NCBI RefSeq assembly: GCF_044647545.1
Contig: NZ_CP172818.1
DNA from: Escherichia coli
GTDB taxonomy: Bacteria > Pseudomonadota > Gammaproteobacteria > Enterobacterales > Enterobacteriaceae
Length of the DNA: 64,000 bases
Reading direction: 5' to 3' (one strand)
Shown: positions 1-64,000 of the stretch, one piece after another
Position numbering within the stretch: the first letter of the stretch is position 1
How the letters are laid out: every line of letters begins with the position of its first letter
The notes under the pieces: generated by a model
What the model was told of the DNA's origin: nothing
The model's input: the letters and a program-made list of their open reading frames with translations, nothing else
Databases searched by the model: none
Program-made: the position numbers and the translations under genes

Positions 1-604
1 TTTGCCGCACTGTCGGTTCGATCAAATCTGCCCCGCGGACAATTTCGCTCACGCCCTGGAAGTGATCATCCACCACCACCGCCAGGTTATAGGCAAACAA
101 ACCATCACGGCGATGAATAATAAAATCTTCCCGTGCCAGTTTTTCGTCGGCGTGAATAATGCCTCGCAGCAGGTCAGTAAACTGGGTGACCGGATGCTGC
201 TGGCGGATACGTACTGCGGCGTTGTCTGGTCCATGATGCAAATCCCGGCAATGACCGTCGTAAATACCGCCAATGCTTTGAATACGCGCACGCGTGCAGG
301 TGCAGTAATAACTTAGTCCTTGCTCATGTAACCAGGCGAGTGCTTCGCGATAGGCGTGGTGACGTTGCGATTGCCAGAGAACGTCGCCGTCCCAGTGCAG
401 GCCGTAATGTTCCAGCTGGCGCAGGATAGTCTCTGCGGCACCGGGAACTTCACGAGGCGGGTCGATATCTTCTATGCGTACCAGCCAGAGACCTTGCCGG
501 GCGCGAGCCTGTAAATAGCTGCCAAGCGCGGCAATCAGAGAGCCAAAATGAAGCTCGCCGGAAGGAGAGGGGGCGAAGCGACCAATATAGTGTGTGTCTG
601 TCAT
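1..604 (-). CDS. gluQ: glutamyl-Q tRNA(Asp) synthetase, N-terminal ~200 codons; 3' end lies beyond window start
   Basis: Reverse-strand translation from ATG (revcomp of 602-604) gives [38 protein letters not shown]; frame still reads GluQ-like (..[32 protein letters not shown]) at window edge. Confidence 0.85.
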
Positions 605-670
605 CTCTTTGAACAAAAAATAAGGCGGGAGCATTTCCCGCCTGTGGTAAACGTGATGGAACGGCTGTAA

Positions 671-1126
671 TTAGCCAGCCATTTGTTTTTCGCGAATTTC
701 AGCCAGCGTTTTGCAGTCGATGCACAGATCGGCTGTCGGGCGCGCTTCCAGACGGCGAATACCAATTTCAACACCGCAGGACTCGCAGTAGCCGAAATCT
801 TCGTCTTCCACTTTTTTCAGCGTCTTCTCGATCTTTTTGATCAGCTTACGCTCGCGATCGCGGTTACGCAGTTCGAGGCTGAACTCTTCTTCCTGGGCTG
901 CACGGTCTACCGGGTCCGGGAAGTTGGCTGCTTCATCCTGCATATGTGTAACGGTGCGATCGACTTCATCCCTGAGTTGATTACGCCATGCTTCCAGAAT
1001 ACGACGGAAGTGCGCCAGCTGGGCTTCATTCATATACTCTTCGCCCGGCTTCTCCTGATATGGCTCCACCCCAGCGATGGCGAGAATACTCAGGGACGAT
1101 GTTTTACGGTTTTGCCCTTCTTGCAT
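671..1126 (-). CDS. dksA: RNA polymerase-binding transcription factor DksA (151 aa)
   Basis: ORF 671..1144(-) contains [19 protein letters not shown]...C4 zinc finger [25 protein letters not shown]; ATG at 1124-1126 preceded by GGAG RBS. Confidence 0.95.
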
Positions 1127-1303
1127 GTTGCTTCTCCTTAACACGCACTATCGATCCCCATGTTCGGGGGAAAAATGAGGCCGCTATAAATAGCAGATGC
1201 TTTTCCGGATAGCAATTATCTAAACGTAACACTTGACAACTGTGTGAGGAAAAGCGTATTTGCGCACGCGACCAGAATGTAAATTAACCAGTTACTTACT
1301 CTA

Positions 1304-2553
<1,250 letters not shown>

Positions 2554-2626
2554 GTGAGGCACTCGGTTATGAATTACCGCGATGCTACAATGTGGCGCGA
2601 AGAATGTTAACCCTCTGGAGCGTTTT

Positions 2627-5056
2627 GTGTCGTCGTTGCCCGTTGCTGCCGTCTTACCTGAGTTACTTGCTGCCCTCGATGGTGCATCGCAGGTGTTATT
2701 AAGTGCGCCGACCGGGGCCGGGAAATCAACCTGGCTGCCGCTGCAACTGCTGGCGCATCCAGGCATTAACGGGAAAGTTATCCTGCTGGAGCCGCGTCGT
2801 CTGGCGGCGCGTAACGTTGCGCAACGACTGGCGGAGCTGCTTAACGAAAAGCCAGGCGATACCGTTGGCTACCGGATGCGTGCGCAAAACTGCGTCGGGC
2901 CGAATACCCGCCTGGAAGTGGTTACCGAAGGCGTGCTGACGCGGATGATCCAGCGTGACCCGGAACTGAGCGGTGTTGGATTGGTGATCCTTGATGAATT
3001 TCATGAGCGCAGCTTGCAGGCGGATTTGGCGTTGGCGCTGTTACTCGATGTGCAACAAGGTCTGCGTGATGACCTTAAACTGCTGATTATGTCGGCTACG
3101 CTGGACAACGACCGCTTGCAGCAAATGCTGCCAGAAGCGCCCGTCATCATCTCAGAAGGGCGCTCGTTTCCGGTTGAACGCCGTTATTTACCGCTGCCCG
3201 CGCATCAGCGTTTTGACGAAGCCGTTGCGGTAGCCACCGCCGAAATGCTGCGTCAGGAAAGCGGATCATTACTGTTATTTTTACCTGGCGTCGGAGAAAT
3301 TCAGCGTGTGCAGGAACAACTGGCTTCGCGCATCGGCAGTGATGTGTTGCTCTGCCCGCTGTATGGCGCGTTGTCGCTGAACGATCAGCGAAAAGCGATC
3401 CTCCCGGCACCGCAAGGGATGCGCAAAGTGGTGCTGGCGACCAATATTGCTGAAACCAGTTTAACCATTGAAGGTATTCGTCTGGTGGTGGATTGTGCCC
3501 AGGAGAGGGTGGCGCGTTTTGATCCGCGTACAGGGCTTACGCGGTTGATTACTCAACGCGTTAGTCAGGCGTCGATGACGCAACGTGCCGGGCGTGCCGG
3601 GCGTCTGGAGCCGGGTATCTGCCTGCATTTAATCGCCAAAGAACAAGCCGAACGCGCCGCGGCGCAAAGTGAACCGGAAATATTACAAAGCGATCTCTCC
3701 GGTTTGCTGATGGAATTACTGCAATGGGGATGCAGCGATCCTGCGCAGATGAGCTGGCTGGATCAACCGCCAACGGTGAATCTACTGGCCGCGAAACGCC
3801 TGTTACGGATGCTGGGGGCGCTGGACGGTGAACGGCTTAGTGCGCAAGGGCAAAAAATGGCAGCGCTGGGTAACGATCCGCGTTTAGCGGCAATGCTGGT
3901 TAGCGCGAAGAACGACGACGAAGCTGCTACCGCGGCAAAAATTGCCGCCATTCTCGAAGAGCCGCCACGGATGGGCAATAGTGACCTGGGCGTGGCGTTT
4001 TCGCGCAATCAACCCGCCTGGCAGCAACGTAGTCAGCAACTGTTAAAACGCTTAAACGTACGCGGCGGTGAGGCAGACAGTTCGCTTATCGCGCCGCTAC
4101 TTGCCAGAGCGTATGCCGATCGCATTGCTCGTCGCCGTGGGCAAGATGGACGCTATCAACTGGCGAACGGCATGGGGGCGATGCTCGATGCCGACGATGC
4201 GCTAAGCCGCCACGAATGGTTGATCGCACCGTTATTATTGCAGGGCAGCGCCTCGCCGGATGCGCGGATTTTACTGGCGCTACCGGTCGATATTGATGAG
4301 TTAGTACAACGCTGCCCGCAGCTGGTACAGCAATCGGACACCGTGGAGTGGGATGACGCGCAAGGTACGCTGAAAGCCTGGCGTCGGCTGCAAATCGGTC
4401 AGTTGATGGTGAAAGTGCAGCCACTGGCGAAACCCTCGGAAGACGAGTTGCATCAGGCGATGCTTAACGGCATTCGTGATAAAGGTTTAAGCGTGCTCAA
4501 CTGGACGGCGGAAGCGGAACAGTTACGCTTGCGTTTGTTATGCGCCGCAAAGTGGTTGCCGGAATATGACTGGCCAGCGGTTGATGATGAGAGTTTGTTG
4601 GCGACGCTGGAAACGTGGCTACTGCCGCATATGACAGGCGTACATTCGCTACGCGGCTTGAAATCACTCGATATTTATCAGGCACTGCGTGGATTACTTG
4701 ATTGGGTAATGCAGCAACGTCTGGATAGTGAATTGCCTGCGCATTACACTGTGCCGACGGGAAGCCGGATCGCCATTCGTTATCATGAAGATAACCCGCC
4801 CGCGCTGGCGGTGAGAATGCAGGAGATGTTTGGCGAGGCCACCAATCCGATGATCGCCCAGGGGCGCGTGCCGCTGGTGCTGGAGTTGCTTTCCCCTGCC
4901 CAAAGGCCGCTGCAAATCACGCGTGATTTGAGCGCCTTCTGGAAAGGAGCGTACCGTGAGGTGCAAAAAGAGATGAAAGGGCGTTATCCCAAACATGTCT
5001 GGCCGGACGACCCGGCAAACACCGCACCGACGCGACGAACGAAAAAGTATTCGTGA
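2627..5056 (+). CDS. hrpB: ATP-dependent RNA helicase HrpB (DEAH-box), ~809 aa
   Basis: Walker A SAPTGAGKST, DEFH motif (ILDEFHERS), SAT motif; probable GTG start at 2627 (VSSLPVAAVLPELL), ORF track start 2582 is an extension. Confidence 0.9.
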   Translation: MSSLPVAAVLPELLAALDGASQVLLSAPTGAGKSTWLPLQLLAHPGINGKVILLEPRRLAARNVAQRLAELLNEKPGDTVGYRMRAQNCVGPNTRLEVVTEGVLTRMIQRDPELSGVGLVILDEFHERSLQADLALALLLDVQQGLRDDLKLLIMSATLDNDRLQQMLPEAPVIISEGRSFPVERRYLPLPAHQRFDEAVAVATAEMLRQESGSLLLFLPGVGEIQRVQEQLASRIGSDVLLCPLYGALSLNDQRKAILPAPQGMRKVVLATNIAETSLTIEGIRLVVDCAQERVARFDPRTGLTRLITQRVSQASMTQRAGRAGRLEPGICLHLIAKEQAERAAAQSEPEILQSDLSGLLMELLQWGCSDPAQMSWLDQPPTVNLLAAKRLLRMLGALDGERLSAQGQKMAALGNDPRLAAMLVSAKNDDEAATAAKIAAILEEPPRMGNSDLGVAFSRNQPAWQQRSQQLLKRLNVRGGEADSSLIAPLLARAYADRIARRRGQDGRYQLANGMGAMLDADDALSRHEWLIAPLLLQGSASPDARILLALPVDIDELVQRCPQLVQQSDTVEWDDAQGTLKAWRRLQIGQLMVKVQPLAKPSEDELHQAMLNGIRDKGLSVLNWTAEAEQLRLRLLCAAKWLPEYDWPAVDDESLLATLETWLLPHMTGVHSLRGLKSLDIYQALRGLLDWVMQQRLDSELPAHYTVPTGSRIAIRYHEDNPPALAVRMQEMFGEATNPMIAQGRVPLVLELLSPAQRPLQITRDLSAFWKGAYREVQKEMKGRYPKHVWPDDPANTAPTRRTKKYS

Positions 5057-5149
5057 AGACCAAAGCAAATTTGAGAGATATCTTCTTCTGTCTTGCAACA
5101 GAAGAACAGAAAATCGGGCTTTTGCGCCTGAATATTGCGGAGAAAAAGC

Positions 5150-7684
5150 ATGGCCGGGAATGACCGCGAGCCAATTGGACGCAAAGGGAAACCGACGCGT
5201 CCGGTCAAACAAAAGGTAAGCCGTCGTCGTTACGAAGATGACGATGATTACGACGATTATGATGACTATGAGGATGAAGAACCGATGCCGCGCAAAGGTA
5301 AGGGCAAAGGCAAAGGGCGTAAGCCTCGTGGCAAACGCGGCTGGCTATGGCTGCTGCTAAAACTGGCTATCGTTTTTGCCGTGCTGATCGCCATTTACGG
5401 CGTTTATCTCGATCAAAAAATTCGCAGCCGTATTGATGGCAAGGTCTGGCAATTGCCCGCGGCAGTTTATGGCCGAATGGTCAACCTTGAGCCAGACATG
5501 ACCATCAGCAAGAACGAGATGGTGAAGCTGCTGGAGGCGACCCAGTATCGTCAGGTGTCGAAAATGACCCGTCCTGGCGAATTTACCGTGCAGGCCAACA
5601 GCATTGAGATGATCCGCCGTCCGTTTGATTTCCCGGACAGTAAAGAAGGGCAGGTGCGTGCACGTCTGACCTTTGATGGCGATCATCTGGCGACGATCGT
5701 CAATATGGAGAACAACCGTCAGTTCGGTTTCTTCCGTCTTGATCCGCGCCTGATCACTATGATCTCTTCACCAAACGGTGAGCAACGTCTGTTTGTGCCG
5801 CGCAGTGGTTTCCCGGATCTGCTGGTGGATACTTTGCTGGCAACAGAAGACCGTCATTTTTACGAGCATGATGGGATCAGTCTCTACTCCATCGGACGTG
5901 CGGTGCTGGCAAACCTGACCGCCGGACGCACGGTGCAGGGGGCGAGTACGCTGACGCAACAGCTGGTGAAAAACCTGTTCCTCTCCAGCGAGCGTTCTTA
6001 CTGGCGTAAAGCGAACGAAGCCTACATGGCGCTGATCATGGACGCGCGTTACAGCAAAGACCGTATTCTTGAGCTGTATATGAACGAGGTGTATCTCGGT
6101 CAGAGCGGCGACAACGAAATCCGCGGCTTCCCGCTGGCGAGCTTGTATTACTTTGGTCGCCCGGTAGAAGAATTGAGCCTCGATCAGCAGGCGCTGTTGG
6201 TGGGTATGGTGAAAGGGGCGTCCATCTACAACCCGTGGCGTAACCCGAAACTGGCGCTGGAGCGACGTAACCTGGTGCTACGTCTGCTGCAACAGCAACA
6301 GATTATTGATCAAGAACTCTATGACATGTTGAGTGCACGTCCGCTGGGTGTTCAGCCGCGCGGTGGGGTGATCTCTCCTCAGCCAGCCTTTATGCAACTG
6401 GTGCGTCAGGAGCTGCAGGCGAAATTAGGCGATAAGGTAAAAGATCTCTCCGGCGTGAAGATCTTCACTACCTTTGACTCGGTGGCCCAGGACGCGGCAG
6501 AAAAAGCCGCCGTGGAAGGCATTCCGGCACTGAAGAAACAGCGTAAGTTGAGCGATCTGGAAACCGCGATTGTGGTCGTCGACCGCTTTAGTGGTGAAGT
6601 TCGTGCGATGGTCGGTGGTTCTGAGCCGCAGTTTGCGGGCTACAACCGTGCGATGCAGGCGCGTCGTTCGATTGGTTCTCTTGCAAAACCAGCGACTTAT
6701 CTGACGGCCTTAAGCCAGCCGAAAATCTATCGCCTGAACACGTGGATTGCCGATGCGCCAATCGCGCTGCGTCAGCCGAATGGCCAGGTCTGGTCACCGC
6801 AGAACGATGACCGTCGTTATAGCGAAAGTGGCAGAGTGATGCTGGTGGATGCGTTGACCCGTTCGATGAACGTGCCGACGGTAAATCTGGGGATGGCGCT
6901 GGGGCTGCCTGCGGTTACGGAGACCTGGATTAAACTGGGCGTACCGAAAGATCAGCTGCATCCGGTTCCGGCGATGCTGCTGGGGGCGTTGAACTTAACG
7001 CCAATCGAAGTGGCGCAGGCATTCCAGACTATCGCCAGCGGCGGTAACCGTGCACCGCTTTCTGCGCTGCGTTCGGTAATTGCGGAAGATGGCAAAGTGC
7101 TGTATCAGAGCTTCCCGCAGGCGGAACGCGCGGTTCCGGCGCAGGCGGCGTATCTGACACTATGGACCATGCAGCAGGTGGTACAACGTGGTACGGGGCG
7201 TCAGCTTGGGGCGAAATACCCGAACCTGCATCTGGCAGGGAAAACAGGGACTACCAACAATAACGTAGATACCTGGTTTGCGGGCATTGACGGCAGCACG
7301 GTGACCATCACCTGGGTAGGCCGTGATAACAACCAGCCGACCAAACTGTATGGAGCCAGCGGGGCAATGTCGATTTATCAGCGTTATCTGGCTAACCAGA
7401 CGCCAACACCGCTGAATCTTGTTCCGCCAGAAGATATTGCAGATATGGGCGTGGACTACGACGGCAACTTTGTTTGCAGCGGTGGCATGCGTGTCTTGCC
7501 GGTCTGGACCAGCGATCCGCAATCGCTGTGCCAGCAGAGTGAGATTCAGCAGCAACCGTCAGGCAATCCGTTTGATCAGTCTTCTCAGCCGCAGCAACAA
7601 CCGCAACAGCAACCTGCTCAGCAAGAGCAGAAAGACAGCGACGGTGTAGCTGGTTGGATCAAGGATATGTTTGGTAGTAATTAA
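5150..7684 (+). CDS. mrcB: penicillin-binding protein 1B (bifunctional glycosyltransferase/transpeptidase), 844 aa
   Basis: [19 protein letters not shown]..., acidic [15 protein letters not shown] tract, TM segment, GT motif [12 protein letters not shown] motifs, Q-rich C-terminus. Confidence 0.95.
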
Positions 7685-7700
7685 CGTCTAAGCGTGACAT

Positions 7701-7725
7701 ACCGGATGGCGAGTTGCCATCCGGT
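7701..7725 (+). terminator. perfect 10-bp inverted repeat hairpin just downstream of mrcB stop
   Basis: accggatggc-gagtt-gccatccggt followed by A/T-rich sequence; lacks a clean U-tract. Confidence 0.4.
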
Positions 7726-7844
7726 AAAATAACATCCCACCTAAAGTATTAACCCTTTCTTTTCATCTGGTTGTTTATTAACCCTTCAGGAACGCTCAGA
7801 TTGCGTACCGCTTGCGAACCCGCCAGCGTTTCGAATATTATCTT

Positions 7845-7880
7845 ATCTTTATAATAATCATTCTCGTTTACGTTATCATT
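7845..7880 (+). promoter_or_regulatory. Fur box / iron-regulated promoter region of fhuA
   Basis: tctttATAATAATCATTctcgtttacgTTATCATTcac contains tandem Fur hexamer-like repeats (ATAATCATT / TTATCATT) overlapping a TATAAT -10 at 7850-7855. Confidence 0.6.
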
Positions 7881-7903
7881 CACTTTACATCAGAGATATA
7901 CCA

Positions 7904-10087
7904 ATGGCGCGTTCCAAAACTGCTCAGCCAAAACACTCACTGCGTAAAATCGCAGTTGTAGTAGCCACAGCGGTTAGCGGCATGTCTGTTTATGCACAGG
8001 CAGCGGTTGAACCGAAAGAAGACACTATCACCGTTACCGCTGCACCTGCGCCGCAAGAAAGCGCATGGGGGCCAGCTGCAACTATTGCGGCGAAGCACTC
8101 TGCTACTGCGACTAAAACGGATACACCAATTGAAAAAACGCCGCAGTCTATTTCGGTTGTGACAAATGAAGAGATGCAGATGCATCAATTTCAGTCTGTA
8201 AAAGAAGCATTAGGTTATACACCTGGCGTTACAGTTAGCAGTCGTGGTGCTTCTAATACATATGATTTTGTTATCATTCGTGGTTTCTCATCTGTTGGCC
8301 TGAATCAAAATAACTACCTTGATGGACTAAAACTTCAGGGCAACTTTTATAACGATGCTGTGATTGATCCTTACATGCTCGAGAGGGTTGAACTGATGCG
8401 TGGGCCGACGTCTGTTCTCTATGGAAAAAGTAATCCTGGTGGGATTATTTCTATGGTGAGTAAGCGCCCGACCACTGACCCCCTGAAAGAAATTCAGTTT
8501 AAAATGGGGACGGATAATCTGTTTCAGACCGGATTCGATTTCAGTGATGCGCTGGATGATAACGGTGAGTTCTCCTACCGTTTGACTGGCCTCGCTCGCT
8601 CAACAAACGAACAGCAGAAAAACTCTGAATCTCAGCGTTATACCATTGCTCCATCATTCTCATGGCGGCCGGACGACAAAACCAATTTAACTTTCCTGTC
8701 CTATTTCCAGAATGAACCAGAAACGGGTTATTACGGTTGGTTGCCGAAAGAGGGGACCGTTGAGCCATTGCCTAATGGTAAGCGTCTACCGACTGACTTC
8801 AATGAAGGTGCGTCGAATAATACATACTCCCGTAACCAGAAAATGGTGGGATATAGTTTTGAACATGGTTTTAATGACACCTTCACCGTGCGTCAGAATC
8901 TGCGTTTCAGTGAAATGAAAACCTCACAGAAAAGTGTTTATGGCCACAGGGATTGCCAGCGATGGTCATACCCTAAACCGCGGGACAGTGGTGGATAATG
9001 AGCGTCTACAAAACTTTAGCGTTGATACCCAACTTGAAAGTAAGTTTGCTACAGGTGACGTCGGGCATACTTTGCTGACAGGGGTAGACTTCATGCGTAT
9101 GCGCAATGATATCAATGCCAGCTTTGGATCTGCACCATCCATCGATCTTTATAACAAATACCATCCTGAATACTTTGCATTTGGTAGCGCAGAGCCATAC
9201 CAGATGAATGAAAGCAAACAAACAGGTATTTATGTTCAGGATCAGGCGGAATGGAATAAATGGGTATTCACTCTGGGGGGGCGCTACGATTGGTCTAAGC
9301 AAGCGACCAAAAACTCTTATACGCCGACTGAAGGTTATATTGAGCGCAATGATCATCAGTTCACCTGGCGCGGTGGTGTAAATTACTTATTCGATAATGG
9401 TATTTCACCTTACTTTAGCTATAGCCAGTCCTTTGAACCGAGTGCTTTCGATCTGGGAACAAGCAACCCGCGCGTTTCCTATAAGCCATCGAAAGGTGAA
9501 CAGTATGAAGCTGGCGTAAAATATGTTCCGAATGATATGCCGGTCGTTGTTACGGGCGCAGTCTATCAATTGACGAAAACAAATAACCTGACAGCAGACC
9601 CAACAAACCCCATTAGCGAAGTCCCGCAGGTGAGATTCGCGCTCGTGGTGTGGAACTTGAAGCAAAAGCGGCGTTAAATGCCAATATTAACTTGACGGCT
9701 TCTTATACCTACACCGATGCGGAATACACCAAAGACACCAATCTCAAAGGTAAAACTCCAGAACAAGTACCGAAGCATATGGCATCTCTCTGGGGGGATT
9801 ATACCTTCAATGAAGGGCCGTTTTCTGGTTTAACATTGGGAACAGGTGGTCGTTTTATTGGTTCCAGCTATGGTGATCCGGCGAACACTTTTAAAGTGGG
9901 TAGCGCAGCTGTAATGGATGCTGTTGTAAAATATGATCTGGCACGCTTTGGTATGGCGGGATCCAGCCTTGCTGTGAACGTCAACAATTTGCTCGATCGT
10001 GAGTATGTTGCCAGTTGCTTCCAGACCTATGGCTGCTTCTGGGGCGCAGAACGTCAGGTCGTTGCAACCGCAACCTTCCGTTTCTAA
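7904..10087 (+). pseudogene. fhuA: ferrichrome outer-membrane transporter FhuA (TonB-dependent receptor), reading frame interrupted by two frameshifts
   Basis: Three consecutive ORFs (7904..8998, 8934..9677, 9650..10087) each translate to FhuA-like sequence; ORF1 and ORF3 share a frame, ORF2 is +1; junctions at ~8945-8957 and ~9629-9630. Confidence 0.85.
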
Positions 10088-10097
10088 TTTCTCTTTT

Positions 10098-10117
10098 GGG
10101 GCACGGATTTCCGTGCC
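10098..10117 (+). other. intra-operon stem-loop between fhuA and fhuC
   Basis: gggcacgg-attt-ccgtgccc perfect 8-bp stem immediately after fhuA stop. Confidence 0.5.
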
Positions 10118-10137
10118 CGTTTCACAAGTTGGCTGTT

Positions 10138-10935
10138 ATGCAGGAATACACGAATCATTCCGATACCACTTTTGCACTGCGTAATATCTCCTTTCGTGTG
10201 CCCGGGCGCACGCTTTTGCATCCGCTGTCGTTAACCTTTCCTGCCGGGAAAGTGACCGGTCTGATTGGTCACAACGGTTCTGGTAAATCCACTCTGCTCA
10301 AAATGCTTGGCCGTCATCAGCCGCCGTCGGAAGGGGAGATTCTTCTTGATGCCCAGCCGCTGGAAAGCTGGAGTAGCAAAGCGTTTGCCCGCAAAGTGGC
10401 TTATTTGCCGCAGCAGCTTCCTCCGGCAGAAGGGATGACGGTGCGTGAACTGGTGGCGATTGGTCGTTACCCGTGGCATGGCGCACTAGGGCGCTTTGGT
10501 GCGGCAGATCGCGAAAAGGTCGAGGAAGCTATCTCGCTGGTTGGCTTAAAACCGCTGGCGCATCGGCTGGTCGATAGTCTCTCTGGCGGCGAACGTCAGC
10601 GGGCGTGGATCGCCATGCTGGTGGCGCAGGATAGCCGTTGTCTGTTGCTCGACGAACCGACCTCGGCGCTGGATATCGCCCACCAGGTTGATGTGCTGGC
10701 GCTGGTGCATCGTTTAAGTCAGGAGCGTGGCCTGACGGTCATTGCCGTGCTGCACGATATCAATATGGCTGCGCGTTACTGTGATTATCTGGTCGCCCTG
10801 CGCGGCGGTGAAATGATTGCTCAGGGAACGCCTGCGGAAATTATGCGCGGCGAAACCCTCGAAATGATTTATGGCATCCCGATGGGTATTTTGCCGCATC
10901 CGGCGGGTGCTGCACCTGTGAGTTTTGTTTATTGA
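10138..10935 (+). CDS. fhuC: ferric hydroxamate ABC transporter ATP-binding protein (265 aa)
   Basis: MQEYTNHSDTTFALRNISFRVPGRTLL; Walker A GHNGSGKST, ABC signature LSGGERQR, Walker B LLLDEPTSALD. Confidence 0.95.
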   Translation: MQEYTNHSDTTFALRNISFRVPGRTLLHPLSLTFPAGKVTGLIGHNGSGKSTLLKMLGRHQPPSEGEILLDAQPLESWSSKAFARKVAYLPQQLPPAEGMTVRELVAIGRYPWHGALGRFGAADREKVEEAISLVGLKPLAHRLVDSLSGGERQRAWIAMLVAQDSRCLLLDEPTSALDIAHQVDVLALVHRLSQERGLTVIAVLHDINMAARYCDYLVALRGGEMIAQGTPAEIMRGETLEMIYGIPMGILPHPAGAAPVSFVY

Positions 10936-11825
10936 TGAGCGGCTTACCTCTTATTTCGCGCCGTCGACTGTTAACGGCGATGGCGCTTTCTCCGTTGTTA
11001 TGGCAGATGAATACCGCCCACGCGGCGGCTATTGATCCCAATCGTATTGTGGCGCTGGAGTGGTTGCCGGTGGAATTACTGCTGGCGCTCGGCATCGTGC
11101 CTTACGGCGTGGCGGATACCATCAACTATCGCCTGTGGGTCAGCGAACCGCCATTGCCGGACTCAGTGATTGACGTTGGTTTGCGTACAGAACCTAACCT
11201 TGAACTGCTGACCGAAATGAAACCATCGTTTATGGTCTGGTCGGCAGGATATGGCCCTTCACCAGAAATGCTGGCACGTATTGCGCCGGGTCGCGGATTT
11301 AACTTCAGTGACGGCAAACAGCCGCTGGCGATGGCGCGTAAATCACTGACGGAAATGGCAGATTTACTTAACCTGCAAAGCGCAGCAGAAACGCATTTAG
11401 CGCACTATGAAGACTTTATCCGCAGCATGAAACCCCGCTTTGTGAAGCGTGGTGCACGCCCGTTATTGCTGACGACACTTATCGATCCGCGCCATATGTT
11501 GGTCTTCGGTCCAAACAGCCTGTTCCAGGAAATTCTTGATGAGTACGGCATCCCAAATGCCTGGCAAGGGGAAACCAACTTTTGGGGCAGTACCGCCGTC
11601 AGTATCGATCGTCTGGCAGCGTATAAAGACGTTGATGTGCTCTGTTTTGATCACGACAACAGCAAAGACATGGATGCGCTAATGGCAACCCCGCTGTGGC
11701 AGGCCATGCCGTTTGTCCGCGCCGGACGCTTTCAGCGCGTTCCGGCGGTCTGGTTCTATGGTGCGACGCTTTCTGCAATGCACTTTGTGCGTATTCTGGA
11801 TAACGCCATCGGAGGTAAAGCGTGA
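10935..11825 (+). CDS. fhuD: ferric hydroxamate periplasmic binding protein (296 aa)
   Basis: MSGLPLISRRRLLTAMALSPLLWQMNTAHAAAIDPNRIVALEW...; ATGA overlap with fhuC stop. Confidence 0.93.
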   Translation: MSGLPLISRRRLLTAMALSPLLWQMNTAHAAAIDPNRIVALEWLPVELLLALGIVPYGVADTINYRLWVSEPPLPDSVIDVGLRTEPNLELLTEMKPSFMVWSAGYGPSPEMLARIAPGRGFNFSDGKQPLAMARKSLTEMADLLNLQSAAETHLAHYEDFIRSMKPRFVKRGARPLLLTTLIDPRHMLVFGPNSLFQEILDEYGIPNAWQGETNFWGSTAVSIDRLAAYKDVDVLCFDHDNSKDMDALMATPLWQAMPFVRAGRFQRVPAVWFYGATLSAMHFVRILDNAIGGKA

Positions 11826-13804
11826 GTAAACGAATTGCGCTTTTTCCGGTGTTATTGCTGGTGCTGCTGGTGGTTGCTGCTGCGGCGTTGACCTGGATGA
11901 ACTTCTCGCAGGCGCTGCCGCGCAGCCAGTGGGCGCAGGCCGCCTGGTCGCCGGATATTGACGTCATCGAGCAGATGATTTTTCACTACAGCTTGTTGCC
12001 GCGTCTGGCGATTTCGCTGCTGGTGGGCGCGGGCCTGGGGATGGTGGGCGTGCTGTTTCAGCAAGTGCTGCGTAACCCGCTGGCGGAACCGACGACGTTG
12101 GGTGTTGCAACAGGCGCGCAACTGGGGATTACCGTCACCACGCTCTGGGCGATCCCAGGTGCTATGGCGAGCCAGTTTGCTGCGCTGGCAGGGGCTTGTG
12201 TTGTTGGCTTAATCGTCTTTGGCGTCGCGTGGGGGAAACGGCTTTCGCCGGTAACGCTGATCCTCGCGGGGCTGGTAGTGAGCCTTTATTGCGGCGCAAT
12301 CAATCAGTTACTGGTTATCTTCCATCATGACCAACTGCAAAGCATGTTCCTGTGGAGCACCGGAACGCTGACGCAAACCGACTGGGGCGGCGTTGAGCGT
12401 TTATGGCCGCAGCTGCTGGGCGGCGTGATGCTGACGTTATTGCTACTTCGCCCGTTAACCCTGATGGGGCTTGATGATGGCGTGGCGCGCAATCTCGGGC
12501 TGGCCTTGTCGCTCGCGCGTCTGGCGGCGTTGTCGCTGGCGATTGTCATCAGTGCGCTGCTGGTGAACGCGGTGGGGATTATCGGCTTTATCGGGTTGTT
12601 CGCGCCGCTGCTGGCAAAAATGCTGGGGGCGCGGCGTCTGCTGCCACGGTTAATGCTGGCGTCGCTGATTGGTGCGTTAATTCTGTGGCTTTCTGATCAA
12701 ATCATCCTCTGGCTGACTCGCGTGTGGATGGAAGTTTCCACCGGTTCGGTCACTGCGTTGATCGGTGCGCCGCTGTTACTGTGGTTGCTGCCGCGTTTAC
12801 GCAGCATTAGCGCGCCGGATATGAAGGTGAACGATCGTGTCGCGACTGAACGCCAACACGTGCTGGCGTTTGCCCTCGCGGGCGGCGTGCTGCTGTTGAT
12901 GGCTGTGGTGGTGGCGCTGTCGTTTGGTCGTGATGCGCACGGCTGGACGTGGGCGAGCGGGGCGTTGCTCGAGGATTTGATGCCCTGGCGCTGGCCGCGA
13001 ATTATGGCGGCGCTGTTTGCTGGCGTCATGCTGGCGGTGGCGGGCTGTATTATTCAGCGGCTGACCGGAAACCCGATGGCAAGCCCGGAAGTGCTGGGGA
13101 TTAGCTCCGGCGCGGCGTTTGGCGTGGTGTTAATGCTGTTTCTGGTGCCGGGTAATGCCTTTGGCTGGCTGTTACCCGCAGGCAGTCTCGGGGCGGCGGT
13201 GACGCTGTTGATCATTATGATCGCCGCCGGACGCGGTGGATTTTCCCCACACCGCATGTTACTGGCGGGGATGGCGTTAAGTACCGCGTTCACGATGCTT
13301 TTGATGATGTTGCAGGCAAGTGGTGACCCGCGAATGGCGCAAGTTCTGACCTGGATTTCCGGTTCGACCTACAACGCGACCGAGGCGCAGGTCTGGCGCA
13401 CGGGAATTGTGATGGTAATTTTGCTGGCGATTACCCCGCTGTGCCGCCGCTGGCTGACCATTTTACCGCTGGGCGGTGATACCGCACGAGCCGTGGGGAT
13501 GGCGCTGACGCCGACGCGAATTGCGCTGCTGCTGTTAGCGGCTTGCCTGACAGCGACTGCGACAATGACCATTGGACCGTTGAGTTTTGTTGGTTTAATG
13601 GCACCGCATATTGCGCGGATGATGGGCTTTCGACGGACGATGCCGCATATTATGATTTCGGCGCTGGTGGGTGGTTTACTGCTGGTGTTCGCTGACTGGT
13701 GTGGGCGGATGGTGCTGTTTCCATTCCAGATCCCAGCGGGGCTGCTGTCGACCTTTATCGGCGCGCCGTATTTTATCTATTTGTTGAGAAAGCAGAGCCG
13801 TTAA
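11822..13804 (+). CDS. fhuB: ferric hydroxamate ABC transporter permease (660 aa, duplicated permease domains)
   Basis: 660-aa hydrophobic ORF, 4-bp overlap with fhuD. Confidence 0.93.
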   Translation: MSKRIALFPVLLLVLLVVAAAALTWMNFSQALPRSQWAQAAWSPDIDVIEQMIFHYSLLPRLAISLLVGAGLGMVGVLFQQVLRNPLAEPTTLGVATGAQLGITVTTLWAIPGAMASQFAALAGACVVGLIVFGVAWGKRLSPVTLILAGLVVSLYCGAINQLLVIFHHDQLQSMFLWSTGTLTQTDWGGVERLWPQLLGGVMLTLLLLRPLTLMGLDDGVARNLGLALSLARLAALSLAIVISALLVNAVGIIGFIGLFAPLLAKMLGARRLLPRLMLASLIGALILWLSDQIILWLTRVWMEVSTGSVTALIGAPLLLWLLPRLRSISAPDMKVNDRVATERQHVLAFALAGGVLLLMAVVVALSFGRDAHGWTWASGALLEDLMPWRWPRIMAALFAGVMLAVAGCIIQRLTGNPMASPEVLGISSGAAFGVVLMLFLVPGNAFGWLLPAGSLGAAVTLLIIMIAAGRGGFSPHRMLLAGMALSTAFTMLLMMLQASGDPRMAQVLTWISGSTYNATEAQVWRTGIVMVILLAITPLCRRWLTILPLGGDTARAVGMALTPTRIALLLLAACLTATATMTIGPLSFVGLMAPHIARMMGFRRTMPHIMISALVGGLLLVFADWCGRMVLFPFQIPAGLLSTFIGAPYFIYLLRKQSR

Positions 13805-13857
13805 TTTTTCCATATAACGGCCCTTAACTCCTGGATGGATAAAGCTTTTACGCGGCA

Positions 13858-13950
13858 ACGGATGCCCGATGCGACGCTGTGGCGTCTTATCGGGCCTACA
13901 AACGGTCCTGATCTGTAGGTCGGATAAGGCGTTTACGCCGCATCCGACAA
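13858..13950. repeat. BIME: two REP palindromic units between convergent fhuB and hemL
   Basis: gcccgatgcgacgctgtggcgtcttatcgggcctac ... gtaggtcggataaggcgtttacgccgcatccgac; matches REP consensus GCCGGATGCGGCG..CTTATCCGGCCTAC. Confidence 0.8.
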
Positions 13951-13961
13951 ACCATGCTGGA

Positions 13962-15242
13962 TCACAACTTCGCAAACACCCGACGTGCAGCATCGATGGT
14001 GTTATTGATATCTTCCATGCTGTGCGCTACAGACATAAAGCCCGCTTCAAACGCTGATGGTGCCAGGTAAACACCTTCATCCAGCATCATATGGAAGAAA
14101 CGCTTAAAGCGTTCCACGTCACAGGCCATTACATCCTGATAGCACGTCACGGACTCGGCGTCGGTAAAGAAAATACCGAACATGCCGCCAACGTGGTTAA
14201 CGACCAGCGGAATTCCGGCTTCTTCTGCCGCTTCCAGCAGACCTTCTGCCAGACGTGTTGTCAGCTCATCCAGCGTTTCGTGAACGCCCGGCTGTGCGAC
14301 TTCATTCAGACAGGCGAAACCGGCCGCCATCGCAATCGGGTTACCGGAAAGCGTACCCGCCTGATAGACCGGACCAGTCGGGGCCAGCGCATCCATTACA
14401 TCACGACGACCACCGAATGCGCCTACCGGCATTCCACCGCCGATGATTTTGCCGAGGCAGGTTAAATCTGGCACTACGCCGTAATAATCCTGTGCGCCAG
14501 CTAGCGCTACGCGGAAACCGGTCATCACTTCATCGATGATCAGCAACGCGCCAAATTCGTCACACAGCGCACGCAGACCTGGCAGGAACTCTGGCAGCGG
14601 CGGAACACAGTTCATATTGCCTGCCACCGGCTCGACGATAATACAGGCAATCTCTTGCGGGTATTGCTCAAACGCGGCGCGTACAGAAGCCAGATCGTTA
14701 TAAGTACAGGTTAAGGTATGTTTGGCGAAATCTGCCGGAACGCCCGGCGAATTTGGCTGGCCTAACGTGAGTGCGCCAGAACCGGCTTTCACCAGCAGGC
14801 AGTCAGCGTGACCGTGGTAACAACCTTCAAATTTAATGATTTTGTCGCGACCGGTAAAACCACGGGCCAGGCGGATGGCGCTCATCGTCGCTTCAGTGCC
14901 GGAGTTCACCATGCGCACCATATCCATGGTCGGGACCAGTTCGGTCACCAGTTGCGCCATTTTCACTTCCATTTCGGTTGGTGCACCAAAGCTTAAACCA
15001 CGCTCGGCGGCTTCAATCACGGCATTGCGGATCGCCGGATGGTTATGGCCCAGCACCATCGGCCCCCAGGAACCGACATAATCGATATAGGCTTTGCCAT
15101 CAACATCGTACAGATAAGCGCCGTCCGCTTTTTCGATAAACAGTGGAGTGCCGCCCACGCCAGTAAAGGCGCGAACAGGGGAGTTCACACCGCCAGGGAT
15201 CAGCTCGCGCGCTGCGCTGTAAAGATTTTCAGACTTACTCAT
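13962..15242 (-). CDS. hemL: glutamate-1-semialdehyde 2,1-aminomutase (426 aa)
   Basis: [26 protein letters not shown]...; PLP aminotransferase class III motifs. Confidence 0.95.
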
Positions 15243-15448
15243 GGAGGGTTCCTGATTCGTAGAAAAAGTGAATGGCTGCTATTCTATGTTATTCATAACA
15301 AGTTAAATACTCGTCAAACATCAGGCTGCTTGTACTGGTGCAATCCTGATTTCTTAGAGTATAAAAGTTTTGTGCATTTGAAACATTACGCTTTGCAAAG
15401 GATTTTCATGGAACGTGCGAGTAAAATGCCGTCATCTTATTTGTATGA

Positions 15449-16888
<1,440 letters not shown>

Positions 16889-16969
16889 ACGAAATACCAG
16901 GGTATTAGATAATGGCGATTATTATTGGGTTAGAATTTGCCCAATTGCCGATGTCGTTTGGAGCAAAAT

Positions 16970-17314
16970 ATGAGTGATGACGTAGCACTGCCGCTGGAGT
17001 TTACCGACGCAGCAGCCAACAAAGTTAAAAGCCTGATCGCTGACGAAGATAACCCGAATCTGAAATTACGCGTGTATATCACCGGTGGCGGTTGCAGCGG
17101 CTTCCAGTATGGTTTCACCTTTGATGATCAGGTGAACGAAGGCGATATGACCATCGAAAAACAGGGCGTTGGCCTGGTGGTTGATCCGATGAGCCTGCAA
17201 TATCTGGTCGGCGGTTCCGTTGACTATACCGAAGGACTGGAAGGTTCTCGTTTCATCGTGACCAACCCGAACGCGAAAAGCACCTGCGGTTGCGGTTCTT
17301 CCTTTAGCATCTAA
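16970..17314 (+). CDS. erpA: iron-sulfur cluster insertion protein ErpA (A-type carrier, 114 aa)
   Basis: [22 protein letters not shown]...GGGCSGFQY...CGCGSSF. Confidence 0.93.
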
Positions 17315-17326
17315 TCTGTTGTTCAT

Positions 17327-17349
17327 GTGCCGGATAAACTATCCGGCAC
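17327..17349. terminator. bidirectional hairpin terminator between convergent erpA and yadS
   Basis: gtgccggat-aaact-atccggcac perfect stem. Confidence 0.55.
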
Positions 17350-17360
17350 ATCTTCTCTCT

Positions 17361-17984
17361 TCAACGCCCATTCTCATCCAGCGCAAACGTCGGTAGCTTA
17401 AGATGCCAACGAATAGCCGCCAGCCGAATCAATAGCGTCACGACCATGCCCATCATACTGGCTGTTTCCAGTGGTACGGAAAATGTGTAATAAGCCGTAG
17501 CGTGGACAATACCGCCGATAATACAGGCTGTTGCGTAGATTTCTGTACGTAAAATCATGGGGATTTCGCGGGCCAGTACATCACGAATGATCCCGCCGCC
17601 AACGCCAGTAATGACGCCCATACAAACCGCGATTAACGGACCGGCTTCCGCATTAAAGGCTTTATTCACGCCAATGCCGACAAACACCGCCAGACCAACG
17701 GCGTCCAGCACCGGCAACATCCATTTTGGTAAGCGTCTTGGCTGGCGCACCAGCACGATGGTCAGCATGCTGGTGACCATTGCAACGACCAGATCGGTGG
17801 GATCTTTCACCCAAAATACCGGGCCGTGATCCAGCGCCATGTCGCGAATTGTTCCGCCGCCTACTGCGGTAACCACGCCCAATACCAGTACACCAAAAGG
17901 GTCCATACGCAATTTTCCGGCTAACAAAACGCCAGAGATAGCAAATACCGCTGTGCCGACTATATCCAGCCAATAGACGAGCAT
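17361..17984 (-). CDS. yadS: UPF0126 family inner membrane protein (207 aa)
   Basis: Hydrophobic 207-aa ORF MLVYWLDIVGTAVFAISGVLLAGKLRMDPFG...; conserved position. Confidence 0.85.
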   Translation of the reverse strand: MLVYWLDIVGTAVFAISGVLLAGKLRMDPFGVLVLGVVTAVGGGTIRDMALDHGPVFWVKDPTDLVVAMVTSMLTIVLVRQPRRLPKWMLPVLDAVGLAVFVGIGVNKAFNAEAGPLIAVCMGVITGVGGGIIRDVLAREIPMILRTEIYATACIIGGIVHATAYYTFSVPLETASMMGMVVTLLIRLAAIRWHLKLPTFALDENGR

Positions 17985-18021
17985 TGTTCAATCCCCACTG
18001 AGCACCTGAAAAGGTCAGGCA

Positions 18022-18822
18022 CTAATCTACCTGTGAAAGCGCATTACAGAGCTGTTGTGCAGCGAGGATAATACGTGGGCTTGCACGTTCAAACCAGTCA
18101 CTCGTGAGAGGAATAACGGGAATTTTGAGCTGTTCACCCCAGTATTGTTTGATTTTAGGAATTTGGTCCGATCCGCCTGTAATGACAATCGCCTGTGGCG
18201 AGCGTGCTAACACCTGTTCACGGCTAACTTGCGGCCAGGGAACCCGGCTGTCTTTAAAGATGTTTTCTCCGCCACAAACTTCGAGTACCTGGTTTTGAAT
18301 CGACTCTTTTCCACTGGTAAATGGCGGATTAATGCCGAATTGCAGAAAAACACGTTTTTTAGGTTTATCAGCATATTGCGCTTTCAATTGCGCGTACTGA
18401 TCCAGCAGGGATTGCGCGGCTTGTTCGGCCTTATCCGGTTGCGGACTCCAGGGGGCCAGTTGACGTAACGCATTGGCAATTTGTTCAATGCTTGTCGCAT
18501 CGACCCACATCACTTTTATTCCCAGCGAAGCCAGCTGGTCAACCTGCCGCTCGGCATTACCTCCACGCCAGGCAATCACCAGATCGGGTTTCAGCGCGAC
18601 AATGCGTTCCAGATTCATCCCCTGCCAGGTGGAAACCTGCTCAATCTTTTGCGCTTGTGGAGGATAGTCGGAATAGCTGCTGACCCCAACCGGCGTGATC
18701 CCGGCGGCAAAGGCAAGTTCAGTGTTGGCGGGAGAAAGCGTGATGACGCGCGGCGCGGCATTGAGCCACAGCGGCGCGAGAAAAGACAGGGCGACCAGCG
18801 CCCTGAACAGTGACTTAGCCAT
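18022..18822 (-). CDS. btuF: vitamin B12 periplasmic binding protein (266 aa)
   Basis: [47 protein letters not shown]...; start overlaps mtn 3' end. Confidence 0.92.
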
Positions 18823-19513
18823 GTGCCAGTTTCTGCACCAGTGACTCAACCATCAGGCTGGACTGTTTAGCGGCAACAGCCAGGAACTCATCGAAGCTAA
18901 GATGAGACTGTTGATCGGCCACGTCGGAGATGGCGCGTACTACGACAAACGGGACGTTGAAATTGTGGCAGACATGGGCGATTGCCGTCGCTTCCATCTC
19001 TACAGCAATGGCCTGTGGGAAGTTGTGGCGGATTTTCGCCAGACCAACAGAACCGTTGATGAATGCGTCGCCGCTAACAATCAGGCCACGTACAGCGTTA
19101 AGATTCAGTTCGGCAATGCAGGCCTCAGCGGCAGCGATCAGTTTATCGTCAGCTTTAAAGCCTGCCGGGCAGCCTGGTAACTGGCCGTATTCATAACCAA
19201 ATGCCGTGACATCCGCGTCGTGATAACGAGCTTCGTCCGAGACAACGATATCGCCCACTTTCAGCGTTGGTGCCAGGCCACCGGCAGAACCGGTGTTAAT
19301 AATCACATCTGGCTTGCAGTGTTCCAACAGCAGAGTGGCACCCAGCGCCGCAGCGACTTTACCGATGCCCGATTTCAGAAGCGCAACCTCGGTTCCATTC
19401 AGTTGGCCGGTATAGATTTCGCAACCGCCCAGACTGATAGTTTGACGGTTTTCGATTTTGTCACGCAGCAGCGTAACTTCTTCTTCCATTGCACCAATGA
19501 TGCCGATTTTCAT
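18815..19513 (-). CDS. mtn: 5'-methylthioadenosine/S-adenosylhomocysteine nucleosidase (232 aa)
   Basis: [40 protein letters not shown]... Confidence 0.95.
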
Positions 19514-19596
19514 AGATTTACTCGCGATAAGCCCGATTTGAAGGCATAGTTTACCATGCGCTTACGGGGAAGCGTATTTCTCACGCGGGAGAGGAC

Positions 19597-21114
19597 ATGG
19601 CACAGATTGATTTCCGAAAAAAAATAAACTGGCATCGTCGTTACCGTTCACCACAGGGCGTTAAAACCGAACATGAGATCCTGCGGATCTTCGAGAGCGA
19701 TCGCGGGCGTATCATCAACTCTCCGGCAATTCGTCGTCTGCAACAAAAGACCCAGGTTTTTCCACTGGAGCGCAATGCCGCCGTGCGCACGCGTCTTACC
19801 CACTCGATGGAAGTCCAGCAGGTGGGGCGTTATATCGCTAAAGAGATTTTAAGCCGCCTGAAAGAGCTTAAATTACTGGAGGCGTATGGTCTCGATGAAC
19901 TGACCGGGCCCTTTGAAAGCATTGTTGAGATGTCATGCCTGATGCACGATATCGGCAATCCGCCGTTTGGTCATTTTGGCGAAGCGGCGATAAATGACTG
20001 GTTTCGCCAGCGTTTGCACCCGGAAGATGCCGAAAGCCAGCCTCTGACTGACGATCGCTGCAGCGTGGCAGCACTACGTTTACGGGACGGGGAAGAACCG
20101 CTTAACGAGCTGCGGCGCAAAATACGTCAGGACTTATGTCATTTTGAGGGGAATGCACAAGGCATTCGTCTGGTGCATACATTGATGCGGATGAATCTCA
20201 CCTGGGCGCAGGTTGGCGGTATTTTAAAATATACCCGTCCAGCGTGGTGGCGTGGCGAAACGCCTGAGACACATCACTATTTAATGAAAAAGCCGGGTTA
20301 TTATCTTTCTGAAGAAGCCTATATTGCCCGGTTGCGTAAAGAACTTAATTTGGCGCTTTACAGTCGTTTTCCATTAACGTGGATTATGGAAGCTGCCGAC
20401 GACATCTCCTATTGTGTGGCAGACCTTGAAGATGCGGTAGAGAAAAGGATATTTACCGTTGAGCAGCTTTATCATCATTTGCACGAGGCGTGGGGCCAGC
20501 ATGAGAAAGGTTCGCTCTTTTCGCTGGTGGTTGAAAATGCCTGGGAAAAATCACGCTCAAATAGTTTAAGCCGCAGTACGGAAGACCAGTTTTTTATGTA
20601 TTTACGGGTAAACACTCTAAATAAACTGGTACCCTACGCGGCACAACGATTTATTGATAATCTGCCTGCGATTTTCGCCGGAACGTTTAATCATGCATTA
20701 TTGGAAGATGCCAGCGAATGCAGCGATCTTCTTAAGCTTTATAAAAATGTCGCTGTAAAACATGTGTTTAGCCATCCAGATGTCGAGCAGCTTGAATTGC
20801 AGGGCTATCGGGTCATTAGCGGATTATTAGAGATTTATCGCCCTTTATTAAGCCTGTCGTTATCAGACTTTACTGAACTGGTAGAAAAAGAACGGGTGAA
20901 ACGTTTCCCTATTGAATCGCGCTTATTCCACAAACTCTCGACGCGCCATCGGCTGGCCTATGTCGAGGCTGTCAGTAAATTACCGTCAGATTCTCCTGAG
21001 TTTCCGCTATGGGAATATTATTACCGTTGCCGCCTGCTGCAGGATTATATCAGCGGTATGACCGACCTCTATGCGTGGGATGAATACCGACGTCTGATGG
21101 CCGTAGAACAATAA
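19597..21114 (+). CDS. dgt: dGTP triphosphohydrolase (505 aa)
   Basis: [18 protein letters not shown]...HD-domain motifs ([15 protein letters not shown]). Confidence 0.95.
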
Positions 21115-21122
21115 CCAGGCTT

Positions 21123-21165
21123 TTGTAAAGACGAACAATAAATTTTTACCTTTTGCAGAAACTTT
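21123..21165 (+). promoter_or_regulatory. candidate CpxR-binding region upstream of degP
   Basis: GTAAAgacgaacaataaatttttacc contains GTAAA-like half sites upstream of the sigma-E promoter; assignment from known degP regulation. Confidence 0.35.
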
Positions 21166-21170
21166 AGTTC

Positions 21171-21198
21171 GGAACTTCGCGCTATAAAACGAATCTGA
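21171..21198 (+). promoter_or_regulatory. sigma-E (RpoE) promoter of degP
   Basis: GGAACTT (21171-21177) - 16 nt - TCTGA (21194-21198), matches sigma-E consensus GGAACTT-N16-TCTGA. Confidence 0.8.
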
Positions 21199-21243
21199 AG
21201 AACACAGCAATTTTGCGTTATCTGTTAATCGAGACTGAAATAC

Positions 21244-22668
21244 ATGAAAAAAACCACATTAGCACTGAGTGCACTGGCTCTGAGTTTAGGTTTGGCGTTA
21301 TCTCCGCTCTCTGCAACGGCGGCTGAGACTTCTTCAGCAACGACAGCCCAGCAGATGCCAAGCCTTGCACCGATGCTCGAAAAGGTGATGCCTTCAGTGG
21401 TCAGCATTAACGTAGAAGGTAGCACAACCGTTAATACGCCGCGTATGCCGCGTAATTTCCAGCAGTTCTTCGGTGATGATTCTCCGTTCTGCCAGGAAGG
21501 TTCTCCGTTCCAGAGTTCTCCGTTCTGCCAGGGTGGCCAGGGCGGTAATGGTGGCGGCCAGCAACAGAAATTCATGGCGCTGGGTTCCGGCGTCATCATT
21601 GATGCCGATAAAGGCTATGTCGTCACCAACAACCACGTTGTTGATAACGCGACGGTGATTAAAGTCCAACTGAGCGATGGCCGTAAGTTCGACGCGAAGA
21701 TGGTTGGCAAAGATCCGCGCTCTGATATCGCGCTGATCCAGATCCAGAACCCGAAAAACCTGACCGCAATTAAGATGGCGGATTCTGATGCACTGCGCGT
21801 GGGTGATTACACCGTAGCGATTGGTAACCCGTTTGGTCTGGGCGAGACGGTAACTTCCGGGATTGTCTCTGCGCTGGGGCGTAGCGGCCTGAATGCCGAA
21901 AACTACGAAAACTTCATCCAGACCGATGCAGCGATTAACCGTGGTAACTCCGGTGGTGCGCTGGTTAACCTGAACGGTGAACTGATCGGTATCAACACCG
22001 CGATCCTCGCACCGGACGGCGGCAACATCGGTATCGGTTTTGCTATCCCGAGCAACATGGTGAAAAACCTGACCTCGCAGATGGTGGAATACGGCCAGGT
22101 GAAACGCGGTGAGTTGGGTATTATGGGCACTGAGCTGAACTCCGATCTGGCGAAAGCGATGAAAGTTGACGCCCAGCGCGGTGCTTTCGTAAGCCAGGTT
22201 CTGCCGAATTCTTCCGCCGCGAAAGCGGGCATTAAAGCGGGTGATGTGATCACCTCACTGAACGGTAAGCCAATCAGCAGCTTTGCCGCACTGCGTGCTC
22301 AGGTGGGCACTATGCCGGTAGGTAGCAAACTGACCCTGGGCTTATTGCGCGACGGGAAGCAGGTTAACGTGAACCTGGAACTTCAGCAGAGCAGCCAGAA
22401 TCAGGTTGATTCCAGCACCATCTTCAACGGCATTGAAGGCGCTGAGATGAGCAACAAAGGCAAAGATCAGGGCGTGGTAGTGAACAACGTGAAAACGGGC
22501 ACTCCGGCTGCGCAGATCGGCCTGAAGAAAGGTGATGTGATTATTGGCGCGAACCAGCAGGCAGTGAAAAACATCGCTGAACTGCGTAAAGTTCTCGACA
22601 GCAAACCGTCTGTGCTGGCACTGAACATTCAGCGCGGCGACAGCACCATCTACCTGTTAATGCAGTAA
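21244..22668 (+). CDS. degP: periplasmic serine endoprotease/chaperone DegP (HtrA), 474 aa
   Basis: Signal peptide MKKTTLALSALALSLGLALSPLSATA; catalytic GNSGGAL; two PDZ domains. Confidence 0.96.
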   Translation: MKKTTLALSALALSLGLALSPLSATAAETSSATTAQQMPSLAPMLEKVMPSVVSINVEGSTTVNTPRMPRNFQQFFGDDSPFCQEGSPFQSSPFCQGGQGGNGGGQQQKFMALGSGVIIDADKGYVVTNNHVVDNATVIKVQLSDGRKFDAKMVGKDPRSDIALIQIQNPKNLTAIKMADSDALRVGDYTVAIGNPFGLGETVTSGIVSALGRSGLNAENYENFIQTDAAINRGNSGGALVNLNGELIGINTAILAPDGGNIGIGFAIPSNMVKNLTSQMVEYGQVKRGELGIMGTELNSDLAKAMKVDAQRGAFVSQVLPNSSAAKAGIKAGDVITSLNGKPISSFAALRAQVGTMPVGSKLTLGLLRDGKQVNVNLELQQSSQNQVDSSTIFNGIEGAEMSNKGKDQGVVVNNVKTGTPAAQIGLKKGDVIIGANQQAVKNIAELRKVLDSKPSVLALNIQRGDSTIYLLMQ

Positions 22669-22675
22669 TCTCCCT

Positions 22676-22710
22676 CAACCCCTTCCTGAAAACGGGAAGG
22701 GGTTCTCCTT
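22676..22710 (+). terminator. rho-independent terminator of degP
   Basis: aaccccttcc-tgaaaacg-ggaaggggtt followed by ctcctt. Confidence 0.7.
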
Positions 22711-22822
22711 ACAATCTGTGAACTTCACCACAACTCCATACATCTTCATCATCCTTTGGGCATTTGCACAATGCCGTACGTTACGTACTTCCTTATGCTA
22801 AGCCGTGCATAACGGAGGACTT

Positions 22823-41022: not shown

Positions 41023-42048
41023 ATGCCTTCAATTCGACTGGCTGATTTAGCGCAGCAGTTGGATGCAGAACTACACGGTGATGGCGATATCGTCATCACC
41101 GGCGTTGCGTCCATGCAATCTGCACAAACAGGTCACATTACGTTCATGGTTAACCCAAAATACCGTGAGCATTTAGGCTTGTGCCAGGCGTCCGCGGTTG
41201 TCATGACCCAGGACGATCTTCCTTTCGCGAAAAGTGCCGCGCTGGTAGTGAAGAATCCCTACCTGACTTACGCGCGCATGGCGCAAATTTTAGATACCAC
41301 GCCGCAGCCCGCGCAGAACATTGCACCCAGTGCAGTGATTGACGCGACGGCGAAGCTGGGTAACAACGTCTCAATTGGCGCTAACGCGGTGATTGAGTCC
41401 GGCGTTGAACTGGGCGATAACGTGATTATCGGTGCCGGTTGCTTCGTAGGTAAAAACAGCAAAATCGGTGCAGGTTCGCGTCTCTGGGCGAACGTAACCA
41501 TTTACCATGAGATCCAGATCGGTCAGAATTGCCTGATCCAGTCCGGAACAGTGGTAGGCGCAGACGGCTTTGGTTATGCCAACGATCGTGGTAACTGGGT
41601 GAAGATCCCGCAGATAGGTCGCGTAATTATTGGCGATCGCGTGGAGATCGGCGCATGTACTACCATCGATCGCGGTGCGCTGGATGACACTGTTATTGGC
41701 AATGGTGTGATCATTGATAACCAGTGCCAGATTGCACATAACGTCGTGATTGGCGACAATACGGCAGTTGCCGGTGGCGTCATTATGGCGGGCAGCCTGA
41801 AAATTGGTCGTTACTGCATGATCGGCGGAGCCAGCGTAATCAACGGGCATATGGAAATATGCGACAAAGTGACGGTTACGGGCATGGGTATGGTGATGCG
41901 TCCCATCACTGAACCAGGCGTCTATTCCTCAGGCATTCCGCTGCAACCCAACAAAGTCTGGCGCAAAACCGCTGCACTGGTGATGAACATTGATGACATG
42001 AGCAAGCGTCTGAAATCGCTTGAGCGCAAGGTTAATCAACAAGACTAA
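41023..42048 (+). CDS. lpxD: UDP-3-O-(3-hydroxymyristoyl)glucosamine N-acyltransferase (341 aa)
   Basis: [51 protein letters not shown]; left-handed beta-helix hexapeptide repeats. Confidence 0.95.
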
Positions 42049-42152
42049 CGTTCCATCTTTTGTTCGCCAAACTTTACGGCCTGTCTCATTCTTACGATTG
42101 CGGCAGGCCGTGTTATTATTGTCGTTTCTTATATTTTGACAGGAAGAGTATC

Positions 42153-42608
42153 TTGACTACTAACACTCATACTCTGCAGATTGAAGAGATTTTAGAACTT
42201 CTGCCGCACCGTTTCCCGTTCTTACTGGTGGATCGCGTGCTGGATTTTGAAGAAGGTCGTTTTCTGCGCGCAGTAAAAAATGTCTCTGTCAATGAGCCAT
42301 TCTTCCAGGGCCATTTCCCTGGAAAACCGATTTTCCCGGGTGTGCTGATTCTGGAAGCAATGGCACAGGCAACAGGTATTCTGGCGTTTAAAAGCGTAGG
42401 AAAACTGGAACCGGGTGAGCTGTACTACTTCGCCGGTATTGACGAAGCGCGCTTTAAGCGCCCGGTCGTGCCTGGCGATCAAATGATCATGGAAGTCACT
42501 TTCGAAAAAACGCGCCGCGGCCTGACCCGTTTTAAAGGGGTTGCTCTGGTCGACGGTAAAGTAGTTTGCGAAGCAACGATGATGTGTGCTCGTAGCCGGG
42601 AGGCCTGA
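42153..42608 (+). CDS. fabZ: 3-hydroxyacyl-ACP dehydratase FabZ (151 aa), TTG start
   Basis: (L)[55 protein letters not shown]; track ORF 42060 is extension. Confidence 0.93.
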
Positions 42609-42611
42609 TAC

Positions 42612-43400
42612 GTGATTGATAAATCCGCCTTTGTGCATCCAACCGCCATTGTGGAAGAGGGCGCGTCGATTGGCGCGAACGCTCACATTGGTCCTTTTTG
42701 TATCGTTGGACCCCATGTCGAAATTGGTGAGGGTACCGTACTGAAATCTCACGTTGTCGTGAATGGTCATACTAAAATTGGCCGCGATAATGAGATTTAT
42801 CAGTTCGCCTCCATCGGCGAAGTTAACCAGGATCTGAAATATGCTGGCGAACCGACCCGCGTGGAAATCGGCGATCGTAACCGCATTCGCGAAAGCGTCA
42901 CCATTCATCGTGGCACAGTCCAGGGCGGTGGATTGACGAAGGTGGGCAGCGACAACTTACTGATGATCAATGCGCACATTGCGCACGATTGTACGGTAGG
43001 TAACCGCTGCATCCTCGCCAACAACGCAACGCTGGCGGGTCACGTATCGGTTGACGACTTCGCGATCATCGGCGGCATGACCGCAGTCCATCAGTTCTGC
43101 ATCATTGGTGCGCATGTGATGGTTGGCGGCTGCTCCGGTGTGGCGCAGGACGTCCCTCCTTATGTCATTGCGCAGGGTAACCACGCAACGCCGTTCGGTG
43201 TCAATATCGAAGGGCTGAAGCGCCGCGGATTCAGCCGTGAGGCGATTACCGCTATCCGCAATGCGTATAAGCTGATTTATCGTAGCGGTAAAACGCTCGA
43301 TGAAGTGAAACCGGAAATTGCTGAACTGGCGGAAACATATCCGGAAGTGAAAGCCTTTACCGATTTCTTTGCACGCTCAACGCGCGGTCTGATTCGTTAA
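42612..43400 (+). CDS. lpxA: UDP-N-acetylglucosamine acyltransferase (262 aa), GTG start
   Basis: [69 protein letters not shown]. Confidence 0.95.
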
Positions 43401-44548
43401 TGACTGAACAGCGTCCATTAACGATTGCCCTGGTCGCCGGAGAAACCTCCGGCGATATCCTGGGGGCCGGTTTAATCCGTGCTCTGAAAGAACGTGTGCC
43501 CAATGCCCGCTTTGTTGGTGTTGCCGGGCCACGAATGCAAGCCGAAGGCTGCGAAGCCTGGTACGAAATGGAAGAGCTGGCGGTGATGGGCATTGTTGAA
43601 GTGCTCGGGCGTCTGCGCCGCTTACTGCATATTCGTGCCGATCTGACAAAGCGTTTTGGCGAACTGAAGCCAGATGTTTTTGTCGGTATTGATGCGCCTG
43701 ACTTCAATATTACCCTTGAAGGTAACCTTAAAAAGCAGGGGATCAAAACCATTCATTATGTCAGCCCGTCCGTCTGGGCGTGGCGACAGAAACGCGTTTT
43801 CAAAATAGGCAGAGCCACCGATCTGGTGCTCGCATTTCTGCCTTTCGAAAAAGCGTTTTATGACAAATACAACGTACCGTGCCGCTTTATCGGTCATACC
43901 ATGGCTGATGCCATGCCATTAGATCCAGATAAAAATGGTGCCCGTGATGTGCTGGGGATCTCTCACGATGCCCACTGTCTGGCATTGTTGCCGGGCAGCC
44001 GTGGTGCAGAAGTCGAAATGCTTAGCGCCGATTTTCTGAAAACGGCCCAGCTTTTGCGCCAGACATATCCGGATCTCGAAATCGTGGTGCCGCTGGTGAA
44101 TGCCAAACGCCGCGAGCAGTTTGAACGCATCAAAGCTGAAGTTGCGCCAGACCTGTCGGTTCATATGCTGGATGGGTTGGGCCGTGAGGCGATGGTCGCC
44201 AGTGATGCGGCGCTACTGGCGTCGGGTACGGCAGCACTGGAGTGTATGCTGGCTAAATGCCCGATGGTAGTGGGATATCGCATGAAGCCTTTTACCTTCT
44301 GGCTGGCGAAGCGACTGGTGAAAACTGATTATGTCTCTCTACCCAATTTGCTGGCGGGCAGAGAGTTAGTCAAAGAGTTATTGCAGGAAGAGTGTGAGCC
44401 GCAAAAACTGGCTGCGGCGCTGTTACCGCTGTTGGCGAACGGGAAAACCAGCCACGCGATGCACGATACCTTCCGTGAACTGCATCAGCAGATCCGCTGC
44501 AATGCCGATGAGCAGGCGGCACAAGCCGTTCTGGAGTTAGCACAATGA
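43400..44548 (+). CDS. lpxB: lipid-A-disaccharide synthase (382 aa)
   Basis: [64 protein letters not shown]. Confidence 0.95.
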
Positions 44549-45141
44549 TCGAATTTGTTTATCCGCACACGCAGCTGGTTGCGGGTGTGGATGAAGTCGG
44601 ACGCGGGCCGTTAGTTGGCGCGGTCGTCACCGCTGCAGTGATCCTTGACCCGTCGCGCCCGATTGCCGGGCTGAATGATTCCAAAAAGCTGAGCGAAAAA
44701 CGCCGTCTGGCGCTCTGCGAAGAGATCAAAGAGAAAGCGTTGAGCTGGAGTCTGGGCCGCGCGGAACCCCACGAAATCGACGAACTGAATATTTTACACG
44801 CGACCATGCTGGCGATGCAGCGTGCCGTCGCTGGGCTGCATATTGCGCCGGAATATGTGTTGATTGATGGTAACCGCTGCCCGAAATTACCGATGCCTGC
44901 GATGGCTGTGGTGAAAGGCGATAGCCGCGTACCGGAAATCAGTGCCGCGTCTATCCTGGCGAAAGTGACGCGTGACGCCGAAATGGCGGCGCTGGATATT
45001 GTTTTCCCGCAATATGGTTTTGCCCAACACAAAGGGTATCCAACCGCTTTTCATCTGGAAAAACTGGCTGAATATGGCGCGACTGAACATCATCGTCGCA
45101 GCTTTGGGCCTGTCAAACGCGCACTGGGACTTGCGTCCTGA
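44545..45141 (+). CDS. rnhB: ribonuclease HII (198 aa)
   Basis: [36 protein letters not shown]...; 4-bp overlap with lpxB. Confidence 0.95.
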
Positions 45142-45177
45142 TTCTTGTGTCGAGATTAAGTAAACCGGAATCTGAAG

Positions 45178-48100
45178 ATGTCTGAACCACGTTTCGTACA
45201 CCTGCGGGTGCACAGCGACTACTCGATGATCGATGGCCTGGCCAAAACCGCACCGCTGGTAAAAAAGGCGGCGGCGTTGGGTATGCCAGCACTGGCGATC
45301 ACCGATTTCACCAACCTTTGTGGTCTGGTGAAGTTCTACGGAGCGGGACATGGCGCAGGGATTAAGCCTATCGTCGGGGCAGATTTTAATGTCCAGTGTG
45401 ACCTGCTGGGTGATGAGTTAACCCACCTGACGGTGCTGGCGGCGAACAATACCGGCTATCAGAATCTGACGTTGCTGATCTCAAAAGCGTATCAGCGCGG
45501 GTACGGTGCCGCCGGGCCGATCATCGATCGCGACTGGCTTATCGAATTAAACGAAGGGTTGATCCTTCTTTCCGGCGGGCGCATGGGCGACGTTGGACGC
45601 AGTCTTTTGCGTGGTAACAGCGCGCTGGTAGATGAGTGTGTCGCGTTTTATGAAGAACACTTCCCGGATCGCTATTTTCTCGAGCTGATCCGCACCGGCA
45701 GGCCGGACGAAGAAAGCTATCTGCACGCGGCGGTGGAACTGGCGGAAGCGCGCGGTTTACCCGTCGTGGCGACCAACGACGTGCGCTTTATCGACAGCAG
45801 CGACTTTGACGCACACGAAATCCGCGTCGCGATCCACGACGGCTTTACCCTCGACGATCCTAAACGCCCGCGTAACTATTCGCCGCAGCAATATATGCGT
45901 AGCGAAGAGGAGATGTGTGAGCTGTTTGCCGACATCCCCGAAGCCCTTGCCAACACCGTTGAGATCGCCAAACGCTGTAACGTGACCGTGCGCCTTGGTG
46001 AATACTTCCTGCCGCAGTTCCCGACCGGGGACATGAGCACCGAAGATTATCTGGTCAAGCGTGCAAAAGAAGGCCTGGAAGAGCGTCTGGCCTTTTTATT
46101 CCCTGACGAGGAAGAACGTCTGAAGCGCCGCCCGGAATATGACGAGCGTCTGGAGACTGAACTTCAGGTTATCAACCAGATGGGCTTCCCGGGTTACTTC
46201 CTCATCGTTATGGAATTTATCCAGTGGTCGAAAGATAACGGCGTACCGGTAGGGCCAGGCCGTGGCTCCGGTGCGGGTTCACTGGTGGCCTACGCGCTGA
46301 AAATCACCGACCTCGATCCGCTGGAATTTGACCTGCTGTTCGAACGTTTCCTTAACCCGGAACGTGTCTCCATGCCTGACTTCGACGTTGACTTCTGTAT
46401 GGAGAAACGCGACCAGGTTATCGAACACGTCGCGGACATGTACGGTCGTGATGCGGTATCGCAGATTATCACCTTCGGTACGATGGCGGCGAAAGCGGTG
46501 ATCCGCGACGTAGGCCGCGTACTGGGGCATCCGTACGGCTTTGTCGACCGTATCTCGAAACTGATCCCGCCCGATCCGGGGATGACGCTGGCGAAAGCGT
46601 TTGAAGCCGAGCCGCAGCTGCCGGAAATCTACGAAGCGGATGAAGAAGTTAAGGCGCTGATCGACATGGCGCGCAAACTGGAAGGGGTCACCCGTAACGC
46701 CGGTAAGCACGCCGGTGGGGTGGTTATCGCACCGACCAAAATTACCGATTTTGCGCCGCTTTACTGCGATGAAGAGGGCAAACATCCAGTCACCCAGTTT
46801 GATAAAAGCGACGTTGAATACGCCGGACTGGTGAAGTTCGACTTCCTTGGTTTGCGTACGCTCACCATCATCAACTGGGCGCTGGAGATGATCAACAAGC
46901 GGCGGGCGAAGAATGGCGAGCCGCCGCTGGATATTGCCGCGATCCCGCTGGATGACAAGAAAAGCTTCGACATGCTGCAACGCTCGGAAACCACGGCGGT
47001 ATTCCAGCTTGAATCGCGCGGCATGAAGGACCTGATCAAGCGTCTGCAACCTGACTGCTTCGAAGATATGATCGCACTGGTGGCACTGTTCCGCCCCGGT
47101 CCGTTGCAATCAGGGATGGTGGATAACTTTATCGACCGTAAACATGGTCGCGAAGAGATCTCCTATCCGGACGTGCAGTGGCAGCATGAAAGCCTGAAAC
47201 CGGTACTGGAGCCAACCTACGGCATCATCCTGTATCAGGAACAGGTCATGCAGATTGCCCAGGTGCTTTCTGGTTATACCCTCGGTGGCGCGGATATGCT
47301 GCGTCGTGCGATGGGTAAGAAAAAGCCGGAAGAGATGGCTAAGCAGCGTTCTGTATTTGCTGAAGGTGCAGAAAAGAACGGAATCAACGCCGAACTGGCG
47401 ATGAAAATCTTCGACCTGGTGGAGAAATTCGCGGGTTACGGATTTAACAAATCGCACTCTGCGGCCTATGCTTTGGTGTCATATCAAACGTTATGGCTGA
47501 AAGCGCACTATCCGGCGGAGTTTATGGCGGCGGTAATGACCGCCGATATGGACAACACCGAGAAGGTGGTGGGCCTGGTGGATGAGTGCTGGCGGATGGG
47601 GCTGAAAATCCTACCGCCGGATATAAACTCCGGTCTTTACCATTTCCACGTCAACGACGACGGCGAAATCGTGTATGGTATTGGCGCGATCAAAGGGGTA
47701 GGTGAAGGCCCGATTGAGGCCATCATCGAAGCCCGCAATAAAGGCGGCTACTTCCGCGAACTGTTTGATCTCTGCGCCCGTACCGACACCAAAAAGTTAA
47801 ACCGGCGAGTGCTGGAAAAACTGATCATGTCCGGGGCGTTTGACCGTCTTGGGCCACACCGCGCGGCGCTGATGAACTCGCTGGGCGATGCGTTAAAAGC
47901 GGCAGATCAACACGCGAAAGCGGAAGCTATCGGTCAGGCCGATATGTTCGGCGTGCTGGCCGAAGAGCCGGAACAAATTGAACAATCCTACGCCAGCTGC
48001 CAACCGTGGCCGGAGCAGGTGGTGTTAGATGGGGAACGCGAAACGTTAGGTCTGTACCTCACGGGACACCCTATCAACCAGTATTTAAAAGAGATTGAGC

Positions 48101-48660
48101 GTTATGTCGGAGGCGTAAGGCTGAAAGACATGCACCCGACAGAACGTGGTAAAGTCATCACGGCTGCGGGGCTCGTTGTTGCCGCGCGGGTTATGGTCAC
48201 CAAGCGCGGCAATCGTATCGGTATCTGCACGCTGGATGACCGTTCCGGGCGGCTGGAAGTGATGTTGTTTACTGACGCCCTGGATAAATACCAGCAATTG
48301 CTGGAAAAAGACCGCATACTTATCGTCAGCGGACAGGTCAGCTTTGATGACTTCAGCGGTGGGCTTAAAATGACCGCTCGCGAAGTGATGGATATTGACG
48401 AAGCCCGGGAAAAATATGCTCGCGGGCTTGCTATCTCGCTGACGGACAGGCAAATTGATGACCAGCTTTTAAACCGACTCCGTCAGTCTCTGGAACCCCA
48501 CCGCTCTGGGACAATTCCAGTACATCTCTACTATCAGAGGGCGGATGCACGCGCGCGGTTGCGTTTTGGCGCGACGTGGCGTGTCTCTCCGAGCGATCGT
48601 TTATTAAACGATCTCCGTGGCCTCATTGGTTCGGAGCAGGTGGAACTGGAGTTTGACTAA
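45178..48660 (+). CDS. dnaE: DNA polymerase III alpha subunit (1160 aa)
   Basis: [54 protein letters not shown] (PHP domain) ... 1160 aa. Confidence 0.97.
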
Positions 48661-48672
48661 TACAGGAATACT

Positions 48673-49632
48673 ATGAGTCTGAATTTCCTTGATTTTGAAC
48701 AGCCGATTGCAGAGCTGGAAGCGAAAATCGATTCTCTGACTGCGGTTAGCCGTCAGGATGAGAAACTGGATATTAATATCGATGAAGAAGTGCATCGTCT
48801 GCGTGAAAAAAGCGTAGAACTGACGCGTAAAATCTTCGCCGATCTCGGTGCATGGCAGATTGCGCAACTGGCACGCCATCCACAGCGTCCTTATACCCTG
48901 GATTACGTTCGCCTGGCATTTGATGAATTTGACGAACTGGCTGGCGACCGCGCGTATGCAGACGATAAAGCTATCGTCGGTGGTATCGCCCGTCTCGATG
49001 GTCGTCCGGTGATGATCATTGGTCATCAAAAAGGTCGTGAAACCAAAGAAAAAATTCGCCGTAACTTTGGTATGCCAGCGCCAGAAGGTTACCGCAAAGC
49101 ACTGCGTCTGATGCAAATGGCTGAACGCTTTAAGATGCCAATCATCACCTTTATCGACACCCCGGGGGCTTATCCGGGCGTGGGCGCAGAAGAACGCGGT
49201 CAGTCTGAAGCCATTGCACGCAACCTGCGTGAAATGTCTCGCCTTAGCGTACCGACTATTTGTACCGTTATCGGTGAAGGTGGTTCTGGCGGCGCGCTGG
49301 CGATTGGCGTGGGCGATAAAGTGAATATGCTGCAATACAGCACCTATTCCGTTATCTCGCCGGAAGGTTGTGCGTCCATTCTGTGGAAGAGCGCCGACAA
49401 AGCGCCGCTGGCGGCTGAAGCGATGGGTATCATCGCTCCGCGTCTGAAAGAGCTGAAACTGATCGACTCCATCATCCCGGAACCGCTGGGCGGCGCTCAC
49501 CGTAACCCGGAAGCGATGGCGGCATCGTTGAAAGCGCAACTGCTGGCGGATCTGGCCGATCTCGACGTGTTAAGCACTGAAGATTTAAAAAATCGTCGTT
49601 ATCAGCGCCTGATGAGCTACGGTTACGCGTAA
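48673..49632 (+). CDS. accA: acetyl-CoA carboxylase carboxyltransferase alpha subunit (319 aa)
   Basis: [62 protein letters not shown]. Confidence 0.96.
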
Positions 49633-49652
49633 TTCGCAAAAGTTCTGAAAAA

Positions 49653-49677
49653 GGGTCACTTCGGTGGCCCTTTTTTA
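49653..49677 (+). terminator. rho-independent terminator of accA
   Basis: gggtcac-ttcg-gtggccc followed by tttttt. Confidence 0.7.
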
Positions 49678-49730
49678 TCGCCACGGTTTGAGCAGGCTAT
49701 GATTAAGGAAGGATTTTCCAGGAGGAACAC

Positions 49731-51872
49731 ATGAACATCATTGCCATTATGGGACCGCATGGCGTCTTTTATAAAGATGAGCCCATCAAAGAACTGGAGT
49801 CGGCGCTGGTGGCGCAAGGCTTTCAGATTATCTGGCCACAAAACAGCGTTGATTTGCTGAAATTTATCGAACATAACCCTCGAATTTGCGGCGTGATTTT
49901 TGACTGGGATGAGTACAGTCTCGATTTATGTAGCGATATCAATCAGCTTAATGAATATCTCCCGCTTTATGCCTTCATCAACACCCACTCGACGATGGAT
50001 GTCAGCGTGCAGGATATGCGGATGGCGCTCTGGTTTTTTGAATATGCGCTGGGGCAGGCGGAAGATATCGCCATTCGTATGCGTCAGTACACCGACGAAT
50101 ATCTTGATAACATTACACCGCCGTTCACGAAAGCCTTGTTTACCTACGTCAAAGAGCGGAAGTACACCTTTTGTACGCCGGGTCATATGGGCGGCACCGC
50201 ATATCAAAAAAGCCCGGTTGGCTGTCTGTTTTATGATTTTTTCGGCGGGAATACTCTTAAGGCTGATGTCTCTATTTCGGTTACCGAGCTTGGTTCGTTG
50301 CTCGACCACACCGGGCCACACCTGGAAGCAGAAGAGTACATCGCGCGGACTTTTGACGCGGAACAGAGTTATATCGTTACCAACGGAACATCGACGTCGA
50401 ACAAAATTGTGGGTATGTACGCCGCGCCGTCCGGCAGTACGCTGTTAATTGACCGCAATTGTCATAAATCGCTGGCGCATCTGTTGATGATGAACGATGT
50501 AGTGCCAGTCTGGCTGAAACCGACGCGTAATGCGTTGGGGATTCTTGGTGGGATCCCGCGCCGTGAATTTTCTCGCGACAGTATCGAAGAGAAAGTCGCT
50601 GCCACCACGCAAGCACAATGGCCGGTTCATGCGGTGATCACCAACTCAACCTATGATGGCTTGCTCTACAACACCGACTGGATCAAACAGACGCTGGATG
50701 TCCCCTCGATCCACTTCGATTCCGCCTGGGTGCCGTACACCCATTTTCATCCGATCTACCAGGGTAAAAGTGGTATGAGCGGCGAGCGTGTTGCGGGAAA
50801 AGTGATCTTCGAAACGCAATCGACCCACAAAATGCTGGCGGCGTTATCCCAGGCTTCGCTGATCCACATTAAAGGTGAGTATGACGAAGAGGCGTTTAAC
50901 GAAGCCTTTATGATGCATACCACCACCTCACCCAGTTATCCCATTGTTGCTTCGGTTGAGACGGCGGCGGCGATGCTGCGTGGTAATCCGGGCAAACGGC
51001 TGATTAACCGTTCGGTGGAGCGGGCGCTGCATTTTCGCAAAGAGGTCCAGCGGCTGCGGGAAGAGTCTGACGGCTGGTTTTTCGATATCTGGCAACCGCC
51101 GCAGGTGGATGAAGCCGAATGCTGGCCCGTTGCGCCTGGCGAACAGTGGCACGGCTTTAACGATGCGGATGCCGATCATATGTTTCTCGATCCGGTTAAA
51201 GTCACTATTTTGACACCGGGGATGGACGAGCAGGGCAATATGAGCGAGGAGGGGATCCCGGCGGCGCTGGTAGCAAAATTCCTCGACGAACGAGGGATCG
51301 TAGTAGAGAAAACCGGTCCTTATAACCTGCTGTTTCTCTTTAGTATTGGAATCGATAAAACCAAAGCAATGGGATTATTGCGTGGGTTGACGGAATTTAA
51401 GCGCTCTTACGATCTCAACCTGCGGATCAAAAATATGCTGCCCGATCTCTATGCTGAAGATCCCGATTTCTACCGCAATATGCGCATTCAGGATCTGGCG
51501 CAAGGGATCCATAAGCTGATTCGTAAACACGATCTTCCCGGTTTGATGTTGCGGGCATTTGATACCTTGCCGGAGATGATCATGACGCCACATCAGGCAT
51601 GGCAGAGACAGATTAAAGGTGAAGTAGAAACCATTGCGCTGGAACAACTGGTCGGTAGAGTATCGGCAAATATGATCCTGCCTTATCCACCGGGCGTACC
51701 GCTGTTGATGCCTGGAGAAATGCTGACCAAAGAGAGCCGCACAGTACTCGATTTTCTACTGATGCTTTGTTCCGTAGGGCAACATTACCCCGGTTTTGAA
51801 ACGGATATTCACGGCGCGAAACAGGACGAAGATGGCGTTTACCGCGTACGAGTCCTAAAAATGGCGGGATAA
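49731..51872 (+). CDS. ldcC: constitutive lysine decarboxylase (713 aa)
   Basis: MNIIAIMGPHGVFYKDEPIKELESALVAQGFQIIWPQNSVDLLKFIEHNPRICGVIFDWDEY...; PLP site STHK. Confidence 0.95.
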   Translation: MNIIAIMGPHGVFYKDEPIKELESALVAQGFQIIWPQNSVDLLKFIEHNPRICGVIFDWDEYSLDLCSDINQLNEYLPLYAFINTHSTMDVSVQDMRMALWFFEYALGQAEDIAIRMRQYTDEYLDNITPPFTKALFTYVKERKYTFCTPGHMGGTAYQKSPVGCLFYDFFGGNTLKADVSISVTELGSLLDHTGPHLEAEEYIARTFDAEQSYIVTNGTSTSNKIVGMYAAPSGSTLLIDRNCHKSLAHLLMMNDVVPVWLKPTRNALGILGGIPRREFSRDSIEEKVAATTQAQWPVHAVITNSTYDGLLYNTDWIKQTLDVPSIHFDSAWVPYTHFHPIYQGKSGMSGERVAGKVIFETQSTHKMLAALSQASLIHIKGEYDEEAFNEAFMMHTTTSPSYPIVASVETAAAMLRGNPGKRLINRSVERALHFRKEVQRLREESDGWFFDIWQPPQVDEAECWPVAPGEQWHGFNDADADHMFLDPVKVTILTPGMDEQGNMSEEGIPAALVAKFLDERGIVVEKTGPYNLLFLFSIGIDKTKAMGLLRGLTEFKRSYDLNLRIKNMLPDLYAEDPDFYRNMRIQDLAQGIHKLIRKHDLPGLMLRAFDTLPEMIMTPHQAWQRQIKGEVETIALEQLVGRVSANMILPYPPGVPLLMPGEMLTKESRTVLDFLLMLCSVGQHYPGFETDIHGAKQDEDGVYRVRVLKMAG

Positions 51873-51928
51873 CTTGCCAGAGCGGCTTCCGGGCGAGTAA
51901 CGTGCTGTTAACAAATAAAGGAGACGTT

Positions 51929-52318
51929 ATGCTGGGTTTAAAACAGGTTCACCATATTGCGATTATTGCGACGGATTATGCGGTGAGCAAAGCTTTCTAC
52001 TGCGATATTCTTGGTTTCACGCTGCAAAGCGAAGTCTATCGCGAAGCGCGCGACTCGTGGAAAGGGGATTTGGCGCTTAATGGGCAATATGTGATTGAGC
52101 TTTTCTCATTTCCGTTCCCGCCGGAGCGCCCCAGCCGACCGGAAGCTTGCGGCCTGCGTCATCTGGCTTTTAGCGTTGATGATATCGATGCGGCAGTGGC
52201 GCACCTTGAAAGCCATAACGTGAAGTGTGAAGCCATCCGTGTCGATCCATACACGCAAAAACGCTTCACGTTCTTTAACGATCCCGACGGGCTGCCGTTG
52301 GAACTGTATGAGCAGTAA
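51929..52318 (+). CDS. yaeR: glyoxalase/VOC-family protein YaeR (129 aa)
   Basis: MLGLKQVHHIAIIATDYAVSKAFYCDILGFTLQSEVYREARDSWKGDLALNGQYVIELF. Confidence 0.88.
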   Translation: MLGLKQVHHIAIIATDYAVSKAFYCDILGFTLQSEVYREARDSWKGDLALNGQYVIELFSFPFPPERPSRPEACGLRHLAFSVDDIDAAVAHLESHNVKCEAIRVDPYTQKRFTFFNDPDGLPLELYEQ

Positions 52319-52382
52319 GGCTTGTCATCGCCGCATTTGCCCGGTAACGTGCCGGGCATTGCTACTGTAAAATCGCACCATC

Positions 52383-53681
52383 ATGACACTCACGCTCAAT
52401 AGACAACTTCTCTCCTCACGCCAGATTCTGGTGGCCTTTAGCGGCGGGCTTGACTCCACCGTTCTGCTGCATCAGTTGGTGCAGTGGCGGACGGAAAATC
52501 CGGGCGTCACTCTACGCGCTATCCATGTGCATCACGGTTTAAGTGCCAATGCCGATGCCTGGGTTAGGCATTGCGAGAACATCTGCCAACAGTGGCAGGT
52601 GCCGCTGGTGGTCGAGCGCGTGCAACTTGCGCAAGAAGGACTGGGCATTGAGGCCCAGGCGCGGCAGGTGCGTTATCAGGCATTTGCTCGTACCCTGTTA
52701 CCCGGTGAAGTGCTGGTCACCGCGCAACATCTCGACGATCAATGTGAAACCTTTCTGCTGGCGCTAAAACGCGGTAGCGGCCCTGCCGGGCTTTCGGCTA
52801 TGGCGGAAGTCTCGGAGTTTGCCGGAACGCGGCTTATCCGCCCGTTGCTCGCCCGCACGCGGGGAGAACTGGTGCAGTGGGCGCGTCAGTATGATTTACG
52901 CTGGATTGAAGACGAAAGTAATCAGGATGATAGCTACGATCGTAACTTCCTGCGCCTGCGCGTGGTGCCGTTATTGCAGCAGCGTTGGCCGCATTTTGCC
53001 GAAGCAACGGCCCGCAGCGCTGCGCTTTGCGCTGAACAAGAGAGCCTGTTAGATGAACTGCTGGCGGATGATATAGCGCACTGTCAAAAGCCGCAGGGGA
53101 CGCTGCAGATTGCGCCAATGCTGGCGATGAGTGATGCCCGCCGCGCGGCGATTATCCGCCGCTGGCTGGCAGGGCAGAATGCACCGATGCCTTCCCGCGA
53201 CGCGTTGGTGAGGATCTGGCAGGAAGTGGCGCTGGCGCGGGAAGATGCTTCCCCCTGTTTACGTCTGGGCGCGTTTGAAATCCGCCGCTATCAGTCGCAA
53301 CTGTGGTGGATTAAATCCGTTGCCGGGCAAAGCGAAACCATTGTGCCGTGGCAGACGTGGCTACAACCGCTGGAATTACCGGCGGGACTGGGAAGTGTAC
53401 AGCTTACTGCGGGAGGCGATATTCGCCCTCCGCGTGCAGACGAAGCGGTCAGCGTGCGTTTCAAAGCGCCAGGATTGCTGCATATTATCGGGCGCAACGG
53501 CGGACGTAAGCTGAAGAAAATCTGGCAAGAGCTGGGTGTGCCGCCGTGGCTACGTGACACCACGCCACTGCTGTTTTATGGCGAAACGTTGATTGCGGCG
53601 GCAGGGGTATTTGTGACGCAAGAAGGTGTGGCTGAAGGTGAGAATGGCGTCAGTCTTGTCTGGCAGAAAACGCTTAGTTAA
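52383..53681 (+). CDS. tilS: tRNA(Ile)-lysidine synthetase (432 aa)
   Basis: [54 protein letters not shown] (PP-loop SGGLDS). Confidence 0.93.
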
Positions 53682-53687
53682 GTGAAA

Positions 53688-53720
53688 GCCGGATAAGACG
53701 CTTCAAACGTCGCATCCGGC
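53688..53720. repeat. single REP-like palindromic unit between convergent tilS and rof
   Basis: gccggataagacgcttcaaacgtcgcatccggc. Confidence 0.65.
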
Positions 53721-53729
53721 GAAAGTCAA

Positions 53730-53984
53730 TCAGGACTCGCTCACCACCACCGTACCAATTTCCGGGTGGCTAAAGCTGGTAATTTTATCCAGACGTAGCT
53801 CGCGGGTTTCGCCAGCAGCTTCGACGACCAGATATTCCACATTTTTGCGGGAGACTAAATCGCTGGCCTTCCCCTGCAGTTTTTCGCCATCTTTCAGCTC
53901 AAGTGTCAGCATTAAATGATGCTGGCAGGCGAGCTCAAGATTATCGTAATCATCACAATTGATTGGTTGATACGTATCATTCAT
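53730..53984 (-). CDS. rof: Rho-binding antiterminator Rof (84 aa)
   Basis: [71 protein letters not shown]. Confidence 0.88.
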
Positions 53985-54177
53985 TGACATAATCGCTCAC
54001 CAGTAAGTTTGCCGCAGCGTATGCTGCTTTTTCCCTGACAGCCTCAGAAAGGGCATCGTCGGCAGCCATTTCATTCAGCACTTTCAAAACGCAGCCCAGC
54101 GCGTCCGGAACGTATCCTAAGTCTCCGCTGGCGATTTCCGCGTACCGCTTGCGTATTAACTCACAATATTTTTCCAC
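53977..54177 (-). CDS. yaeP: UPF0253 protein YaeP (66 aa), probable GTG start
   Basis: (M)[65 protein letters not shown]; overlaps rof start. Confidence 0.8.
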
Positions 54178-54342
54178 ATGCCCTCCTGTCAGCACTCTGA
54201 CTTAACCGTGGATGCAAGTCTAAGCCTACGAAGATAAACTCTGTTTCGCAAGGTGACTATACCACACTCATTTCTGCAATATCAGCGCCGCAACTGCACG
54301 TATTCCGTTACAATGGCCTCCTGATTCGAAAGGAGTTTTCTT

Positions 54343-54888
54343 ATGGCGCTTAAAGCGACGATTTATAAAGCGACGGTTAATGTGGCCGATCTCGACCGCA
54401 ACCAGTTTCTCGATGCCTCTCTGACGCTGGCGCGCCATCCTTCAGAAACCCAGGAGCGCATGATGCTGCGCCTGCTGGCGTGGCTGAAATATGCTGATGA
54501 ACGTCTGCAATTTACCCGAGGTTTGTGTGCCGATGATGAGCCGGAAGCGTGGCTGCGTAACGATCACCTGGGCATTGATTTATGGATTGAACTGGGGCTG
54601 CCGGATGAGCGACGGATTAAGAAAGCCTGCACTCAGGCCGCAGAAGTGGCGCTGTTTGCCTATAATAGTCGGGCGGCGCAAATCTGGTGGCAGCAAAATC
54701 AGAGCAAATGTGCGCAGTTTGCCAATCTTTCCGTCTGGTATCTGGACGATGAACAACTGGCGAAAGTGAGCGCCTTTGCCGATCGTACCATGACGCTGCA
54801 GGCAACGATTCAGGATGGTGTTATCTGGTTATCGGATGATAAGAATAATCTGGAAGTGAACTTAACCGTCTGGCAACAACCTTCATGA
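54343..54888 (+). CDS. yaeQ: YaeQ family protein (181 aa)
   Basis: [60 protein letters not shown]. Confidence 0.88.
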
Positions 54889-55307
54889 TTGTGATTTCCC
54901 GACATGTTGCTATCCCTGATGGCGAGTTTGAGATCACCGCCATTCGTGCGCAGGGCGCGGGCGGGCAGCATGTTAATAAGACCTCAACGGCTATTCATCT
55001 GCGTTTTGACATTCGGGCGTCCAGCCTGCCAGAGTATTACAAAGAGCGTCTGCTCGCCGCCAGCCATCATTTGATCAGCAGTGACGGAGTGATTGTCATT
55101 AAGGCACAGGAATACCGCAGTCAGGAACTGAACCGCGAAGCGGCGCTGGCCCGGCTGGTGGCAGTGATTAAAGATTTAACAACAGAACAAAAAGCCCGAC
55201 GACCTACGCGGCCCACCCGTGCATCGAAAGAGCGCAGGCTGGCATCGAAAGCACAAAAATCAAGCGTGAAGGCGATGCGCGGCAAAGTGCGCAGCGGTCG
55301 GGAATAA
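54885..55307 (+). CDS. arfB: peptidyl-tRNA hydrolase ArfB (alternative ribosome-rescue factor B), 140 aa
   Basis: [41 protein letters not shown] (GGQ motif), basic C-terminal tail. Confidence 0.92.
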
Positions 55308-55320
55308 AAAGAAGGAATGG

Positions 55321-56031
55321 ATGGTGAAAAAAGCGATAGTGACAGCGATGGCTGTAATCAGCCTCTTTACTCTGATGGGATGTAATAATCGGGCCGAAGT
55401 CGATACGCTTTCTCCGGCACAGGCTGCCGAACTGAAACCGATGCCGCAAAGTTGGCGCGGCGTGCTGCCGTGTGCTGATTGCGAAGGAATCGAAACCTCT
55501 CTGTTCCTCGAAAAAGACGGAACCTGGGTGATGAATGAGCGTTATCTGGGGGCTCGTGAAGAACCTTCCTCCTTCGCTTCCTACGGTACATGGGCGCGAA
55601 CCGCTGACAAGCTGGTATTAACCGATAGCAAAGGTGAAAAGTCATATTATCGCGCGAAAGGAGATGCGCTGGAGATGCTCGATCGTGAAGGTAATCCGAT
55701 TGAATCGCAGTTCAACTATACGCTGGAACCGGCACAATCCAGCTTACCCATGACACCGATGACCCTGCGGGGCATGTATTTTTATATGGCTGATGCGGCG
55801 ACCTTCACTGATTGCGCGACCGGAAAACGTTTCATGGTGGCGAATAACGCAGAGCTGGAGCGTGGCTACCTGGCTGCGCGCGGTAACAGTGAAAAACCGG
55901 TGTTACTGTCAGTAGAAGGTCACTTTACGCTTGAGGCTAATCCGGATACCGGTGCGCCGACCAAAGTATTAGCGCCCGATACGGCAGGTAAATTTTACCC
56001 AAACCATGATTGCAGTAGTTTGGGGCTGTAA
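55321..56031 (+). CDS. nlpE: outer-membrane lipoprotein NlpE (Cpx envelope-stress sensor), 236 aa
   Basis: MVKKAIVTAMAVISLFTLMGCNN (lipobox LMGC), CxxC motif PCADCEG. Confidence 0.92.
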   Translation: MVKKAIVTAMAVISLFTLMGCNNRAEVDTLSPAQAAELKPMPQSWRGVLPCADCEGIETSLFLEKDGTWVMNERYLGAREEPSSFASYGTWARTADKLVLTDSKGEKSYYRAKGDALEMLDREGNPIESQFNYTLEPAQSSLPMTPMTLRGMYFYMADAATFTDCATGKRFMVANNAELERGYLAARGNSEKPVLLSVEGHFTLEANPDTGAPTKVLAPDTAGKFYPNHDCSSLGL

Positions 56032-56061
56032 CCCGTCTTGAGACAGAAACAAATGAAATAT

Positions 56062-56162
56062 TGCCTCATGCGCTGCGCTTATCAGGCCTAAAGCATACAA
56101 TGCAATATTTTGAATTAGCACAATTTTGTAGGCCGGATAAGGCGTTCACGCCGCATCCGGCA
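56062..56162. repeat. BIME: two palindromic units (REP) between convergent nlpE and yaeF
   Basis: tgcctcatgcgctgcgcttatcaggcctaaag ... gtaggccggataaggcgttcacgccgcatccggca. Confidence 0.8.
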
Positions 56163-56186
56163 TTTTGCGCACGAGGCTGGCTTTTA

Positions 56187-57011
56187 TCACTGAGTCAGCC
56201 CAACAAAGCGGCCTGCCTTGATATAAATCCCAGGCTTCATGTGCCCAACATACTGTAACTGCGTTTCTGGCTTAAACGCAGAGATATCGCCAGTACGCAT
56301 ATGCATCAGATCGGCAGGGCTAATCCAGCCTGATTGCGCCAGCGTAAGCGGATGCCCGGCTTTGGCAAATGCATCAGTGACAAATTCCGAACAAAACCAC
56401 GACTTTTTGTCTCCTTCGCCAACGTTACTTAACTGTGCTTTCGCCAGGCCGCTGACGCACTGTTGACGAAAATCCTCGGAGAATGGATTTAGTGAGCACA
56501 TCTGGCGAGTCACCATAAATGGAATAAATTCGACAATGCCGCGATAGTTGTAACCGCTATCTTTAATTTTGTTGGCGAACGCGGTGATTTCTGTGGCTTG
56601 TTGCGGGGTAAGATCCGGGACTCGTAAGACGAAAAGCTTATCACTATGCTTTATGGCTTTTTTAAGGGAAACAATCTGGACGCCAGCGCCTGTCGCTTCG
56701 GCAACGTTGTTATCTCCCAAATAGATTGCAACGTGACTCACAGAGGAAGTGCTGAATACGCGGATACCAAATGAGGTTACCCCAAGGCTTGAGGAGAAAA
56801 GCAAATCGCCGGGTTTGAGATCTGGTTCCGTTATTTCTTTTATTGATTGTTCGGTGAAAGAGCTTTGATGCTGGAATTTAACAGCCCATGTTTTCGCCTC
56901 GGCATTTACCACTGTGGCTGATGAGTCTGGCTGGCTGATATCAACGGTACAGGCCGAAAGTACAAGAAAGCAGGGGAGAAGCAGGCGGCAGTACGCCTTT
57001 GGTTTATCCAT
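56187..57011 (-). CDS. yaeF: NlpC/P60-family (permuted papain-fold) lipoprotein YaeF, 274 aa
   Basis: MDKPKAYCRLLLPCFLVLSACTVDISQPD...; start chosen at the internal Met of the 277-aa ORF. Confidence 0.82.
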   Translation of the reverse strand: MDKPKAYCRLLLPCFLVLSACTVDISQPDSSATVVNAEAKTWAVKFQHQSSFTEQSIKEITEPDLKPGDLLFSSSLGVTSFGIRVFSTSSVSHVAIYLGDNNVAEATGAGVQIVSLKKAIKHSDKLFVLRVPDLTPQQATEITAFANKIKDSGYNYRGIVEFIPFMVTRQMCSLNPFSEDFRQQCVSGLAKAQLSNVGEGDKKSWFCSEFVTDAFAKAGHPLTLAQSGWISPADLMHMRTGDISAFKPETQLQYVGHMKPGIYIKAGRFVGLTQ

Positions 57012-57063
57012 TTTATACAATCCATGTAAAAAAGGGCCCCGAAATTCAGGACCCTTTCTGGCA

Positions 57064-58782
57064 TCAGCCTTTAATCTGTTTCACCAGATAATCGACGATG
57101 TCACCAGTCTTAATTAACTGTTTCTCGCCGTTACGACGATATTTATATTCGATATCATCGTTGTCGAGGTTACGGTCGCCCAGCACAATAGTGTGCGGAA
57201 TACCGATCAGTTCCATATCAGCAAACATCACGCCCGGACGCTCTTTGCGGTCATCCAGCAGCACTTCGATACCTTGTGCGCGCAGTTCGCTGTACAGTTT
57301 CTCAGCAAGTTCCTGTACGCGGAAGGATTTGTGCATGTTCATTGGCAGAATCGCCACCTGGAACGGCGCGATAGCGTCAGGCCATACGATGCCGCGTTCG
57401 TCGTAGTTCTGCTCAATCGCCGCTGCTACCACACGCGTTACACCGATACCGTAGCAACCCATCGTCAGGATTTGGTTACGGCCATCTTCACCCTGTACGG
57501 AGGCTTTCAGTGCTTCGGAGTACTTGGTACCCAGCTGGAAGATGTGACCGACTTCGATACCACGTTTGATCAGCAGCGTACCCTGACCATCCGGGCTTGG
57601 ATCGCCAGCCACCACGTTGCGGATATCAGCAATTTCCGGGGTAGCGACATCGCGATCCCAGTTGATACCGAAGTAGTGTTTACCATCAATGTTAGCACCA
57701 GCAGCAAAATCACTCATCGCAGCAACGGTACGGTCAATCACCACCGGAATCGGCATGTTTACCGGACCCAGTGAACCCGGACCGGCTTTAACCACGGCAC
57801 GAATTTCTTCTTCAGTCGCAAAAGTCAGCGGGCTTGCAACCTGCGGCAGTTTTTCTGCTTTAACTTCGTTCAGCTCGTGGTCACCGCGCACCAGCAGCGC
57901 AACCAGCGGGAAGCTACTGCCTTCAACGGCTTTAACCAGCAGAGTCTTCACCGTTTTCTCAATCGGCAGATTGAACTGTTCAACCAGTTCCGCGATGGTT
58001 TTCGCGTTCGGCGTATCAATCAGCGTCATTTCCTGGGTAGCAGCAGCGCGCGGTTCTTTCGGCGCGATAGCTTCTGCCAGCTCAATGTTCGCTGCATAGT
58101 CAGAGGTGTCGGAGAAGACCACATCGTCTTCACCGCTCTGCGCCAGCACCTGGAATTCATGAGAGGCGCTACCGCCGATAGAACCAGTGTCGGCCTGTAC
58201 GGCGCGGAAATCCAGCCCCATGCGGCTGAAGATTTTGCTGTAGGCCGCATACATTGCATCGTAGGTTTCCTGCAGGGATTCCTGAGAAGTATGGAAAGAG
58301 TAAGCATCTTTCATCAGGAATTCGCGGGAACGCATGACGCCGAAACGCGGACGCACTTCGTCGCGGAACTTGGTCTGGATCTGATAGAAGTTCAGCGGCA
58401 GCTGTTTGTAAGAGCTCAGCTCGTTACGAATCAGGTCAGTGATAACTTCTTCATGAGTTGGGCCGAGTACGAACGGACGGTCACCACGGTCAGCAATACG
58501 CAGCAATTCCGGGCCATACTGTTCCCAACGACCACTCTCTTGCCACAGTTCAGATGGCTGAACCACCGGCATTAACACCTCGATCGCACCGGCGTTGTTC
58601 ATCTCTTCACGCACGATGTTTTCGACTTTTTTCAGAACGCGCACGCCGGTCGGCAGCCAGGTATATAACCCGGAGGCCAGCTTGCGGATCATCCCGGCGC
58701 GCAGCATCAGCTGATGGCTGATCACCTCGGCGTCGGCAGGTGTCTCCTTGAGAGTGGAGAGCAGGTATTGGCTAGTACGCAT
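57064..58782 (-). CDS. proS: prolyl-tRNA synthetase (572 aa)
   Basis: [62 protein letters not shown]; class II aaRS motifs; track ORF extends 18 codons upstream. Confidence 0.95.
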
Positions 58783-58892
58783 GTTGTTACGGTTCCAGTT
58801 GGAAGGTAGAACAGGCTCAAGGCGAGCCTGGGACAAAAAAAGTGATTTAGTTTACCAGTGCAAAAGAAATGTCAAAAGAGAAGGGCGTGAAT

Positions 58893-59600
58893 TTAACGCG
58901 GTTCCAGCGCAAAGACTTCAAAACCTGCGTCGGTGACGCGCCAGCGAACATTAAAATCATGCAGCCAGACGGCATAGGTTTTGCCCGTTTCCTCACCTTT
59001 ACGATAGGCCGGGCGCGGGTCCTGCGCCAGTACTTCGCGGATAAACAGCGTTAACTGCGGATAACGCTTCTCCAGCGTCAAAAGCTGCTTTTCGACCTCT
59101 GCGGTAAAACACACCGCCATTTCTGCCGCTGGCGCACTTTGCGCATAGCTGGCACTGGCATCGGGAAGCGATTCGGCAAAGGGGAGATACGGTTTGATAT
59201 CCACTACCGGCGTACCATCGACCAGATCCAGACTGCCGAGCTTCAGAATCACGCTGTCTTTATGGCAAACAACCTCTTTCAGCTCTACCAGCGACATACC
59301 AATTGGGTTAGGGCGAAAAGTGGAGCGCGTAGCGAAAACACCCATTCTGGCATTACCGCCAAGACGAGGCGGACGCACAGTCGGACGCCAGCCGCCTTCC
59401 ATCGTTTGATGAAAGACGAAAAGGATCCATAAATGGCTGAATGCTTCCAGGCCGCGAACGGCGTCGGCCTGGTTGTAGGGTGCAATGAGATGTAGTTCGC
59501 CGTTGGCGCTTTTTACCAGACCTGGCTGGCGCGGAACGGCGAATTTTTCTTTATAGGGCGAGCGAATAACGCCTATTTGCTCGAACTGGAAACTGCTCAT
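58893..59600 (-). CDS. tsaA: tRNA (adenine37-N6)-methyltransferase TsaA/YaeB (235 aa)
   Basis: MSSFQFEQIGVIRSPYKEKFAVPRQPGLVKSANGELHLIAPYNQADAVRGLEAFSHLWILFVFH. Confidence 0.9.
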   Translation of the reverse strand: MSSFQFEQIGVIRSPYKEKFAVPRQPGLVKSANGELHLIAPYNQADAVRGLEAFSHLWILFVFHQTMEGGWRPTVRPPRLGGNARMGVFATRSTFRPNPIGMSLVELKEVVCHKDSVILKLGSLDLVDGTPVVDIKPYLPFAESLPDASASYAQSAPAAEMAVCFTAEVEKQLLTLEKRYPQLTLFIREVLAQDPRPAYRKGEETGKTYAVWLHDFNVRWRVTDAGFEVFALEPR

Positions 59601-60001
59601 TTCGCCGTGATGTTAAGCGCAGAACCGATACATACAGCCTGACGATAGCAGCCTGGCGTACCGCTGGTGACTTCGCAGCTATGCAGTAATACCGCATTGG
59701 CTTTCATTTTCGAGGCGTTGATTTGCATCCGCTTACGTGCGGTTGGAATGCTCGGCGGAGAGTCCTGATTAGAGGCCTGGCAAGAGTCGCCACTGACTTC
59801 ACCGAGATCGCGGAACGGTTTGCCGACTAATTCTTCTGCATTGGTATAAATTCGGACCGGCGTGGCGCGCGGCGCTTTCGGTTTTGCAGGCTCCGCTTTC
59901 GGCTGGGGTGCAGTGCTTTGAACGGGTTCGACAGGGGATCTGCTTAACATGGAACAGCCGCTTAGCATGAGTGCTACTAAACAGATCGGTAAAGCACGCA
60001 T
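59597..60001 (-). CDS. rcsF: outer-membrane lipoprotein RcsF (Rcs phosphorelay sensor), 134 aa
   Basis: MRALPICLVALMLSGCSMLSRSP (lipobox LSGC), Pro-rich linker, four Cys in C-terminal domain; 4-bp overlap with tsaA. Confidence 0.92.
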   Translation of the reverse strand: MRALPICLVALMLSGCSMLSRSPVEPVQSTAPQPKAEPAKPKAPRATPVRIYTNAEELVGKPFRDLGEVSGDSCQASNQDSPPSIPTARKRMQINASKMKANAVLLHSCEVTSGTPGCYRQAVCIGSALNITAK

Positions 60002-60049
60002 AGTATTTCCTCAATGTATGATCAAAACGTCAATATTGAATCAGGCGCT

Positions 60050-60083
60050 TGTAAAAATGACAAGACGGGCAAGCGCCCGTCCT
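60050..60083 (-). terminator. rho-independent terminator of metNIQ operon
   Basis: minus-strand gacgggcgcttgcccgtc followed by ttgtcattttta. Confidence 0.6.
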
Positions 60084-60118
60084 GAATGATATTACAAATT
60101 GTGGAAACAGCCTAAATA

Positions 60119-60934
60119 TTACCAGCCTTTAACAGCGCCGCCGTTAAACACTTTGTTTGCTGCTTCGTAAACTTCGTCAGACTGATAAGCCTGAACGAAT
60201 TTCTTCACGTTTTCGGCGTCTTTGTTGTCTTCACGCGTTACGATCAGGTTTACGTACGGGGACTCTTTATCTTCGACAAAGATACCGTCTTTCGCTGGAG
60301 TCAGGCCAATCTGGCTGGCATAGGTGGTATTGATAACTGCCAGAGCGATTTGCGCGTCGTCCAGAGAGCGCGGCAGCTGCGGTGCTTCCAGTTCAACAAT
60401 TTTCAGATTTTTTGGGTTCTCAACAACATCAAGAACGGTCGGCAGCAGGCCAACGCCATCTTTCAGTTTGATCAAGCCCACTTTTTGCAGCAGCAGCAGT
60501 GAACGACCAAGGTTAGTTGGGTCGTTTGGCACGGCAACCTGCGAACCATCCTGCAGTTCATCCAGTGATTTGATTTTCTTGGAGTAACCTGCAATCGGAT
60601 AAACAAAAGTGTTGCCTACTGCGACCAGTTTGTAGCCACGATCTTTCAGTTGCTGATCAAGGTACGGTTTATGCTGGAAGGCGTTGGCGTCGATATCGCC
60701 TTTGCTCAATGCTTCGTTTGGCAGAACATAGTCGTTGAAGGTTACCAGCTCAACGTCCAGGCCATATTTGTCTTTCGCAACTTTCTGCGCGACTTCTGCA
60801 ACCTGCTGTTCGGCACCAACAATCACGCCGACTTTAATGTGGTTTGGATCTTTTTCATCCTGACCGCAGCCTACCAGTGCCAGTGATCCAATCAGGGCTC
60901 CCACTGCCGCAAAGGTTTTGAATTTGAACGCCAT
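60119..60934 (-). CDS. metQ: D/L-methionine ABC transporter substrate-binding lipoprotein (271 aa)
   Basis: MAFKFKTFAAVGALIGSLALVGCGQDEKDPNHIKVGVIVGAEQQVAEVAQKVAKDKYGLDVELVTFNDYV. Confidence 0.95.
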   Translation of the reverse strand: MAFKFKTFAAVGALIGSLALVGCGQDEKDPNHIKVGVIVGAEQQVAEVAQKVAKDKYGLDVELVTFNDYVLPNEALSKGDIDANAFQHKPYLDQQLKDRGYKLVAVGNTFVYPIAGYSKKIKSLDELQDGSQVAVPNDPTNLGRSLLLLQKVGLIKLKDGVGLLPTVLDVVENPKNLKIVELEAPQLPRSLDDAQIALAVINTTYASQIGLTPAKDGIFVEDKESPYVNLIVTREDNKDAENVKKFVQAYQSDEVYEAANKVFNGGAVKGW

Positions 60935-60973
60935 ACCTTATTCCTTCTTCAATTATTTATGTTGTGTTGAACG

Positions 60974-61627
60974 TTACTTGCGAGTGACAGCCCGGACGAT
61001 GCGGTCGCCTGCGAACTGAATTAAATAAACCAGAATGACCAGCAATACCAGTACCGTATTCATCACCGTCGCGTTGTAGCCGATGTAGCCATACTGATAG
61101 CCAATCTGACCTAAACCACCGGCACCGACTGCACCACCCATCGCGGAATAACCGACCAGGGTAATCAGGGTGATAGTCGCAGCATTCACCAGACCCGGCA
61201 ATGCTTCCGGTAACAGCACTTTACGGACGATCTGCATCGGCGTGGCACCCATTGCGCGGGAAGCTTCAATTAACCCGGTTGGGATCTCCAGCAGAGCGTT
61301 CTCGACCATACGGGCAATAAACGGTGCTGCACCAACGGTTAACGGAACAATCGCTGCCTGCAAACCAATCGATGTACCGACAATAACTCGGGTAAACGGA
61401 ATCATCCATACCAGCAAGATAATGAACGGGATAGAACGGAAAATGTTCACAATCGCAGAAACGGTACGATACAGCTTCGCGTTAGCAATAATTTGCCCCG
61501 GACGCGTGACATAAAGCAGGACGCCAACCGGCAGACCAATCACAAACCCAAAAAATCCGGATACGAAGGTCATTGCCAGCGTTTCCCATACGCCACGAAC
61601 CAGCAGCCACATCATCGGCTCAGACAT
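60974..61627 (-). CDS. metI: D/L-methionine ABC transporter permease (217 aa)
   Basis: [78 protein letters not shown]. Confidence 0.95.
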
Positions 61628-62651
61628 AACCCAGTACCTCTACTTTTACATGGTGTTCCTGCAGCCAGGCAATGGCGGCTTGCGTATCTTGTTGTGTACC
61701 GTGCATTTCAGTCAGCATGATGCCGAACTTAACGCCACCGGCGTAATCCATCTGCGCACTAATAATGTTGTTGTTGACGTTGAAACGACGCGCGGTTTCA
61801 GAAAGCAGCGGGGCATCAACCGATTGACCGGTAAACTCCAGACGCAGCATTGGCACGCAGTCAGCGAATGGTTCCGCTTGCAGACGTTCTTGATAATCTT
61901 CCGGGATATCCAGATGCAGGGTCGACTGAATAAACTTCTGCGCCAGCGGCGTTTTCGGATGCGAGAACACTTCACTTACCGTGTCCTGCTCGATCAACTC
62001 GCCATTACTGATCACCGCCACGCAATCACAAATGCGCTTCACAACGTCCATTTCGTGGGTGATCAACAGAATCGTCAAACCCAGACGACGATTGATGTCT
62101 TTCAGCAGTTCGAGAATAGAACGTGTCGTTGCCGGGTCCAGCGCGCTGGTGGCTTCATCACACAGCAATACTTTGGGATTGCTGGCTAATGCACGGGCAA
62201 TCGCCACACGTTGTTTCTGCCCACCGGAAAGATTCGACGGGTAGCTATCATGCTTATCGCCAAGACCAACCAATGACAGCAATTCCGTCACGCGACGTTT
62301 GATCTCGTCTTTCGGTGTGTTGTCCAGCTCCAGCGGCAGAGCAACGTTGCCAAAAACAGTACGCGAAGAGAGCAGGTTAAAATGCTGGAAAATCATACCA
62401 ATCTGGCGACGAGCTTTGGTCAACTCGGATTCTGACAGCGTGGTCAGTTCCTGGCCATCGACCAGCACGCTACCCTCGGTTGGGCGCTCCAGCAGGTTTA
62501 CACAACGTATAAGCGTACTCTTACCCGCGCCTGAGGCACCGATAACGCCATAAATTTGTCCAGCTGGCACATGCAGGCTGACGTTGTTCAACGCCTGGAT
62601 GGTGCGGGTGCCCTGGTGGAACACTTTGGTGATATTCGAAAGTTTTATCAT
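61620..62651 (-). CDS. metN: D/L-methionine ABC transporter ATP-binding protein (343 aa)
   Basis: [62 protein letters not shown]; [15 protein letters not shown]; C-terminal NIL domain; overlaps metI start. Confidence 0.95.
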
Positions 62652-62733
62652 TGATTATTTATTATCGTCATTAAGTTAGTCGTGGCATTTCGAATGCCTG
62701 GAACGGGCAACGCCGTCAATGAAATGGATGTTA

Positions 62734-62757
62734 AGGCATCCAGACGTCTAAATCAAT
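62734..62757. promoter_or_regulatory. MetJ operator (met boxes) upstream of metN
   Basis: aggcatcc-AGACGTCT-aaatcaat: one perfect 8-bp met box AGACGTCT flanked by degenerate tandem copies. Confidence 0.65.
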
Positions 62758-62838
62758 CAGGTTTATGCGAAGAGCACTTTCTTGCAGGTCGAAACATGCG
62801 ATACTAGCGTCACATGCCTTATTAAGGAGCTATAAAAG

Positions 62839-63411
62839 GTGGCGAAGAGCGTACCCGCAATTTTTCTTGACCGTGATGGCACCATTAATGTCGATCACGG
62901 CTATGTCCATGAGATCGACAACTTTGAATTTATCGACGGTGTTATTGACGCCATGCGCGAGCTAAAAAAAATGGGCTTTGCGCTGGTGGTAGTAACCAAC
63001 CAGTCTGGCATTGCTCGCGGTAAATTTACTGAAGCACAGTTTGAAACGCTGACCGAGTGGATGGACTGGTCGCTGGCGGACCGCGATGTCGATCTGGATG
63101 GTATCTATTATTGCCCGCATCATCCGCAGGGTAGTGTTGAAGAGTTTCGCCAGGTCTGCGACTGCCGCAAACCACATCCGGGGATGCTTTTATCGGCACG
63201 CGATTATTTGCATATTGATATGGCCGCTTCTTATATGGTGGGCGATAAATTAGAAGATATGCAGGCAGCGGCTGCGGCGAACGTGGGAACAAAAGTGCTG
63301 GTGCGTACGGGTAAACCTGTTACGCCTGAAGCAGAAAACGCGGCGGATTGGGTGTTAAATAGCCTGGCAGACCTGCCGCAAGCGATAAAAAAGCAGCAAA
63401 AACCGGCGTAA
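62839..63411 (+). CDS. gmhB: D-glycero-beta-D-manno-heptose-1,7-bisphosphate 7-phosphatase (190 aa), GTG start
   Basis: (V)[62 protein letters not shown] (HAD motif DRDGT). Confidence 0.93.
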
Positions 63412-63454
63412 TGATTAAAAGATGAGCGGTTGAAATAAAAATGCATTTTTCCGC

Positions 63455-63482
63455 TTGTCTTCCTGAGCCGACTCCCTATAAT
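63455..63482 (+). promoter_or_regulatory. rRNA operon P1 promoter with upstream A/T-rich UP element
   Basis: TTGTCT (63455-63460) - 16 nt - TATAAT (63477-63482); upstream aaataaaaatgcattttt; near-identical to rrnB P1 core. Confidence 0.8.
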
Positions 63483-63564
63483 GCGCCTCCATCGACACGG
63501 CGGATGTGAATCACTTCACACAAACAGCCGGTTCGGTTGAAGAGAAAAATCCTGAAATTCAGGG

Positions 63565-63592
63565 TTGACTCTGAAAGAGGAAAGCGTAATAT
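63565..63592 (+). promoter_or_regulatory. rRNA operon P2 promoter
   Basis: TTGACT (63565-63570) - 16 nt - TAATAT (63587-63592). Confidence 0.7.
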
Positions 63593-63632
63593 ACGCCACC
63601 TCGCGACAGTGAACTGAAAGCCGCGTCGCAAC

Positions 63633-63645
63633 TGCTCTTTAACAA
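63633..63645 (+). promoter_or_regulatory. boxA antitermination element in rRNA leader
   Basis: tgctctttaacaa matches boxA consensus TGCTCTTTAACAA. Confidence 0.8.
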
Positions 63646-63776
63646 TTTATCAGACAATCTGTGTGGGCACTCGAAGATACGGATTCTTAACGTCGCAAGA
63701 CGAAAAATGAATACCAAGTCTCAAGAGTGAACACGTAATTCATTACGAAGTTTAATTCTTTGAGCATCAAACTTTT

Positions 63777-64000
63777 AAATTGAAGAGTTTGATCATGGCT
63801 CAGATTGAACGCTGGCGGCAGGCCTAACACATGCAAGTCGAACGGTAACAGGAATCAGCTTGCTGATTCGCTGACGAGTGGCGGACGGGTGAGTAATGTC
63901 TGGGAAACTGCCTGATGGAGGGGGATAACTACTGGAAACGGTAGCTAATACCGCATAACGTCGCAAGACCAAAGAGGGGGACCTTCGGGCCTCTTGCCAT
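63777..64000 (+). rRNA. rrsH: 16S ribosomal RNA, 5' 224 nt (continues beyond window)
   Basis: aaattgaagagtttgatcatggctcagattgaacgctggcggcaggcctaacacatgcaagtcgaacggtaacagga... canonical enterobacterial 16S 5' end; operon assigned as rrnH by position after gmhB. Confidence 0.95.

Follow-up and report, generated by a model that had tools for sequence, protein, structure and literature searches.

The stretch of DNA analysed here, referred to as the window, is 64 kb of an Escherichia coli chromosome which runs from gluQ to the start of rrsH in the MG1655 gene order, and the locus of interest is the spacer between hrpB and mrcB. This spacer occupies positions 5057-5149, between the hrpB stop codon and the mrcB ATG, and measures the 93 nt which had been given for it in a preceding sequence-only reading. 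The inverted repeat that had been described in it is also present, with its end at 5106 instead of the 5104 then written. The features of the locus are listed below.

5054..5056, plus strand: hrpB stop codon, TGA in the window and TAA in the BoxC-bearing alleles
5057..5066, no strand assigned: empty insertion site AGACCAAAGC, whose K-12 counterpart is GGTTG plus an inverted BoxC pair of ~107 nt
5067..5149, plus strand: conserved mrcB upstream region, 83 nt, no indels, 91% mean column identity
5071..5076, plus strand: TTGAGA, -35 hexamer of the RpoD SELEX promoter, invariant in 12 taxa
5083..5106, plus strand: inverted repeat of 9 bp, arms TTCTTCTGT (5083-5091) and ACAGAAGAA (5098-5106), 6-nt loop CTTGCA
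5094..5099, plus strand: TGCAAC, proposed -10 (TGTAAC in K-12), not conserved in Citrobacter, unlike the hairpin stems
5114..5131, plus strand: second predicted hairpin UCGGGC-UUUUGC-GCCUGA, stems 5114-5119 and 5126-5131, with a G.U to A-U change in Citrobacter
5139..5142, plus strand: Shine-Dalgarno GGAG, read directly, 7 nt before the mrcB ATG (5150)

The region upstream of mrcB was aligned over 87 columns (5066-5152) in 12 taxa of Escherichia, Citrobacter and Intestinirhabdus, and the stretch from TTGAGAGAT to the mrcB ATG was free of indels in all twelve. As read from the sequence, the inverted repeat pairs TTCTTCTG (5083-5090) with CAGAAGAA (5099-5106), and an extra T-A pair lengthens it to 9 bp. 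According to our own arithmetic, a perfect 8-bp inverted repeat with a short loop is expected by chance ~0.01 times per 93 nt, and this one is kept in 12/12 taxa compared. The RpoD SELEX promoter TTGAGA-17-TGTAAC has been assigned to the hrpB-mrcB spacer (Shimada et al. 2014, PMC3946193), with a proposed -10 which extends from the loop of the inverted repeat into the first two bases of the 3' arm; a literature search for an experimentally mapped mrcB start site gave only this SELEX prediction. In both hairpins, 99.4% of the cells were paired across 11 distinct sequences, and the four variable pairs displayed one-sided changes to U.G or from G.U to A-U (E. albertii, Citrobacter, Intestinirhabdus) which, as they keep the pairs, fit RNA pairing on the plus strand. 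No compensatory double change was seen in the two hairpins among these 11 sequences, the shuffle control being uninformative, and the fold of the whole 93-nt spacer was not better than that of shuffled sequences (z -0.86). A simple consensus scan for promoters and terminators over 4950-5250 gave nothing, with no recognisable intrinsic hrpB terminator in the window spacer, and a search of 4800-5400 against Rfam at a permissive threshold returned no curated model match to the spacer. A MicF match inside mrcB, on the minus strand, was dismissed as chance (E 0.99, 22 bits vs a gathering score of 79). At the level of sequence comparison, the two conserved hairpins upstream of mrcB are suggestive of a functional leader RNA structure or of an operator.

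For comparison with K-12, MG1655 (NC_000913.3, 158,000-228,000, with its annotation) was aligned to the window, and the mapping of 62 K-12 genes gave 61 adjacent spacers to be compared. Megablast returned seven collinear blocks (block identity 92.5-99.4%) and six breaks, five of them at the spacers named in the sequence-only reading and the sixth inside fhuA. Spacer length was the same in 54/61 cases, differed by 1 nt in yaeF-proS and proS-trmO, and differed by more than 1 nt in the following five.

hrpB-mrcB spacer: 195 nt in MG1655 vs 93 nt in the window (-102)
cdaR-yaeH spacer: 88 nt in MG1655 vs 54 nt in the window (-34)
rpsB-tsf spacer: 257 nt in MG1655 vs 129 nt in the window (-128)
pyrH-frr spacer: 291 nt in MG1655 vs 145 nt in the window (-146)
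nlpE-yaeF spacer: 199 nt in MG1655 vs 155 nt in the window (-44)

These are the five spacers which had been said to be shorter than in K-12, and gene mapping confirms all of them as the sole differences above 1 nt among the 61. A whole-window alignment to MG1655 had been proposed as the check; in that alignment the lengths do differ, and the statement on K-12 spacing was right at every named spacer. The gene order is likewise that of K-12, as had been stated, and the supposed non-K-12 lineage agrees with the nearest relatives, which are ST648-type strains. The statement that gene lengths equal those of K-12 throughout fails at fhuA, which is frameshifted and measures 2184 vs 2244 nt.

The K-12 surplus at hrpB-mrcB amounts to ~107 nt (GTTTTCT-CCCTCTCCCTGTGGGAGAGGGCCGGGGTGAGGGC...ACCCTCACCCTAACCCTCTCCCTCAAGGGAGAGGG-GACCGATCGAGCACA) and is made up of two BoxC (PIT/TMECO/HPGQ) motifs, one inverted relative to the other. 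The BoxC/TMECO pattern CCCTCNCCC-N3-6-GGGNGAGGG-N3-GGGNGAGGG (Holder et al. 2015, PMC4666352) has two matches in the K-12 spacer, on opposite strands (K-12 record L001, 6548-6580 on the plus strand and 6599-6632 on the minus strand), and 0 matches on both strands of the 64-kb window. The two K-12 matches correspond to TMECO no. 1 (type B, 164,547-164,580) and no. 2 (type A, 164,631-164,597) at their published MG1655 coordinates (Holder et al. 2015 Table 1, PMC4666352). TMECO is the BoxC repeat of the 1990s and equals the PIT (potential intrastrand triplex) elements of Maher's group (Holder et al. 2015, PMC4666352), and the motifs at hrpB-mrcB are also HPGQ no. 5 and 6, candidates for hairpin/G-quadruplex formation (Kaplan et al. 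2016, PMC5100583). The pair forms a single long palindromic fold (-74 kcal/mol, z -7.5), and the K-12 surplus elements all fold as long palindromes, with z-scores from -4.1 to -7.5. Earlier work on BoxC/PIT was reportedly done by Bergler in 1992 and by Hoyne and Maher in 2000.

When the K-12 surplus was used as a megablast query, it was found at 1-6 places per genome. A second full-length BoxC pair of ~107 nt, 94.5% identical and with the same sharp ends, lies in the phnE-phnD spacer of strain JSWP006 (L003 1501-1608), and this second copy with sharp boundaries implies that the BoxC composite has been dispersed as a unit. The pair is hence an intergenic, multi-copy and dispersed element. The REP core GCC(G/T)GATG(C/A)G(G/A)CG, with one mismatch allowed, is present in the hrpB-mrcB spacer of neither the window nor K-12.

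The distribution of both forms was then followed in complete E. coli genomes. A K-12 query spanning the BoxC element was covered at >=80% in 3,536 of the 5,426 genomes (65%), and a 46-nt query of the empty junction was found in 1,470 of them (at least 27%; 1,466 at >=99% identity), SE15 and Seattle 1946 included. Positions 4000-6500 of the window were 100.0% identical to all 30 records among the matches listed, ST648-named strains included, which together with the occurrence of the junction in 1,470 genomes implies that the 93-nt spacer is no assembly quirk. At least three hrpB-mrcB alleles coexist in E. coli, namely an empty one of 93 nt (window, ETEC4077), a collapsed one of 131 nt (O111:NM 08-4377, L015) and the full pair of 195 nt (K-12). 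The collapsed allele equals the K-12 form minus 64 nt between two direct GGGAGAGGG repeats, with a single hairpin of 47 nt left in the slot; a 'palindrome effect' has been described for such loci (Holder et al. 2015, PMC4666352), and the 64-nt deletion is of this kind. The empty allele goes together with the TGA stop and TGCAAC, the filled one with the TAA stop and TGTAAC. The junction between both forms is not clean, as ~10 nt differ (AGACCAAAGC vs GGTTG) with no target duplication, so that neither a simple insertion nor a simple excision can be deduced from it; no clean target-site duplication was seen at three insertion junctions.

Outgroups were obtained by scanning species-representative genomes once with the mrcB start, which yielded ten loci, considered for the hrpB-mrcB spacer only. 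Their flanks are 77-93% identical to those of the window, placing these loci in separate species. E. whittamii (flanks 93% identical) has a junction identical to that of the window, and E. albertii (90.6%) a near-identical one with 4 differences, TGAAAACCAAACCGAATTTGAGAG. The collapsed 47-nt hairpin of O111 recurs as the same allele in Escherichia sp. E1V33 (L013; about 89-91% identical), where it represents a K-12-type allele with K-12-type flanks, and a different BoxC-like hairpin occupies hrpB-mrcB in a strain which is named E. coli although its identity is only 90%. In five Citrobacter genomes (L007, L008, L010, L012, L014) a REP occupies the slot just upstream of TTGAGAGAT, and in Intestinirhabdus (L011) the same slot holds a BoxC-like hairpin and another stem-loop. 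Unrelated repeats are thus found in one slot after the hrpB stop across different genera. The presence of the same 131-nt allele in two Escherichia species suggests an old polymorphism or an exchange between species.

The other four spacers that differ from MG1655 were characterized in the same way and are as follows in the window.

23981..24034, no strand assigned: cdaR-yaeH spacer, 54 nt, a single GC-rich hairpin GCCGGGUGA/UUACCCGGC between convergent genes
30926..31054, plus strand: rpsB-tsf spacer, 129 nt, without the 128-nt ERIC/IRU of K-12; hairpin GGGGGCC...GGCCCCC-T5 kept
32779..32923, plus strand: pyrH-frr spacer, 145 nt, without the ~146-149-nt RSA-like palindrome of K-12
56032..56186, no strand assigned: nlpE-yaeF spacer, 155 nt, REP cores at 56132-56144 and 56149-56161, degenerate REP at ~56062-56093

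At rpsB-tsf, the K-12 surplus of 128 nt forms one long stem-loop (z -5.6) and matches, at 38/42 positions, the ERIC core of primers ERIC1R and ERIC2, the sequences of which were confirmed in the literature; the length given for IRU in the copy-number table is 127 bp. This K-12-type allele is found in 4,095 of the 5,426 genomes (75%). At pyrH-frr, the K-12-type allele is found in 3,513 genomes (65%), and the RSA-like element that distinguishes it occurs at 5 places in the median genome (6 in several genomes with the K-12 allele), its other copies being 85-90% identical over ~115-122 nt. RSA in the original MG1655 record is 150/151 bp long with 6 copies (copy-number table), and the literature on RSA yielded nothing of use beyond this table. 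A copy ~87% identical was observed in strain C 237-04 (L004 1201-1321) between the pheM leader and pheS, which places it between the pheST attenuator region and pheS. As the similarity of the RSA-like element to ERIC is weak and central only, it was not filed as ERIC, of which it may be a relative judging by its sequence. A probe of rpsB-tsf and pyrH-frr with the exact Frr protein returned only E. coli contigs, 99+% identical, in which the common short alleles measure 134 and 149 nt.

The remaining two spacers are of another make-up. The 88-nt cdaR-yaeH spacer of K-12 contains two other hairpins, non-homologous to the one in the window, neither allele is a high-identity repeat, and the K-12 type occurs in 3,566/5,426 genomes (66%). 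This difference is an allelic swap of a terminator-like hairpin and not a repeat loss. At nlpE-yaeF, one full REP is common to both strains, the degenerate REP on the left is found in the window only, and a second full REP and a third, partial one on the right are found in K-12 only; this K-12 arrangement is present in 1,918/5,426 genomes (35%), and the nlpE-yaeF query detects REP copies at >=36 places per genome. In the window as in K-12, intergenic REP cores (regex, one mismatch) were limited to fhuB-hemL, tilS-rof and nlpE-yaeF, and three further single one-mismatch matches lie inside coding sequence, none of them near 5057-5149. The number of REPs at fhuB-hemL and tilS-rof is identical in the window and K-12, so the window lineage is not generally without REPs.

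The supposition that small intergenic repeats are lacking from the window consequently holds for four of the five spacers, where the K-12 surplus is a palindromic repeat, and not for cdaR-yaeH, where unrelated hairpins are swapped. Their assignment to the REP/BIME class applies to nlpE-yaeF and was mistaken elsewhere, where BoxC, ERIC/IRU, RSA-like and non-homologous hairpin sequences are concerned. Nor is the difference strain-specific, as had been proposed, since alleles of the window type are common among the 5,426 complete genomes. The five short spacers are an ordinary and widespread polymorphism of elements already described, and the phenomenon itself, that is polymorphism of BoxC/TMECO loci and presence/absence of ERIC and REP, has also been described before.

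The complete genome nearest to the window is FDAARGOS_497, an ST648-type strain which is 99.955% identical over 64 kb, with 3 substitutions and 10 indel events. The gene fhuA alone accounts for seven of the differing sites, six indels and one substitution, between 8944 and 9625. In the window this gene (7904-10087) has 2184 nt vs 2244 in K-12 (L001 9485-11728), being 60 nt shorter and ~74% identical, and is split by two frameshifts into ORFs 7904-8998 and 8934-9677. Relative to intact relatives of 2190 nt, it shows an additional C at 8944, a loss of 9 nt at 9309, an insertion of 3 nt accompanied by substitutions at 9456-9461 and, towards its 3' end, an additional C at 9611 and the loss of a C at 9618 and of a G at 9625. 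None of the complete genomes shares these indels (best match 99.2%), and no entry for the truncated FhuA product was found in the gene-position collection; the frameshifted fhuA is either a pseudogene or the result of sequencing errors. The middle third of FhuA has 60% protein identity to K-12, intact relatives are 18 codons shorter, and the window allele is covered at >=80% in only 562/5,426 genomes. This fhuA is a mosaic allele of the phage and colicin receptor.

Outside fhuA, the private indels (an additional C at 24032, a loss of 5 nt at 30931-30932 and a loss of GGGG at 32823) fall inside three of the five polymorphic spacers, at the repeat junctions, and are in no complete genome. The common short alleles of cdaR-yaeH, rpsB-tsf and pyrH-frr measure 53, 134 and 149 nt, vs 54, 129 and 145 nt in the window. 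Sequence-quality artefacts or private mutations are the probable origin of these small indels. The hrpB-mrcB spacer is unaffected by them, and many genomes have it in identical form. The window stops within the 16S rRNA gene rrsH (63777-64000), and one of the three substitutions relative to the nearest genome, at 63679, lies just upstream of it.

The private indels in fhuA and at 24032, 30931 and 32823, together with the 3 substitutions over 64 kb, put the quality of the sequence in question, and it could be argued that assembly or sequencing produced the short spacers artificially, by collapsing or skipping long palindromes. However, the corresponding spacers of FDAARGOS_497, an independent complete genome, measure 93, 53, 134, 149 and 155 nt, and short alleles are found in thousands of genomes. 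An artefact could explain no more than 1-5 nt in three spacers, and is hardly credible as the origin of the short spacers. The proposal that this strain specifically lacks the REP/BIME elements that K-12 carries in these spacers has in its favour the different REP content of nlpE-yaeF in K-12 and the window and the >=36 REP-type places per genome returned by the nlpE-yaeF query. It is refuted for four of the five spacers, since hrpB-mrcB has no REP core and the K-12 surplus is BoxC at that locus, ERIC at rpsB-tsf, RSA-like at pyrH-frr and unique sequence at cdaR-yaeH; moreover, the short alleles are common to 25-65% of genomes. As an explanation of the five spacers it is considered highly improbable.

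A loss of another kind has to be weighed at hrpB-mrcB, where the window lineage could once have carried the BoxC pair and then deleted it as an unstable triplex- or hairpin-forming repeat, by replication slippage or palindrome repair. TMECO loci are unusually variable and deletion through motif instability has been favoured (Holder et al. 2015, PMC4666352), the very stable palindrome (-74 kcal/mol, z -7.5) is compatible with such behaviour, and deletion did occur at this locus elsewhere, O111 08-4377 having lost 64 nt between direct copies of GGGAGAGGG. On the other hand, nothing in the filled allele corresponds to the 10 nt of the empty allele (AGACCAAAGC), and a recent deletion would not recreate the junction that is identical in E. 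whittamii and different by only 4 positions in E. albertii. These two observations make a recent loss in the window lineage very unlikely. The co-variation of TGA/TGCAAC vs TAA/TGTAAC with the allele also points to old haplotypes, and a deletion history for the window is, on the whole, thought unlikely. The 'absence' at hrpB-mrcB, when understood as a loss, does not agree with the same empty junction being found in E. albertii and E. whittamii, the short form being more likely the older one. From the sequences compared, we infer that the empty site is more likely ancestral and that the K-12 form is a gain which has since spread or been exchanged. Since E1V33 carries a filled-type allele, the filled haplotype must likewise be old or have passed between species, and an empty root state is therefore probable rather than certain.

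Taken together, the preferred reading is that the hrpB-mrcB spacer of the window represents the allele without a repeat, or 'empty site', in a presence/absence polymorphism that was already known, to which we give a probability of about 0.85, the lineages concerned and the other spacers included. A ~107-nt palindrome separates the hrpB stop from the conserved mrcB upstream region in K-12 and in some two thirds of E. coli, whereas the slot holds only AGACCAAAGC in the window lineage (judged phylogroup F/ST648-like from its nearest relatives), as well as in B2-type strains and two further Escherichia species. The layout relevant to mrcB (TTGAGA box, inverted repeat, second hairpin and Shine-Dalgarno) is the same in all alleles, and the polymorphism most likely alters nothing but DNA that lies upstream of the mrcB promoter region. 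The same kind of ordinary variation is seen in the other four short spacers, through ERIC/IRU, the RSA-like element, REP/BIME make-up and the swap of a terminator-like hairpin, and these elements would have little effect on expression. A more speculative and unlikely proposal is that the slot between the hrpB stop and the TTGAGA box is a recurrent landing site for unrelated palindromic repeats across Enterobacteriaceae, with the 83-nt leader of invariant length and its two hairpins acting as a cis-regulatory element of PBP1b expression; the input of this leader, by hrpB read-through or upstream promoter context, could then vary between filled and empty alleles. If the BoxC pair does alter hrpB read-through or mrcB promoter context, PBP1b regulation would differ between two thirds of E. 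coli and the rest. With the repeat-free hrpB-mrcB allele shared by other Escherichia species, part of the reported BoxC/TMECO variability may be due to gain, or to an old polymorphism which recombination has spread, and not to deletion. Spacer differences from K-12 should be assigned to the right repeat family (BoxC, ERIC, RSA or REP) and not to strain-specific loss.

Compared with known repeat families, the K-12 surplus at rpsB-tsf has the imperfect palindrome of ~127 bp and the primer core of ERIC/IRU, whereas the element is absent from the rpsB-tsf spacer of the window and from 25% of complete genomes. The pyrH-frr surplus is palindromic and, at 146-149 nt and about 5-6 detectable copies per genome, fits RSA in length and copy number, by which alone the name is given here. 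REP/PU/BIME elements are found at nlpE-yaeF in both strains, with differences in number and arrangement that are typical of BIME plasticity, and a Citrobacter REP occupies the hrpB-mrcB slot; in contrast, none is present in the hrpB-mrcB, rpsB-tsf, pyrH-frr and cdaR-yaeH spacers of the window or K-12. As for the BoxC/TMECO family, the K-12 DNA missing from the window is the published inverted pair at its published coordinates, and presence/absence between strains as well as partial collapse of palindromic pairs have been published (Holder et al.). The window differs in being an empty allele, with no BoxC motif in 64 kb, and is not itself a member of the family; and whereas the published reading is one of instability and deletion, the outgroups compared here point to an old empty site.

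Follow-up and report, generated by a model that had tools for sequence, protein, structure and literature searches.

The closest described counterpart of the locus examined here is the mrcB (ponB) gene of Escherichia coli K-12 (Kato 1984; Broome-Smith 1985; NP_414691.1, YP_010051172.1), whose product, PBP1b, is observed as two bands of 94.2 and 88.9 kDa (PMC13423804). In addition to the annotated ATG at 164730, the K-12 RefSeq record carries a second CDS, termed 'PBP-1Bgamma', that begins 135 nucleotides downstream, at 164865. Retapamulin Ribo-seq (Ribo-RET) is reported to show a distinct peak at the internal mrcB start that had been verified earlier (10.1101/520783, citing Broome-Smith 1985), and mrcB is one of the three known positive controls of that method, the other two being infB and clpB, for whose verified internal starts such peaks are reported as well. 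Both of these genes likewise consist of one ORF with a primary and an internal start (IF2 alpha/beta for infB, 95/80 kDa for clpB), and their short forms lack an N-terminal module. Their proteins are unrelated to PBP1b, however, and mrcB differs in that what its short form leaves out is no folded domain but a cytoplasmic tail that is short and disordered. A nearer relative is MrcB of Salmonella Typhimurium, which exhibits the same two-start design, with both starts called by Ribo-RET (PMC11005335), and which retains the N-terminal peptide, the acidic tract and the EEPMPRK junction. Its extension is 42 residues long compared to 45 in the present sequence because its acidic repeat tract is shorter.

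The two forms are also known to differ in function. In a 2026 study, alpha, unlike gamma, was found to concentrate at the division site and to show greater activity there, and the N-terminal alpha peptide, which is confined to the Enterobacteriaceae, was predicted to bind FtsA with R6 as a critical residue, such that septal recruitment is FtsA-dependent (PMC13423804). The biological importance of having two starts therefore lies in the recruitment by FtsA of alpha, and not gamma, to fortify the division septum.

The mrcB gene and its two start codons

We analysed a stretch of E. coli DNA of 64,000 nucleotides (contig NZ_CP172818.1, assembly GCF_044647545.1), hereafter the window, in which all features described below are on the + strand. 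The mrcB coding sequence extends from 5150 to 7684, stop codon included, on the basis of the RefSeq start and of matches to Pfam and NCBIfam profiles, and the gamma reading (5285-7684) occupies the same frame. The encoded protein scores 1733 bits against NCBIfam NF007061 (cut-off 1120) and 1248 bits against TIGR02071 PBP_1b (cut-off 718), and its Pfam domains, all above their cut-offs, are PBP1_TM (residues 1-79), UB2H (113-197), Transgly (209-379) and Transpeptidase (473-714). The product is thus PBP1b, a bifunctional class A penicillin-binding protein with its full domain architecture. The gene order hrpB-mrcB-fhuA, as judged from the genes annotated on either side of mrcB in a 100%-identical genome, is that of E. 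coli in general and of K-12 in particular. Of 5426 complete E. coli genomes, 5424 contain a match to bases 4700-5700, which cover parts of hrpB and mrcB, and several of these matches are at 100%. In 5228 of the 5424, identity to the 176-nt stretch at 5125-5300 reaches 99% or more. In fhuA, apparent frameshifts within 8940-9630 may be either real and inactivating or errors of assembly.

Comparison with K-12 mrcB reveals nucleotide identity from -53 to +171 relative to the ATG, a region that contains both Shine-Dalgarno (SD) sequences and both starts, and the first 57 residues are identical. The leader in the present strain carries three substitutions at -84, -81 and -54, and lacks the approximately 110 nt of REP-type repeats that K-12 has between hrpB and the conserved leader. 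Elsewhere in the MrcB protein, there are probably a few amino-acid differences from K-12. Because the sequence is identical to that of K-12, initiation results can be transferred to the present strain, and we therefore expect both codons to be used here as has been published for K-12, BW25113, BL21 and Salmonella.

Upstream, the mrcB frame is closed by a TGA at 5129-5131, which limits any N-terminal extension to five codons. Direct reading of the sequence gives the codons that follow as ATA, TTG (5135-5137), CGG, AGA, AAA, AGC and ATG (5150-5152). The TTG at 5135, the ATG at 5150 and the ATG at 5285 share one frame, wherein ATG 5285 is codon 46 as counted from 5150, and the same direct reading finds no in-frame ATG between 5150 and 5285 besides those two. 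A mechanical ORF listing reports the longest mrcB ORF as 5135..7684 (849 aa). The preliminary description had noted this longest ORF and placed the true start at 5150 instead, which is borne out by RefSeq, by the protein profiles, by the SD sequence and by the invariant N-terminal peptide.

ATG 5150 (5150-5152) is the primary start of PBP1b-alpha (844 aa, 94.3 kDa). Its Shine-Dalgarno sequence, GGAGA at 5139-5143, is separated from the ATG by 7 nt (counting from GGAG) or 6 nt (from GGAGA) and forms a duplex of -6.6 kcal/mol with the 3' end of 16S rRNA. Both GGAGA and ATG are invariant in 81 of 81 aligned Enterobacteriaceae sequences, of which 80 come from related genomes recovered by one scan of representative genomes. 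The start of mrcB in RefSeq, taken from a 100%-identical E. coli genome, is the base equivalent to 5150, and the Pfam PBP1_TM alignment begins at alpha residue 1. Across the same 81 sequences, residues 1-12 of alpha are invariant except for N4, and the fixed state of residues 5-12, including R6, in this sample agrees with the published account of this peptide (PMC13423804). N-terminal proteomics had been suggested earlier as a check, and such data already exist. A deformylation-assisted N-terminomics study of K-12 lists an N-terminal peptide for the mrcB ATG at 164730, the equivalent of 5150, with Ribo-RET support (PMC13245402).

The 45 codons specific to alpha (5150-5284) encode an N-terminal peptide (5150-5191), a basic stretch and an acidic Asp/Glu/Tyr tract (5231-5281), the last of which is built from imperfect 9- and 18-nt tandem repeats. 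The peptide carrying R6, which is the proposed FtsA binder, is present in this strain.

The second start, ATG 5285 (5285-5287; Met46), gives rise to PBP1b-gamma (799 aa, 88.9 kDa), as evidenced by the K-12 RefSeq CDS, by Ribo-RET and by the M46L mutation, which serves to abolish gamma and to leave alpha alone (PMC13423804). An in-frame Met at 5285 following the acidic tract had been pointed out beforehand, and we confirm its position to the base. The codon follows the acidic tract and precedes the basic juxtamembrane stretch, and it maps to K-12 position 164865, so that the proposed correspondence with the alpha and gamma isoforms is upheld by the start of the 'PBP-1Bgamma' CDS. The masses computed from the sequence for products of 5150 and 5285 match the published bands, which supports both starts. 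By itself, an in-frame Met at this position would be unremarkable, given that mrcB contains 26 in-frame ATGs, 25 of them internal. However, ATG 5285 is the only internal ATG of the 25 whose SD-like duplex is as strong as -6 kcal/mol (the next best is -5.6). This SD-like element, GAGGA at 5270-5274, lies in codons Glu41-Asp42, 10 nt before the ATG, and has a duplex energy of -6.1 kcal/mol; the distance from the GAGG core to the ATG is 10-11 nt, which is above the optimal spacing. A 61-nt window around ATG 5285 folds at -8.0 kcal/mol compared to a gene mean of -15.6, placing it within the least-structured 2.6%.

The retapamulin Ribo-seq experiment proposed in the preliminary description has likewise been performed by others, with the peak at the mrcB internal start in E. 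coli (10.1101/520783) and the calling of both starts in Salmonella (PMC11005335) as its outcome. The published K-12 N-terminomics table contains no N-terminal peptide for gamma (PMC13245402), but this says little because the tryptic N-terminal peptide (MPR/PR) is too short for detection.

With these observations in hand, we consider it very probable that ribosomes initiate independently at two in-frame sites on a single mrcB mRNA, 5150 and 5285, and that TTG 5135 is unused. Positions, SD strengths, structure, conservation and identity to K-12 were computed, and initiation and isoform functions are taken from the literature. Ribosomes bound to the canonical GGAG(A) at 5139-5143 would start at ATG 5150 and produce PBP1b-alpha, whose cytoplasmic extension of 45 residues would consist of the invariant N-terminal peptide, the basic stretch and the acidic Asp/Glu/Tyr tract. 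The Glu-Asp codons of that tract would create the internal GAGGA, on which other 30S subunits could load directly, within the coding region and on weakly folded mRNA. Such internally loaded subunits would start at ATG 5285 to yield PBP1b-gamma, which retains every catalytic domain along with the membrane anchor and the basic stretch next to it. The extension would then recruit alpha to the division site via FtsA, with gamma remaining peripheral (as described in PMC13423804). We infer that weak local structure and the SD-like site are what make Met46, alone among the internal Mets, an initiation site.

The two mrcB starts are real and ordinary biology that is already known and experimentally proven. 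All of this has been established for an identical sequence, and so the two-start finding adds no new knowledge, in keeping with the earlier judgement that the isoforms, being documented, do not constitute a novelty. For annotation purposes, 5150 is the correct start, 5285 marks a second documented product and 5135 should be ignored.

Conservation of the starts and competing readings

Among the 81 Enterobacteriaceae sequences, the column equivalent to Met46 is ATG in 66, GTG in seven and neither in the remaining eight. Given that the length of the acidic tract varies, the equivalent residue is found anywhere from position 42 to 50. All seven Val residues in this column, which represent approximately four lineages, are coded by GTG. 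This pattern is suggestive of start-codon retention, although a change from ATG to GTG is also a single-step mutational route. The eight losses (GCG, GCC, ACG or CGT) fall in Kluyvera, Pseudescherichia-like and Phytobacter-like lineages, and in these species no substitute in-frame start with an SD sequence was found before the membrane helix. They are therefore predicted to make alpha only, and gamma is not indispensable in the family because the internal start is missing from these relatives. Lineages of this kind are natural alpha-only candidates in which to ask what gamma does. The cross-species tally, with the gamma start kept in 73 of 81 and lost in eight, is a modest addition to known biology.

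The description of mrcB as having alternative in-frame starts holds for 5150 and 5285 but not for 5135, such that there are two starts and not three. The TTG at 5135-5137, which is the mechanical start of the longest ORF and would add the extension MRRKS, shares the mrcB frame, in which no start-type codon comes earlier after the upstream stop. A start-type codon occupies the equivalent position in 64 of the 81 sequences (TTG in 62), and the extended form, whose mass is predicted at 94.9 kDa, would be difficult to resolve from alpha by gel electrophoresis. These features might be taken to indicate that TTG 5135 is a genuine additional or even the sole initiation codon, yielding a protein of 849 aa. 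Yet its upstream SD duplex amounts to only -2.5 kcal/mol, and the sole SD sequence nearby, which serves ATG 5150, sits 3' of the TTG at a distance of 1 nt. Moreover, the position is TAG in nine species and another non-start codon in eight more, whereas the downstream N-terminal peptide stays fixed, and the frequent conservation of the TTG is accounted for by the general conservation of the mrcB leader. By our estimate, the chance of encountering at least one of three start-type codons in the six codons after a stop is approximately 25% (1-(61/64)^6). The NF007061 profile starts at residue 6 of the TTG-extended ORF and RefSeq begins at 5150. The published N-terminal peptide (PMC13245402) is the Met-removed product of the 5150 start and would not be released by trypsin from the extended form, and the published function of alpha depends on its first residues, including R6 (PMC13423804). 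A role for TTG 5135 in initiation has accordingly next to no likelihood and is already essentially refuted. The longer ORF is an ORF-finder artefact that reflects merely the first start-type codon after the TGA. A different proposal concerns the short form, which could be generated by proteolytic trimming of alpha, with Met46 as an ordinary internal residue. The tail of alpha is predicted to be disordered and is highly charged. A third PBP1b form, beta, is considered to arise from alpha by proteolysis, which implies that this tail does get trimmed, although a literature search on proteolysis of the beta form returned nothing relevant. Trimming is nevertheless highly improbable as the source of the short form, given that ribosomes caught initiating at the internal site produce a retapamulin peak in both E. 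coli and Salmonella (10.1101/520783, PMC11005335), that M46L is used specifically to stop gamma production (PMC13423804), that the mass computed from Met46 equals that of the observed lower band, and that the SD-like and low-structure features at Met46 are unique among the internal Mets.

Initiation at 5285 could also be real and yet incidental, as a side effect of acidic codons whose sequence fortuitously contains GAGG before a Met, rather than the source of a selected, functionally distinct isoform. Of the 73 species that retain the gamma start, 67 have an SD-like motif of -5.9 kcal/mol or stronger. When the seven upstream codons were reshuffled synonymously according to each species' own mrcB codon usage, however, the observed duplex was typical of this null (median rank 0.44), with its strength equalled approximately half the time. 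This comparison therefore gives no support for selection on the internal SD, and the SD-like motif appears to come largely free with the coding of Glu and Asp. The eight species that lack any start codon in the Met46 column, and the fact that the published division-site function is that of alpha only (PMC13423804), fit the same notion. Against it, a start codon has been retained in 73 species although repeats are otherwise gained and lost across this tract. The exclusive use of GTG for Val, with the mutational caveat noted above, and the calling of both starts in Salmonella also weigh on this side, as do the differences between isoforms in localization and septal activity (PMC13423804), which give selection something to act on. 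On balance, we consider a purely incidental internal start to be unlikely, while allowing it some small weight.

The probable mrcB promoter and the leader

Published K-12 Cappable-seq data place + strand transcription starts at 164015 (weak) and 164235 (strong), both inside hrpB, and report no + strand start from 164300 to 164799. The strong start maps to A4757 of the window, with identical flanking sequence, and is preceded by -35 (TGGATA, 4722-4727) and -10 (TACACT, 4745-4750) elements with a spacing of 17 nt. We thus consider that the probable promoter of mrcB is located in the 3' part of hrpB (4722-4757) and starts transcription at A4757, which would give a 393-nt leader. A consensus scan detected no sigma-70 promoter in the spacer between hrpB and mrcB, whereas a gSELEX study predicts one there (TTGAGA-17-TGTAAC). 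We rejected the gSELEX prediction as the main promoter because its -10 element falls in what is a hypervariable hairpin loop in other genera and because no Cappable-seq start corresponds to it, although it might act as a weak or conditional promoter. Readings by eye of the conserved leader block as a sigma-E-like promoter, as a sigma-54-like promoter or as containing a GA(A/G)AAT -10 element were not convincing.

All 81 sequences show strong conservation over approximately 80 nt immediately before the alpha ATG (5069-5149), and the sequence further 5' is unrelated between genera. Within this block, RNAalifold and covariation analysis identify a hairpin at 5083-5106, located 44-67 nt upstream of the alpha ATG and composed of TTCTTCTGT, the loop CTTGCA and ACAGAAGAA. 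Given a transcription start at A4757, this hairpin and a second one described below probably reside within the long mrcB 5' UTR. The outer stem of hairpin 1 (TTCTTC/GAAGAA) is conserved, and its inner stem and loop are hypervariable and yet complementary. The 81 sequences contain 70 inner-stem haplotypes, with up to six pair types per position. In total, 92.7% of the cells are paired compared to 48-58% with slid partners, and the covariation score was reached by none of 500 shuffles, although these controls overstate significance somewhat because the structure was derived from the same, related sequences. The cells of helix 1 comprise 661 Watson-Crick, 79 G.U and 19 A.C combinations, and the excess of G.U over A.C favours an RNA of the + strand. 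Folding of the leader as a whole is no more stable than that of shuffled sequences (z = -0.17), and so the support for hairpin 1 is of a comparative nature only.

An Rfam 15 search of positions 4900-5400 returned only chance-level matches, the best being MicF on the opposite strand (22 bits compared to a gathering threshold of 79), and a literature search on sRNA or UTR regulation of mrcB found nothing relevant. We discounted a possible pairing of the TTCTTC arm of the leader with a GAAGAA just upstream of the gamma ATG, as it involves only 6 nt and a GAA-rich tract. In this study, the covarying hairpin of the leader alone is not explained by anything we found. One could propose that this hairpin, together with its invariant flanks, forms an undescribed cis-acting RNA element that affects mRNA stability or the efficiency of the alpha start, but we view this proposal with scepticism and rate it as distinctly unlikely. 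If the leader element were to prove genuine, it could set the alpha:gamma ratio and hence the amount of PBP1b sent to the septum. Both the hairpin and the disappearance of the gamma start from certain lineages emerged as minor side results of our analysis that might deserve examination in their own right.

A second candidate hairpin, or palindrome (CGGGC-TTTTGC-GCCTG, 5115-5130), adjoins the region of the TGA, TTG and SD sequence. Its helix is 95% paired and displays no double-sided changes, so it is conserved mainly as sequence and represents a candidate structure. Hairpin 1 is bordered by invariant flanks, TTGAGAGAT and GA(A/G)AATC(A/G)GGC...GCCTGA, the latter running into the SD sequence.

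The leader block of mrcB

A block of about 80 nt immediately 5′ of the mrcB ATG, spanning positions 5069-5149 on the plus strand, is retained in all 81 of the aligned Enterobacteriaceae sequences. It holds two hairpins, at 5083-5106 (hairpin 1) and 5115-5130 (hairpin 2). In the alignment of these 81 sequences, the inner stem and loop of hairpin 1 are hypervariable while complementarity is retained, and G·U pairs far outnumber A·C mismatches when the plus strand is read as the paired strand. Neither an Rfam entry for this stem-loop nor literature on the element was found, and we consider the block a possible uncharacterised mrcB leader element.

A strong Cappable-seq start of K-12 (164235) maps by sequence to A4757 of the window, which lies within hrpB, and is preceded by a promoter-like arrangement (TGGATA-17-TACACT; 4722-4757 including the start, plus strand). 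Given this location, transcription of mrcB appears to begin inside the 3′ part of hrpB, which would give a leader of approximately 393 nt. In K-12, repeats of the REP or G-quadruplex-hairpin type, totalling about 110 nt (386-497 of the K-12 locus, L082), separate the hrpB stop codon from the conserved leader, whereas the window strain lacks these repeats at the equivalent site (5057-5068). Their absence accounts for its shorter hrpB-mrcB spacer, which is 93 nt versus 195 nt in K-12.

Alternative start codons among relatives

The codon equivalent to Met46, where PBP1b-gamma begins in E. coli, is not a start codon in eight loci, which instead carry CGT, GCG, GCC or ACG. These loci derive from Kluyvera (L039 and L057), Pseudescherichia-like (L041, L055 and L058) and Phytobacter-like (L062, L066 and L067) genomes. 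Because the start codon is replaced, and no other in-frame start preceded by a Shine-Dalgarno (SD) sequence was found in these loci ahead of the membrane helix, we predict that these lineages are alpha-only species.

Another difference among relatives lies upstream of the alpha start. In 31 of them (loci L006-L027 and others), an ATG directly precedes the TTG, 18 nt ahead of the alpha start codon, in the codon order TGA ATG TTG CGG AGA AAA AGC ATG, and the longest mrcB ORF therefore begins six codons early; E. coli carries ATA (5132-5134 of the window) at this position. The additional ATG lacks an SD sequence and is probably another annotation trap.

The gamma start is flanked by an acidic tract of imperfect 9/18-nt tandem repeats (5230-5277) and a Gly-Lys stretch of imperfect 6-nt tandem repeats (5292-5316). 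Repeat length differs among species, and the Met accordingly falls at residue 42-50; this variation suggests that the DNA on both sides is slippage-prone. Within the acidic tract, the GAT/GAC repeats also give rise to a 40-codon ORF in the +1 frame (5238-5360, plus strand), probably no more than a side effect of the repetitive sequence.

Apparent disruption of fhuA

The fhuA gene (from 7904), which encodes a phage and colicin receptor, is broken into two ORFs (7904..8998 and 8934..9677). Relative to an otherwise identical genome with zero differences across 1-8943, the changes fall within 8944-9625: one C is gained at 8944, 9 nt are missing at 9309, 3 nt are inserted and two bases substituted near 9456-9461, another C is gained at 9611, and single bases are lost at 9618 (C) and 9625 (G). 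These differences reflect either a real inactivation of fhuA or a set of assembly errors. Among the best complete E. coli genomes listed, the 8944-9625 stretch reaches just 98.0% identity; one complete-genome record with at least 99% identity was counted outside the matches listed.

Follow-up and report, generated by a model that had tools for sequence, protein, structure and literature searches.

The fhu locus of the Escherichia coli chromosome segment analyzed here carries a fhuA that is disrupted as written, which raises the question of whether the Fur-box promoter upstream of the broken receptor gene is itself intact, and whether it can still drive the transport genes fhuC, fhuD, and fhuB. 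The locus lies within a stretch of 64,000 nucleotides (the window), whose first ~150 bp fall inside gluQRS and whose genes run gluQRS-dksA-sfsA-thpR-hrpB-mrcB-fhuA-fhuC-fhuD-fhuB-hemL, with an rRNA operon just past the window end. The four fhu genes are flanked by mrcB and hemL and follow each other in operon order on a single strand, with the end of mrcB at 7684 and the fhuA ATG at 7904. The closest complete genomes are those of strain FDAARGOS_497 and its relatives, which are near-identical to the window.

Comparison with K-12 MG1655 revealed no base difference from 7800 to 7910, and when the alignment was begun at 7740 only three mismatches were found, near 7740-7746. The claim of the preliminary description that the Fur-box promoter upstream of the disrupted fhuA is intact was thus borne out, in that the sequence matches the experimentally characterized K-12 sequence base for base. 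The 94-bp promoter (7810-7903) is present in 5421 of the 5426 complete E. coli genomes and unchanged in 3802 of them. The block remains invariant even where its flanks and the fhuA coding sequence diverge, and also in strains that have a fimbrial gene rather than mrcB upstream. When a single genome of each species was scanned, fhu genes preceded by the paired motifs were found in Escherichia spp., Pseudenterobacter timonensis, and Enterobacter sp. BIGb0383; conserved across these three genera are the TTG of the -35 hexamer, the hexamer TATTAT, and the block ATAATAATCATTCTCGTTTACnTTATCATT (n = G or C), and the spacer length is kept.

These data indicate that fhuACDB very probably has its normal sigma-70 promoter and Fur operator at 7812-7886, unaltered here, with their behavior in this strain extrapolated from K-12. 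The assignment is made because of identity to K-12, position, and conservation, as motif matching alone did not rise above chance. The element is the already characterized Fur-controlled fhuA promoter, and is in this sense known biology. That the promoter should be intact ahead of a broken receptor gene is also the default expectation, and the relevance of the observation lies mainly in correct annotation.

Several other features were noted around this region. A perfect 11-bp inverted repeat (TACCGGATGGC / GCCATCCGGTA, 5-nt loop) occupies 7700-7726, beginning 16 nt past the mrcB stop. Since it has no T-run it is not a canonical terminator, and some readthrough from mrcB to fhuA is therefore conceivable. 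An exact 11-bp direct repeat, TATTAACCCTT, occurs at 7747-7757 and 7776-7786, 29 bp apart and upstream of the fhuA -35 hexamer; K-12 has both copies, and other E. coli keep part of the arrangement. An Rfam search of 7000-10500 returned only a chance-level match.

The transcription start could be placed by transfer from K-12, and the elements of the promoter core are then as follows.

7812-7817, + strand: -35 hexamer TTGCGA, reported by a promoter scan; its TTG is conserved in Escherichia, Enterobacter, and Pseudenterobacter, and its position fits the K-12 start
7836-7841, + strand: TATTAT, most likely the functional -10 hexamer, ending 7 nt before the mapped start
7848, + strand: putative transcription start, equal to K-12 167428 through 100% identity, 56 nt upstream of the ATG
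7850-7855, + strand: TATAAT, the -10 of the preliminary description; at +3 to +8, probably transcribed and part of the Fur operator

The combination TTGCGA-18 bp-TATTAT was recovered independently by the promoter scan, and TATTAT is unchanged in six of six aligned enterobacterial sequences. Cappable-seq of K-12 MG1655 grown in M9 glucose placed a strong sense start at 167428 (read score 31.4), the sole start listed on this strand between 164235 and 167477, and 167477 is weak (PMC4782308). As the mapped start is only 2 nt upstream of TATAAT, that hexamer is probably transcribed and is better taken as operator, the Fur box extending from +1 to about +20. The start assignment comes from a single K-12 data set, obtained in M9 glucose. 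The mapped base is a T, with which transcripts seldom begin, and the true start may thus lie a few bases away.

The preliminary description had named TATAAT as the -10, overlapped by the Fur repeats. Under that arrangement Fur would block recognition of the -10 and transcription would begin near 7862. In favor of this arrangement, TATAAT is a perfect hexamer inside the Fur box, and both Escherichia and Enterobacter sp. BIGb0383 preserve it. Nevertheless, K-12 has no listed starts between 167428 and 167477, and its strong start is 2 nt upstream of the hexamer. In addition, a spacer of 16-18 bp would leave GCGTTT, CGTTTC, and GTTTCG (within 7826-7833) as the candidate -35 hexamers, and the promoter scan reports no promoter with TATAAT. 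In Pseudenterobacter timonensis the position reads CATAAT, whereas TATTAT is kept there. We therefore regard this use of TATAAT as quite unlikely, and the naming of TATAAT as the -10 as probably wrong, since the start at 7848 fits TATTAT and TTGCGA. Another -10, 29 nt upstream of the ATG, was predicted by Shultzaberger et al., who did not map it (PMC1807945).

The sequence of 7845-7880 is ATCTTTATAATAATCATTCTCGTTTACGTTATCATT, and every string named in the preliminary description is present in it: TATAAT at 7850-7855, ATAATCATT at 7854-7862, and TTATCATT at 7873-7880. A repeat search also found the direct repeat ATCATTCTCGTT (7857-7868) / ATCATTCACTTT (7875-7886), whose units are spaced by 18 bp, that is, 3 x 6 bp. 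The Fur-like features are the following.

7841-7871, + strand: overlapping Fur-like registers spanning 31 bp at 3- or 6-bp spacing, from about -7 to +24
7847-7865, + strand: primary Fur box, matching the 19-mer consensus GATAATGATWATCATTATC at 14 of 19 positions, the best match of the region
7852-7866, + strand: 7-1-7 core TAATAATCATTCTCG, centered on 7859, 45 nt upstream of the ATG
7873-7886, + strand: second Fur-like repeat, TTATCATT plus ATCATTCACTTT, with a full 19-mer match of only 10/19

The 19-mers beginning at 7841, 7844, 7847, 7850, and 7853 score 12, 12, 14, 11, and 13, respectively, and the 15-mer TGAnAATnATTnTCA differs from 7852-7866 at two positions. The region thus has both the overlapping 3- and 6-bp registers of a Fur operator and repeat units 18 bp apart. 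The cluster at 7841-7871 overlaps the promoter core, as it reaches into the -10 (7836-7841) at its 3' end and includes the K-12-mapped start at 7848.

Could these AT-rich repeats resemble a Fur box by chance and have no regulatory role? Motif counts in the window are what such an explanation would predict. With up to two mismatches, the 15-mer motif has 4 matches in the whole window against 2.6 expected from shuffles, which is no enrichment; a score of 14/19 is reached by five 19-mers across the window, so that consensus matching does no better than the shuffled expectation, and the full 19-bp consensus has no site in the window with three or fewer mismatches. Against it, the same sequence in K-12 has gel-shift and ChIP-exo evidence, and it is invariant over thousands of genomes and across three genera. 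Chance resemblance is, in our view, extremely improbable.

The best Fur-like site of the window is a separate one, TGAGAATCATTCTGA at 29909-29923 in the map-rpsB intergenic region, which matches the Fur 7-1-7 motif with one mismatch. It corresponds approximately, by estimated coordinates, to a K-12 Fur ChIP-exo peak at 189588-189600 that was assigned to map (PMC10164565 supplement).

The evidence for Fur binding in K-12 can be placed directly on the window. Chen et al. (2007) reported a cluster of Fur sites at fhuA, the strongest of which, of 19.5 bits at 167439, was gel-shifted (PMC2189734). K-12 position 167439 corresponds to 7859 in the window, at -45 from the ATG. Table 4 of that paper lists fhuA with 3 walkers (overlapping sites) over 31 bp (PMC2189734), in agreement with our cluster at 7841-7871. 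The same two fhuA sites, of 10.7 and 19.5 bits, were given by Shultzaberger et al. (2007), also with gel shifts (PMC1807945). Gao et al. (2023) found a Fur ChIP-exo peak at 167456-167466/8 in both MG1655 and W3110 (PMC10164565); 167456-167468 maps to 7876-7888 in the window. Upon deletion of fur, fhuA rose by log2 1.1 in K-12 and 5.0 in W3110, and fhuC, fhuD, and fhuB rose by log2 ~3.1-3.3 in W3110 (PMC10164565 supplement). A fhuA promoter-lacZ fusion was under Fur repression in the work of Beauchene et al. (2015) (PMC4676285). A further paper on a fhuA promoter and Fur box, with promoter engineering, was set aside, as it concerns the fhuA of Vibrio cholerae.

Taken from K-12 to this strain, RNA polymerase would use TTGCGA (7812-7817) and TATTAT (7836-7841) and would start near 7848. 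In iron-replete cells, the overlapping sites at ~7841-7871 and a weaker site near 7873-7886 would be bound by Fe2+-Fur dimers; with the start and the first transcribed bases covered, polymerase would be denied access to the promoter. Iron scarcity would release Fur and allow transcription of the operon.

The coding region downstream of this promoter is different. As written, fhuA is disrupted in the following way, relative to intact relatives.

7904-8998, + strand: 5' part of fhuA, with 347 native codons and 17 out-of-frame codons, ending at the stop at 8996-8998
8944-9625, + strand: cluster of six fhuA lesions, private to this sequence
8944, 9309, and 9456-9461: lesions 1-3, namely +1 C at 8944, -9 bp at 9309, and +3 bp with two substitutions at 9456-9461
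9611, 9618, and 9625: lesions 4-6, namely +1, -1, and -1, respectively
8999-10087, + strand: remainder of fhuA, untranslated, with 28 stop codons in the N-terminal frame

The first lesion, +1 C at 8944, changes GGCACAGG to GGCCACAGG. The truncated product of 364 aa, compared to 729 aa in an intact relative, does not comprise the full plug and 22-strand barrel. None of the 5426 complete E. coli genomes shares the lesions, the best identity over 8900-9700 being 97.8%, and an exact look-up of the truncated product in ~15 billion proteins found nothing on record. Relative to K-12 the allele is also frameshifted, and its central part has diverged, to 37-76% identity in blocks of 100 columns.

Are these lesions a real pseudogene or an artefact of the assembly? 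Between the window and FDAARGOS_497 there are 9 indel events and one isolated SNP (63679) in 64 kb; the only two further substitutions both flank one fhuA indel. This 9:1 ratio of indels to SNPs, the opposite of normal divergence, leads us to suspect sequencing or assembly error, for example through poor coverage or a mixed population, in which case the operon would be wild type. Several of the fhuA events are gains or losses of a single G or C, which speaks for such an error, and the absence of the truncated product from the protein look-up agrees with it. The indels outside fhuA are all intergenic, at 24032, 30931, and 32823 (next to the yaeH stop, in rpsB-tsf, and in pyrH-frr, respectively). 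Had they been shared with another near-identical strain this would have argued for natural polymorphism, but when sought there all three were absent and are thus likewise private. In alignments read by eye, the rpsB-tsf and pyrH-frr indels lie in GC-rich palindromic sequence.

Other observations weigh against error. Elsewhere the window shows practically no errors, and the -9 and +3 events are atypical of homopolymer errors. The probability that 6 of the 10 private events would fall within 681 bp by chance is P = 3e-10, and six events in 681 bp are therefore beyond random error and indicate that something local is responsible, be it poor resolution of this stretch or recurrent selection on the receptor. 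Overall, an assembly origin is a substantial possibility, although we lean against it. A second reading takes the six lesions to be real and to have arisen under recurrent selection that phage, colicin M, microcin J25, or albomycin imposed on the receptor, with the Fur promoter and fhuCDB kept for other hydroxamate siderophores, as an early stage of the route that Enterobacter sp. BIGb0383 appears to have taken. We consider this joint reading unlikely; if it were true, the window would show an early step toward deletion of fhuA and fusion of its promoter to fhuC, as in BIGb0383. The fhuA disruption needs read-level confirmation before biological conclusions are drawn from it.

The remaining part of the question is whether transcription from the promoter reaches the transport genes, for which these features are relevant.

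10099-10118, + strand: GC-rich 8-bp hairpin, GGGCACGG/CCGTGCCC, folding at -20.1 kcal/mol (z = -4.1)
10138-10935, + strand: fhuC, intact, 265 aa, identical to FDAARGOS_497 FhuC and 99.6% identical to K-12
10935-11825, + strand: fhuD, intact, 296 aa, identical to FDAARGOS_497 FhuD and 99.3% identical to K-12
11822-13804, + strand: fhuB, intact, 660 aa, identical to FDAARGOS_497 FhuB and 98.5% identical to K-12

None of the three transport genes has an internal stop and all are full length, so that the lesion in the DNA does not extend beyond the receptor gene, in agreement with the preliminary description. Its further claim, that the promoter still drives fhuCDB, fared less evenly. In its favor are the intact promoter and intact fhuCDB, the arrangement in BIGb0383 considered below, and the co-induction of K-12 fhuA, fhuC, fhuD, and fhuB by fur deletion, which supports their co-transcription in K-12 (PMC10164565 supplement); the literature also favors a common transcript for this operon in general. 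The uncertain part is readthrough, given that the RNA from the stop at 8996-8998 to the fhuC ATG at 10138 would be ribosome-free for 1,139 nt, and given the polarity reported for other fhuA frameshifts.

Rho-dependent polarity after premature stops is established. If the frameshift were strongly polar, Rho would stop transcription within the fhuA RNA despite the intact promoter, fhuCDB would be low, and uptake of all hydroxamates would be impaired. The untranslated RNA is not only long, with 28 stops in the N-terminal frame, but also rich in C and poor in G at 9099-9198 and 9679-9778, with C/G of 1.6-2.1 in 80-nt windows; similar values occur elsewhere in fhuA, and the rut-like criterion of C exceeding G is a heuristic only. 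A scan of the + strand from 8999 to 10137 found no promoter-like site. The discussion of a preprint that deals with FhuA diversity in Salmonella and Escherichia describes most fhuA frameshifts as strongly polar on fhuCDB (bioRxiv 10.1101/320069).

The case for strong polarity is weakened by internal starts in K-12, through which some fhuA-independent transcription of fhuCDB may exist. Two sense starts lie in the last third of K-12 fhuA, at 169124 (score 27.8) and 169215 (9.7) (PMC4782308), and an intragenic Fur ChIP-exo peak was found in W3110 at 169031-169043 (PMC10164565). These are hints of an internal, possibly Fur-influenced promoter feeding fhuCDB in K-12. K-12 169031-169215 aligns to 9383-9576 of the window. 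As the window allele has not kept the internal -10 sequences of K-12 and the scan of 8999-10137 was empty, no such promoter was recovered for it. Polarity is, moreover, usually partial. Taken together, we consider strong polarity to have a little under an even chance of being correct.

The hairpin at 10099-10118 falls after the fhuA stop and before the fhuC start, and its stem is followed by only three U. In W3110, the mRNA of fhuC, fhuD, and fhuB is ~6-10 fold below that of fhuA (PMC10164565 supplement). The hairpin may be a partial terminator or a processing signal that attenuates readthrough already in the wild type.

In our reading of 7812-7886 as the unaltered promoter and operator, fhuCDB would be made only as far as transcription survives the ~1.1 kb of untranslated fhuA RNA. 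Because of polarity, an intact promoter is no guarantee of fhuCDB expression, and the phenotype of this strain, which could lose uptake of ferrichrome alone or of every hydroxamate, is not readable from sequence.

The element can be compared to several known systems. In K-12, whose fhu locus (b0150-b0153) shares the order mrcB-fhuA-fhuC-fhuD-fhuB-hemL with the window, the Fur site at -45 and the start at -56 from the ATG of the characterized fhuA promoter and operator map onto the same bases as in the window. In the classical Fur-repressed promoters (iucA, fepA-fes, cir, and fhuF), overlapping Fur sites are clustered over the promoter core. The fhuA operator is similar to these in having 3- and 6-bp registers over ~31 bp that cover the core and the start (PMC2189734), but it differs in its weaker fit to the consensus (14/19). 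It also lies mostly downstream of the -10, on present start-site evidence, whereas the classical operators lie over the -35 and the -10.

Loss of fhuA with retention of its neighbors has been described in other bacteria. The transport genes are intact both in Salmonella Typhi, which has fhuA frameshifts, and in Rhizobium leguminosarum, which has a fhuA pseudogene beside fhuDCB (bioRxiv 10.1101/320069). In the window, too, small indels inactivate the receptor gene as written, but here the lesions occur in a single genome out of thousands and could be artefacts. The authors of the preprint argue that Typhi tolerates the polar loss of fhuCDB (bioRxiv 10.1101/320069). An independent loss of the receptor with the promoter kept was noted in a K-12 MG1655 stock (NZ_CP010438.1, 3215-6221), in which IS2 splits fhuA and the promoter is unchanged.

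A parallel for the promoter is Enterobacter sp. BIGb0383 (NZ_RJKQ01000003.1), in which mrcB and a terminator are followed by a fhuA-type promoter and Fur box and then by fhuC-fhuD-fhuB, with no fhuA. Its promoter (locus 1100-1230) reads TTGAAA ... TATTAT ... ATAATAATCATTCTCGTTTACCTTATCATT, ~50 nt upstream of the fhuC ATG, and has in common with the window the TTG, the TATTAT, and the block ATAATAATCATTCTCGTTTACcTTATCATT. A remnant of the fhuA-fhuC hairpin survives at the deletion junction. Since fhuA is cleanly absent from BIGb0383, that locus has no untranslated stretch and no polarity problem, unlike the window; and as its promoter stands directly upstream of fhuC, the fhuA promoter can serve fhuCDB alone.

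Follow-up and report, generated by a model that had tools for sequence, protein, structure and literature searches.

Six clustered indels interrupt the ferrichrome receptor gene fhuA in an Escherichia coli chromosomal segment and are probably a consensus artifact

We analyzed a 64-kb stretch of DNA (hereafter the window), which covers the E. coli chromosome from gluQRS to rrnH and in which fhuA occupies positions 7904-10087 on the + strand, between mrcB and fhuCDB. The genomic context is that of a FhuA gene, with mrcB upstream, fhuCDB downstream, and flanks identical to those of annotated genomes. According to the list of open reading frames, fhuA coding runs in frame A to approximately position 8944, in frame A+1 to approximately position 9626, and then in frame A again, which gives the following features.

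7904..8998 (+ strand): fhuA piece 1, frame A, 364 aa in the ORF list, with the signal peptide, plug, and first barrel strands.
8946..9628 (+ strand): central fhuA segment, frame A+1, with barrel loops L4 to L8 as placed by protein alignment.
9629..10087 (+ strand): fhuA piece 3, frame A, from GEIRARG... through the native C terminus ...ATATFRF and the stop codon.
10138..13804, end approximate (+ strand): fhuC, fhuD, and fhuB, intact, with zero differences from genomes that carry an intact fhuA.

An initial annotation, made from the sequence without database searches, had described FhuA-like sequence in three successive frames, and this is confirmed by the ORF list together with matches to the NCBIfam profile NF007465 (“ferrichrome porin FhuA”). 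Piece 1 is 100% identical to the intact allele through position 8943 and matches profile positions 1-352 with 707 bits; the central segment, carried by an ORF of 247 aa in frame A+1 (8934..9677), matches positions 348-573 with 356 bits; and piece 3, represented by an ORF of 145 aa in frame A (9650..10087), matches positions 582-726 with 292 bits. The curated equivalog cutoff for NF007465 is 803 bits, with the full profile matched by one polypeptide. None of the three fhuA pieces gives a full-profile match above this cutoff; the intact relative WP_022645191.1 scores 1405.6 bits over profile positions 1-726. The earlier statement that the gene as written cannot make FhuA therefore stands, because all three pieces fall below 803 bits and the frame-A product ends early. 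That product consists of 347 native codons followed by 17 out-of-frame codons and a TAA stop at 8996-8998 (364 residues in total), and the N-terminal fragment of ~348 residues proposed previously was thus nearly right. Judged by descent and synteny, the locus is fhuA, and, as written, it would encode no FhuA protein.

To define the lesions, the window was compared base by base with the intact 729-aa fhuA allele (WP_022645191.1) of the nearest ST648-type E. coli genomes, which include FDAARGOS_497, IMT16316, MS6198, and ECONIH1 and in which fhuA is intact at 729 codons. The comparison revealed six indel events within 682 nt, namely four single-base frameshifting indels (+1, +1, -1, -1) and two in-frame events. 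Outside the lesions, the fhuA sequence (~2.2 kb) is 100% identical to the intact allele, and we detected no isolated substitution across the 2.2-kb gene.

8944..8945 (+ strand): lesion 1, extra C in CC, GGCCACAGG in the window and GGCACAGG in the intact allele.
9309..9310 (+ strand): lesion 2, in-frame 9-nt deletion of CTGTTCGTG in the loop L6 region.
9456..9461 (+ strand): lesion 3, complex change from CTGTGGAGC to CTGGGAACAAGC (TGG to GGAACA), net +3 and in frame, in loop L7.
9608..9611 (+ strand): lesion 4, extra C, giving a C-run of 4 as against 3 in the intact allele, at the start of loop L8.
9618..9619 (+ strand): lesion 5, missing C (GCGCAAG to GCGAAG), seen in the base-by-base comparison.
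9625..9627 (+ strand): lesion 6, missing G at 9626, CCCGGCAGG to CCCGCAGG (CCCG^GCAGG).

In this segment the intact allele reads GGCACAGG, ...ACCACTGTTCGTGAAAAC..., ...CTGTGGAGC..., and ...CCCATTAGCGCAAGTCCCGGCAGG.... Lesion 1 shifts the FhuA coding frame from A to A+1, with the frame-A stop located 50 nt past this first junction, and lesion 6 brings the coding frame back to A. The initial annotation had attributed the broken frame to a single compensating +1/-1 pair, which has to be replaced by six events, four more lying between the two junctions. The extra base that it assigned to positions 8945-8957 is real and sits at the edge of that range, in the CC at 8944-8945; the G that it reported missing is indeed missing, but at 9626, 3-4 nt 5' of the claimed 9629/9630. 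Further, it had regarded the promoter, fhuCDB, and the rest of the ORF as intact: the fhuA flanks, promoter region, and fhuCDB are identical to those of genomes with an intact fhuA, but the rest of the ORF harbors the four additional events.

At the protein level, alignments place the fhuA lesions at the L4 border, in the L6 region, in L7, and in L8. Lesion 1 lies at the border of strand beta7 and L4, 3-4 codons before the start of the loop L4 deletion, which begins at K-12 C318 (primers in the supplement of PMC10373560); Phe-557 (F557) belongs to FhuA loop L8 (PMC10373560). Lesion 2 converts QATTVRENS to QATKNS, lesion 3 converts DLWSNP to DLGTSNP, and lesion 5, which offsets lesion 4 after 7 nt, leaves PISE in place of PLAQ (NPLAQVP to NPISEVP). 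When the outer two shifts are undone on paper, the protein still carries QATKNS, DLGTSNP, and NPISEVP. The residues replaced by the in-frame changes (ATTVR, DLWS, and NPLxQVPAGE) are conserved in homologues across genera, with the ATTVR motif kept in Cronobacter- and Mixta-type homologues and DLWS kept in distant homologues. The altered forms ATKNSY, DLGTSNP, and NPISEVP occurred in 0 of 120 homologues, a non-exhaustive set made up only of fragments shorter than 470 aa. Natural loop variants were rejected on the basis of this count and of the conservation of the replaced residues, as the loss of residues conserved across genera is unlike such variants.

The window's underlying fhuA allele comes from a minority family, with 562 carriers among 5,426 complete E. 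coli genomes. Relative to K-12, the allele is identical over its first ~180 nt and only 60-80% identical thereafter (window positions 8040-10050), and its central region shares ~66% identity with the K-12-type allele, which the remaining ~4,860 genomes carry. Length differences between fhuA allele families fall in surface loops L4-L7. Divergent mosaic fhuA clusters, E1-E4, have been described in E. coli (bioRxiv 10.1101/320069), and this allele family plainly exemplifies that mosaicism. The window resembles these families in that its underlying allele belongs to one of them, but its lesions are not family differences, and no family member has them: length states in the central fhuA segment are the same in all 562 members, which rules out a within-family allele difference, and the lesions were found in 0 of the 562 complete genomes with this allele. 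Copying of the lesions from a K-12-type allele was also considered and rejected: the apparent match in L6 and L7 length arises only in a three-way protein alignment, the pairwise alignment of the K-12 and intact alleles puts the gaps elsewhere, and the window DNA has no K-12-like bases at these sites.

Searches beyond the complete genomes gave the same picture. The lesion 1 pattern was absent from species-representative genomes and the junction of the 9-nt deletion from the metagenome contigs searched; a degenerate pattern admitting both L8 forms matched two metagenome contigs, both of which have the intact allele; and a protein look-up found no exact matches to the 364-aa and 247-aa ORF products. 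Lesions common to relatives or to independent samples, as would mark a pseudogene, were thus seen in 0 of 562 genomes and 0 of 2 metagenome contigs. We note that the same fhuA allele family is present in GCA_053309315.1 (JBRYHP010000116.1), in which fhuA-fhuCDB is divided into many short ORFs, loop L7 reads DCGATRR, and the assembly appears to be uniformly error-ridden. An E. coli fragment with a scrambled L7 (P0032), which comes from a uniformly error-ridden assembly, was set aside as unrelated to the window.

We next consider the background against which the fhuA lesions stand. The whole 64 kb aligns to FDAARGOS_497 in one piece with 3 mismatches and 10 gap openings; two of the three mismatches fall in one complex indel, leaving one isolated SNP in 64 kb, and other ST648-type genomes score identically to FDAARGOS_497 against the window. 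The 7.9 kb upstream of fhuA are 100% identical, and the 24.9 kb downstream 100.0% identical, to many genomes. Outside fhuA, four differences from the ST648-type genomes remain, all of them intergenic: three small indels and one SNP.

24032 (no strand): private extra C in the cdaR-yaeH spacer, located 2 nt beyond the stop codon of yaeH and bordering a stretch for which K-12 has a replacement.
30931..30932 (no strand): private deletion of 5 nt from a small palindrome in the rpsB-tsf spacer, at the site of a 133-nt K-12 element.
32823..32824 (no strand): private loss of GGGG from a hairpin in the pyrH-frr spacer, at the site of a 149-nt K-12 element.
63679 (no strand): SNP, A in the window and G in the reference, between gmhB and rrsH in the rrnH upstream region.

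The three intergenic indels are shared by none of ~5,420 complete E. coli genomes, and the SNP at 63679 is the sole isolated substitution in 64 kb relative to the ST648-type genomes. With respect to K-12, the cdaR-yaeH spacer is a replaced segment, and the 133-nt element in rpsB-tsf and the 149-nt element in pyrH-frr (L010 31606-31740 and 33627-33777) are absent from the window lineage; the three private intergenic indels lie exactly on such junctions. The G-run of the pyrH-frr hairpin (32788-32858) seems to be length-polymorphic in E. coli, given that RM14723, C25, APEC37, and others show a 3-nt rather than a 4-nt gap relative to the window, and the GGGG deletion makes this hairpin slightly stabler (-12.1 versus -11.4 kcal/mol). 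Among close relatives, 2021CK-00607 carries an IS1 inside dgt (L004 12498-14791), and isolate 648 carries an IS621 between fhuB and hemL (L005 6990-7970); the window has neither.

The distribution of these differences is strongly non-random. A cluster of six or more of the ten events within 682 nt of the 64 kb arose in 0 of 200,000 simulation trials, with an analytic bound of ~2e-7 for the six-event cluster, and counting conservatively (4 clusters among 8 events) gave 3e-4. Neutral decay after one knock-out was ruled out by these clustering statistics. Intergenic DNA makes up 7.65% of the window outside fhuA, and the probability that all four differences there would be intergenic is ~3e-5 (4.5e-4 for the three intergenic indels alone). 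The spectrum is equally unusual. Natural divergence would be expected to yield at least as many substitutions as indels, whereas for 10 gap openings the 64 kb shows a single isolated SNP, an indel:SNP ratio of ~10:1 versus FDAARGOS_497. From bacterial mutation spectra, divergence that gave ~10 indels should bring many more substitutions. Differences from clonal relatives that are indel-dominated and private, as found here, are those expected of an artifact.

Further, the lesions coincide with places where E. coli lineages differ in length. Alignment of an intact ST648-type genome with K-12 gives no more than about ten small clusters of indels or breaks over the first 34.9 kb, yet all seven lesion zones lie within 9 nt of an ST648-type/K-12 indel or alignment break. 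Such near-indel positions account for 1.3% of the first 34.9 kb and 14% of fhuA, and the probability of the coincidence is ~7e-14 overall and ~4e-4 within fhuA. Specifically, lesion 1 coincides exactly with the ST648-type/K-12 alignment break that precedes L4, 5 nt separate the 9-nt deletion from a K-12 gap of 16 nt, the L8 lesion trio lies inside a +1/-1 gap pair of the K-12 alignment, and the lesions at 24032, 30931, and 32823 occupy the exact sites of the K-12 replaced segment and of the 133-nt and 149-nt elements. Approximately half of the K-12/ST648 indel sites are free of lesions (L5, 9699-9705, 5054-67, and all those in 34-64 kb). The sites fit a comparative or mixed-template consensus; selection would also favor indel-tolerant sites, and GC content and hairpins explain only part of the pattern. 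Hairpins harbor two of the three intergenic indels (z = -4 for one of them), and the fhuA sites have no significant structure, so that hairpins were rejected as a sole cause. A coverage drop-out in low-GC DNA was likewise set aside: fhuA has 46% GC compared with 52% for the window, but its 5' half is just as AT-rich and the dgt region is lower still in GC, and both are lesion-free.

These observations lead us to suggest that the lesions are probably an artifact of consensus building or polishing and that the organism has an intact 729-codon fhuA of the ST648-type family. This reading is favored because the differences are indels without substitutions, are private, sit on polymorphic junctions, and cost the protein conserved residues; the positions of the frameshifting lesions do not appear to have been set by selection for a working protein. 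The initial annotation had offered recent inactivation by phage or antibiotic selection or, alternatively, two indel errors in the assembly; the evidence favors the error alternative, with six events rather than two, and the sequence does not call for an account by selection. The source would be an indel-prone or alignment-dependent reconstruction of the sequence, for example a long-read consensus polished or corrected against a non-identical E. coli sequence or, alternatively, reads or a sample in which another E. coli lineage was also present. Such a procedure would settle substitutions correctly by majority and would leave length-polymorphic sites with ragged small indels. As the only hypervariable gene of the window, with alleles differing in length at loop segments, fhuA would collect most of the errors, and their accumulation at the loop segments would make it look frameshifted. 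For errors found only at inter-lineage indel sites, a consensus step that was comparative or drew on mixed templates is a likelier origin than simple read noise. Both the technical cause and the choice of technical process are inferred from the sequence alone, which weighs against the artifact reading, as do several other observations. The extra C residues at non-homopolymer sites and the 9-, 5-, and 4-nt deletions fit no single modern platform's typical residual errors, lesions are missing from about half of the window's K-12/ST648 indel sites, and places that are evolutionarily tolerant of indels are also where real new indels would survive.

The main competing explanation, which we consider unlikely, is that fhuA is a genuine pseudogene, a null allele of the tonA type in which none of the six lesions is an error and native FhuA sequence ends after residue 347, the in-frame changes in L6, L7, and L8 being earlier steps of receptor escape and the frameshifts the final knock-out. 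The ORF is indeed broken as written, and the lesions affect or adjoin loops L4, L6, L7, and L8, where phages and colicins make contact (F557 is in L8; PMC10373560), which also counts against an artifact. Three of the events preserve the frame, as serial receptor selection would also predict, and the other private differences all avoid coding DNA, as purifying selection predicts. Moreover, fhuA is dispensable, and a small-indel pseudogene of it is known from S. Typhi (bioRxiv 10.1101/320069). However, one lesion would be enough for resistance, and a single knock-out is insufficient as an explanation because there are six clustered indels with no substitution in fhuA, together with three private intergenic indels in an otherwise clonal 64 kb, and all fall where E. 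coli lineages differ in length. Six indels with no substitution in the gene and only 1 SNP in 64 kb constitute an unnatural spectrum, and neutral decay cannot give 6 events in 682 nt versus 4 in the ~62 kb of flank. In addition, the changes delete residues conserved across genera, the three intergenic indels on the junctions of polymorphic elements need an explanation of their own, and the lesions occur in no other genome or metagenome contig among those searched. A more elaborate version, to which we would give little credence, is a stepwise arms race, in a natural ST648-like strain, in which all six lesions are real: successive small rearrangements of L6, L7, and L8 would have escaped different FhuA-dependent phages or colicins with transport kept, frameshifts at the borders of L4 and L8 would then have abolished the receptor, and an unusual indel-biased mutational process would have scarred the intergenic palindromes.

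It is similarly improbable that one real fhuA lesion, or heterogeneity such as a phage-selected subpopulation, locally degraded the consensus and that the rest are errors. This would account for the confinement of the bad stretch to ~0.7 kb and for its position in a classic target gene of phage selection, but no sequence feature marks any single lesion as real, and the intergenic lesions obey the same positional rule as those of fhuA, which suggests a single common cause. Finally, ribosomes might shift +1 near 8944 and -1 near 9626 to yield full-length FhuA, given that the pieces follow one another colinearly and that the shifts cancel out. Comparison with the intact allele effectively refutes such recoding: all 562 relatives are single-frame at both junctions, with no conserved shift site for ribosomal frameshifting in the homologues, the frame-A stop follows 50 nt after the first junction, and the read-through product would still be without the conserved residues.

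Both main readings, artifact and null allele, have known counterparts. Null alleles of the tonA type have long been in use for T1 resistance. The fhuA gene of S. Typhi has been reported to be broken by indels of 1-2 bp (bioRxiv 10.1101/320069). The window resembles both in that the same gene is affected at the same mrcB-fhuA-fhuCDB locus and in that a protein ending ahead of most of the barrel would no longer act as receptor for T1, T5, phi80, colicin M, and albomycin or transport ferrichrome; it differs in that the known null alleles need one lesion, whereas the window has six clustered indels and no substitutions in an otherwise intact-strain background. Frameshift “pseudogenes” created by assembly errors, of which GCA_053309315.1 is an extreme example with the whole fhu operon in fragments, resemble the window in that its differences are indel-only and private and in that one gene is split into adjacent ORFs amid clonal identity. 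The window differs from them in its low error density (~1 per 6 kb) and non-random sites.

Either outcome would be of an ordinary, already known kind with no bearing on an open question. If the lesions were real, this would be a routine receptor loss of the tonA type, for which the prediction is that ferrichrome is no longer taken up and that the strain resists FhuA-dependent phages (T1, T5, and phi80), colicin M, albomycin, and microcin J25; a polar drop in fhuCDB expression might then affect the uptake of all hydroxamate siderophores. If the lesions are errors, as we think probable, the consequence is one of caution only. The record would then probably have similar small indels at other length-polymorphic sites across the genome, and loss of fhuA should not be assumed for this strain, for example in predictions of its phage host range, its susceptibility to albomycin and colicin M, and its use of siderophores.

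Follow-up and report, generated by a model that had tools for sequence, protein, structure and literature searches.

In Escherichia coli K-12, FhuA (b0150; PDB 1BY3, 2FCP, 1QFG, 8A8C, 8B14) is a 22-strand TonB-dependent barrel with a plug. The closest described system to the allele analyzed here is FhuA cluster 'E3' (Wang, Chen, Zhu, White, Koster, 2018, bioRxiv 10.1101/320069), in which loops L4 and L5 are short and L6 and L7 are longer, and which groups with the Salmonella cluster 'S2'; the 'mosaic evolution' of FhuA has since been treated in follow-up preprints (10.1101/2021.09.21.461324, 10.1101/2024.10.30.621157). Published work places phage attachment at EL8, L4 and L5, and involves EL7/EL8 in pb5 binding and in the Llp block. 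Divergent fhuA has been linked to microcin J25 (MccJ25) resistance in E. coli isolates, and frameshifted fhuA genes are known from S. Typhi and Paratyphi A.

The allele described below shares with E3 of Wang et al. (2018) its indel pattern, chromosomal locus and synteny, its affinity to the Salmonella FhuA type and its mosaic distribution across E. coli lineages, but differs in that the present copy carries six private lesions instead of an intact open reading frame. Taken as a whole, the observations are very probably explained by a known E3 allotype that is an old resident of E. coli and keeps transport behind a changed surface, with the lesions likelier an assembly error.

The fhuA Locus and Its Reading Frames

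By its sequence, the locus represents the chromosomal fhuACDB operon, in an E. coli nearly identical to FDAARGOS_497 over the 64 kb of the window (the whole stretch of DNA analyzed). According to the annotation of the collinear FDAARGOS_497 region (99.955% identical), fhuA is the first gene of fhuACDB and lies between mrcB and hemL; the present gene is 99.3% identical to the 'ferrichrome porin FhuA' annotated there. Residues 34-729 matched the FhuA structures PDB 8A60, 1BY3 and 2FCP at an E-value of 0 (phmmer), and domains PF07715 and PF00593 are precomputed on close relatives of the present FhuA. Both crystal and cryo-EM structures of FhuA were among the phmmer matches of this type. The gene, its reading frames and its immediate surroundings are as follows.

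7851-7903, plus strand: upstream region of fhuA and leader, 100% identical to K-12 (alignment)
7904-10087, plus strand: fhuA, E3-type allele, 2184 nt, 727 codons once frame-corrected, no single ORF in the present record (ORF list)
7904-8998, plus strand: ORF1, 364 aa, covering the signal peptide, the TonB box, the plug and the first strands of the barrel, followed by 18 codons out of frame and a stop
8934-9677, plus strand: ORF2, the native FhuA frame from the +1 insertion at 8944 to the indel cluster at 9611-9625
9650-10087, plus strand: ORF3, the native C-terminal FhuA frame, ending at the normal stop codon
10099-10118, plus strand: GC-rich hairpin (GGGCACGGA..TCCGTGCCC) directly past the fhuA stop, common to K-12 (sequence and alignment)

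A full-length barrel from one intact ORF was absent; the ORF list splits the gene into three, read in frames 2, 0 and 2, and the +1 insertion leads to a stop at 8996-8998. This three-ORF state of fhuA may reflect sequence error. After frame correction the present copy has 727 codons, compared with 729 in the closest intact allele (2190 nt in the intact FDAARGOS_497 type) and 747 in K-12 fhuA, which agrees with the original prediction of a product about 20 codons shorter than that of K-12. Positions 7851-7903, which by analogy with K-12 would hold the fhuA promoter, were entirely K-12-identical, so this promoter or regulatory region appears unexchanged.

A Divergent Core With Sharp Boundaries

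In a sliding identity profile against K-12, mrcB and fhuCDB were conserved at 95-100%, whereas identity over 8100-10000 was only 55-80%, bearing out the expectation of a divergent fhuA between conserved flanks.

About 8093-10029, plus strand: divergent core of the allele, 55-80% nucleotide identity to K-12, GC 0.45, GC3 about 0.41-0.43

Both breakpoints were sharp and intragenic, with 100% identity up to about 8073, divergence from about 8093 and the last mismatch at about 10029, leaving 190 nt at the 5′ end and 58 nt at the 3′ end of fhuA K-12-like; in the protein, residues 1-62 and about 20 residues at the C-terminal end are identical to K-12 FhuA. The suspected AT-richness of the gene was evident both in total GC (0.44-0.47 over 7750-9999, compared with 0.53-0.62 in the flanks) and in GC3 (0.43 for fhuA, 0.58-0.71 for the flanks). 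The 1.94-kb core, which lies wholly inside fhuA, belongs to an allelic lineage far from the K-12 (E1) type. The reading of fhuA as a putative recombinationally exchanged receptor allele is supported by the sharp intragenic breakpoints, the deviant composition, the recurrence of the same boundaries in unrelated backgrounds and the concentration of divergence in the loops. The earlier proposal of an exchanged or diversifying receptor gene gains from the breakpoints, composition and shared boundaries, and has to be amended in that the allele is the known E3 and the exchange appears to be old.

Surface Loops and Functional Residues

FhuA of the present allele was identical to the K-12 protein in 558 of 755 aligned columns (about 74%; another estimate gave about 74-77%), and the divergence was concentrated in surface loops L4-L8, while the plug and the TonB box were conserved, as was loop L3, with 30 of its 31 positions identical. 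The plug and 22-strand barrel are shared with K-12 by homology, and the TonB box DTITV (mature residues 7-11) is the same. Of the residues taken to line the ferrichrome pocket in the 1998 crystal structures, R81, G99, F115, Y116, Y244, W246, Y313 and F391 were kept, and most putative ferrichrome-binding residues are shared with K-12, but Q100 is replaced by Leu and Y315 by Thr. Y244 and W246 have been described as ferrichrome (Fc) sites, and F115 and Y116 as plug residues.

The largest change in the protein alignment was in L4, where K-12 'CSDPANAYSKQCAALAPADKGH' corresponds to 'ASD-GH'; 17 residues and both cysteines are lost, the K-12 Cys318-Cys329 pair lying within these 17 residues. The loss had been correctly predicted to fall at the long Cys-containing loop.

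8946-8984, plus strand: shortened surface loop L4 (TGIASDGHTLNRG), replacing a 17-residue-longer, disulfide-containing K-12 loop (converted from FDAARGOS_497 codons 348-360)

The other loops that differ from K-12 in length and sequence are L5 (8 residues shorter), EL6 (5 residues longer, at K-12 mature about 460-470), EL7 (about 3 residues longer, at K-12 mature 505-512) and EL8; the length changes in L5, EL6 and EL7 had not been part of the original prediction. An AF2 model of the intact allele (overall pLDDT 49.5) was used solely for strand and loop positions, in its better-predicted 320-600 stretch.

The intact allele retains the TonB box, plug, L3 and most putative ferrichrome contacts. 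Its loops L4-L8, which phages T1, T5 and phi80, colicin M and microcin J25 exploit, are remodelled. From this conserved machinery combined with remodelled L4-L8 we infer that an intact E3 allele probably still imports ferric hydroxamates and presents an altered receptor surface.

Assignment to E3 and Spread in E. coli

Judged by loop description and grouping, the allele is FhuA cluster E3 of Wang et al. (2018) and is already known. Relative to E1 (K-12), L4 has 17 and L5 has 8 residues fewer, the insertions at Indel 5 and Indel 6 (L6 and L7 of Wang et al.) amount to +5 and about +3, and the protein shares 94% identity and a 90% cluster with FhuA of Salmonella enterica, as expected from the grouping of E3 with S2. 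The allele was carried by 562 of the 5,426 complete E. coli genomes, or about one tenth, and carriers from unrelated E. coli backgrounds had the same allele boundaries. Because fhuA of 78 complete genomes is >99% identical to the present gene, the possibility raised beforehand, that the allele might prove >98% identical to fhuA of common E. coli, came true in part; the comparison with K-12 and the GC deviation both hold.

Age and Origin of the Allele

Synonymous divergence (pS) between E3 and every non-E. coli relative was saturated at 0.68-0.83. For Salmonella S2, pS was 0.74 and pN 0.033, compared with a pS of 0.54-0.63 in the flanking genes. Among the E. coli carriers of E3, by comparison, pS was 0.04-0.09, equal to the diversity of the flanks. 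Given this saturation against relatives and this flank-like diversity within E. coli, E3 would be a long-established allotype of the species, for which the sampled genomes contain no donor, and not a recent transfer. The combination points away from a recent exchange and toward what may be a receptor type of great age under strong constraint.

Transfer of the divergent core in recent times from Salmonella, Citrobacter or another sampled enteric genus would account for its GC content, lower than that of the flanks, and for a protein identity of 89-94% to FhuA of Salmonella, Citrobacter sp., Superficieibacter, Lelliottia and Kluyvera, when other Escherichia species reach about 73%. We nevertheless regard such a transfer as very improbable. 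Nucleotide identity to those genera is merely 76-80%, and the similarity across genera is one of protein only, since synonymous sites are saturated at a pS above that of the flanking genes between E. coli and Salmonella. Moreover, GC3 of the allele (0.41-0.43) lies below that of every candidate donor (0.49-0.70), and its diversity within E. coli equals that of the flanks. A search of 100,044 species representatives and a protein database for near-identical donor DNA found none, the best non-E. coli match having 80% nucleotide identity and a pS of at least 0.68. The frequent post-speciation exchange between genera read from the FhuA data by Wang et al. (2018) is not supported by the synonymous-site analysis. 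Still less credible is an origin in place from a K-12-type gene by diversifying selection on point mutations. Amino-acid differences do gather in the surface loops, and earlier genome scans, as cited in later work, reported positive selection on fhuA; however, pS between K-12 and the allele is saturated (0.67, compared with 0.06-0.11 in the flanks), identity changes abruptly at two points, and the same protein type is present in other genera.

As an old resident allotype, E3 would persist as an old polymorphism that is moved between backgrounds by homologous recombination, with end points that would fall in the conserved gene termini. In the carrier SCPM-O-B-8794 a low-GC fimbrial operon stands beside the E3 fhuA, and the idea that both belong to a co-transferred island was considered but found no support, since the two are kept apart by the K-12-like 5′ end of fhuA and some 140 nt of normal promoter. 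The existence of E3 and its loop pattern are already published; the synonymous saturation of E3, its GC3 as the lowest among sampled relatives and the caution about lesions set out below are modest additions.

Private Lesions in the Present Record

Across the window only 10 events (9 of indel type and 1 SNP) separated the present record from FDAARGOS_497, and 6 of them are packed into a 682-nt stretch of fhuA (such clustering has a P of about 2e-9). Where the original prediction had counted two frameshifts, there are thus four 1-nt indels, a 9-nt deletion and a TGG>GGAACA replacement, in order +C, -9, TGG>GGAACA, +C, -C and -G.

8944, plus strand: +1 insertion (GGC>GGCC) in the codon after Gly347 (K-12 mature G314), base of EL4; frameshift with stop at 8996-8998
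9309-9310, plus strand: junction of the 9-nt deletion (CTGTTCGTG), TTVRE to TK, loop EL6
9456-9461, plus strand: TGG>GGAACA, Trp to Gly-Thr, net +3 nt, tip of EL7, aligned to K-12 D509
9611-9626, plus strand: three 1-nt indels in 15 nt (+C at 9611, -C after 9618, -G after 9625), EL8 tip (K-12 mature 556-561)

The lesions sit at or beside EL4, EL6, EL7 and EL8, a placement at loop tips that is weakly significant (P 0.04-0.10). At the TGG>GGAACA site Trp is found in all aligned E3/S2-type relatives but one, which has Tyr, and K-12 differs there. The net -1 of the last three indels returns reading to the original frame. As written, the lesioned allele would encode only the 364-aa fragment. The three indels outside fhuA lie in or adjoining intergenic hairpins, outside coding sequence, and were found in none of the best-matching complete genomes. 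The exact ORF1 product was found in the protein collection for one NCBI contig only, and the exact GGAACA variant had 0 matches among metagenome contigs. The frame breaks, which the original prediction had passed over as incidental, are the sole feature unique to the present record.

Three sources of the lesions were considered and set aside. Micro-recombination from another sub-allele was rejected because no lesion occurred among the 562 carriers and their best identity over 8900-9680 (97.7%) was the same as that of the intact FDAARGOS_497 type. Mis-polishing by a contaminating homologue from another genus was rejected since, at the lesion sites, neither Gly-Thr nor the TVR deletion nor PISE occurs in any relative. 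Compensating frameshifts that would give a translated middle segment in an alternative frame were likewise rejected: the frame that opens at 8944 runs into the stop at 8996-8998, and ORF2 reads in the native FhuA frame.

Relative to its intact ortholog the present gene has frame-disrupting lesions, one mark of a pseudogene, though these are seen in a single assembly. Inactivated fhuA is found elsewhere, including a 673-nt internal deletion in the E3 carrier Br_112_kylling. Like S. Typhi, Paratyphi A and Br_112_kylling, the present record combines a frame-disrupted receptor with intact fhuCDB and preserved synteny, but inactivated genes elsewhere have one or two lineage-shared lesions, as against six in 682 nt of a single assembly here. 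Because 9 of the 10 differences from FDAARGOS_497 are of indel type, we lean toward a poorly polished assembly patch as the probable source of all six. Over the 682 nt the errors would reach a density of about 1%, on the order of one read. Also on the side of an artefact are the crowding of the three 1-nt indels, the restriction of the broken product to one contig, and the position of the other indels at intergenic hairpins together with their absence from the best-matching genomes.

That the lesions are real, left by repeated hits on fhuA, for example under phage, colicin or microcin pressure alternating with the need for iron, seems to us somewhat improbable. On this account in-frame changes at loop tips would have come first (the 9-nt loss in EL6, Trp to Gly-Thr in EL7 and the +1/-1 pair in EL8), followed by frame-breaking indels that abolish the receptor and may act in a polar way on fhuCDB. 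It draws on the extreme clustering in fhuA and the location at or beside loop tips, on the in-frame -9 and +3 and the self-compensating +1/-1 at 9611/9618, such as receptor selection would leave, on the avoidance of coding sequence by all three other indels, and on the existence of natural fhuA pseudogenes. Nine indel-type changes to one SNP against a clone-mate are, however, unlike natural divergence. The +1 at 8944 makes later changes neutral, so that several more in 680 nt need an ordered history, and of the two frame-breaking indels, which lie 681 nt from each other, one would have sufficed; nor did any of the lesions occur in the 562 allele carriers or in metagenomes, and the truncated product is confined to a single contig. 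A stepwise arms race in one clinical-type clone, with genuine edits at the EL6, EL7 and EL8 tips and then inactivation, is in our judgment unlikely. With regard to such an arms race, the tip edits would in part be frameshifts followed by compensation, while the other 63 kb gained one substitution and three intergenic indels.

Implications

The fhuA of the present record should not be called a natural pseudogene without a check of the reads. T1-, T5- and phi80-like phages, colicin M, microcin J25, albomycin and rifamycin CGP 4832 all use FhuA to enter the cell. In about one in ten sequenced E. coli, multidrug-resistant lineages among them, the allotype preserves the siderophore machinery and is changed in L4-L8. 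E3 bears on the prediction of host range in phage therapy and on siderophore-conjugate and microcin antibiotics.

A divergent fhuA in a K-12-like locus

fhuA lies at 7904–10087 of the window, according to the ORF list and to how a collinear E. coli chromosome is annotated, flanked by mrcB (5135–7684) on one side and fhuC, fhuD, fhuB and hemL on the other. No single ORF spans the gene, which is split three ways in the ORF list:

7904–8998, frame 2, fhuA ORF1
8934–9677, frame 0, fhuA ORF2
9650–10087, frame 2, fhuA ORF3

Only a 364-aa fragment is expected from the gene as written, since the frame shift at 8944 leads to a stop at 8996–8998. Frame-corrected, the gene encodes 727 aa, compared to 747 aa in K-12.

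In 100-nt steps, mrcB and fhuCDB showed 95–100% identity to K-12 MG1655, whereas ~8100–10000 showed 55–80%, and both transitions were abrupt and located within fhuA. No difference from K-12 was found from at least 7851 to ~8073; divergence began at ~8093, the final mismatch was near 10029, and the last 58 nt of fhuA and the hairpin downstream were K-12-like again. GC was 0.44–0.47 over 7750–9999 compared to 0.53–0.62 on either side. Relative to K-12, surface loop L4 is 17 residues shorter (CSDPANAYSKQCAALAPADKGH replaced with ASD-GH, both cysteines gone) and L5 8 residues shorter, EL6 is 5 residues longer and EL7 about 3 longer. The plug (130 of 160 residues identical) and loop L3 (30 of 31) are conserved, as are the TonB box and most ferrichrome-pocket residues; K-12 Q100 and Y315 are replaced with Leu and Thr. 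The original prediction of a divergent, AT-rich fhuA between K-12-like flanks, about 20 codons short and reduced in its Cys-containing loop, was borne out by these comparisons.

Elsewhere in the region, the hrpB–mrcB intergenic (~5054–5062) lacks a ~100-nt repetitive, GC-rich, palindromic, REP-like insert of K-12, both in the window and in the near-identical E. coli strain FDAARGOS_497. Three stretches of fhuB (~11800–11900, ~12600–12700 and ~13800–13900) showed 89–92% identity to K-12 against a background of 95–99%, and may be small recombination patches.

The allele belongs to FhuA cluster E3

E. coli FhuA has been split into clusters E1–E4 (Wang et al., 2018, bioRxiv 10.1101/320069). Relative to E1 (K-12), E3 is described there with L4 extensively shortened, L5 shortened and insertions in L6 and L7, and it groups with Salmonella cluster S2. 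The window allele is E3, since its indel pattern agrees with E3 and the encoded protein shows 94% identity to FhuA of Salmonella enterica, with which it shares a 90% cluster. By megablast, 562 of 5,426 complete E. coli genomes carry the allele at ≥95% identity (78 at ≥99%); the rest match at 80–90% only. In later preprints from the same group fhuA is the prototype of outer-membrane-protein ‘mosaic evolution’, and a microcin study listed ‘fhuA: sequence divergence’ for MccJ25-resistant E. coli isolates. The sharp intra-gene boundaries, composition shift and known class support the predicted exchanged receptor allele, but this interpretation is not new because E3 is already described and common. 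Among the 7,392 members of the 90%-identity cluster are FhuC proteins of 265 aa. Their inclusion looks like a database clustering artefact, for which a fused or read-through fhuA–fhuC prediction may be responsible.

Age and origin of E3

Outside E. coli, the proteins closest to E3 come from Citrobacter sp., Superficieibacter, Lelliottia nimipressuralis and Kluyvera intermedia, at 89–93% identity, and FhuA of other Escherichia species is ~73% identical; at the DNA level, however, the divergent core (8093–10029) has just 76–80% identity to all of these.

Nei-Gojobori estimates of pN and pS (S2, the Salmonella FhuA cluster grouping with E3)
fhuA, E3 vs Salmonella S2: pN 0.033, pS 0.74
mrcB, same E3 and Salmonella genomes: pN 0.036, pS 0.55
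fhuC, same genomes: pN 0.048, pS 0.54
fhuD, same genomes: pN 0.111, pS 0.63
fhuA, E3 vs 14 other non-E. coli relatives: pN 0.040–0.151, pS 0.68–0.83
E3 among E. coli carriers of different backgrounds: pN 0.002–0.006, pS 0.04–0.09
Flanking genes, E3 strain vs K-12: pN 0.001–0.003, pS 0.06–0.11

Carriers in different backgrounds have common internal boundaries in fhuA. GC3 of E3 (0.41–0.43; 0.40–0.43 across the window core and the E3 alleles of other E. coli carriers) is below that of every sampled relative (0.49–0.70), K-12 fhuA (0.535) and the flanks (0.58–0.71), although E3 and its flanks are equally diverse within E. coli. From these sequence comparisons we conclude that E3 is an old allotype whose residence in E. 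coli roughly matches the age of diversity in the species itself, and that very strong purifying selection acts on it, even in the loops. A recent origin by transfer from Salmonella or Citrobacter was rejected on the low DNA identity and the pS of 0.68–0.83, and divergence in place by point mutation was rejected because pS relative to K-12 is 0.67. No donor lineage was found among the sampled relatives outside E. coli; the source lineage is unsampled. An old resident allotype refines the reading of frequent inter-genus exchange after speciation (Wang et al., 2018).

In E. coli SCPM-O-B-8794 (L005:258–3784), low-GC (0.42–0.44) chaperone-usher fimbrial genes, including an usher (PF00577) and a MrkD-like adhesin, lie directly upstream of an E3-type fhuA, and homology to the window restarts only ~140 nt ahead of fhuA. 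Their GC is near that of the E3 core, but normal E. coli promoter sequence lies between.

Lesions private to this record

The window and FDAARGOS_497, whose E3-type fhuA is intact (2190 nt), are 99.955% identical across 64,000 nt, with only ten differences, six of them within 682 nt of fhuA.

Differences from FDAARGOS_497 (fhuA sites with K-12 mature positions)
8944: +C (GGC>GGCC); G314, base of EL4
after 9309: 9-nt loss of CTGTTCGTG; ~460, EL6
9456–9461: TGG>GGAACA; ~509, EL7 tip
9611–9625: +C 9611, -C after 9618, -G after 9625; 556–561, EL8 tip
24032: +C; intergenic cdaR/yaeH, in or beside hairpin/palindrome
30931–30932: ACGCTC>G; intergenic rpsB–tsf, in or beside hairpin/palindrome
32823: -GGGG; intergenic pyrH–frr, in or beside hairpin/palindrome
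63679: A/G change upstream of 16S rRNA gene, sole substitution in 64 kb

Published K-12 work places EL7 at 501–516 and EL8 at 546–564, with loop tips D509 and F557. A weak AF2 model of the intact allele (pLDDT 49.5 overall, 60–84 over residues 320–600) likewise predicts the lesions at or beside the EL4, EL6, EL7 and EL8 turns. In aligned relatives they hit near-invariant E3/S2-type positions (V/I-R of the TVR segment; Trp, which is Tyr in one relative only). None of the 562 allele carriers has the fhuA lesions, no complete E. coli genome has the 30931 and 32823 deletions (best match 99.6%), and GGAACA had no exact match in metagenome contigs. The 364-aa product is recorded from one NCBI contig (4,499,902 bp) only.

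We consider the fhuA lesions probably a local assembly artefact. Nine indel-type events against one SNP separate the clone-mates, each of the five 1-nt indels affects G/C, the losses of several nt fall within GC-rich hairpins, three indels lie inside 15 nt, and the 682-nt patch has an error density of ~1%, comparable to one read or an unpolished bridge. That the lesions are real is a lesser, though appreciable, possibility: they cluster in fhuA far past chance (P ~2e-9; ~2e-7 after scan correction), neither the -9 nor the +3 event shifts the frame, the 9611/9618 pair is self-compensating, the sites are loop tips, at weak significance (P 0.04–0.10), and outside fhuA the indels spared all coding sequence. 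Inactivated fhuA is also documented in nature, by the 673-nt deletion in the E3 allele of E. coli Br_112_kylling and by S. Typhi frameshifts. The artefact was ranked higher because local assembly errors are much commoner, and the cluster, the sole record-specific feature, is more likely technical than biological. The indel spectrum at 24032, 30931 and 32823 bears on the question of error-prone assembly.

E. coli Br_112_kylling (L089:2505–4021) carries an E3-type fhuA annotated as a frameshifted pseudogene, with an internal deletion (~673 nt) overlapping the window’s lesion region, an independent natural loss in the same allele class.

Proposed function and maintenance

Published work on K-12 FhuA assigns the principal T5 pb5 contacts to L4, L5, EL7 and EL8. 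It also shows that cells whose FhuA lacks EL8 are insensitive to several phages, and that T5, phi80, colicin M and albomycin are all blocked when EL7 and EL8 move. Given these roles, an E3 allotype with different L4–L8 would be expected to escape ligands specialised for the K-12 surface and still import ferric hydroxamates. What the sequences themselves show is how the allele is built, which transport elements it conserves and which loops it remodels, where its recombination boundaries lie inside the gene, how frequent it is in the population and that its synonymous divergence is saturated. Frequency-dependent selection driven by phages and bacteriocins would maintain both FhuA types in E. coli.

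Follow-up and report, generated by a model that had tools for sequence, protein, structure and literature searches.

The fhuA-fhuC spacer and its surroundings

The window, i.e. the whole stretch of 64,000 nucleotides of the Escherichia coli contig NZ_CP172818.1 analysed here, contains in this region, in order, the genes mrcB, fhuA, fhuC, fhuD and fhuB, followed by hemL on the opposite strand. The ferrichrome outer-membrane receptor gene, fhuA, occupies positions 7904-10087 of the + strand and was delimited by translation and by comparison with an intact allele, which showed its frame to be broken by indels; its stop codon, TAA, lies at 10085-10087, as established by sequence and translation. 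On the same strand, annotation and comparison place an intact ABC transporter ATPase gene, fhuC, at 10138-10935 (ATG at 10138-10140), followed by fhuD (10935-11825, +) and fhuB (11822-13804, +).

The spacer between fhuA and fhuC is 50 nt long and contains, on the + strand, a pyrimidine-rich linker of 11 nt (TTTCTCTTTTG, 10088-10098, from the sequence), leading from the stop codon to a stem-loop, and the stretch GTTTCACAAGTTGGCTGTT, which joins the 3' arm to the fhuC ATG. The stem-loop is composed of a 5' arm (GGGCACGG, 10099-10106, +), an ATTT loop (10107-10110, +, read from the sequence) and a 3' arm (CCGTGCCC, 10111-10118, +), both arms being supported by sequence, folding and pattern search. 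It contains 8 perfect pairs, 7 of them G-C, around a loop of 4 nt; 11 nt separate it from the fhuA stop upstream and 19 nt from the fhuC ATG downstream. Downstream of the stem the sequence continues with GTTTCAC (10119-10125, +), a weak U-tract, which reads ATTTCAC in K-12 and GCTTCAC in some E. coli. The original prediction had described here, at 10098-10117, a perfect GC-rich stem of 8 bp with an ATTT loop, located in a 50-nt spacer and lacking a strong U-tract. Sequence and exact pattern search bear out the stem and its loop, the positions of stop codon and ATG confirm the spacer length, and only 3 U are found in the 8 nt 3' of the stem; the coordinates alone need correction, being one base too low, as the exact pattern is found at 10099-10118.

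The ability of the spacer to fold was analyzed against dinucleotide shuffles. The 50-nt RNA folds as one hairpin, with a predicted energy of -17.5 kcal/mol, compared to -10.4 +/- 2.6 for the shuffled sequences (z = -2.76), only 2 out of 200 of them being equally stable. With 151 nt of context the hairpin is also kept, both in the minimum-energy structure and in the centroid. A count over the entire window gave 11 hits for perfect GC-rich hairpins with 8 or more bp, or 9 distinct ones when nested hits are set aside, compared to 1.85 +/- 1.85 hits in shuffled windows. From these figures, the chance expectation of finding such a hairpin in one given 50-nt spacer is about 0.0015. A pattern search allowing 3 mismatches found no second copy of the hairpin sequence in the window; Rfam models gave no match at the site, and only REP copies within 7600-14200 at E <= 1. 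No RefSeq feature covers the 32 nt centred on the hairpin.

The hairpin is followed by the motif AAGTTGG (10126-10132, +), located 5 nt before the fhuC ATG, the columns of which are invariant or near-invariant in a 78-sequence alignment. Across Enterobacteriaceae it is near-invariant, is found 5-6 nt before the ATG and resembles a weak, split Shine-Dalgarno sequence (UAAG..GG). It is a putative Shine-Dalgarno site of fhuC, and may hold FhuC translation low.

Three further structured sites were observed in the neighbourhood. A perfect GC-rich hairpin of 8-9 bp (CCGGATGGCGAGTTGCCATCCGG, 7702-7724), located 18 nt after the mrcB stop and followed by a tail without a U-tract (TAAAATAAC), may be another U-less 3'-end hairpin, ahead of the fhuA promoter. 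At the other end of the operon, where fhuB is followed by the convergent hemL, the REP-derived Rfam family naRNA4 gives weak matches, below threshold, at 13833-13953, which indicate a REP cluster. Inside fhuC, 57 nt after the ATG, a terminator-like hairpin, CGTGTGCCCGGGCGCACG, is followed by CTTTTGC (10195-10212); its stem is broken in many species, which led to its rejection as a conserved element, and it looks like a by-product of the codons for Arg-Val-Pro-Gly-Arg-Thr.

The distribution of the spacer within the species was evaluated on complete E. coli genomes. The 111 nt around it are held by 5423 out of 5426 genomes, and in all but one of these they are found as a single copy with at least 95% identity; the 32 nt centred on the hairpin likewise occur at one place per genome in the 5423. 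The hairpin is identical in K-12 MG1655, where one base differs just past the stem (A for G). In four more divergent E. coli copies the variable sites are the loop (ATTA), two bases following the stem (G/A and T/C) and the upstream pyrimidine run, together with one C-to-T change in the 3' arm, which produces a G·U pair.

A larger context, 9700-10500, is 100% identical to ST648-type genomes; of the 5423 E. coli genomes in which it has a match, 4770 show only 80-90% identity. Within fhuA, the segment at about 8080-10027 has strongly diverged from K-12, with 46-86% identity per 100 nt; identity returns abruptly to at least 97% at 10028, 60 nt short of the stop codon, which places the hairpin within the conserved flank. 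This pattern marks the gene as a mosaic (recombinant) receptor allele, with its downstream boundary just upstream of the hairpin. The translated frame is lost at about codon 355 and regained near codon 580. Compared to the closest intact allele (FDAARGOS_497), fhuA differs at 18 positions, all of them indels, grouped in 7 events, with no substitutions; they are located within 8944-9625 (8944, after 9309, 9455-9461, 9608, 9618 and 9625), several in short runs of C or G, one being a 9-nt deletion. In a near-identical ST648 genome, fhuA is annotated by RefSeq as 'frameshifted'. The broken gene may be a real receptor-loss pseudogene, conferring resistance to phages or colicin, or an assembly error.

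Conservation of the stem-loop and its linkage to fhuA

In order to evaluate conservation, one genome per species was scanned for FhuC, which produced 80 Enterobacteriaceae loci. Loci with a recognisable fhuA end were tabulated, for a total of 82: the window, K-12, 77 scanned species, and Serratia, Erwinia and Ewingella, which were fetched separately. An uninterrupted hairpin of 7-11 bp was found in 81 of them, with stem energies between -11.5 and -22.4 kcal/mol over the whole set. For the 77 scanned loci the spacer ranges between 44 and 56 nt and the stem between 7 and 10 pairs. The position is also maintained, the distance from stop codon to stem being 7-12 nt in 79 out of 82 loci and that from stem to ATG 16-24 nt in 80 (14-24 nt in 81). 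The loop differs between species in both length and sequence (TTCG, TTT, CTTG and others). A CsrA site, suggested by a GGA at the top of the stem, was considered and rejected, the loop not being conserved; according to a CsrA study, much of the CsrA effect on iron genes, including fhuACDB, seems to be indirect.

RNAalifold, run on an unfitted MAFFT alignment, recovered the stem with two compensatory pairs. Where the loop has 3 nt, the innermost pair was wrongly placed by MAFFT, and stems were therefore re-derived sequence by sequence. In an alignment fitted to a covariance model 99.0% of the cells pair, and 5 of the 8 pairs show changes on both sides; these counts depend on the model-fitted alignment, and the unfitted MAFFT/RNAalifold result agrees with them. 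None of 500 column shuffles of the fitted alignment reached the observed pairing values, and sliding the 3' partner by 1-3 columns, as a control, reduced pairing to 26-63%. The fifth pair changes from A-U to G-C in Klebsiella, Kluyvera, Pseudocitrobacter, Yokenella and others; the innermost from G-C to C-G, A-U or U·G in Citrobacter, Leclercia and Superficieibacter; the outermost from G-C to A-U in Yokenella and Trabulsiella. Stems of unrelated sequence are found at the same position in Cedecea sulfonylureivorans (GGATGCGGCG/CGCCGCATCC) and in Serratia marcescens (CCGGGGCGGCG/CGTCGCCCCGG), and the hairpin is also kept in Erwinia and Ewingella.

Compensatory substitutions beyond those expected from relatedness, as required of a conserved structured RNA, are thus present. 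They argue that the hairpin is real and maintained by selection across enteric bacteria; on these comparative data, there is no doubt that it is more than a chance fold. One-sided changes which keep the pair are, without exception, G·U or U·G on the + strand. As each of them corresponds to an A·C mismatch on the other strand, the selected structure is one of the sense RNA, and not of the DNA or of an antisense RNA.

Stems with an internal mismatch were observed in three loci only. In Enterobacter sp. BIGb0383 (L037, 2900-3000) fhuA is deleted, and a Fur-box promoter directly precedes the decayed stem. In Kosakonia arachidis (L078, 2700-3000) fhuA is reduced to a short remnant and the stem is again decayed. 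In the third, Enterobacter sp. R1(2018) (L079, 2868-3000), fhuA is intact and the spacer reaches 133 nt; a U·U mismatch interrupts the original stem, upstream of which this spacer holds a further hairpin, AG/CT-rich, AAAGAGGGAAAGCTGCTTTTCCTTCTTT. No hairpin precedes fhuC in Symbiopectobacterium (L090, 2880-3000), which has no fhuA. The presence of the hairpin thus goes with that of fhuA. These exceptions are few and run in one direction, and point to a hairpin which serves the fhuA-fhuC junction, and not fhuC alone. In L037, L078 and L090, where fhuA was lost, fhuCDB has been kept behind a Fur-box promoter.

The tail of the hairpin and the available transcript data

The stem is of the size expected for intrinsic terminators (about 5-14 bp, GC-rich, with a loop of 3-8 nt), and the tail in the window, GUUUCACA, with 3 U out of 8, is below the about 5 or more U in 8 found in their U-tracts. 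The E. coli copy thus corresponds to a sub-threshold intrinsic terminator and, on account of its tail, was not filed among the canonical ones. A simple terminator scan, which needs 5 T out of 8, gives no call at the hairpin. A discriminant of the d'Aubenton-Carafa type, combining hairpin and U-tract, scored -12.9 for E. coli and passed 53 of the 82 loci as terminators; used here with ViennaRNA energies, it is to be taken as heuristic only.

Across loci, the number of U in the 8 nt 3' of the stem ranges between 0 and 7. It reaches 7 in Enterobacter (e.g. UUUUUAUU), Leclercia, Pluralibacter and Superficieibacter, falls to 4 in Citrobacter and Salmonella and to 3 in E. coli, and is 1-2 in Klebsiella, Buttiauxella and Cedecea and 0-1 in Serratia and Erwinia. 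As the U-tract is essentially absent from the last five genera, and as GCUUCAC is carried by some E. coli, intrinsic termination is not a function shared by the whole clade; by this comparison, the stem is the conserved part, and the predicted strength of intrinsic termination is lineage-specific.

No promoter-like site was found on the + strand within 9700-10138 and, with only 19 nt between stem and ATG, any fhuC transcript must cross the hairpin. In the 80 nt 3' of the stem the C/G ratio is 1.27-1.35, a weak bias when compared to the 1.05 found just upstream.

Transcript concentrations and half-lives for K-12, grown in glucose chemostats at four growth rates, are available from Table S2 of Esquerré et al. 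2015 (PMC4421995). For fhuA, mRNA amounts to 4582, 6658, 11234 and 12866 AU, with half-lives of 2.23, 1.59, 1.31 and 1.20 min; for fhuC, to 909, 1404, 2995 and 3785 AU (3.62, 2.28, 1.81 and 1.59 min); for fhuD, to 154, 328, 531 and 855 AU (10.2, 5.1, 4.6 and 3.3 min); for fhuB, to 285, 592, 1191 and 1289 AU (6.6, 4.3, 3.2 and 2.9 min). In these arrays fhuA mRNA is therefore 3.4-5.0 times as abundant as that of fhuC, 15-30 times as that of fhuD and 9-16 times as that of fhuB, array intensities being only roughly comparable between genes. With 1.2-2.2 min, compared to 1.6-3.6 min for fhuC, fhuA mRNA has the shorter half-life, so that stability alone does not account for the 3.4-5-fold excess; when concentrations are divided by half-lives, synthesis downstream of fhuA appears reduced 4.5-8-fold (PMC4421995 values). 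The comparison of half-lives is weak, as in the same data half-life falls when abundance rises across genes, and run-off in the presence of rifampicin may inflate the distal values, a point which is ours and not made in that paper. We infer that the step-down is located at the hairpin; the drop from fhuA to fhuC could also arise inside fhuC, e.g. by the action of Rho on a poorly translated fhuC.

Under microaerobic conditions log2 changes of -3.84, -2.87, -2.45 and -2.01 were reported for fhuA, fhuC, fhuD and fhuB, respectively, and the repression of fhuACDB was ascribed to Fur by the authors (PMC8910356). As the four genes respond together, they are under shared control, the downstream ones being reached by read-through.

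A Northern analysis by Maes et al. (PMC5389530) revealed a 3' fragment of fhuA, of about 700 nt, which accumulates only when poly(A) polymerase is absent. Since it was seen with a probe for the 3' part of fhuA, its end must be near the fhuA-fhuC junction, and the need for poly(A) polymerase in its removal is what is predicted for a 3' end capped by a hairpin. In the same Table S2 a 5' end is given at 654 nt upstream of fhuC, which, if it belongs to the same RNA, would fit a fragment ending at the hairpin. Among published 3'-end data, fhuA is not listed in the available supplements of Adams 2021, TERMITe 2025 or SMRT-Cappable-seq, and the tables of two papers list neither fhuA nor fhuC; the expression of fhuA is weak in iron-replete media, and the lack of an entry is not to be read as absence of a 3' end.

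Possible functions and comparison with known systems

Taken together, the data make it probable that the hairpin provides the 3' end of a transcript containing fhuA only and allows partial passage into fhuCDB, acting as a leaky attenuator which also caps the fhuA RNA. The GC-rich stem would form just behind the polymerase; together with a short run of U, which is (G/A)UUU in E. coli and reaches 7 U in Enterobacter and Leclercia, it would release some of the complexes. The ribosome ending fhuA translation would overlap a stem located 7-12 nt after the stop codon, and by suppressing termination would make the site leaky. According to Li et al. 2015 (PMC4824070), a terminator 8-17 nt after a stop codon is almost fully repressible by the terminating ribosome, and full efficiency is recovered only beyond about 30 nt; by analogy, the conserved spacing would keep even the U-rich versions leaky. 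Transcripts ending at or beyond the stem would be trimmed back and shielded by it from 3'-5' exonucleases, and the net result would be more mRNA for the receptor than for the transporter. The 3' ends themselves could also be made further downstream and be trimmed back to the hairpin.

The original prediction had proposed a partial terminator, or an RNA-stability element, setting the fhuA:fhuCDB ratio. It is supported in part: an mRNA structure under selection and tied to fhuA is present, with a 3.4-5-fold drop in mRNA and read-through into the downstream genes. That polymerase stops at the hairpin is less certain, the E. coli tail, (G/A)UUUCAC, being below classical terminator criteria, and the half-lives oppose stabilisation as the main cause.

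Alternatively, the hairpin may be purely a barrier to 3' exonucleases: polymerase would not stop there, the RNA would be cut, or terminated by Rho, within fhuC, and would be trimmed to the stem, which then protects the fhuA mRNA, in the manner of U-less stem-loops ending Rho-dependent transcripts or of REP elements in malE-malF. Conservation of the stem in front of tails ranging from 0 to 7 U speaks for such a role, as do the class of stable U-less stem-loops which define and protect 3' ends, described by Dar and Sorek, and the stabilisation, in the pcnB mutant, of the 3' fragment of fhuA, which fits a hairpin-capped RNA (PMC5389530); the weak Shine-Dalgarno-like motif of fhuC could, in addition, expose this gene to Rho. 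Yet the half-life of fhuA mRNA in K-12 is shorter than those of fhuC, fhuD and fhuB, no marked rut-like region is apparent downstream, where C/G is only 1.27-1.35, and 53 of the 82 relatives have a terminator-grade U-tract. As a complete explanation it is rather unlikely: since fhuA mRNA exceeds that of fhuC without a longer half-life, a leaky attenuator which caps the RNA is favoured over a pure stabiliser.

The leaky attenuator could itself be gated by ribosomes, termination taking place only when no ribosome closely trails the polymerase to the end of fhuA. This extension, drawn by analogy, is tentative, and on balance we regard it as unlikely. It builds on the location of the stem 7-12 nt past the fhuA stop in nearly all species, which would place termination under the control of the trailing ribosome. 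If gating were true, transcription of fhuCDB would report on completed translation of fhuA, and strains with a frameshifted fhuA, as in the window, would auto-silence the useless transporter genes through unrepressed termination and Rho polarity.

A translational role, by which the hairpin would keep ribosomes ending on fhuA from re-initiating at fhuC or scanning into it, or would serve as a structural platform next to the weak fhuC ribosome binding site, would set protein and not RNA ratios. It agrees with the distance of 16-24 nt between stem and ATG in 80 of the 82 loci and with the conserved AAGTTGG located between them, and the disappearance of the hairpin where there is no upstream fhuA is also expected of uncoupling; but the ratio differs already at the RNA level, predicted folds leave the Shine-Dalgarno-like motif and the start codon free, and direct support was not found, which makes such a role quite improbable. 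A palindrome acting at the DNA level, either as a cruciform or as the operator of a dimeric regulator, could account for a perfect inverted repeat, but is highly improbable for a site where bases change with complementarity kept, two genera have wholly different stems, the loop is free to vary in length and sequence, and one-sided changes, G·U on the + strand, would give A·C on the other strand, a mismatch there as well as in the DNA. That the hairpin is a chance inverted repeat, of which about 2 GC-rich ones of 8 bp per 64 kb occur in shuffled sequence, or a member of a dispersed family such as REP, is hardly credible and is refuted by the comparative data, given its conservation with covariation in three Enterobacterales families, its single copy per genome in 5423 E. 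coli genomes, and the lack of an Rfam match at the site, the REP copies after fhuB being detected.

A leaky attenuator at this junction would provide a concrete cis element for a long-assumed trait, the production of far more receptor than inner-membrane transporter from a single promoter under Fur control. Phages T1, T5 and phi80 also use FhuA as their receptor, as do colicin M, albomycin and microcin J25, so that the receptor-to-transporter ratio affects susceptibility to phages and antibiotics. The series found in relatives, from U-less to 7 U out of 8, constitutes a natural set on which the contribution of the U-tract to an intercistronic hairpin can be followed. In a full-text literature search, from which the 1986 fhuA sequence paper was missing, no paper describing the fhuA-fhuC hairpin was found; the 1986 paper may mention a dyad after fhuA.

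Four known systems may be compared. Leaky intrinsic terminators internal to operons share with the fhu hairpin an 8-bp GC-rich stem with a 4-nt loop, in sense orientation, after a highly expressed first cistron; downstream genes are reached only by read-through, and 53 of the 82 relatives have a true U-tract. They differ in that the E. coli tail, (G/A)UUU followed by CAC, is below the classical threshold, and in that the U-tract is absent in several genera. The protective stem-loops of Dar and Sorek 2018 are alike in being stable and in having no U-rich stretch next to the stem, a definition which covers the E. coli hairpin, and a block to PNPase and RNase II would be expected here too; however, members of that class lie at the ends of operons and are directly followed by a rut site, whereas the fhu stem is intercistronic, with a translated gene 19 nt further on and a weak C/G bias.

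Among the ribosome-repressed terminators of Li et al. 2015 (PMC4824070), the distance of 7-12 nt from stop codon to stem, found in 79 of the 82 loci, falls in the range of almost full to partial repression of tR2; those data come from a synthetic reporter with a strong phage terminator, and would apply to fhuA by analogy. As to location within the operon, the fhu hairpin is comparable to the REP element of malE-malF, since in both cases a stem-loop separates the gene for a highly expressed envelope protein from low-level membrane and ATPase transporter genes of one operon. The malE-malF element was reportedly described by Newbury et al. in 1987 as an intercistronic REP stabiliser. REP is a dispersed family, whereas the fhu hairpin does not match the REP model and occurs at one place per genome, where REP/BIME elements have many dispersed copies; in addition, fhuA mRNA is not the more stable segment in K-12. 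Otherwise an ordinary operon-internal stem-loop, the fhuA-fhuC hairpin thus appears to act like an operon-internal partial terminator and 3' stabiliser, an element of a known kind.

Follow-up and report, generated by a model that had tools for sequence, protein, structure and literature searches.

Imperfect palindromes stand at three convergent gene junctions in a chromosomal segment of Escherichia coli, which raises the question of whether they belong to the dispersed REP/BIME family, what type of element occupies each junction, and how far these elements are fixed or changeable between strains. The REP and BIME repeats have been known since the 1980s. The analysed stretch of DNA (64 kb, hereafter the window) is near K-12 but not identical to it, keeps the K-12 gene order from dksA to the start of rrsH, and matches strains such as FDAARGOS_497 at 100% identity in the pieces that were tested. 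Gene names were taken from the RefSeq annotation under the matches, and they agree in name and orientation with those given in a preliminary description of the window, which was made from the sequence alone. The three junctions are as follows.

fhuB/hemL: fhuB 11822-13804 (+), hemL 13962-15242 (-); convergent, spacer of 157 nt
tilS/rof: tilS 52383-53681 (+), rof 53730-53990 (-); convergent, spacer of 48 nt
nlpE/yaeF: nlpE 55321-56031 (+), yaeF 56187-57020 (-); convergent, spacer of 155 nt

Membership in the REP family was approached in two ways. The 34-nt REP consensus proposed in the preliminary description, searched with at most 3 mismatches, matched the window twice, at 13915-13948 (-) with 2 mismatches and at 56128-56161 (-) with 0 mismatches, as compared with 0 matches in 100 shuffled sequences. 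Since no curated REP features were present in the copy of the K-12 RefSeq annotation examined, an independent REP set was built from four 50-kb regions of K-12 (200 kb), all far from the window. Probes for the Y, Z1 and Z2 types, each 100% identical to real K-12 copies and equal to the three REP queries of PMC11208160 barring one or two flanking bases, located 20 REP units in this unrelated DNA. In the alignment of these 20 units 95.9% of the cells are paired, 3 pairs vary in a compensatory manner, and the slid controls all fall far short of this hairpin. A covariance model (R1) built from the 20 units and run on the whole window with filters off returned exactly five significant matches, the next best sequence scoring 12.1 bits (E=0.12).

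56128-56162 (-): 61.5 bits, E=4e-19
13915-13949 (-): 59.1 bits, E=3e-18
13863-13899 (+): 51.8 bits, E=1e-15
53684-53721 (-): 33.0 bits, E=5e-9
56062-56091 (+): 23.8 bits, E=9e-6

All five matches lie inside the three ranges previously proposed, with two, one and two units at fhuB/hemL, tilS/rof and nlpE/yaeF, respectively, so that the presence of REP/BIME units in the window is confirmed, and all five align with a REP set assembled independently of the window. The sites have the properties of the REP (PU) family with its y, z1 and z2 types: they are imperfect palindromes of 30-38 nt, extragenic (all REP units of the window are intergenic) and present in high copy, and the internal G.T / C-T stem irregularity is seen in four of the five. 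In 5,425 of 5,426 complete E. coli genomes the fhuB/hemL and nlpE/yaeF BIME sequences have at least 40 matches per record, and 24 BLAST matches to these two sites were found within the 200 kb of unrelated K-12 DNA. Four units are 89-100% identical to the consensus of their type, and three keep the GTAG/CTAC foot (13896-13899, 13915-13918 and 56128-56131). Two units depart from the family pattern. The hybrid unit at tilS/rof has a longer loop, a Y-like outer stem, a Z2-like inner stem and GAAA in place of GTAG, whereas the Z1 unit at nlpE/yaeF carries three destabilising point changes and ends in CTAA. The term canonical, used of all units before, is hence appropriate for three of the five; it does not suit the tilS/rof unit, which is without GTAG, or the Z1 unit with its stem mismatch and CTAA.

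The fhuB/hemL junction carries a single BIME-2 pair, composed of a Z2 unit, an S linker and a Y unit, plus a dead third Y unit.

13829-13857 (-): decayed third Y-type REP unit, without 7 nt (TTGCATC) of the 3' stem arm
13858-13862: tail-to-tail linker ACGGA, 5 nt, between the decayed Y and the Z2 unit
13863-13899 (+): Z2-type REP unit TGCCCGATGCGACGCTGTGGCGTCTTATCGGGCCTAC, ending in CTAC, with ATCGGGCCTAC at 13889-13899
13900-13914: head-to-head S linker AAACGGTCCTGATCT, 15 nt
13915-13949 (-): Y-type REP unit, GTAGGTCGGATAAGGCGTTTACGCCGCATCCGACA on the + strand, 2 mismatches to the consensus

The Z2 unit has 89% identity with the Z2 consensus and folds into a hairpin of -22.5 kcal/mol (z=-5.9), and for the Y unit the hairpin energy is -19 kcal/mol on either strand (z about -5.7). 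As in BIME-2 elements, the two units are inverted and head to head, and the S linker has the length and the AAA..G..CC pattern of the K-12 fre-fadA BIME-2. A short tail-to-tail linker, resembling ACAGA of the K-12 hcxB-ybiJ BIME, leads to a further Y unit. BIME-2 elements usually occur as tandem multiple copies (PMC3333891), unlike the one intact pair and the dead unit found here. The decayed unit was not detected by model R1 over the window; it appeared in within-window repeat finding as a 67% match to the Y unit, and the 113-nt BLAST alignment with the K-12 hcxB-ybiJ Y-s-Z2 BIME starts at 13833. Its 7-nt deletion is seen against E. coli SCPM-O-B-8794, whose third unit is intact, and is common to K-12 and Escherichia sp. 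E1V33. As a separate observation, the segment 13889-13899 of the Z2 unit is an exact match to ATCGGGCCTAC, the sequence encoded by the target loop of the wild-type IS621 bridge RNA (PMC11208160). The definitions of BIME-1, BIME-2 and their linkers used throughout are those of PMC3333891.

The element at nlpE/yaeF is a BIME-1, with a decayed Z1 unit, an L linker carrying an IHF-like site, and a Y unit. Elements of this type are also named RIP or RIB.

56062-56091 (+): decayed Z1-type REP unit, with a G-to-C change in the stem, CTGCG for CTACG and CTAA for CTAC
56092-56127: AT-rich L linker, 36 nt, collinear with those of three K-12 BIME-1 elements
56103-56115 (-): IHF-consensus-like site ATTCAAAATATTG, a 12/13 match to WATCAANNNNTTR
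56128-56162 (-): Y-type REP unit, GTAGGCCGGATAAGGCGTTCACGCCGCATCCGGCA on the + strand, 0 mismatches to the consensus

The likeness to BIME-1 lies in the single inverted Z1/Y pair, in the collinear 36-nt L linker, and in the predicted IHF-like site at a conserved position; an IHF site is a known component of the L linker of BIME-1 (PMC3333891). The position of the candidate site is the same as in two of the three K-12 BIME-1 linkers, the third K-12 L linker giving no match to the IHF consensus, and the background expectation for such matches is 0.03 per 44 nt. The element differs from the type in its 12/13 IHF motif and in its decayed Z1 arm, which has 93% identity with the Z1 consensus and folds no better than shuffled sequence (-6.8 kcal/mol, z=-0.18); in the orthologue of strain ECOR29 this stem is intact. 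The hairpin of the Y unit is about -21 kcal/mol on both strands. K-12 differs at this junction and is atypical, having an L remnant, Y, Z2 and a partial Y. Within the Z1 unit of the window, positions 56081-56091 read ATCAGGCCTAA, with one mismatch to the natural IS621 target.

The tilS/rof junction carries a solitary, degenerate REP.

53684-53721 (-): solitary REP unit filling most of the 48-nt spacer, with GAAA instead of GTAG

Its hairpin is predicted at -18.4 kcal/mol for the + strand and at -21.5 kcal/mol for the - strand (z about -5.1). By blastn the unit was not found as a repeat, and it was detected by the structure-aware model alone. It has 1 mismatch to K-12 within the unit, the site is of constant length in 5,417 of 5,426 E. 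coli genomes, and the unit is fixed in the species.

The REP units had also been described as the only repetitive DNA in the window, which does not hold. The segment 63565-64000, comprising the rrsH start and about 210 nt of upstream leader, is the beginning of a multi-copy rrn operon with 93% identity to the rrnA operon start (63777-64000 is the 5' end of the 16S rRNA according to Rfam), and the decayed third REP at 13829-13857 was not included in the previous count. Repeat finding within the window turned up the REP family alone. BLAST of the window against the 200 kb of unrelated K-12 DNA gave no matches beyond rrn, the REPs and metN/glnQ paralogy, in a comparison that samples about 4% of a genome and could therefore overlook low-copy repeat families; a search for the ERIC repeat core gave 0 matches. 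Several candidates were rejected: i) 62132-62244 reflects coding paralogy between the metN and glnQ ABC-transporter ATPases (73% DNA similarity to K-12 glnQ); ii) the erpA/yadS hairpin (E=0.12) shares just the 8-nt outer stem with REPs and is unique sequence; and iii) the cdaR/yaeH hairpin has E=0.44. At the erpA/yadS convergent junction (17325-17351) there is a perfect 12-bp hairpin ATGTGCCGGATAaacTATCCGGCACAT of -18.3 kcal/mol, invariant in length in 5,424 genomes. The cdaR/yaeH convergent junction (23981-24040) is dimorphic: the window has the short spacer with a hairpin GCCGGGT...ACCCGGC, and in about 62% of sampled genomes, including K-12 (24122-24209), the spacer is about 35 bp longer and consists of unrelated sequence containing CATTCCCCTC...GAGGGGAATG. 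Besides the rRNA, Rfam recognised just two RNA elements in the window, both expected from K-12, namely the t44 (tff) RNA upstream of rpsB (30086-30172) and the HtrA (degP) 5' UTR thermometer (21204-21249).

Comparison among strains and species reveals that two of the three junctions are variable. The fhuB/hemL BIME allele is present in 1,701 of 5,425 complete E. coli genomes (31%), and the other genomes are about 125 bp shorter at this place. The short allele (69%) has a 34-bp spacer with a plain hairpin GCCTCGCCC-ggt-GGGCGAGGC. We also noted that the hairpin of this REP-less allele, GCCTCGCC...GGCGAGGC, aligns collinearly with the spacer found in three Citrobacter species. The junction was compared across species by a pattern search for the hemL C-terminus in genome contigs, which yielded 31 loci, including the following.

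E. albertii, fhuB/hemL junction: BIME-2 with 2 units
Escherichia sp. E1V33, fhuB/hemL junction: 2 units and the same decayed third unit
E. coli representative, fhuB/hemL junction: 3 units
E. whittamii, hemL/fhuB junction (3695-4097 of its locus): 10 tandem units, alternating Y and Z2

The number of units ranges from 2 to 10 across Escherichia species and is 0 in REP-less E. coli strains, and Salmonella and most Citrobacter have their own REP-like pairs at the same junction. Between the BIME and plain-hairpin alleles the whole spacer is replaced, without a clean insertion, and the flanking genes of the two allele classes show no extra divergence. Since the REP-less allele holds a different hairpin that is collinear with Citrobacter, the dimorphism points to allelic replacement over insertion or excision. 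The BIME itself is old and not a recent arrival, because it is shared with other Escherichia and the third-unit deletion is common with E1V33; both alleles are judged to be old because both occur across species. In this sense the two alleles look trans-specific.

At nlpE/yaeF we observed at least five architectures, with length classes of 461, 505, 499, 479, 439 and 335 bp in addition to IS-carrying alleles. Apart from the stated genome counts, the shares below refer to 60 evenly spaced rows of the ranked genomes.

Window type, 439-461 bp: 2,170 genomes (about 40%)
K-12 type, 499-506 bp, lacking Z1 and carrying an additional Z2 and part of a Y: about 35% of rows
479-bp form: 1 row
Empty form, 30-bp spacer with a hairpin GAAAGCCGGAG-catt-CTCCGGCTTTC: about 8% of rows
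IS1397 form, strain ZLWT, IS in the Y-unit loop with a GTT target duplication: 1 row
Right-flank-only matches, from query position 209-225: about 13% of rows

Insertion of IS621 in the Z1 unit at ATCAGGCCT^AC was confirmed in the two strains examined (ECOR29 and M19); the same break point is shared by about 13% of the evenly sampled genomes, two of which were inspected. The insertion occupies the CT core of ATCAGGCCTAC, and this point is the published natural target of IS621 (PMC11208160). The regions concerned are 3240-4700 of the ZLWT locus for IS1397 and 1700-3010 of the ECOR29 locus for IS621. As at fhuB/hemL, the REP-less alleles of this junction have a plain GC-rich hairpin at the equivalent place.

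These differences make the earlier statement that the sites are not mobile elements too strong, considering the presence and absence of the fhuB/hemL BIME, the several nlpE/yaeF architectures, the IS1397 and IS621 insertions, and the RAYT literature. REPs are substrates of a dedicated transposase-like enzyme, TnpA_REP (RAYT), which requires GTAG and the stem mismatch and has been shown in vitro to bind substrates of this kind and to cleave them (PMC3333891). Units in which GTAG/CTAC is preserved (13863-13899, 13915-13949 and 56128-56162) are potential substrates of this enzyme, and they are also potential targets of the REP-specific elements IS1397 and IS621; such a role of GTAG/CTAC units fits the structural variation at fhuB/hemL and nlpE/yaeF. 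One might go further and regard the three sites as active non-autonomous mobile elements, similar to REPIN pairs, that were mobilised by RAYT and transposed in recently. Presence/absence and copy-number variation at two junctions, GTAG/CTAC and the stem mismatch preserved in three units, and the in vitro activity of TnpA_REP (PMC3333891) are in line with this, as is the resemblance of inverted GTAG-bearing pairs with population-level variation in number to REPIN-RAYT systems. We nevertheless consider recent active transposition improbable. The fhuB/hemL BIME also occurs in E. albertii, E. whittamii and Escherichia sp. E1V33; alleles without REPs are not just vacant sites, as they carry a different hairpin; the tilS/rof unit is fixed and without GTAG; and the window contains no RAYT gene. 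REPIN-RAYT systems differ from the present case, with its old cross-species alleles and no evidence of recent movement. The variation between strains is compatible with movement and equally explained by recombination, and it could reflect recombination or allelic replacement rather than transposition.

A further possibility concerning the dimorphic junctions is that the BIME cassette and the plain hairpin are interchangeable alleles at convergent junctions, which persist across species as functionally equivalent modules and are not neutral. We rate this proposal as unlikely, and mention that the fhuB/hemL dimorphism could represent a long-lived, possibly balanced polymorphism or repeated allelic exchange of 3'-end modules.

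Returning to the identification of the sites as REP/BIME elements, their location is informative with respect to function. Of the roughly 56 gene junctions of the window five are convergent, and REP loci occupy three of these five, as had been pointed out for convergence in the preliminary description, and the hypergeometric probability that all three fall at convergent junctions is about 4e-4. For four of the five units the hairpin energies lie between -18 and -22.5 kcal/mol on either strand, with z from -4.6 to -5.9. The distances between stop codons and stems are as follows.

tilS, 6 nt; rof, 9 nt; hemL, 13 nt from stop codon to stem
yaeF, 25 nt; nlpE, 30 nt; fhuB, 59 nt from stop codon to stem

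Upon read-through from either convergent gene, the palindromes are predicted to form, on both strands, stable hairpins in the RNA (-18 to -22 kcal/mol). REP RNA hairpins have been reported to protect upstream mRNA and to mark 3' ends (PMC3333891), and by analogy the hairpins described here would block 3'-to-5' exonucleases and so mark the 3' ends of the mRNAs. Ribosome stalling has been described for REPs within 15 nt of a stop codon (Liang et al., as cited in PMC12306157), and the REPs near the tilS, rof and hemL stops may stall terminating ribosomes and reduce expression. Gyrase cleavage is over-represented in BIME-2 elements, where Y units are favoured over Z2 (PMC6379681), and DNA gyrase is likely to act at the Y unit of the fhuB/hemL BIME-2; a likely IHF site is present in the L linker of the nlpE/yaeF BIME-1. 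These functions, transferred from the literature about other REPs, are the most likely ones at the three sites.

The proposed role at transcript 3' ends is plausible, and no intrinsic terminator was detected at the three junctions: a simple hairpin-plus-T-tract scan gave no terminator-like site within 13600-14200, and none of the sites found between 53500 and 56400 is within the tilS/rof or nlpE/yaeF spacers. This bears on the view that the palindromes are local terminator hairpins that merely resemble REPs and are not members of a dispersed family. Bidirectional terminators are expected at convergent junctions, and the other two convergent junctions of the window indeed carry plain GC-rich hairpins that obtained the next-best scores (17327-17349 and 23998-24024). 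The plain hairpins reach 12 bits, however, versus 24 to 62 bits for the REP units, which lack U-tracts, possess the family-specific G.T / C-T irregularity and GTAG, recur in at least 40 similar places per genome, and account for the 24 BLAST matches from unrelated K-12 DNA. The local-terminator reading is already refuted for four units, and as an account of the sites it is very hard to credit.

That the REP regions contain genes of their own, for small proteins or for a small RNA, is close to inconceivable, since the overlapping mechanical ORFs that could speak for it, 13676-13993 (-) of 105 aa, 13869-14057 (+) of 62 aa and 56061-56258 (+) of 65 aa, cross the repeats, run antisense through neighbouring genes and are spurious, while most strains lack these regions or have them in rearranged form, Rfam, which has no family for such elements, gave no match at the REP sites, and the RefSeq annotation under the matches holds nothing there.

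As a whole, the observations are very probably best explained by the combination of REP/BIME family identity, the likely 3'-end, gyrase and IHF functions suggested by the literature, and RAYT- and IS-related dynamics. The interpretation offered in the preliminary description is partly supported. The three sites are ordinary known elements with textbook architecture, and they behave as the literature predicts; the refinements made here are the BIME-1, BIME-2 and solitary assignments, the recognition of the decayed third unit and the decayed Z1 unit, and the corrected statements on repeats and mobility.

The alternation of BIMEs and plain hairpins shared across species is mildly interesting as a low-probability lead, not as a result. 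For annotation, the sites can be labelled BIME-2 (fhuB/hemL), solitary REP (tilS/rof) and BIME-1 (nlpE/yaeF). The junctions are hotspots both for structural differences between strains and for insertion of the REP-specific elements IS1397 and IS621, and in this respect they are relevant for comparative genomics and for predicting the natural landing sites of the IS621 bridge recombinase.

Follow-up and report, generated by a model that had tools for sequence, protein, structure and literature searches.

Position-by-position map of the degP (htrA) envelope-stress control region in a 64-kb stretch of an Escherichia coli chromosome

The region between dgt and degP (21115-21243) of the E. coli chromosome analysed here is very probably the well-characterised degP/htrA control region of this species, in which a sigma-E promoter with a mapped transcription start lies downstream of a conserved CpxR block. 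An earlier account made from the letters of the DNA (the sequence-only reading) had pointed to an envelope-stress promoter at this position; that observation was confirmed, and its interpretation is supported. The degP promoter region is already known and ordinary, and because degP is a founding member of both the sigma-E and the Cpx promoters, the result carries little weight as a discovery. It does indicate that a first-stage reader working from raw sequence can locate a real promoter with single-base accuracy, and it provides a coordinate-level map for this strain that covers the CpxR boxes, the -35 and -10 elements, the +1 position, the thermometer hairpin and a minor upstream start (Table 1). 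The sequence-only reading had missed the thermometer match, the start inside dgt, the CpxR site at 20975-20989 and the TATAAA within the spacer. Motif positions, uniqueness, conservation, the fit to published starts and the Rfam match were obtained here; that the promoter depends on sigma-E, that CpxR binds and that the leader acts as a thermometer are points taken from the literature or inferred.

The whole stretch that was analysed (the window) comprises 64 kb of chromosome and is colinear with approximately 159.6-223.6 kb of strain MG1655 at 92-99% identity; window positions were converted to NC_000913 positions with an offset of 159640, without indels. The genes that flank the control region were identified by comparison with the K-12 proteins, and both the dgt and the degP annotations are also present in genomes that are identical at this locus (100% in the case of dgt). 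Some upstream degP control elements sit in the 3' end of dgt. When the 401 bases around the promoter were compared with complete E. coli genomes, 5422 of the 5424 matching genomes were at least 99% identical, always under annotated dgt and degP, and of 5426 complete genomes, 5424 have the same or nearly the same sequence in front of an annotated degP. A consensus scan revealed no terminator-like site between dgt and degP, the scan of 20900-21400 for sigma-70 and terminator consensus sequences gave no match, and an inverted-repeat search of 21090-21260 found nothing.

Table 1. Positions in the window of the degP control elements and of other features
Feature	Position	Strand	Basis or remark
dgt (dGTP triphosphohydrolase) CDS	19597-21114	+	tblastn against K-12 Dgt, 99.8% over 505 aa
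Distal CpxR box 'degP2', GTAAATTACCGTCAG, in dgt	20975-20989	+	known site, Table S1 of PMC9600279
TATTAT, dgt codons GAA-TAT-TAT	21016-21021	+	8-13 nt before 21029
Weak upstream start, 215-nt 5' UTR	21029	+	Cappable-seq, MG1655 180669, score 1.8 (PMC4782308)
Probable CpxR-P binding region: GTAAA 21125-21129, N5, ACAAT 21135-21139, N5, TTTAC 21145-21149	21125-21149	.	listed site and conservation
Possible weak CpxR-like site, CTAAAGTTTCTGCAAA, N6 spacing, adjoins -35	21152-21167	-	weight-matrix prediction only, score 8.1, supplementary file 3 of PMC9600279
Sigma-E -35, GGAACTT	21171-21177	+	7/7 to consensus
16-nt spacer, contains TATAAA at 21183-21188	21178-21193	+	
Sigma-E -10, TCTGA	21194-21198	+	3/5 to consensus TCAAA
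Main degP start (+1, A)	21204	+	MG1655 180844, two independent start-site datasets
40-nt 5' UTR and two codons, match to Rfam RF02700 (HtrA fourU thermometer)	21204-21249	+	cmscan
Predicted leader hairpin	21208-21237		UUUU 21211-21214 opposite Shine-Dalgarno GAGA 21231-21234; bulged C 21216; loop 21221-21225
degP (htrA) CDS, periplasmic serine endoprotease and chaperone	21244-22668	+	99.6% identity to K-12 DegP over 474 aa
t44 RNA (tff), upstream of rpsB	30086-30172	+	Rfam
rseP	36598-37950	+	full length, intact
bamA	37980-40412	+	full length, intact
skp	40534-41019	+	full length, intact
nlpE	55321-56031	+	full length, intact
rcsF	60003-59599	-	full length, intact
16S rRNA gene (rrsH), first 221 nt, ends at window edge	63777-64000	+	Rfam
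Shortened intergenic stretches	5058-5066, 23982-24034, 30927-30931, 32824-32828, 56053-56183		

The sequence-only reading had described the promoter as GGAACTT-N16-TCTGA at 21171-21198, and this proved correct to the base for the -35 element (21171-21177), the 16-nt spacer and the -10 element (21194-21198), with 45 nt (21199-21243) separating the -10 element from the degP ATG at 21244, as had been claimed. Its description of the promoter as canonical holds for the -35 element, the spacing and the start, but not for the -10 element, in which T1, C2 and A5 agree with the modern consensus TCAAA and positions 3 and 4 differ. TCTGA is the older textbook form of the sigma-E -10 element and is shared with rpoH P3. 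The strict pattern GGAACTT-N16-TCTGA gave a single match on both strands of the 64-kb window, compared to 0.01 expected from dinucleotide shuffles. A relaxed sigma-E pattern (-35 element with at least 6 of 7 positions, N15-17, TCNNA) showed no enrichment in the window, with 9 matches compared to 7.2 expected; thus, only the strict motif carries weight and the relaxed scan is unusable for discovery.

The transcription start of degP has been mapped in MG1655 in two datasets, both taken from unstressed cultures. Kim et al. 2012 reported one degP start, at NC_000913 180844, giving a 40-nt UTR (PMC3415461), and the same position is the dominant degP start in Cappable-seq data, with a score of 41.6 (PMC4782308). 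Position 180844 corresponds to A21204 of the window, 5 nt after the -10 element (the discriminator) and 26 nt after the -35 element. The geometry preferred by sigma-E is a 16-nt spacer, a discriminator of 5 or 6 nt and a distance of 26 or 27 nt from the -35 element to +1 (Rhodius et al., PMC1312014), and the limits that we applied were a spacer of 15-19 nt (16 preferred), a discriminator of 5 or 6 nt, 25-28 nt from the -35 element to +1 and a purine start; all of the degP values (16, 5 and 26 nt, with an A at the start) fall within these limits. Both K-12 maps place the main degP 5' end where the sigma-E motif predicts it, and not elsewhere. In addition, DegP belongs to the core sigma-E regulon (PMC1312014), and a validated library of 60 sigma-E promoters counts degP among its active members (PMC3326320). 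Sigma-E dependence of the degP promoter and the CpxR footprints are taken from secondary sources. Like the consensus E. coli sigma-E promoters of rpoE, rybB and micA (Rhodius et al. 2006), the degP promoter combines GGAACTT with a 16-nt spacer and a 5-nt discriminator, starts at a purine and is preceded by A/T-rich sequence, whereas the consensus promoters have TCAAA in place of TCTGA and, unlike them, degP has a CpxR activator site where the UP-element contacts would be, which suggests that the degP promoter integrates a second stress pathway. In the proposed mechanism, RNA polymerase carrying sigma-E (RpoE) would read GGAACTT and TCTGA, 16 nt apart, and would initiate at A21204. DegS and RseP free sigma-E by cleaving RseA, so that misfolded outer-membrane proteins and heat both increase degP transcription.

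Conservation was evaluated in a footprint of the upstream DNA of 80 degP loci from different Enterobacteriaceae species; 75 of the sequences were distinct when 150 nt were aligned, and 79 when 330 nt were. Conservation reached 0.97 in the -35 element, 0.97 in the -10 element and 1.0 in the GTAAA/CAAT/TTTAC block, and the variable positions were those of the CpxR N5 spacer (0.68), the stretch from the CpxR block to the -35 element (0.64), the discriminator (0.64) and the sequence just past the dgt stop codon (0.57). Among the 79 relatives, the -35 element reads GGAACTT in 62, GGAACTA in 13 and TGAACTT in 4, so that GGAAC is present in 75 and GAAC in all 79; the -10 element reads TCTGA in 67, TCTTA in 6 and TCTCA in 3. 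These data bear on the alternative that GGAACTT/TCTGA is a chance match without promoter function. The unenriched relaxed pattern is what could be said for it, and set against it are the very low expectation for the strict motif, two datasets that map a start where the motif predicts one, and a motif that is kept across genera while its flanks vary. We regard a chance match as extremely improbable; the mapped starts and the conservation already refute it.

Within E. coli, the K-12 degP region is identical to the window over 161 nt except for two adjacent spacer bases, 21179-21180 (GC in the window, AG in K-12), and its -35 and -10 elements, start, CpxR boxes and UTR are those of the window. 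These two bases sit in the sigma-E spacer near the -35 element. The window allele was found as an exact match over 60 nt in 4023 of 5424 complete E. coli genomes (~74%), and GC is also the majority form across other genera, indicating that the AG of K-12 is the derived, minority form. No functional consequence is predicted for this difference.

The sequence-only reading had placed GTAAA-type CpxR half-sites further upstream of the sigma-E promoter. GTAAA is present at 21125-21129 on the plus strand and at 21149-21145 on the minus strand, but not as a tandem GTAAA-N5-GTAAA; the box consists of one perfect half-site and one degenerate half-site, flanked by an inverted GTAAA. The arrangement GTAAA-N15-TTTAC occurs once in the window (0.08 expected). 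With respect to the main start, the region spans approximately -79 to -55, with its centre at about -67 and its sub-sites at about -72 and -62. Its first part, GTAAAGACGAACAAT (21125-21139), is tabulated under the name 'degP1' as a known CpxR site, and degP responds strongly to Cpx, with 27-fold induction in the presence of cpxA24 and 32-fold induction when NlpE is overproduced (PMC9600279). Since 'degP1' carries 3 mismatches to GTAAA-N5-GTAAA, and since this stringency yields 489 matches in the window compared to 390 expected, a consensus with 3 mismatches is non-discriminating and the CpxR box taken by its sequence alone is statistically indistinguishable from chance. The support for the CpxR site is its conservation and the literature, not motif statistics: all 79 relatives carry GTAAA, CAAT and TTTAC unchanged, with a variable spacer at 21131-21135. 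Phosphorylated CpxR bound to the GTAAA/CAAT/TTTAC block would boost transcription when Cpx is on, for example via NlpE.

Two further CpxR sites have been listed for this locus. The distal box 'degP2' has its centre at -222 relative to the main start and at -47 relative to the weak start at 21029; of its two half-sites, close relatives keep only the first, and across genera the second shows no conservation. The other, a CpxR-like site adjoining the -35 element, is predicted with low confidence, and its conservation is moderate. As separate observations, a 9-nt exact direct repeat, GAACAATAA, occurs at 21106-21114 (the end of dgt, including the stop codon) and at 21133-21141 (in the CpxR region), and a 13-nt imperfect repeat 30 bp apart (CTTTTGTAAAGAC at 21120-21132 and CTTTTGCAGAAAC at 21150-21162) overlaps the predicted site at 21152-21167; both repeats may be due to chance.

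The Cappable-seq data also contain a weak start inside dgt. The aligned Salmonella position lies exactly 215 nt before the ATG, which is the UTR reported for htrAp1. The hexamer TATTAT upstream of this start recurs in 61 of the 79 relatives, with a conservation of 0.91 at its third-codon positions compared to 0.52 for the 3' end of dgt. TATTAT is likely the sigma-70-type -10 element of a weak upstream degP promoter, the orthologue of Salmonella htrAp1. This minor start, possibly together with read-through from dgt, would provide a low constitutive input to degP.

A second hexamer, TATAAA, lies within the sigma-E spacer and is kept in 61 of 79 relatives. Its A21186-A21188 are at least 95% conserved, a level that A21186 and A21187 hold in both alignments and A21188 in one of them (80-95% in the longer alignment). 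The spacers of sigma-E promoters are usually little conserved (PMC3326320). In Salmonella, the htrA promoters are htrAp1, p2 and p3, and UTRs of 40 nt (under stress only), 47 nt, and 215 or 449 nt have been reported (PMC5602114); in a published map of K. pneumoniae, one degP start coincides with the G of TCTGA (25 reads) and a second lies 9 nt further downstream (11 reads). The position of TATAAA fits the -10 element of the second, slightly upstream start of Salmonella and Klebsiella. It is conceivable, in our view unlikely, that a sigma-70-type promoter overlaps the sigma-E promoter in E. coli as an addition to it, not as a replacement, with TATAAA as its -10 element, a start at approximately G21197 and a 47-nt UTR, and with CpxR at about -60 acting mainly via this promoter. 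Cpx activation of degP is reportedly only partly sigma-E dependent, as is said to have been found by Danese and co-workers in 1995, and this, together with the retention of TATAAA in a class of spacers that usually varies, the Salmonella 47-nt-UTR start beside the stress-only 40-nt one and the Klebsiella start on the G of TCTGA, speaks for such a promoter. However, the 47-nt-UTR start of Salmonella was not detected in E. coli: its counterpart, 180837, is in neither Kim et al. 2012 nor the Cappable-seq data, in which 180844 is strong. Moreover, there is no recognisable -35 element 16-18 nt upstream of TATAAA, the sigma-70 scan described above was empty, and the discriminator would be 8 nt, which is long. 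Because both E. coli maps were made from unstressed cultures, a Cpx-dependent start may have been missed. The overlapping promoter is kept as a minority rival, and the sigma-E promoter with its start at A21204 remains the preferred reading of the E. coli data.

The transcript that begins at A21204 starts on the first base of a match to the Rfam family of HtrA fourU thermometers. The cmscan match is full length, with a score of 77 bits (E = 1.4e-14) where the gathering threshold is 52, and the leader has four uridines opposite the Shine-Dalgarno sequence together with a bulged C; in Escherichia, the lower stem carries an A21210/C21235 mismatch. At the sequence level, the E. coli leader is a member of the thermometer family. 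The Salmonella htrA thermometer was validated by reporter assays and SHAPE (PMC5602114). The Salmonella enterica htrA leader (RF02700) likewise follows dgt, its 40-nt UTR begins ACAGCAAUUUUGCG, and it has in common with E. coli a fourU facing GAGA, a bulged C and a loop of 5 nt; it differs at 21235, where E. coli has C for U and hence the lower-stem A/C mismatch, and in the loop, where E. coli has U for C. In folding predictions, the E. coli leader had a minimum free energy of -3.0 kcal/mol (z = 0.69, no more stable than shuffles), compared to -5.8 kcal/mol for Salmonella, and the Shine-Dalgarno sequence had a predicted exposure of 0.55 (30 C) and 0.62 (42 C) in E. coli versus 0.08 and 0.32 in Salmonella. 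Other genera mostly resemble E. coli, with weak and temperature-flat predicted occlusion of the Shine-Dalgarno sequence. The E. coli hairpin is predicted by these models to be much weaker than that of Salmonella and to be half open whatever the temperature. The 40-nt leader could fold into a short fourU hairpin with UUUU on the Shine-Dalgarno GAGA, through which temperature might tune translation; the hairpin is an RNA thermometer in Salmonella and is predicted to be weak in E. coli.

Comparison of 56 leaders revealed no covariation beyond that of shuffles (0.078 vs 0.087), with only 2 pairs changed on both sides, and RNAalifold found no consensus structure among them. In the named register, 74.8% of cells could pair compared to 26-56% in slid registers, and this in-register pairing is high because the sequence is conserved. 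The 5' half of the leader, 21204-21220 (ACAGCAAUUUUGCGUUA), is highly conserved even in genera with an altered 3' hairpin strand and loss of the predicted Shine-Dalgarno occlusion, indicating that the hairpin alone does not explain the conservation. The alternative that the E. coli 5' UTR is no working thermometer, that it is conserved through other constraints (for example the initial transcribed region of the sigma-E promoter and the ribosome-binding site) and that its Rfam match reflects only near-identity to Salmonella has, in our estimate, slightly less than an even chance. It is favoured by the mismatch, which abolishes a lower-stem pair, by the low predicted stability and the small change in exposure between 30 and 42 C (with temperature-flat predictions in most genera), by the covariation and RNAalifold results, and by the fact that our search of a limited literature collection found no E. 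coli test of a degP/htrA RNA thermometer. Against it, the score is far over the Rfam gathering threshold, the register pairs exceed those of slid registers, and none of UUUU, the bulged C and GAGA is missing; in addition, weak hairpins are the design of thermometers, and nearest-neighbour models perform poorly on marginal hairpins and U-G pairs.

The leader and the spacer could also be read jointly, such that E. coli uses these conserved elements differently from Salmonella and Klebsiella, with a thermometer that the fixed U-to-C change at 21235 has mostly put out of action and a TATAAA promoter (start at ~21197) that is silent unless Cpx is on. We consider this combination doubtful. If it were true, heat would act on DegP in E. 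coli almost entirely at the level of transcription, and Cpx might work through a cryptic sigma-70 promoter that is unannotated in E. coli.

The sequence-only reading had also stated that rseP, bamA, skp, nlpE and rcsF occur in the window in the known arrangement, and indeed all of these genes are present and intact, in MG1655 order. The unusually high density of envelope-stress and outer-membrane loci that it saw in the window is a matter of judgement. Within rseP, approximately 900 nt upstream of bamA, we found GGAACTA-N16-TCGAA (37044-37078, plus strand). A Cappable-seq start at MG1655 197026 (score 6.5) corresponds to window position 37078, exactly 6 nt past the TCGAA -10 element, and this motif is probably the known sigma-E promoter that feeds bamA-skp-lpxD. 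A perfect GGAACTT-N17-TCTTA (1358-1330, minus strand) at the 3' end of sfsA and approximately 200 nt upstream of dksA was rejected as a promoter candidate; there was no Cappable-seq start at the predicted 160801-160803, and ~0.4 such matches per window are expected by chance. In the remainder of the window, the sequence was shorter than that of MG1655 by ~35-150 bp at the intergenic regions hrpB-mrcB, cdaR-yaeH, rpsB-tsf, pyrH-frr and nlpE-yaeF, and from their intergenic position we suspect that repetitive extragenic elements are missing from this strain at these places. Finally, the fhuA segment at 8943-9629 was too divergent from MG1655 to be aligned, and its flanks showed 92.5% identity.

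Follow-up and report, generated by a model that had tools for sequence, protein, structure and literature searches.

The intergenic region between metN and gmhB is 187 bp long and occupies exactly positions 62652–62838 of the window (the whole 64-kb stretch of E. coli DNA that was analysed), as given by both the list of open reading frames and the RefSeq annotation. In the RefSeq annotation of a 100%-identical strain, the minus strand carries tsaA-rcsF-metQ-metI-metN in this order, after which gmhB and the rrnH operon lie on the plus strand. An earlier, sequence-only reading of the window had drawn the bounds of the spacer in the same places, and these are borne out by the metN ATG at 62651 (minus strand) and the gmhB GTG at 62839 (plus strand). 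A 1.2-kb query around the spacer matched 5424 of 5426 complete E. coli genomes, with the genes annotated as metN and gmhB. Compared with K-12 MG1655, the spacer shows two differences only, at 62689 (T/C) and 62701 (G/A), both within the metN 5' UTR; there are no indels, so that MG1655 coordinates are converted to window positions by subtracting 159,994.

Several further features of the locus were recorded. The last 8 nt of metN, stop codon included, are shared with the reading frame of metI, suggesting translational coupling of the two genes. Kim et al. 2012 (PMC3415461) mapped an internal start site with 14 reads at 61635 (minus strand; MG1655 221629), which falls within the 3' end of metN, 8 nt before metI. 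On the other side of the spacer, GmhB has 190 residues in comparison to 191 in K-12, with 188 of the 190 identical (A145V and V160I relative to K-12), which is ordinary strain variation. Downstream of gmhB lie the rrnH promoters P1 (~63491) and P2 (~63599), both on the plus strand (Cappable-seq, MG1655 223485 and 223593), and the 16S rRNA gene rrsH begins at ~63777, the end of the window falling within it.

Table 1. Coding sequences and control elements at the metN–gmhB locus (window coordinates).
Feature	Position	Strand	Remarks
metQ CDS, substrate-binding lipoprotein	60119–60934	−	
metI CDS, permease	60974–61627	−	overlaps the end of metN by 8 nt (61620–61627)
metN CDS, methionine ABC transporter ATPase	61620–62651	−	first gene of metNIQ; ATG at 62651
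metN TSS (A)	62720	−	Kim et al. 2012 (PMC3415461) supplement; 69-nt 5' UTR
Inverted repeat TGGATG-CCTTAA-CATCCA, then TTTCATT	62725–62742	−	terminator-like in simple scan
Met box 3, TAACATCC in metN sense (GGATGTTA on plus strand)	62726–62733	−	3.63 bits; −13 to −6 of metN TSS
metN −10 hexamer TAACAT (4/6)	62728–62733	−	within met box 3; seven bases, then +1
Met box 2, GGATGCCT in metN sense (AGGCATCC on plus strand)	62734–62741	−	4.22 bits; −21 to −14 of metN TSS
Met box 1, AGACGTCT, perfect consensus, palindromic	62742–62749	−	12.58 bits; −29 to −22 of metN TSS
metN −35 hexamer TTGATT (4/6)	62751–62756	−	read relative to the published TSS; 17-bp spacer to −10
gmhB extended −10, TGcGATACT	62797–62805	+	read relative to the TSS; GATACT seven bases upstream
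gmhB TSS (A)	62812	+	Cappable-seq U00096.2 222806, score 31.4 (PMC4782308 supplement); 27-nt leader
gmhB Shine-Dalgarno, AAGGAG	62825–62830	+	from the sequence; AGGAG core conserved
gmhB CDS, heptose 1,7-bisphosphate phosphatase	62839–63411	+	GTG start at 62839

Candidate MetJ sites were scored with the published MetJ information-weight matrix and its thresholds (Augustus & Spicer 2011, PMC3228920, Table 3), by which a single box has to exceed 3.15 bits and the total of an array has to reach the consensus score of 12.58 bits. A perfect met box had been proposed at 62742–62749, and AGACGTCT is indeed present there with the full consensus score. The degenerate repeats said to flank it were found on the metN side, as two further boxes of 4.22 and 3.63 bits, but not on the opposite side. 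The three boxes are contiguous, in register and gap-free over 62726–62749, in the order AGACGTCT GGATGCCT TAACATCC in metN sense. Boxes 2 and 3 are weak, barely exceeding the single-box cut-off, while the octamers adjoining the array score −19.4 and −9.9 bits with the same matrix and are thus strongly negative, which sets the number of boxes at exactly three.

The octamer AGACGTCT occurs as a single copy within the window. With 0.46 copies expected per 64 kb, and at least one copy in 38 of 100 shuffles, the lone octamer is within chance expectation and not significant, and for this reason the score of the tandem array was used as the statistic. The three-box array totals 20.43 bits and is the sole site in the 64 kb to pass the published thresholds, so that the weight-matrix scan suggested as a check by the sequence-only reading supports the site. 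An array this strong anywhere in 64 kb was obtained in 1 of 500 dinucleotide-preserving shuffles, and threshold-passing sites of any strength at 0.63 per shuffled window. The hallmarks of a MetJ operator, namely two or more contiguous boxes, a passing matrix score and placement at the promoter of a methionine-transport gene, are all found here.

The literature has linked MetJ with metNIQ from 2002 onwards, and regulon databases have followed, the original metD papers reportedly being Gal 2002 and Merlin 2002. In Augustus & Spicer 2011 (PMC3228920), the b0199 metN entry of Table S1 lists 20.45 bits, three boxes, a gap of 74 and the sequence agacgtctggatgccttaacatcc; the window from 62749 to 62726 agrees with this published site base for base, with 74 bp separating 62726 from the ATG. 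The metNIQ site was also among the 'known metboxes' from which that matrix was seeded (Augustus & Spicer 2011, PMC3228920). The feature is already known: it is the published MetJ operator of metNIQ, here in another E. coli strain. Literature searches found neither a primer-extension result nor a base-resolution MetJ footprint for the metN operator, and no paper combining metNIQ, MetJ and a TSS.

Repression of metNIQ by MetJ, as expected from the perfect box, has been measured in vivo. With lacZ placed behind 400 bp of sequence upstream of E. coli metN, the repression ratio between wild type and ΔmetJ was 0.05, i.e. 20-fold repression by MetJ (PMC3228920). This is the outcome on which the sequence-only reading had staked its claim, since a metN promoter fusion free of MetJ-dependent repression would have refuted it. 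Gel shifts on E. coli operators are reported in the same paper (Augustus & Spicer, PMC3228920). In RNA-seq of an E. coli ΔmetJ strain, the log2 fold changes were 3.98 for metN, 3.80 for metI and 3.61 for metQ (an increase of ~12–16-fold), and the value for metN in a Salmonella ΔmetJ strain was 4.27 (~19-fold). Furthermore, a review describes metD expression as regulated by methionine and MetJ, and metNIQ belongs to the core MetJ regulon in reconstructions based on comparative genomics.

The position of the operator can be read against mapped transcription start sites, both of which (metN and gmhB) come from high-throughput maps, the Cappable-seq entries consulted for this region being those of the plus strand. 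The metN start was mapped at NC_000913 222714 (minus strand) with 83 reads and a UTR of 69 nt; the 50-mer upstream of it is TCGCATAAACCTGATTGATTTAGACGTCTGGATGCCTTAACATCCATTTCA, ending ...TTGATTTAGACGTCTGGATGCCTTAACATCCATTTCA, and metN of Klebsiella pneumoniae starts from the corresponding A behind the same operator (Kim et al. 2012, PMC3415461). Measured from this start, the boxes reach from −29 to −6 and cover both the promoter spacer and the −10 hexamer, a geometry that supports occlusion of the promoter. A consensus promoter scan with a cut-off of 9/12 did not pick up the metN promoter, which at 8/12 falls below that limit. The same scan also missed the extended −10 of gmhB, and listed two sites unsupported by TSS data.

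On the opposite strand, the claim that gmhB is transcribed divergently from the same spacer holds, given the orientation of the gene and the Cappable-seq start at 62812. The gmhB promoter is of the extended −10 type with no recognisable −35, and 109 of the 117 species with full flanks among the matches listed, Erwiniaceae included, preserve its TGn-ATAMT element. Counted from the gmhB TSS, the met boxes occupy −63 to −86, their nearest edge being 63 bp away. Two extra, weak plus-strand starts are present in the Cappable-seq data, one at 62673 (MG1655 222667), antisense within the metN 5' UTR region, and one inside gmhB at 62884 (MG1655 222878).

Conservation was examined through the 24-mer of the operator; exact copies are present in at least 120 species-representative genomes, which belong to Enterobacteriaceae and Erwiniaceae. 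The carriers include Escherichia, Salmonella, Citrobacter, Klebsiella, Enterobacter, Cedecea and Buttiauxella and, within the Erwiniaceae, Pantoea, Erwinia, Tatumella and Mixta. The flanks were compared in the 117 loci with full flanks among the matches listed, all of them selected by exact operator match; the conservation of the operator itself is therefore circular, and the sample is silent on species with diverged boxes. Informative conservation consists in the breadth of taxa and in the conserved flanks. Among these listed matches, a metN start (MIKL) was found 59–81 bp downstream, with a mode of 76, in 112 of the 117, the DRDG motif of gmhB on the other side in 111, and AAATCAA, which contains the −35, adjoins box 1 and lies outside the search pattern, in 114. 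The remainder of the spacer, again among the matches listed, is poorly conserved except for the gmhB −10 and two blocks in the metN 5' UTR.

These two blocks are GAAAATGCCACGG (mRNA sense, ~62680–62692, minus strand) and GATAATAAATAA (mRNA sense, 62655–62666, minus strand), the latter directly before the metN ATG, a start codon that has no Shine-Dalgarno sequence. They are conserved across Enterobacteriaceae and partly in Erwiniaceae (117 spacers among the matches listed), and are spaced by 16 bp in 54 of the 57 species among those matches that keep both words. By consensus scan, ATGCCA-16-GATAAT (62688..62661) is promoter-like; no TSS at the block pair is present in the table of Kim et al. 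2012 (PMC3415461), and a literature search found no description of the two blocks. It is a tentative and rather doubtful proposal that they form a second promoter, independent of MetJ, from which a metN mRNA almost devoid of leader would arise, or else an element of post-transcriptional control or translation enhancement, a role in translation or stability being equally possible as a second promoter. A second promoter, if any, would be weak, because the table of Kim et al. holds no start there and the metN fusion keeps 5% activity when repressed.

Other structures in the metN leader were also considered. The palindrome GGCATT-TCG-AATGCC (62684–62698) is perfect here, and the C of K-12 at 62689 breaks its sixth pair. 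As a conserved hairpin or protein site it was rejected, being imperfect in K-12 and having a right arm that is not conserved between genera; the latter point makes it probably not a functional hairpin. Within 62695–62720 (minus strand), the first ~25 nt of the metN mRNA, a small 5'-proximal hairpin occurs in most species with differing sequences, its stems being ACGG/CCGU, GGUAAC/GUUACU, CAGGC/GCCUG and GCUUUUAU/AUAAAAGC. Folding of the first 30 nt of the metN mRNA is slightly more favourable than that of shuffled sequences (mean z −0.8), and RNAalifold found no consensus pairs as conserved secondary structure in the metN 5' UTR. There are weak hints here of a 5' stabilising stem-loop.

Could the octamer be a chance palindrome of no regulatory role, with metNIQ responding to methionine by some other route? 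The expectation of 0.46 copies of AGACGTCT per 64 kb would allow it for the single box, but a three-box array arises in just 1 of 500 shuffles, is retained without change in at least 120 species despite divergence of the sequence around it, and sits on the mapped metN promoter, for which MetJ-dependent repression has been published; coincidence is, on these data, extremely improbable. Equally far-fetched is control at the RNA level, in which the inverted repeat at 62725–62742 would act as an attenuator or terminator, or the leader would carry a SAM riboswitch as in the metNIQ operons of Firmicutes. The simple scan does list TGGATG-CCTTAA-CATCCA as terminator-like, but its T-run is poor and, lying upstream of the metN TSS at 62720, the repeat is absent from the metN mRNA. 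The repeat is accounted for by met boxes 2 and 3, which are adjacent, near-palindromic and mutual inverted repeats. As for a riboswitch, no Rfam family, SAM riboswitches included, matched either strand of 62400–63000 at E≤1, and a literature search returned nothing relevant for E. coli on a link of GcvB or another sRNA to metN.

A less improbable suggestion, although still very unlikely, is that one operator controls both genes, MetJ bound at 62726–62749 also lowering or raising transcription of gmhB. The genes share the 187-bp spacer with start sites back to back and just 92 bp apart, and at metE/metR and metJ/metB shared metboxes do serve both genes. However, the boxes at −63 to −86 lie outside the conserved extended −10 core of gmhB, and the 38 genes whose expression changed in RNA-seq of E. 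coli ΔmetJ do not include gmhB. Moreover, the metbox table holds no b0200 entry (Augustus & Spicer 2011, PMC3228920), and exbB, which shares its spacer with metC, is bound yet unregulated (PMC3228920). On the basis of its absence from one ΔmetJ list of differentially expressed genes and of its distance from the boxes, gmhB appears not to be under MetJ control. The description of the spacer as a 'divergent control region' is hence correct for the arrangement of the genes and should not be read as co-regulation, since the boxes are outside the gmhB promoter core and gmhB is missing from the ΔmetJ list.

We conclude that the spacer very probably carries the metNIQ promoter with a built-in MetJ operator, and that gmhB is transcribed separately, apparently outside MetJ control. 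According to the crystal structure and binding studies, MetJ occupies its operators with one ribbon-helix-helix dimer per box, adjacent dimers bind cooperatively, and SAM is the co-repressor. From this established biochemistry and the geometry of the metN site we infer that, under an ample supply of methionine and, through it, of S-adenosylmethionine, dimers of MetJ-SAM would bind, one to each box, in a cooperative manner nucleated on the perfect box 1. The weak boxes 2 and 3 would then be those that cover the −10 element, and the array lying over the promoter spacer and −10 would deny RNA polymerase an open complex, lowering metNIQ transcription ~20-fold. When SAM falls, MetJ would leave and the high-affinity methionine importer would be made.

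The arrangement closely resembles known MetJ-controlled systems. With K-12 metN (b0199, formerly abc/metD) it has in common the identical 24-bp operator, the 74-bp distance to the ATG, the flanking genes and the TSS; operator and both promoters are unchanged, the two differing positions of the spacer being in the metN 5' UTR. Like the operators of metA, metB/metJ, metC, metE/metR, metF, metK and mmuP, it consists of tandem, gap-free AGACGTCT-like boxes near a promoter, and its 20.4 bits are bracketed by the remaining E. coli sites of Table S1, which score 15–31 bits (PMC3228920). The metN operator has three boxes, one perfect and two weak, whereas those of metB/J, metF and metA have four that are more even. 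Unlike metE/metR and metB/metJ, its divergent neighbour gmhB is a non-met gene that is apparently not co-regulated. In Firmicutes, the S-box (SAM-I) riboswitch on metNIQ-type transporters follows the same logic, with abundance of SAM shutting off the importer; control there is RNA-based and resides in the leader, in contrast to metN here, where a DNA-binding repressor acts at the promoter and no riboswitch is detectable.

A genuine operator was recognisable in this case from raw sequence, although it carries little weight as a discovery, the link having already been published. With the operator placed at exactly −29 to −6 by the mapped start, occlusion of the −10 element and the spacer would be the natural mechanism for MetJ at metNIQ. 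A conserved promoter of its own serves the LPS-core gene gmhB, and sharing a spacer with metN is insufficient to annotate this gene as MetJ-controlled.

Follow-up and report, generated by a model that had tools for sequence, protein, structure and literature searches.

At the end of the window, i.e., the whole stretch of 64,000 nucleotides of Escherichia coli DNA that was analysed, the gmhB gene is followed directly by the promoters, the leader and the 5′ part of an rRNA operon (Table 1). By sequence and orthology, the stretch from 63412 to 64000 holds two tandem sigma-70 promoters, a boxB–boxA–boxC series, the leader strand of the 16S leader-trailer helix and the start of 16S rRNA. Since the upstream neighbour is gmhB, the operon was identified as rrnH. 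A sequence-only reading had begun the region at 63412, directly behind the gmhB stop codon (63409–63411), and had proposed a P1 promoter of the form TTGTCT-N16-TATAAT with an A/T-rich UP element, a P2 promoter, a boxA and the first 224 nt of 16S rRNA. All of these elements were found at the positions listed, P2 as TTGACT-N16-TAATAT and boxA as an exact copy, while the length of the 16S part agrees with the extent of the Rfam match (64000 − 63777 + 1 = 224).

Table 1. Features at the head of the rrnH operon. Positions are those of the window; offsets given with a sign are relative to the predicted P1 start (Fis sites and UP element) or to the mature 16S 5′ end (helix h0).
Feature	Position	Strand	Description
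gmhB (D-glycero-beta-D-manno-heptose-1,7-bisphosphate 7-phosphatase)	62839..63411	+	ORF of 190 aa; named from the annotation of identical genomes
Candidate upstream Fis site	63350..63364		Centre at −134, inside gmhB; exact match to GNNYRNNWNNYRNNC
Candidate Fis site I, GATTAAAAGATGAGC	63413..63427		Centre at −71; exact match to the degenerate consensus GNNYRNNWNNYRNNC
P1 UP element, TGAAATAAAAATGCATTTTTC	63431..63451 (−60 to −40)	+	81% A+T; aligns with the rrnB P1 UP element
rrnH P1 core	63455..63482	+	−35 TTGTCT (63455–63460), 16-bp spacer, −10 TATAAT (63477–63482)
Discriminator, GCGCCTCC, and predicted P1 start, A63491	63483..63491	+	G+C-rich; start by homology with rrnB P1
rrnH P2 core	63565..63592	+	−35 TTGACT (63565–63570), 16-bp spacer, −10 TAATAT (63587–63592)
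boxB hairpin	63603..63629	+	GCGAC...GUCGC stem with a large loop; MFE −9.4 kcal/mol
Leader strand of the predicted 16S leader-trailer helix (RNase III substrate)	63631..63688	+	Pairs with trailer nt 1548–1599
boxA, UGCUCUUUAACAA	63633..63645	+	Exact; same in all seven operons
boxC, UCUGUGUGGG	63658..63667	+	Exact match to the boxC string of PMC10250234; invariant in the paralogue alignment
Helix h0, leader strand	63766..63774 (−11 to −3)	+	11-bp helix with 16S nt 7–17, cofold prediction
rrsH 16S rRNA, first 224 nt, cut by the window edge	63777..64000	+	Rfam RF00177 (SSU_rRNA_bacteria), model 1–221, 132.5 bits, E 7.6e-39

The region was aligned with the upstream regions of all seven K-12 rrn operons, giving eight sequences, and by this alignment P1 and P2 each have an orthologue in every one of the seven. 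The tandem organisation of the two promoters is known for rrn operons (PMC4696680). For P1, the −10 hexamer is the same in every K-12 operon, and across the P1 core the window does not differ from K-12 rrnH. The P1 pattern, searched with one mismatch allowed, has its sole match in the 64 kb here, where 0.13 would be expected. A generic promoter scan of the 2-kb region returned 5 sites against 2.3 ± 1.4 in shuffled sequences, which is not significant alone, so that P1 and P2 were assigned by their orthology with characterised rrn promoters.

The sequences that flank the P1 core were also compared. The A+T content of the UP element stands against 48% for the whole window. In the discriminator, GCGCC is unchanged in all seven operons. 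The start column, an A in the window, is occupied by G in rrnD; transcription of rrnD starts with GTP, which fits the G at this position.

Two exact matches to the degenerate Fis consensus were found upstream of P1. The nearer one, whose counterpart in the alignment is GGTTGAATGTTGCGC of rrnB P1, starts two bases past the gmhB stop codon, and its centre is placed like that of rrnB P1 Fis site I. The consensus has a background of 1.75 matches per kb in the window, so that single matches are weak evidence; those at −71 and −134 are consistent with Fis sites but are not proof of them. The primary source for the UP and Fis elements of the seven rrn P1 promoters, including that of rrnH, is reportedly Hirvonen et al. 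2001. In gel shifts by Maeda et al., the number of rrnH Fis sites known from earlier reports was confirmed (PMC4696680). In a reporter study, the promoter region with the lowest activity of the seven was that of rrnH, to which H-NS bound (PMC4696680). In another study, rrnH was relatively up-regulated under nutrient limitation (PMC6312700).

P2 lies 110 bp downstream of P1. Its −35 hexamer, TTGACTCTG, is identical in all seven operons, and its −10 hexamer is TAATAT in rrnH, rrnE and rrnD and TATTAT in rrnA, rrnB, rrnC and rrnG. By homology, the P2 start is presumably near 63600; the literature search gave no usable published hexamers or start site for rrnB P2. Directly upstream of the P2 −35, at 63551–63563, there is a perfect 5-bp inverted repeat, CCTGAAATTCAGG, which belongs to the rrnH/E/D type only and was scored as a minus-strand terminator-like site, within chance expectation. 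Four terminator-like sites were obtained in the scan, all on the minus strand and in a number within chance expectation. On the plus strand, the same generic promoter/terminator scan gave no terminator-like site between the gmhB stop and P1, and gmhB transcription may therefore run into the rrnH promoter region.

In the leader, the elements follow each other in the nut-like order of boxB hairpin, boxA and boxC. At one pair of the boxB stem, four of the eight sequences compared have A-U and the remaining four have C-G. The boxA motif TGCTCTTTAACAA has its only exact copy in the window at the position listed in Table 1. This element is the binding site of NusB/NusE (S10) that nucleates the rrn antitermination complex (PMC10250234, PMC4807359). 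The boxC falls within the 5′ strand of the predicted leader-trailer helix. From the end of boxA to the start of boxC, 12 nt were counted here versus 18–19 nt reported in PMC10250234, a gap which probably reflects different element boundaries.

The leader-trailer duplex was evaluated with the trailer of MS6198, a near-identical genome, as the trailer is located beyond the window end. The predicted duplex reached −67.5 kcal/mol, compared with −23.7 ± 3.8 kcal/mol (minimum −35.5) for 300 shuffled trailers. It covers the leader stretch from −113 to −89, which is essential for 30S biogenesis (PMC10250234). A second predicted pairing, immediately before the 16S start, corresponds to helix h0 as defined in PMC10250234.

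The 16S rRNA match scored well above the gathering score of the Rfam model (50), and the annotated 16S start of MS6198 maps to 63777, with the mature 5′ end reading AAAUUGAAGAGUUUGAUCAUGGCUCAG. Within nt 1–224, five differences from K-12 rrnH were found, all in helix 6 (positions 79, 80, 89, 90 and 93). This helix (V1; nt 76–93, 63852–63869) carries U79:A90, C80:G89 and G76:C93 in the window. All seven apical pairs are kept in all eight sequences, and the allele is fully compensated. The pair 79:90 is G-C in five sequences, A-U in two and U-A in one, the latter being the window, while the K-12 copies have G-C or A-U. The helix-6 allele is in the minority, since its exact 71-nt sequence was found in 245 of the 5,432 matching E. 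coli records. Beyond the window, at nt 1002–1023, the 16S rRNA of the MS6198 rrnH locus carries a helix-33 allele unlike those of K-12 rrsH and rrsB, i.e., a third variant. Kurylo et al. tied the helix-33 region to stress-response phenotypes and proposed specialised ribosomes for K-12 rrsH.

From established knowledge of rrn operons, P1 would be a strong, growth-rate-regulated promoter with a near-consensus core and a suboptimal 16-bp spacer. Its A/T-rich UP element would contact the C-terminal domains of the RNA polymerase alpha subunits, and Fis bound at the upstream sites would activate it. The G+C-rich discriminator would lead to short-lived open complexes, through which P1 would respond to the initiating ATP, ppGpp and DksA; its sensitivity to the initiating NTP, ppGpp and DksA would be set by the 16-bp spacer together with this discriminator. 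P2 would give basal transcription at a low growth rate (PMC4696680). Once the leader is transcribed, boxA on the nascent RNA would bind NusB/NusE, which with NusA, NusG, S4 and SuhB would form the Rho-resistant antitermination complex (PMC6614801, PMC10250234). The boxC would be held near the RNA exit channel, ready for trailer pairing, and boxC with its flanks would then pair with the trailer 3′ of 16S rRNA into the leader-trailer helix needed for 30S assembly. RNase III would cut this helix about 115 nt before the mature 5′ end. Two further functions can be conceived from the sequence, namely, that the leader fragment running from P1/P2 to the RNase III site, the part modelled in Rfam as Ysr197, accumulates as a discrete, trans-acting RNA and, separately, that the helix-6 and helix-33 alleles of rrsH mark lineage-specific specialised ribosomes of the kind put forward by Kurylo et al.; taken jointly, these proposals, which draw on coincidences of sequence, are considered very improbable.

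The assignment of the locus to one particular operon was examined with the paralogue alignment and with the gene order. Invariant in the eight sequences are TATAAT with GCGCC, the P2 −35 and, with the exception of two single bases, the stretch from boxA up to the 16S gene. The P1–P2 spacer, the P2 −10 and boxB (63483–63632) occur in two sequence types, one in rrnH/E/D and one in rrnA/B/C/G, and the sequence upstream of the P1 −10 is operon-specific. For instance, the P1 −35 is TTGTCT in the window and in rrnH, TTGTCA in rrnA, rrnB, rrnC and rrnG, TTGCGG in rrnE and TTGTGC in rrnD. Such a mosaic of paralogues is consistent with what gene conversion among rrn copies would produce.

The window tracks K-12 rrnH almost base for base. 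The rrnH operon of K-12 MG1655 (gmhB-rrsH-ileV-alaV-rrlH-rrfH-aspU) has the same flanking gene, P1, A at the predicted start, UP/Fis region, P2, boxB, boxA and boxC, as well as the same downstream gene content as seen through the identical genome. The two sequences differ in three places between the gmhB stop and the 16S start: by a GT/AC pair (two bases) in the stop-codon region, at A63614 in the boxB loop, where K-12 rrnH has G, and at G63767, where K-12 rrnH has A, the odd one out among the operons. Compared with the promoters of rrnB, which are experimentally the best characterised, the candidate Fis site at −71, the presence of a UP element, the 16-bp spacer, TATAAT, GCGCC, the A at the predicted start, the P2 TTGACT, the boxB–boxA–boxC order and the leader from boxA onwards are shared. 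In contrast, rrnB has a −35 of TTGTCA instead of TTGTCT, a UP element of different sequence, a P2 −10 of TATTAT instead of TAATAT and a different boxB stem with a compensated pair; the P1–P2 spacer of rrnA, rrnB, rrnC and rrnG is of the other sequence type and about 8–10 bp longer than here.

Starting at the P1 −10 and up to the 16S gene, the window is almost the same as rrnE and rrnD, and this stretch by itself does not distinguish them from rrnH, so another of the six remaining rrn operons, such as rrnE or rrnD, might have been considered. Nevertheless, the −35, UP and Fis regions match K-12 rrnH only. The gmhB gene upstream is preceded by metNIQ, as in the rrnH neighbourhood, and in the identical genomes tRNA-Ile and tRNA-Ala, then tRNA-Asp and dkgB, lie downstream. 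The sequence upstream of the −10 and the synteny together rule out another paralogue, for which the remaining chance is negligible.

The identity of the region as rrnH was extended to complete genomes. Many complete E. coli genomes match positions 63300–64000 with 100% identity, and their annotation gives gmhB and then 16S rRNA; the arrangement in K-12 is likewise gmhB–rrsH. The last 25 kb of the window, with the gene content dnaE ... proS, metQIN, gmhB, are 100% identical in at least 12 complete E. coli genomes, ECONIH1 and IMT16316 among them, while an identity of at least 99% over this length was reached in only 94 records. Against MS6198, there is 1 mismatch in the last 7,701 nt, and the annotated order of the operon in that genome is 16S (1542 nt), tRNA-Ile, tRNA-Ala, 23S, 5S and tRNA-Asp, then dkgB. 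The body of the operon is known from this annotation, the window itself stopping at 16S nt 224, and the order matches the published gene content of rrnH (PMC4696680).

Given that the window ends at 16S nt 224, the completeness of the operon is invisible within it, and an orphan or truncated fragment, i.e., a promoter with a 16S 5′ stub left by a rearrangement, was considered. This is extremely unlikely and is ruled out by the identical complete genomes: at least 12 agree at 100% over the last 25 kb, the complete operon follows in MS6198, and 5,397 of the 5,426 E. coli genomes have a place that spans at least 80% of the 701-nt query (63300–64000).

Therefore, 63412–64000 is read as the gmhB–rrsH intergenic region plus the 16S 5′ end of the E. 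coli rrnH operon, with a probability of about 0.97 from the sequence data, and nothing in the sequence, orthology and folding comparisons argues against it. The proposal of the sequence-only reading, an rrn promoter region with a 16S 5′ end, is supported and can now be made specific to rrnH; the downstream continuation as 16S rRNA, for which it had suggested extending the sequence, is borne out by the full 1542-nt gene and the rest of the operon in MS6198.

The Rfam search of the whole window also gave plus-strand hits above the gathering score for t44 RNA (30086–30172, 83.5 bits) and for the HtrA 5′ UTR thermometer (21204–21249, 77 bits). An Rfam match of another kind overlaps the promoters and the leader. 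The model of Ysr197 (RF02849, Yersinia sRNA 197) matches at full length at 63408–63655, with 144.3 bits and E 8e-36. For Yersinia pseudotuberculosis, Ysr197 was described as an RNA that is expressed and is ‘strongly repressed during stationary phase’ (PMC4376681). The full-length match and the reported expression would favour a discrete small RNA, a Ysr197 homologue with its own function that overlaps the rrn promoter. Nevertheless, the score is below the gathering threshold of 167, and full-length, sub-threshold matches (78–145 bits) are equally present upstream of all seven K-12 rrn operons. With its ends 83 nt ahead of the P1 start and a little beyond boxA, the model consists for about a third of promoter DNA that is not transcribed from P1. 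Furthermore, the conservation is accounted for by the constraints on promoters and nut site, and stationary-phase repression with top prevalence is the behaviour to be expected of a multi-copy rrn leader. An independent sRNA gene was thus rejected, with hardly any probability left to it, on the grounds of the sub-threshold score, the untranscribed promoter DNA in the model and its presence at seven rrn operons.

As judged from the sequence, what the Ysr197 family describes seems to be the promoter and leader of rrn operons and not a separate sRNA. Its reported expression in exponential phase and its first place in prevalence among Rfam sRNAs (PMC9029176) would both be explained in this way. 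That the bacterial ‘sRNA’ reported as most prevalent coincides with the rrn promoter/leader is a mildly useful by-product of the analysis.

The head of rrnH described here, comprising the regulatory region, the leader and the rrsH 5′ end, is ordinary and already fully described. Few regulatory elements of bacteria have been studied as thoroughly as the rrn P1/P2 promoters, boxA antitermination and the 16S leader-trailer helix, and the present copy, being identical to the sequences of many published E. coli genomes, has little weight as a discovery. Its value lies in fixing the origin of the window in the E. coli chromosome, at dnaE...metNIQ-gmhB-rrnH, and in letting the annotator know that the window ends inside a multi-copy repeat.

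The upstream gene differs slightly from its K-12 counterpart. The gmhB product has 190 aa here versus 191 aa in K-12 (..KPA* versus ..KPAQ*), with the stop one codon earlier, and the stop-region sequence is CCGGCGTAATGA in the window versus CCGGCACAATGA in K-12 rrnH. Candidate Fis site I of rrnH P1 follows this stop-codon change at a distance of two bases.
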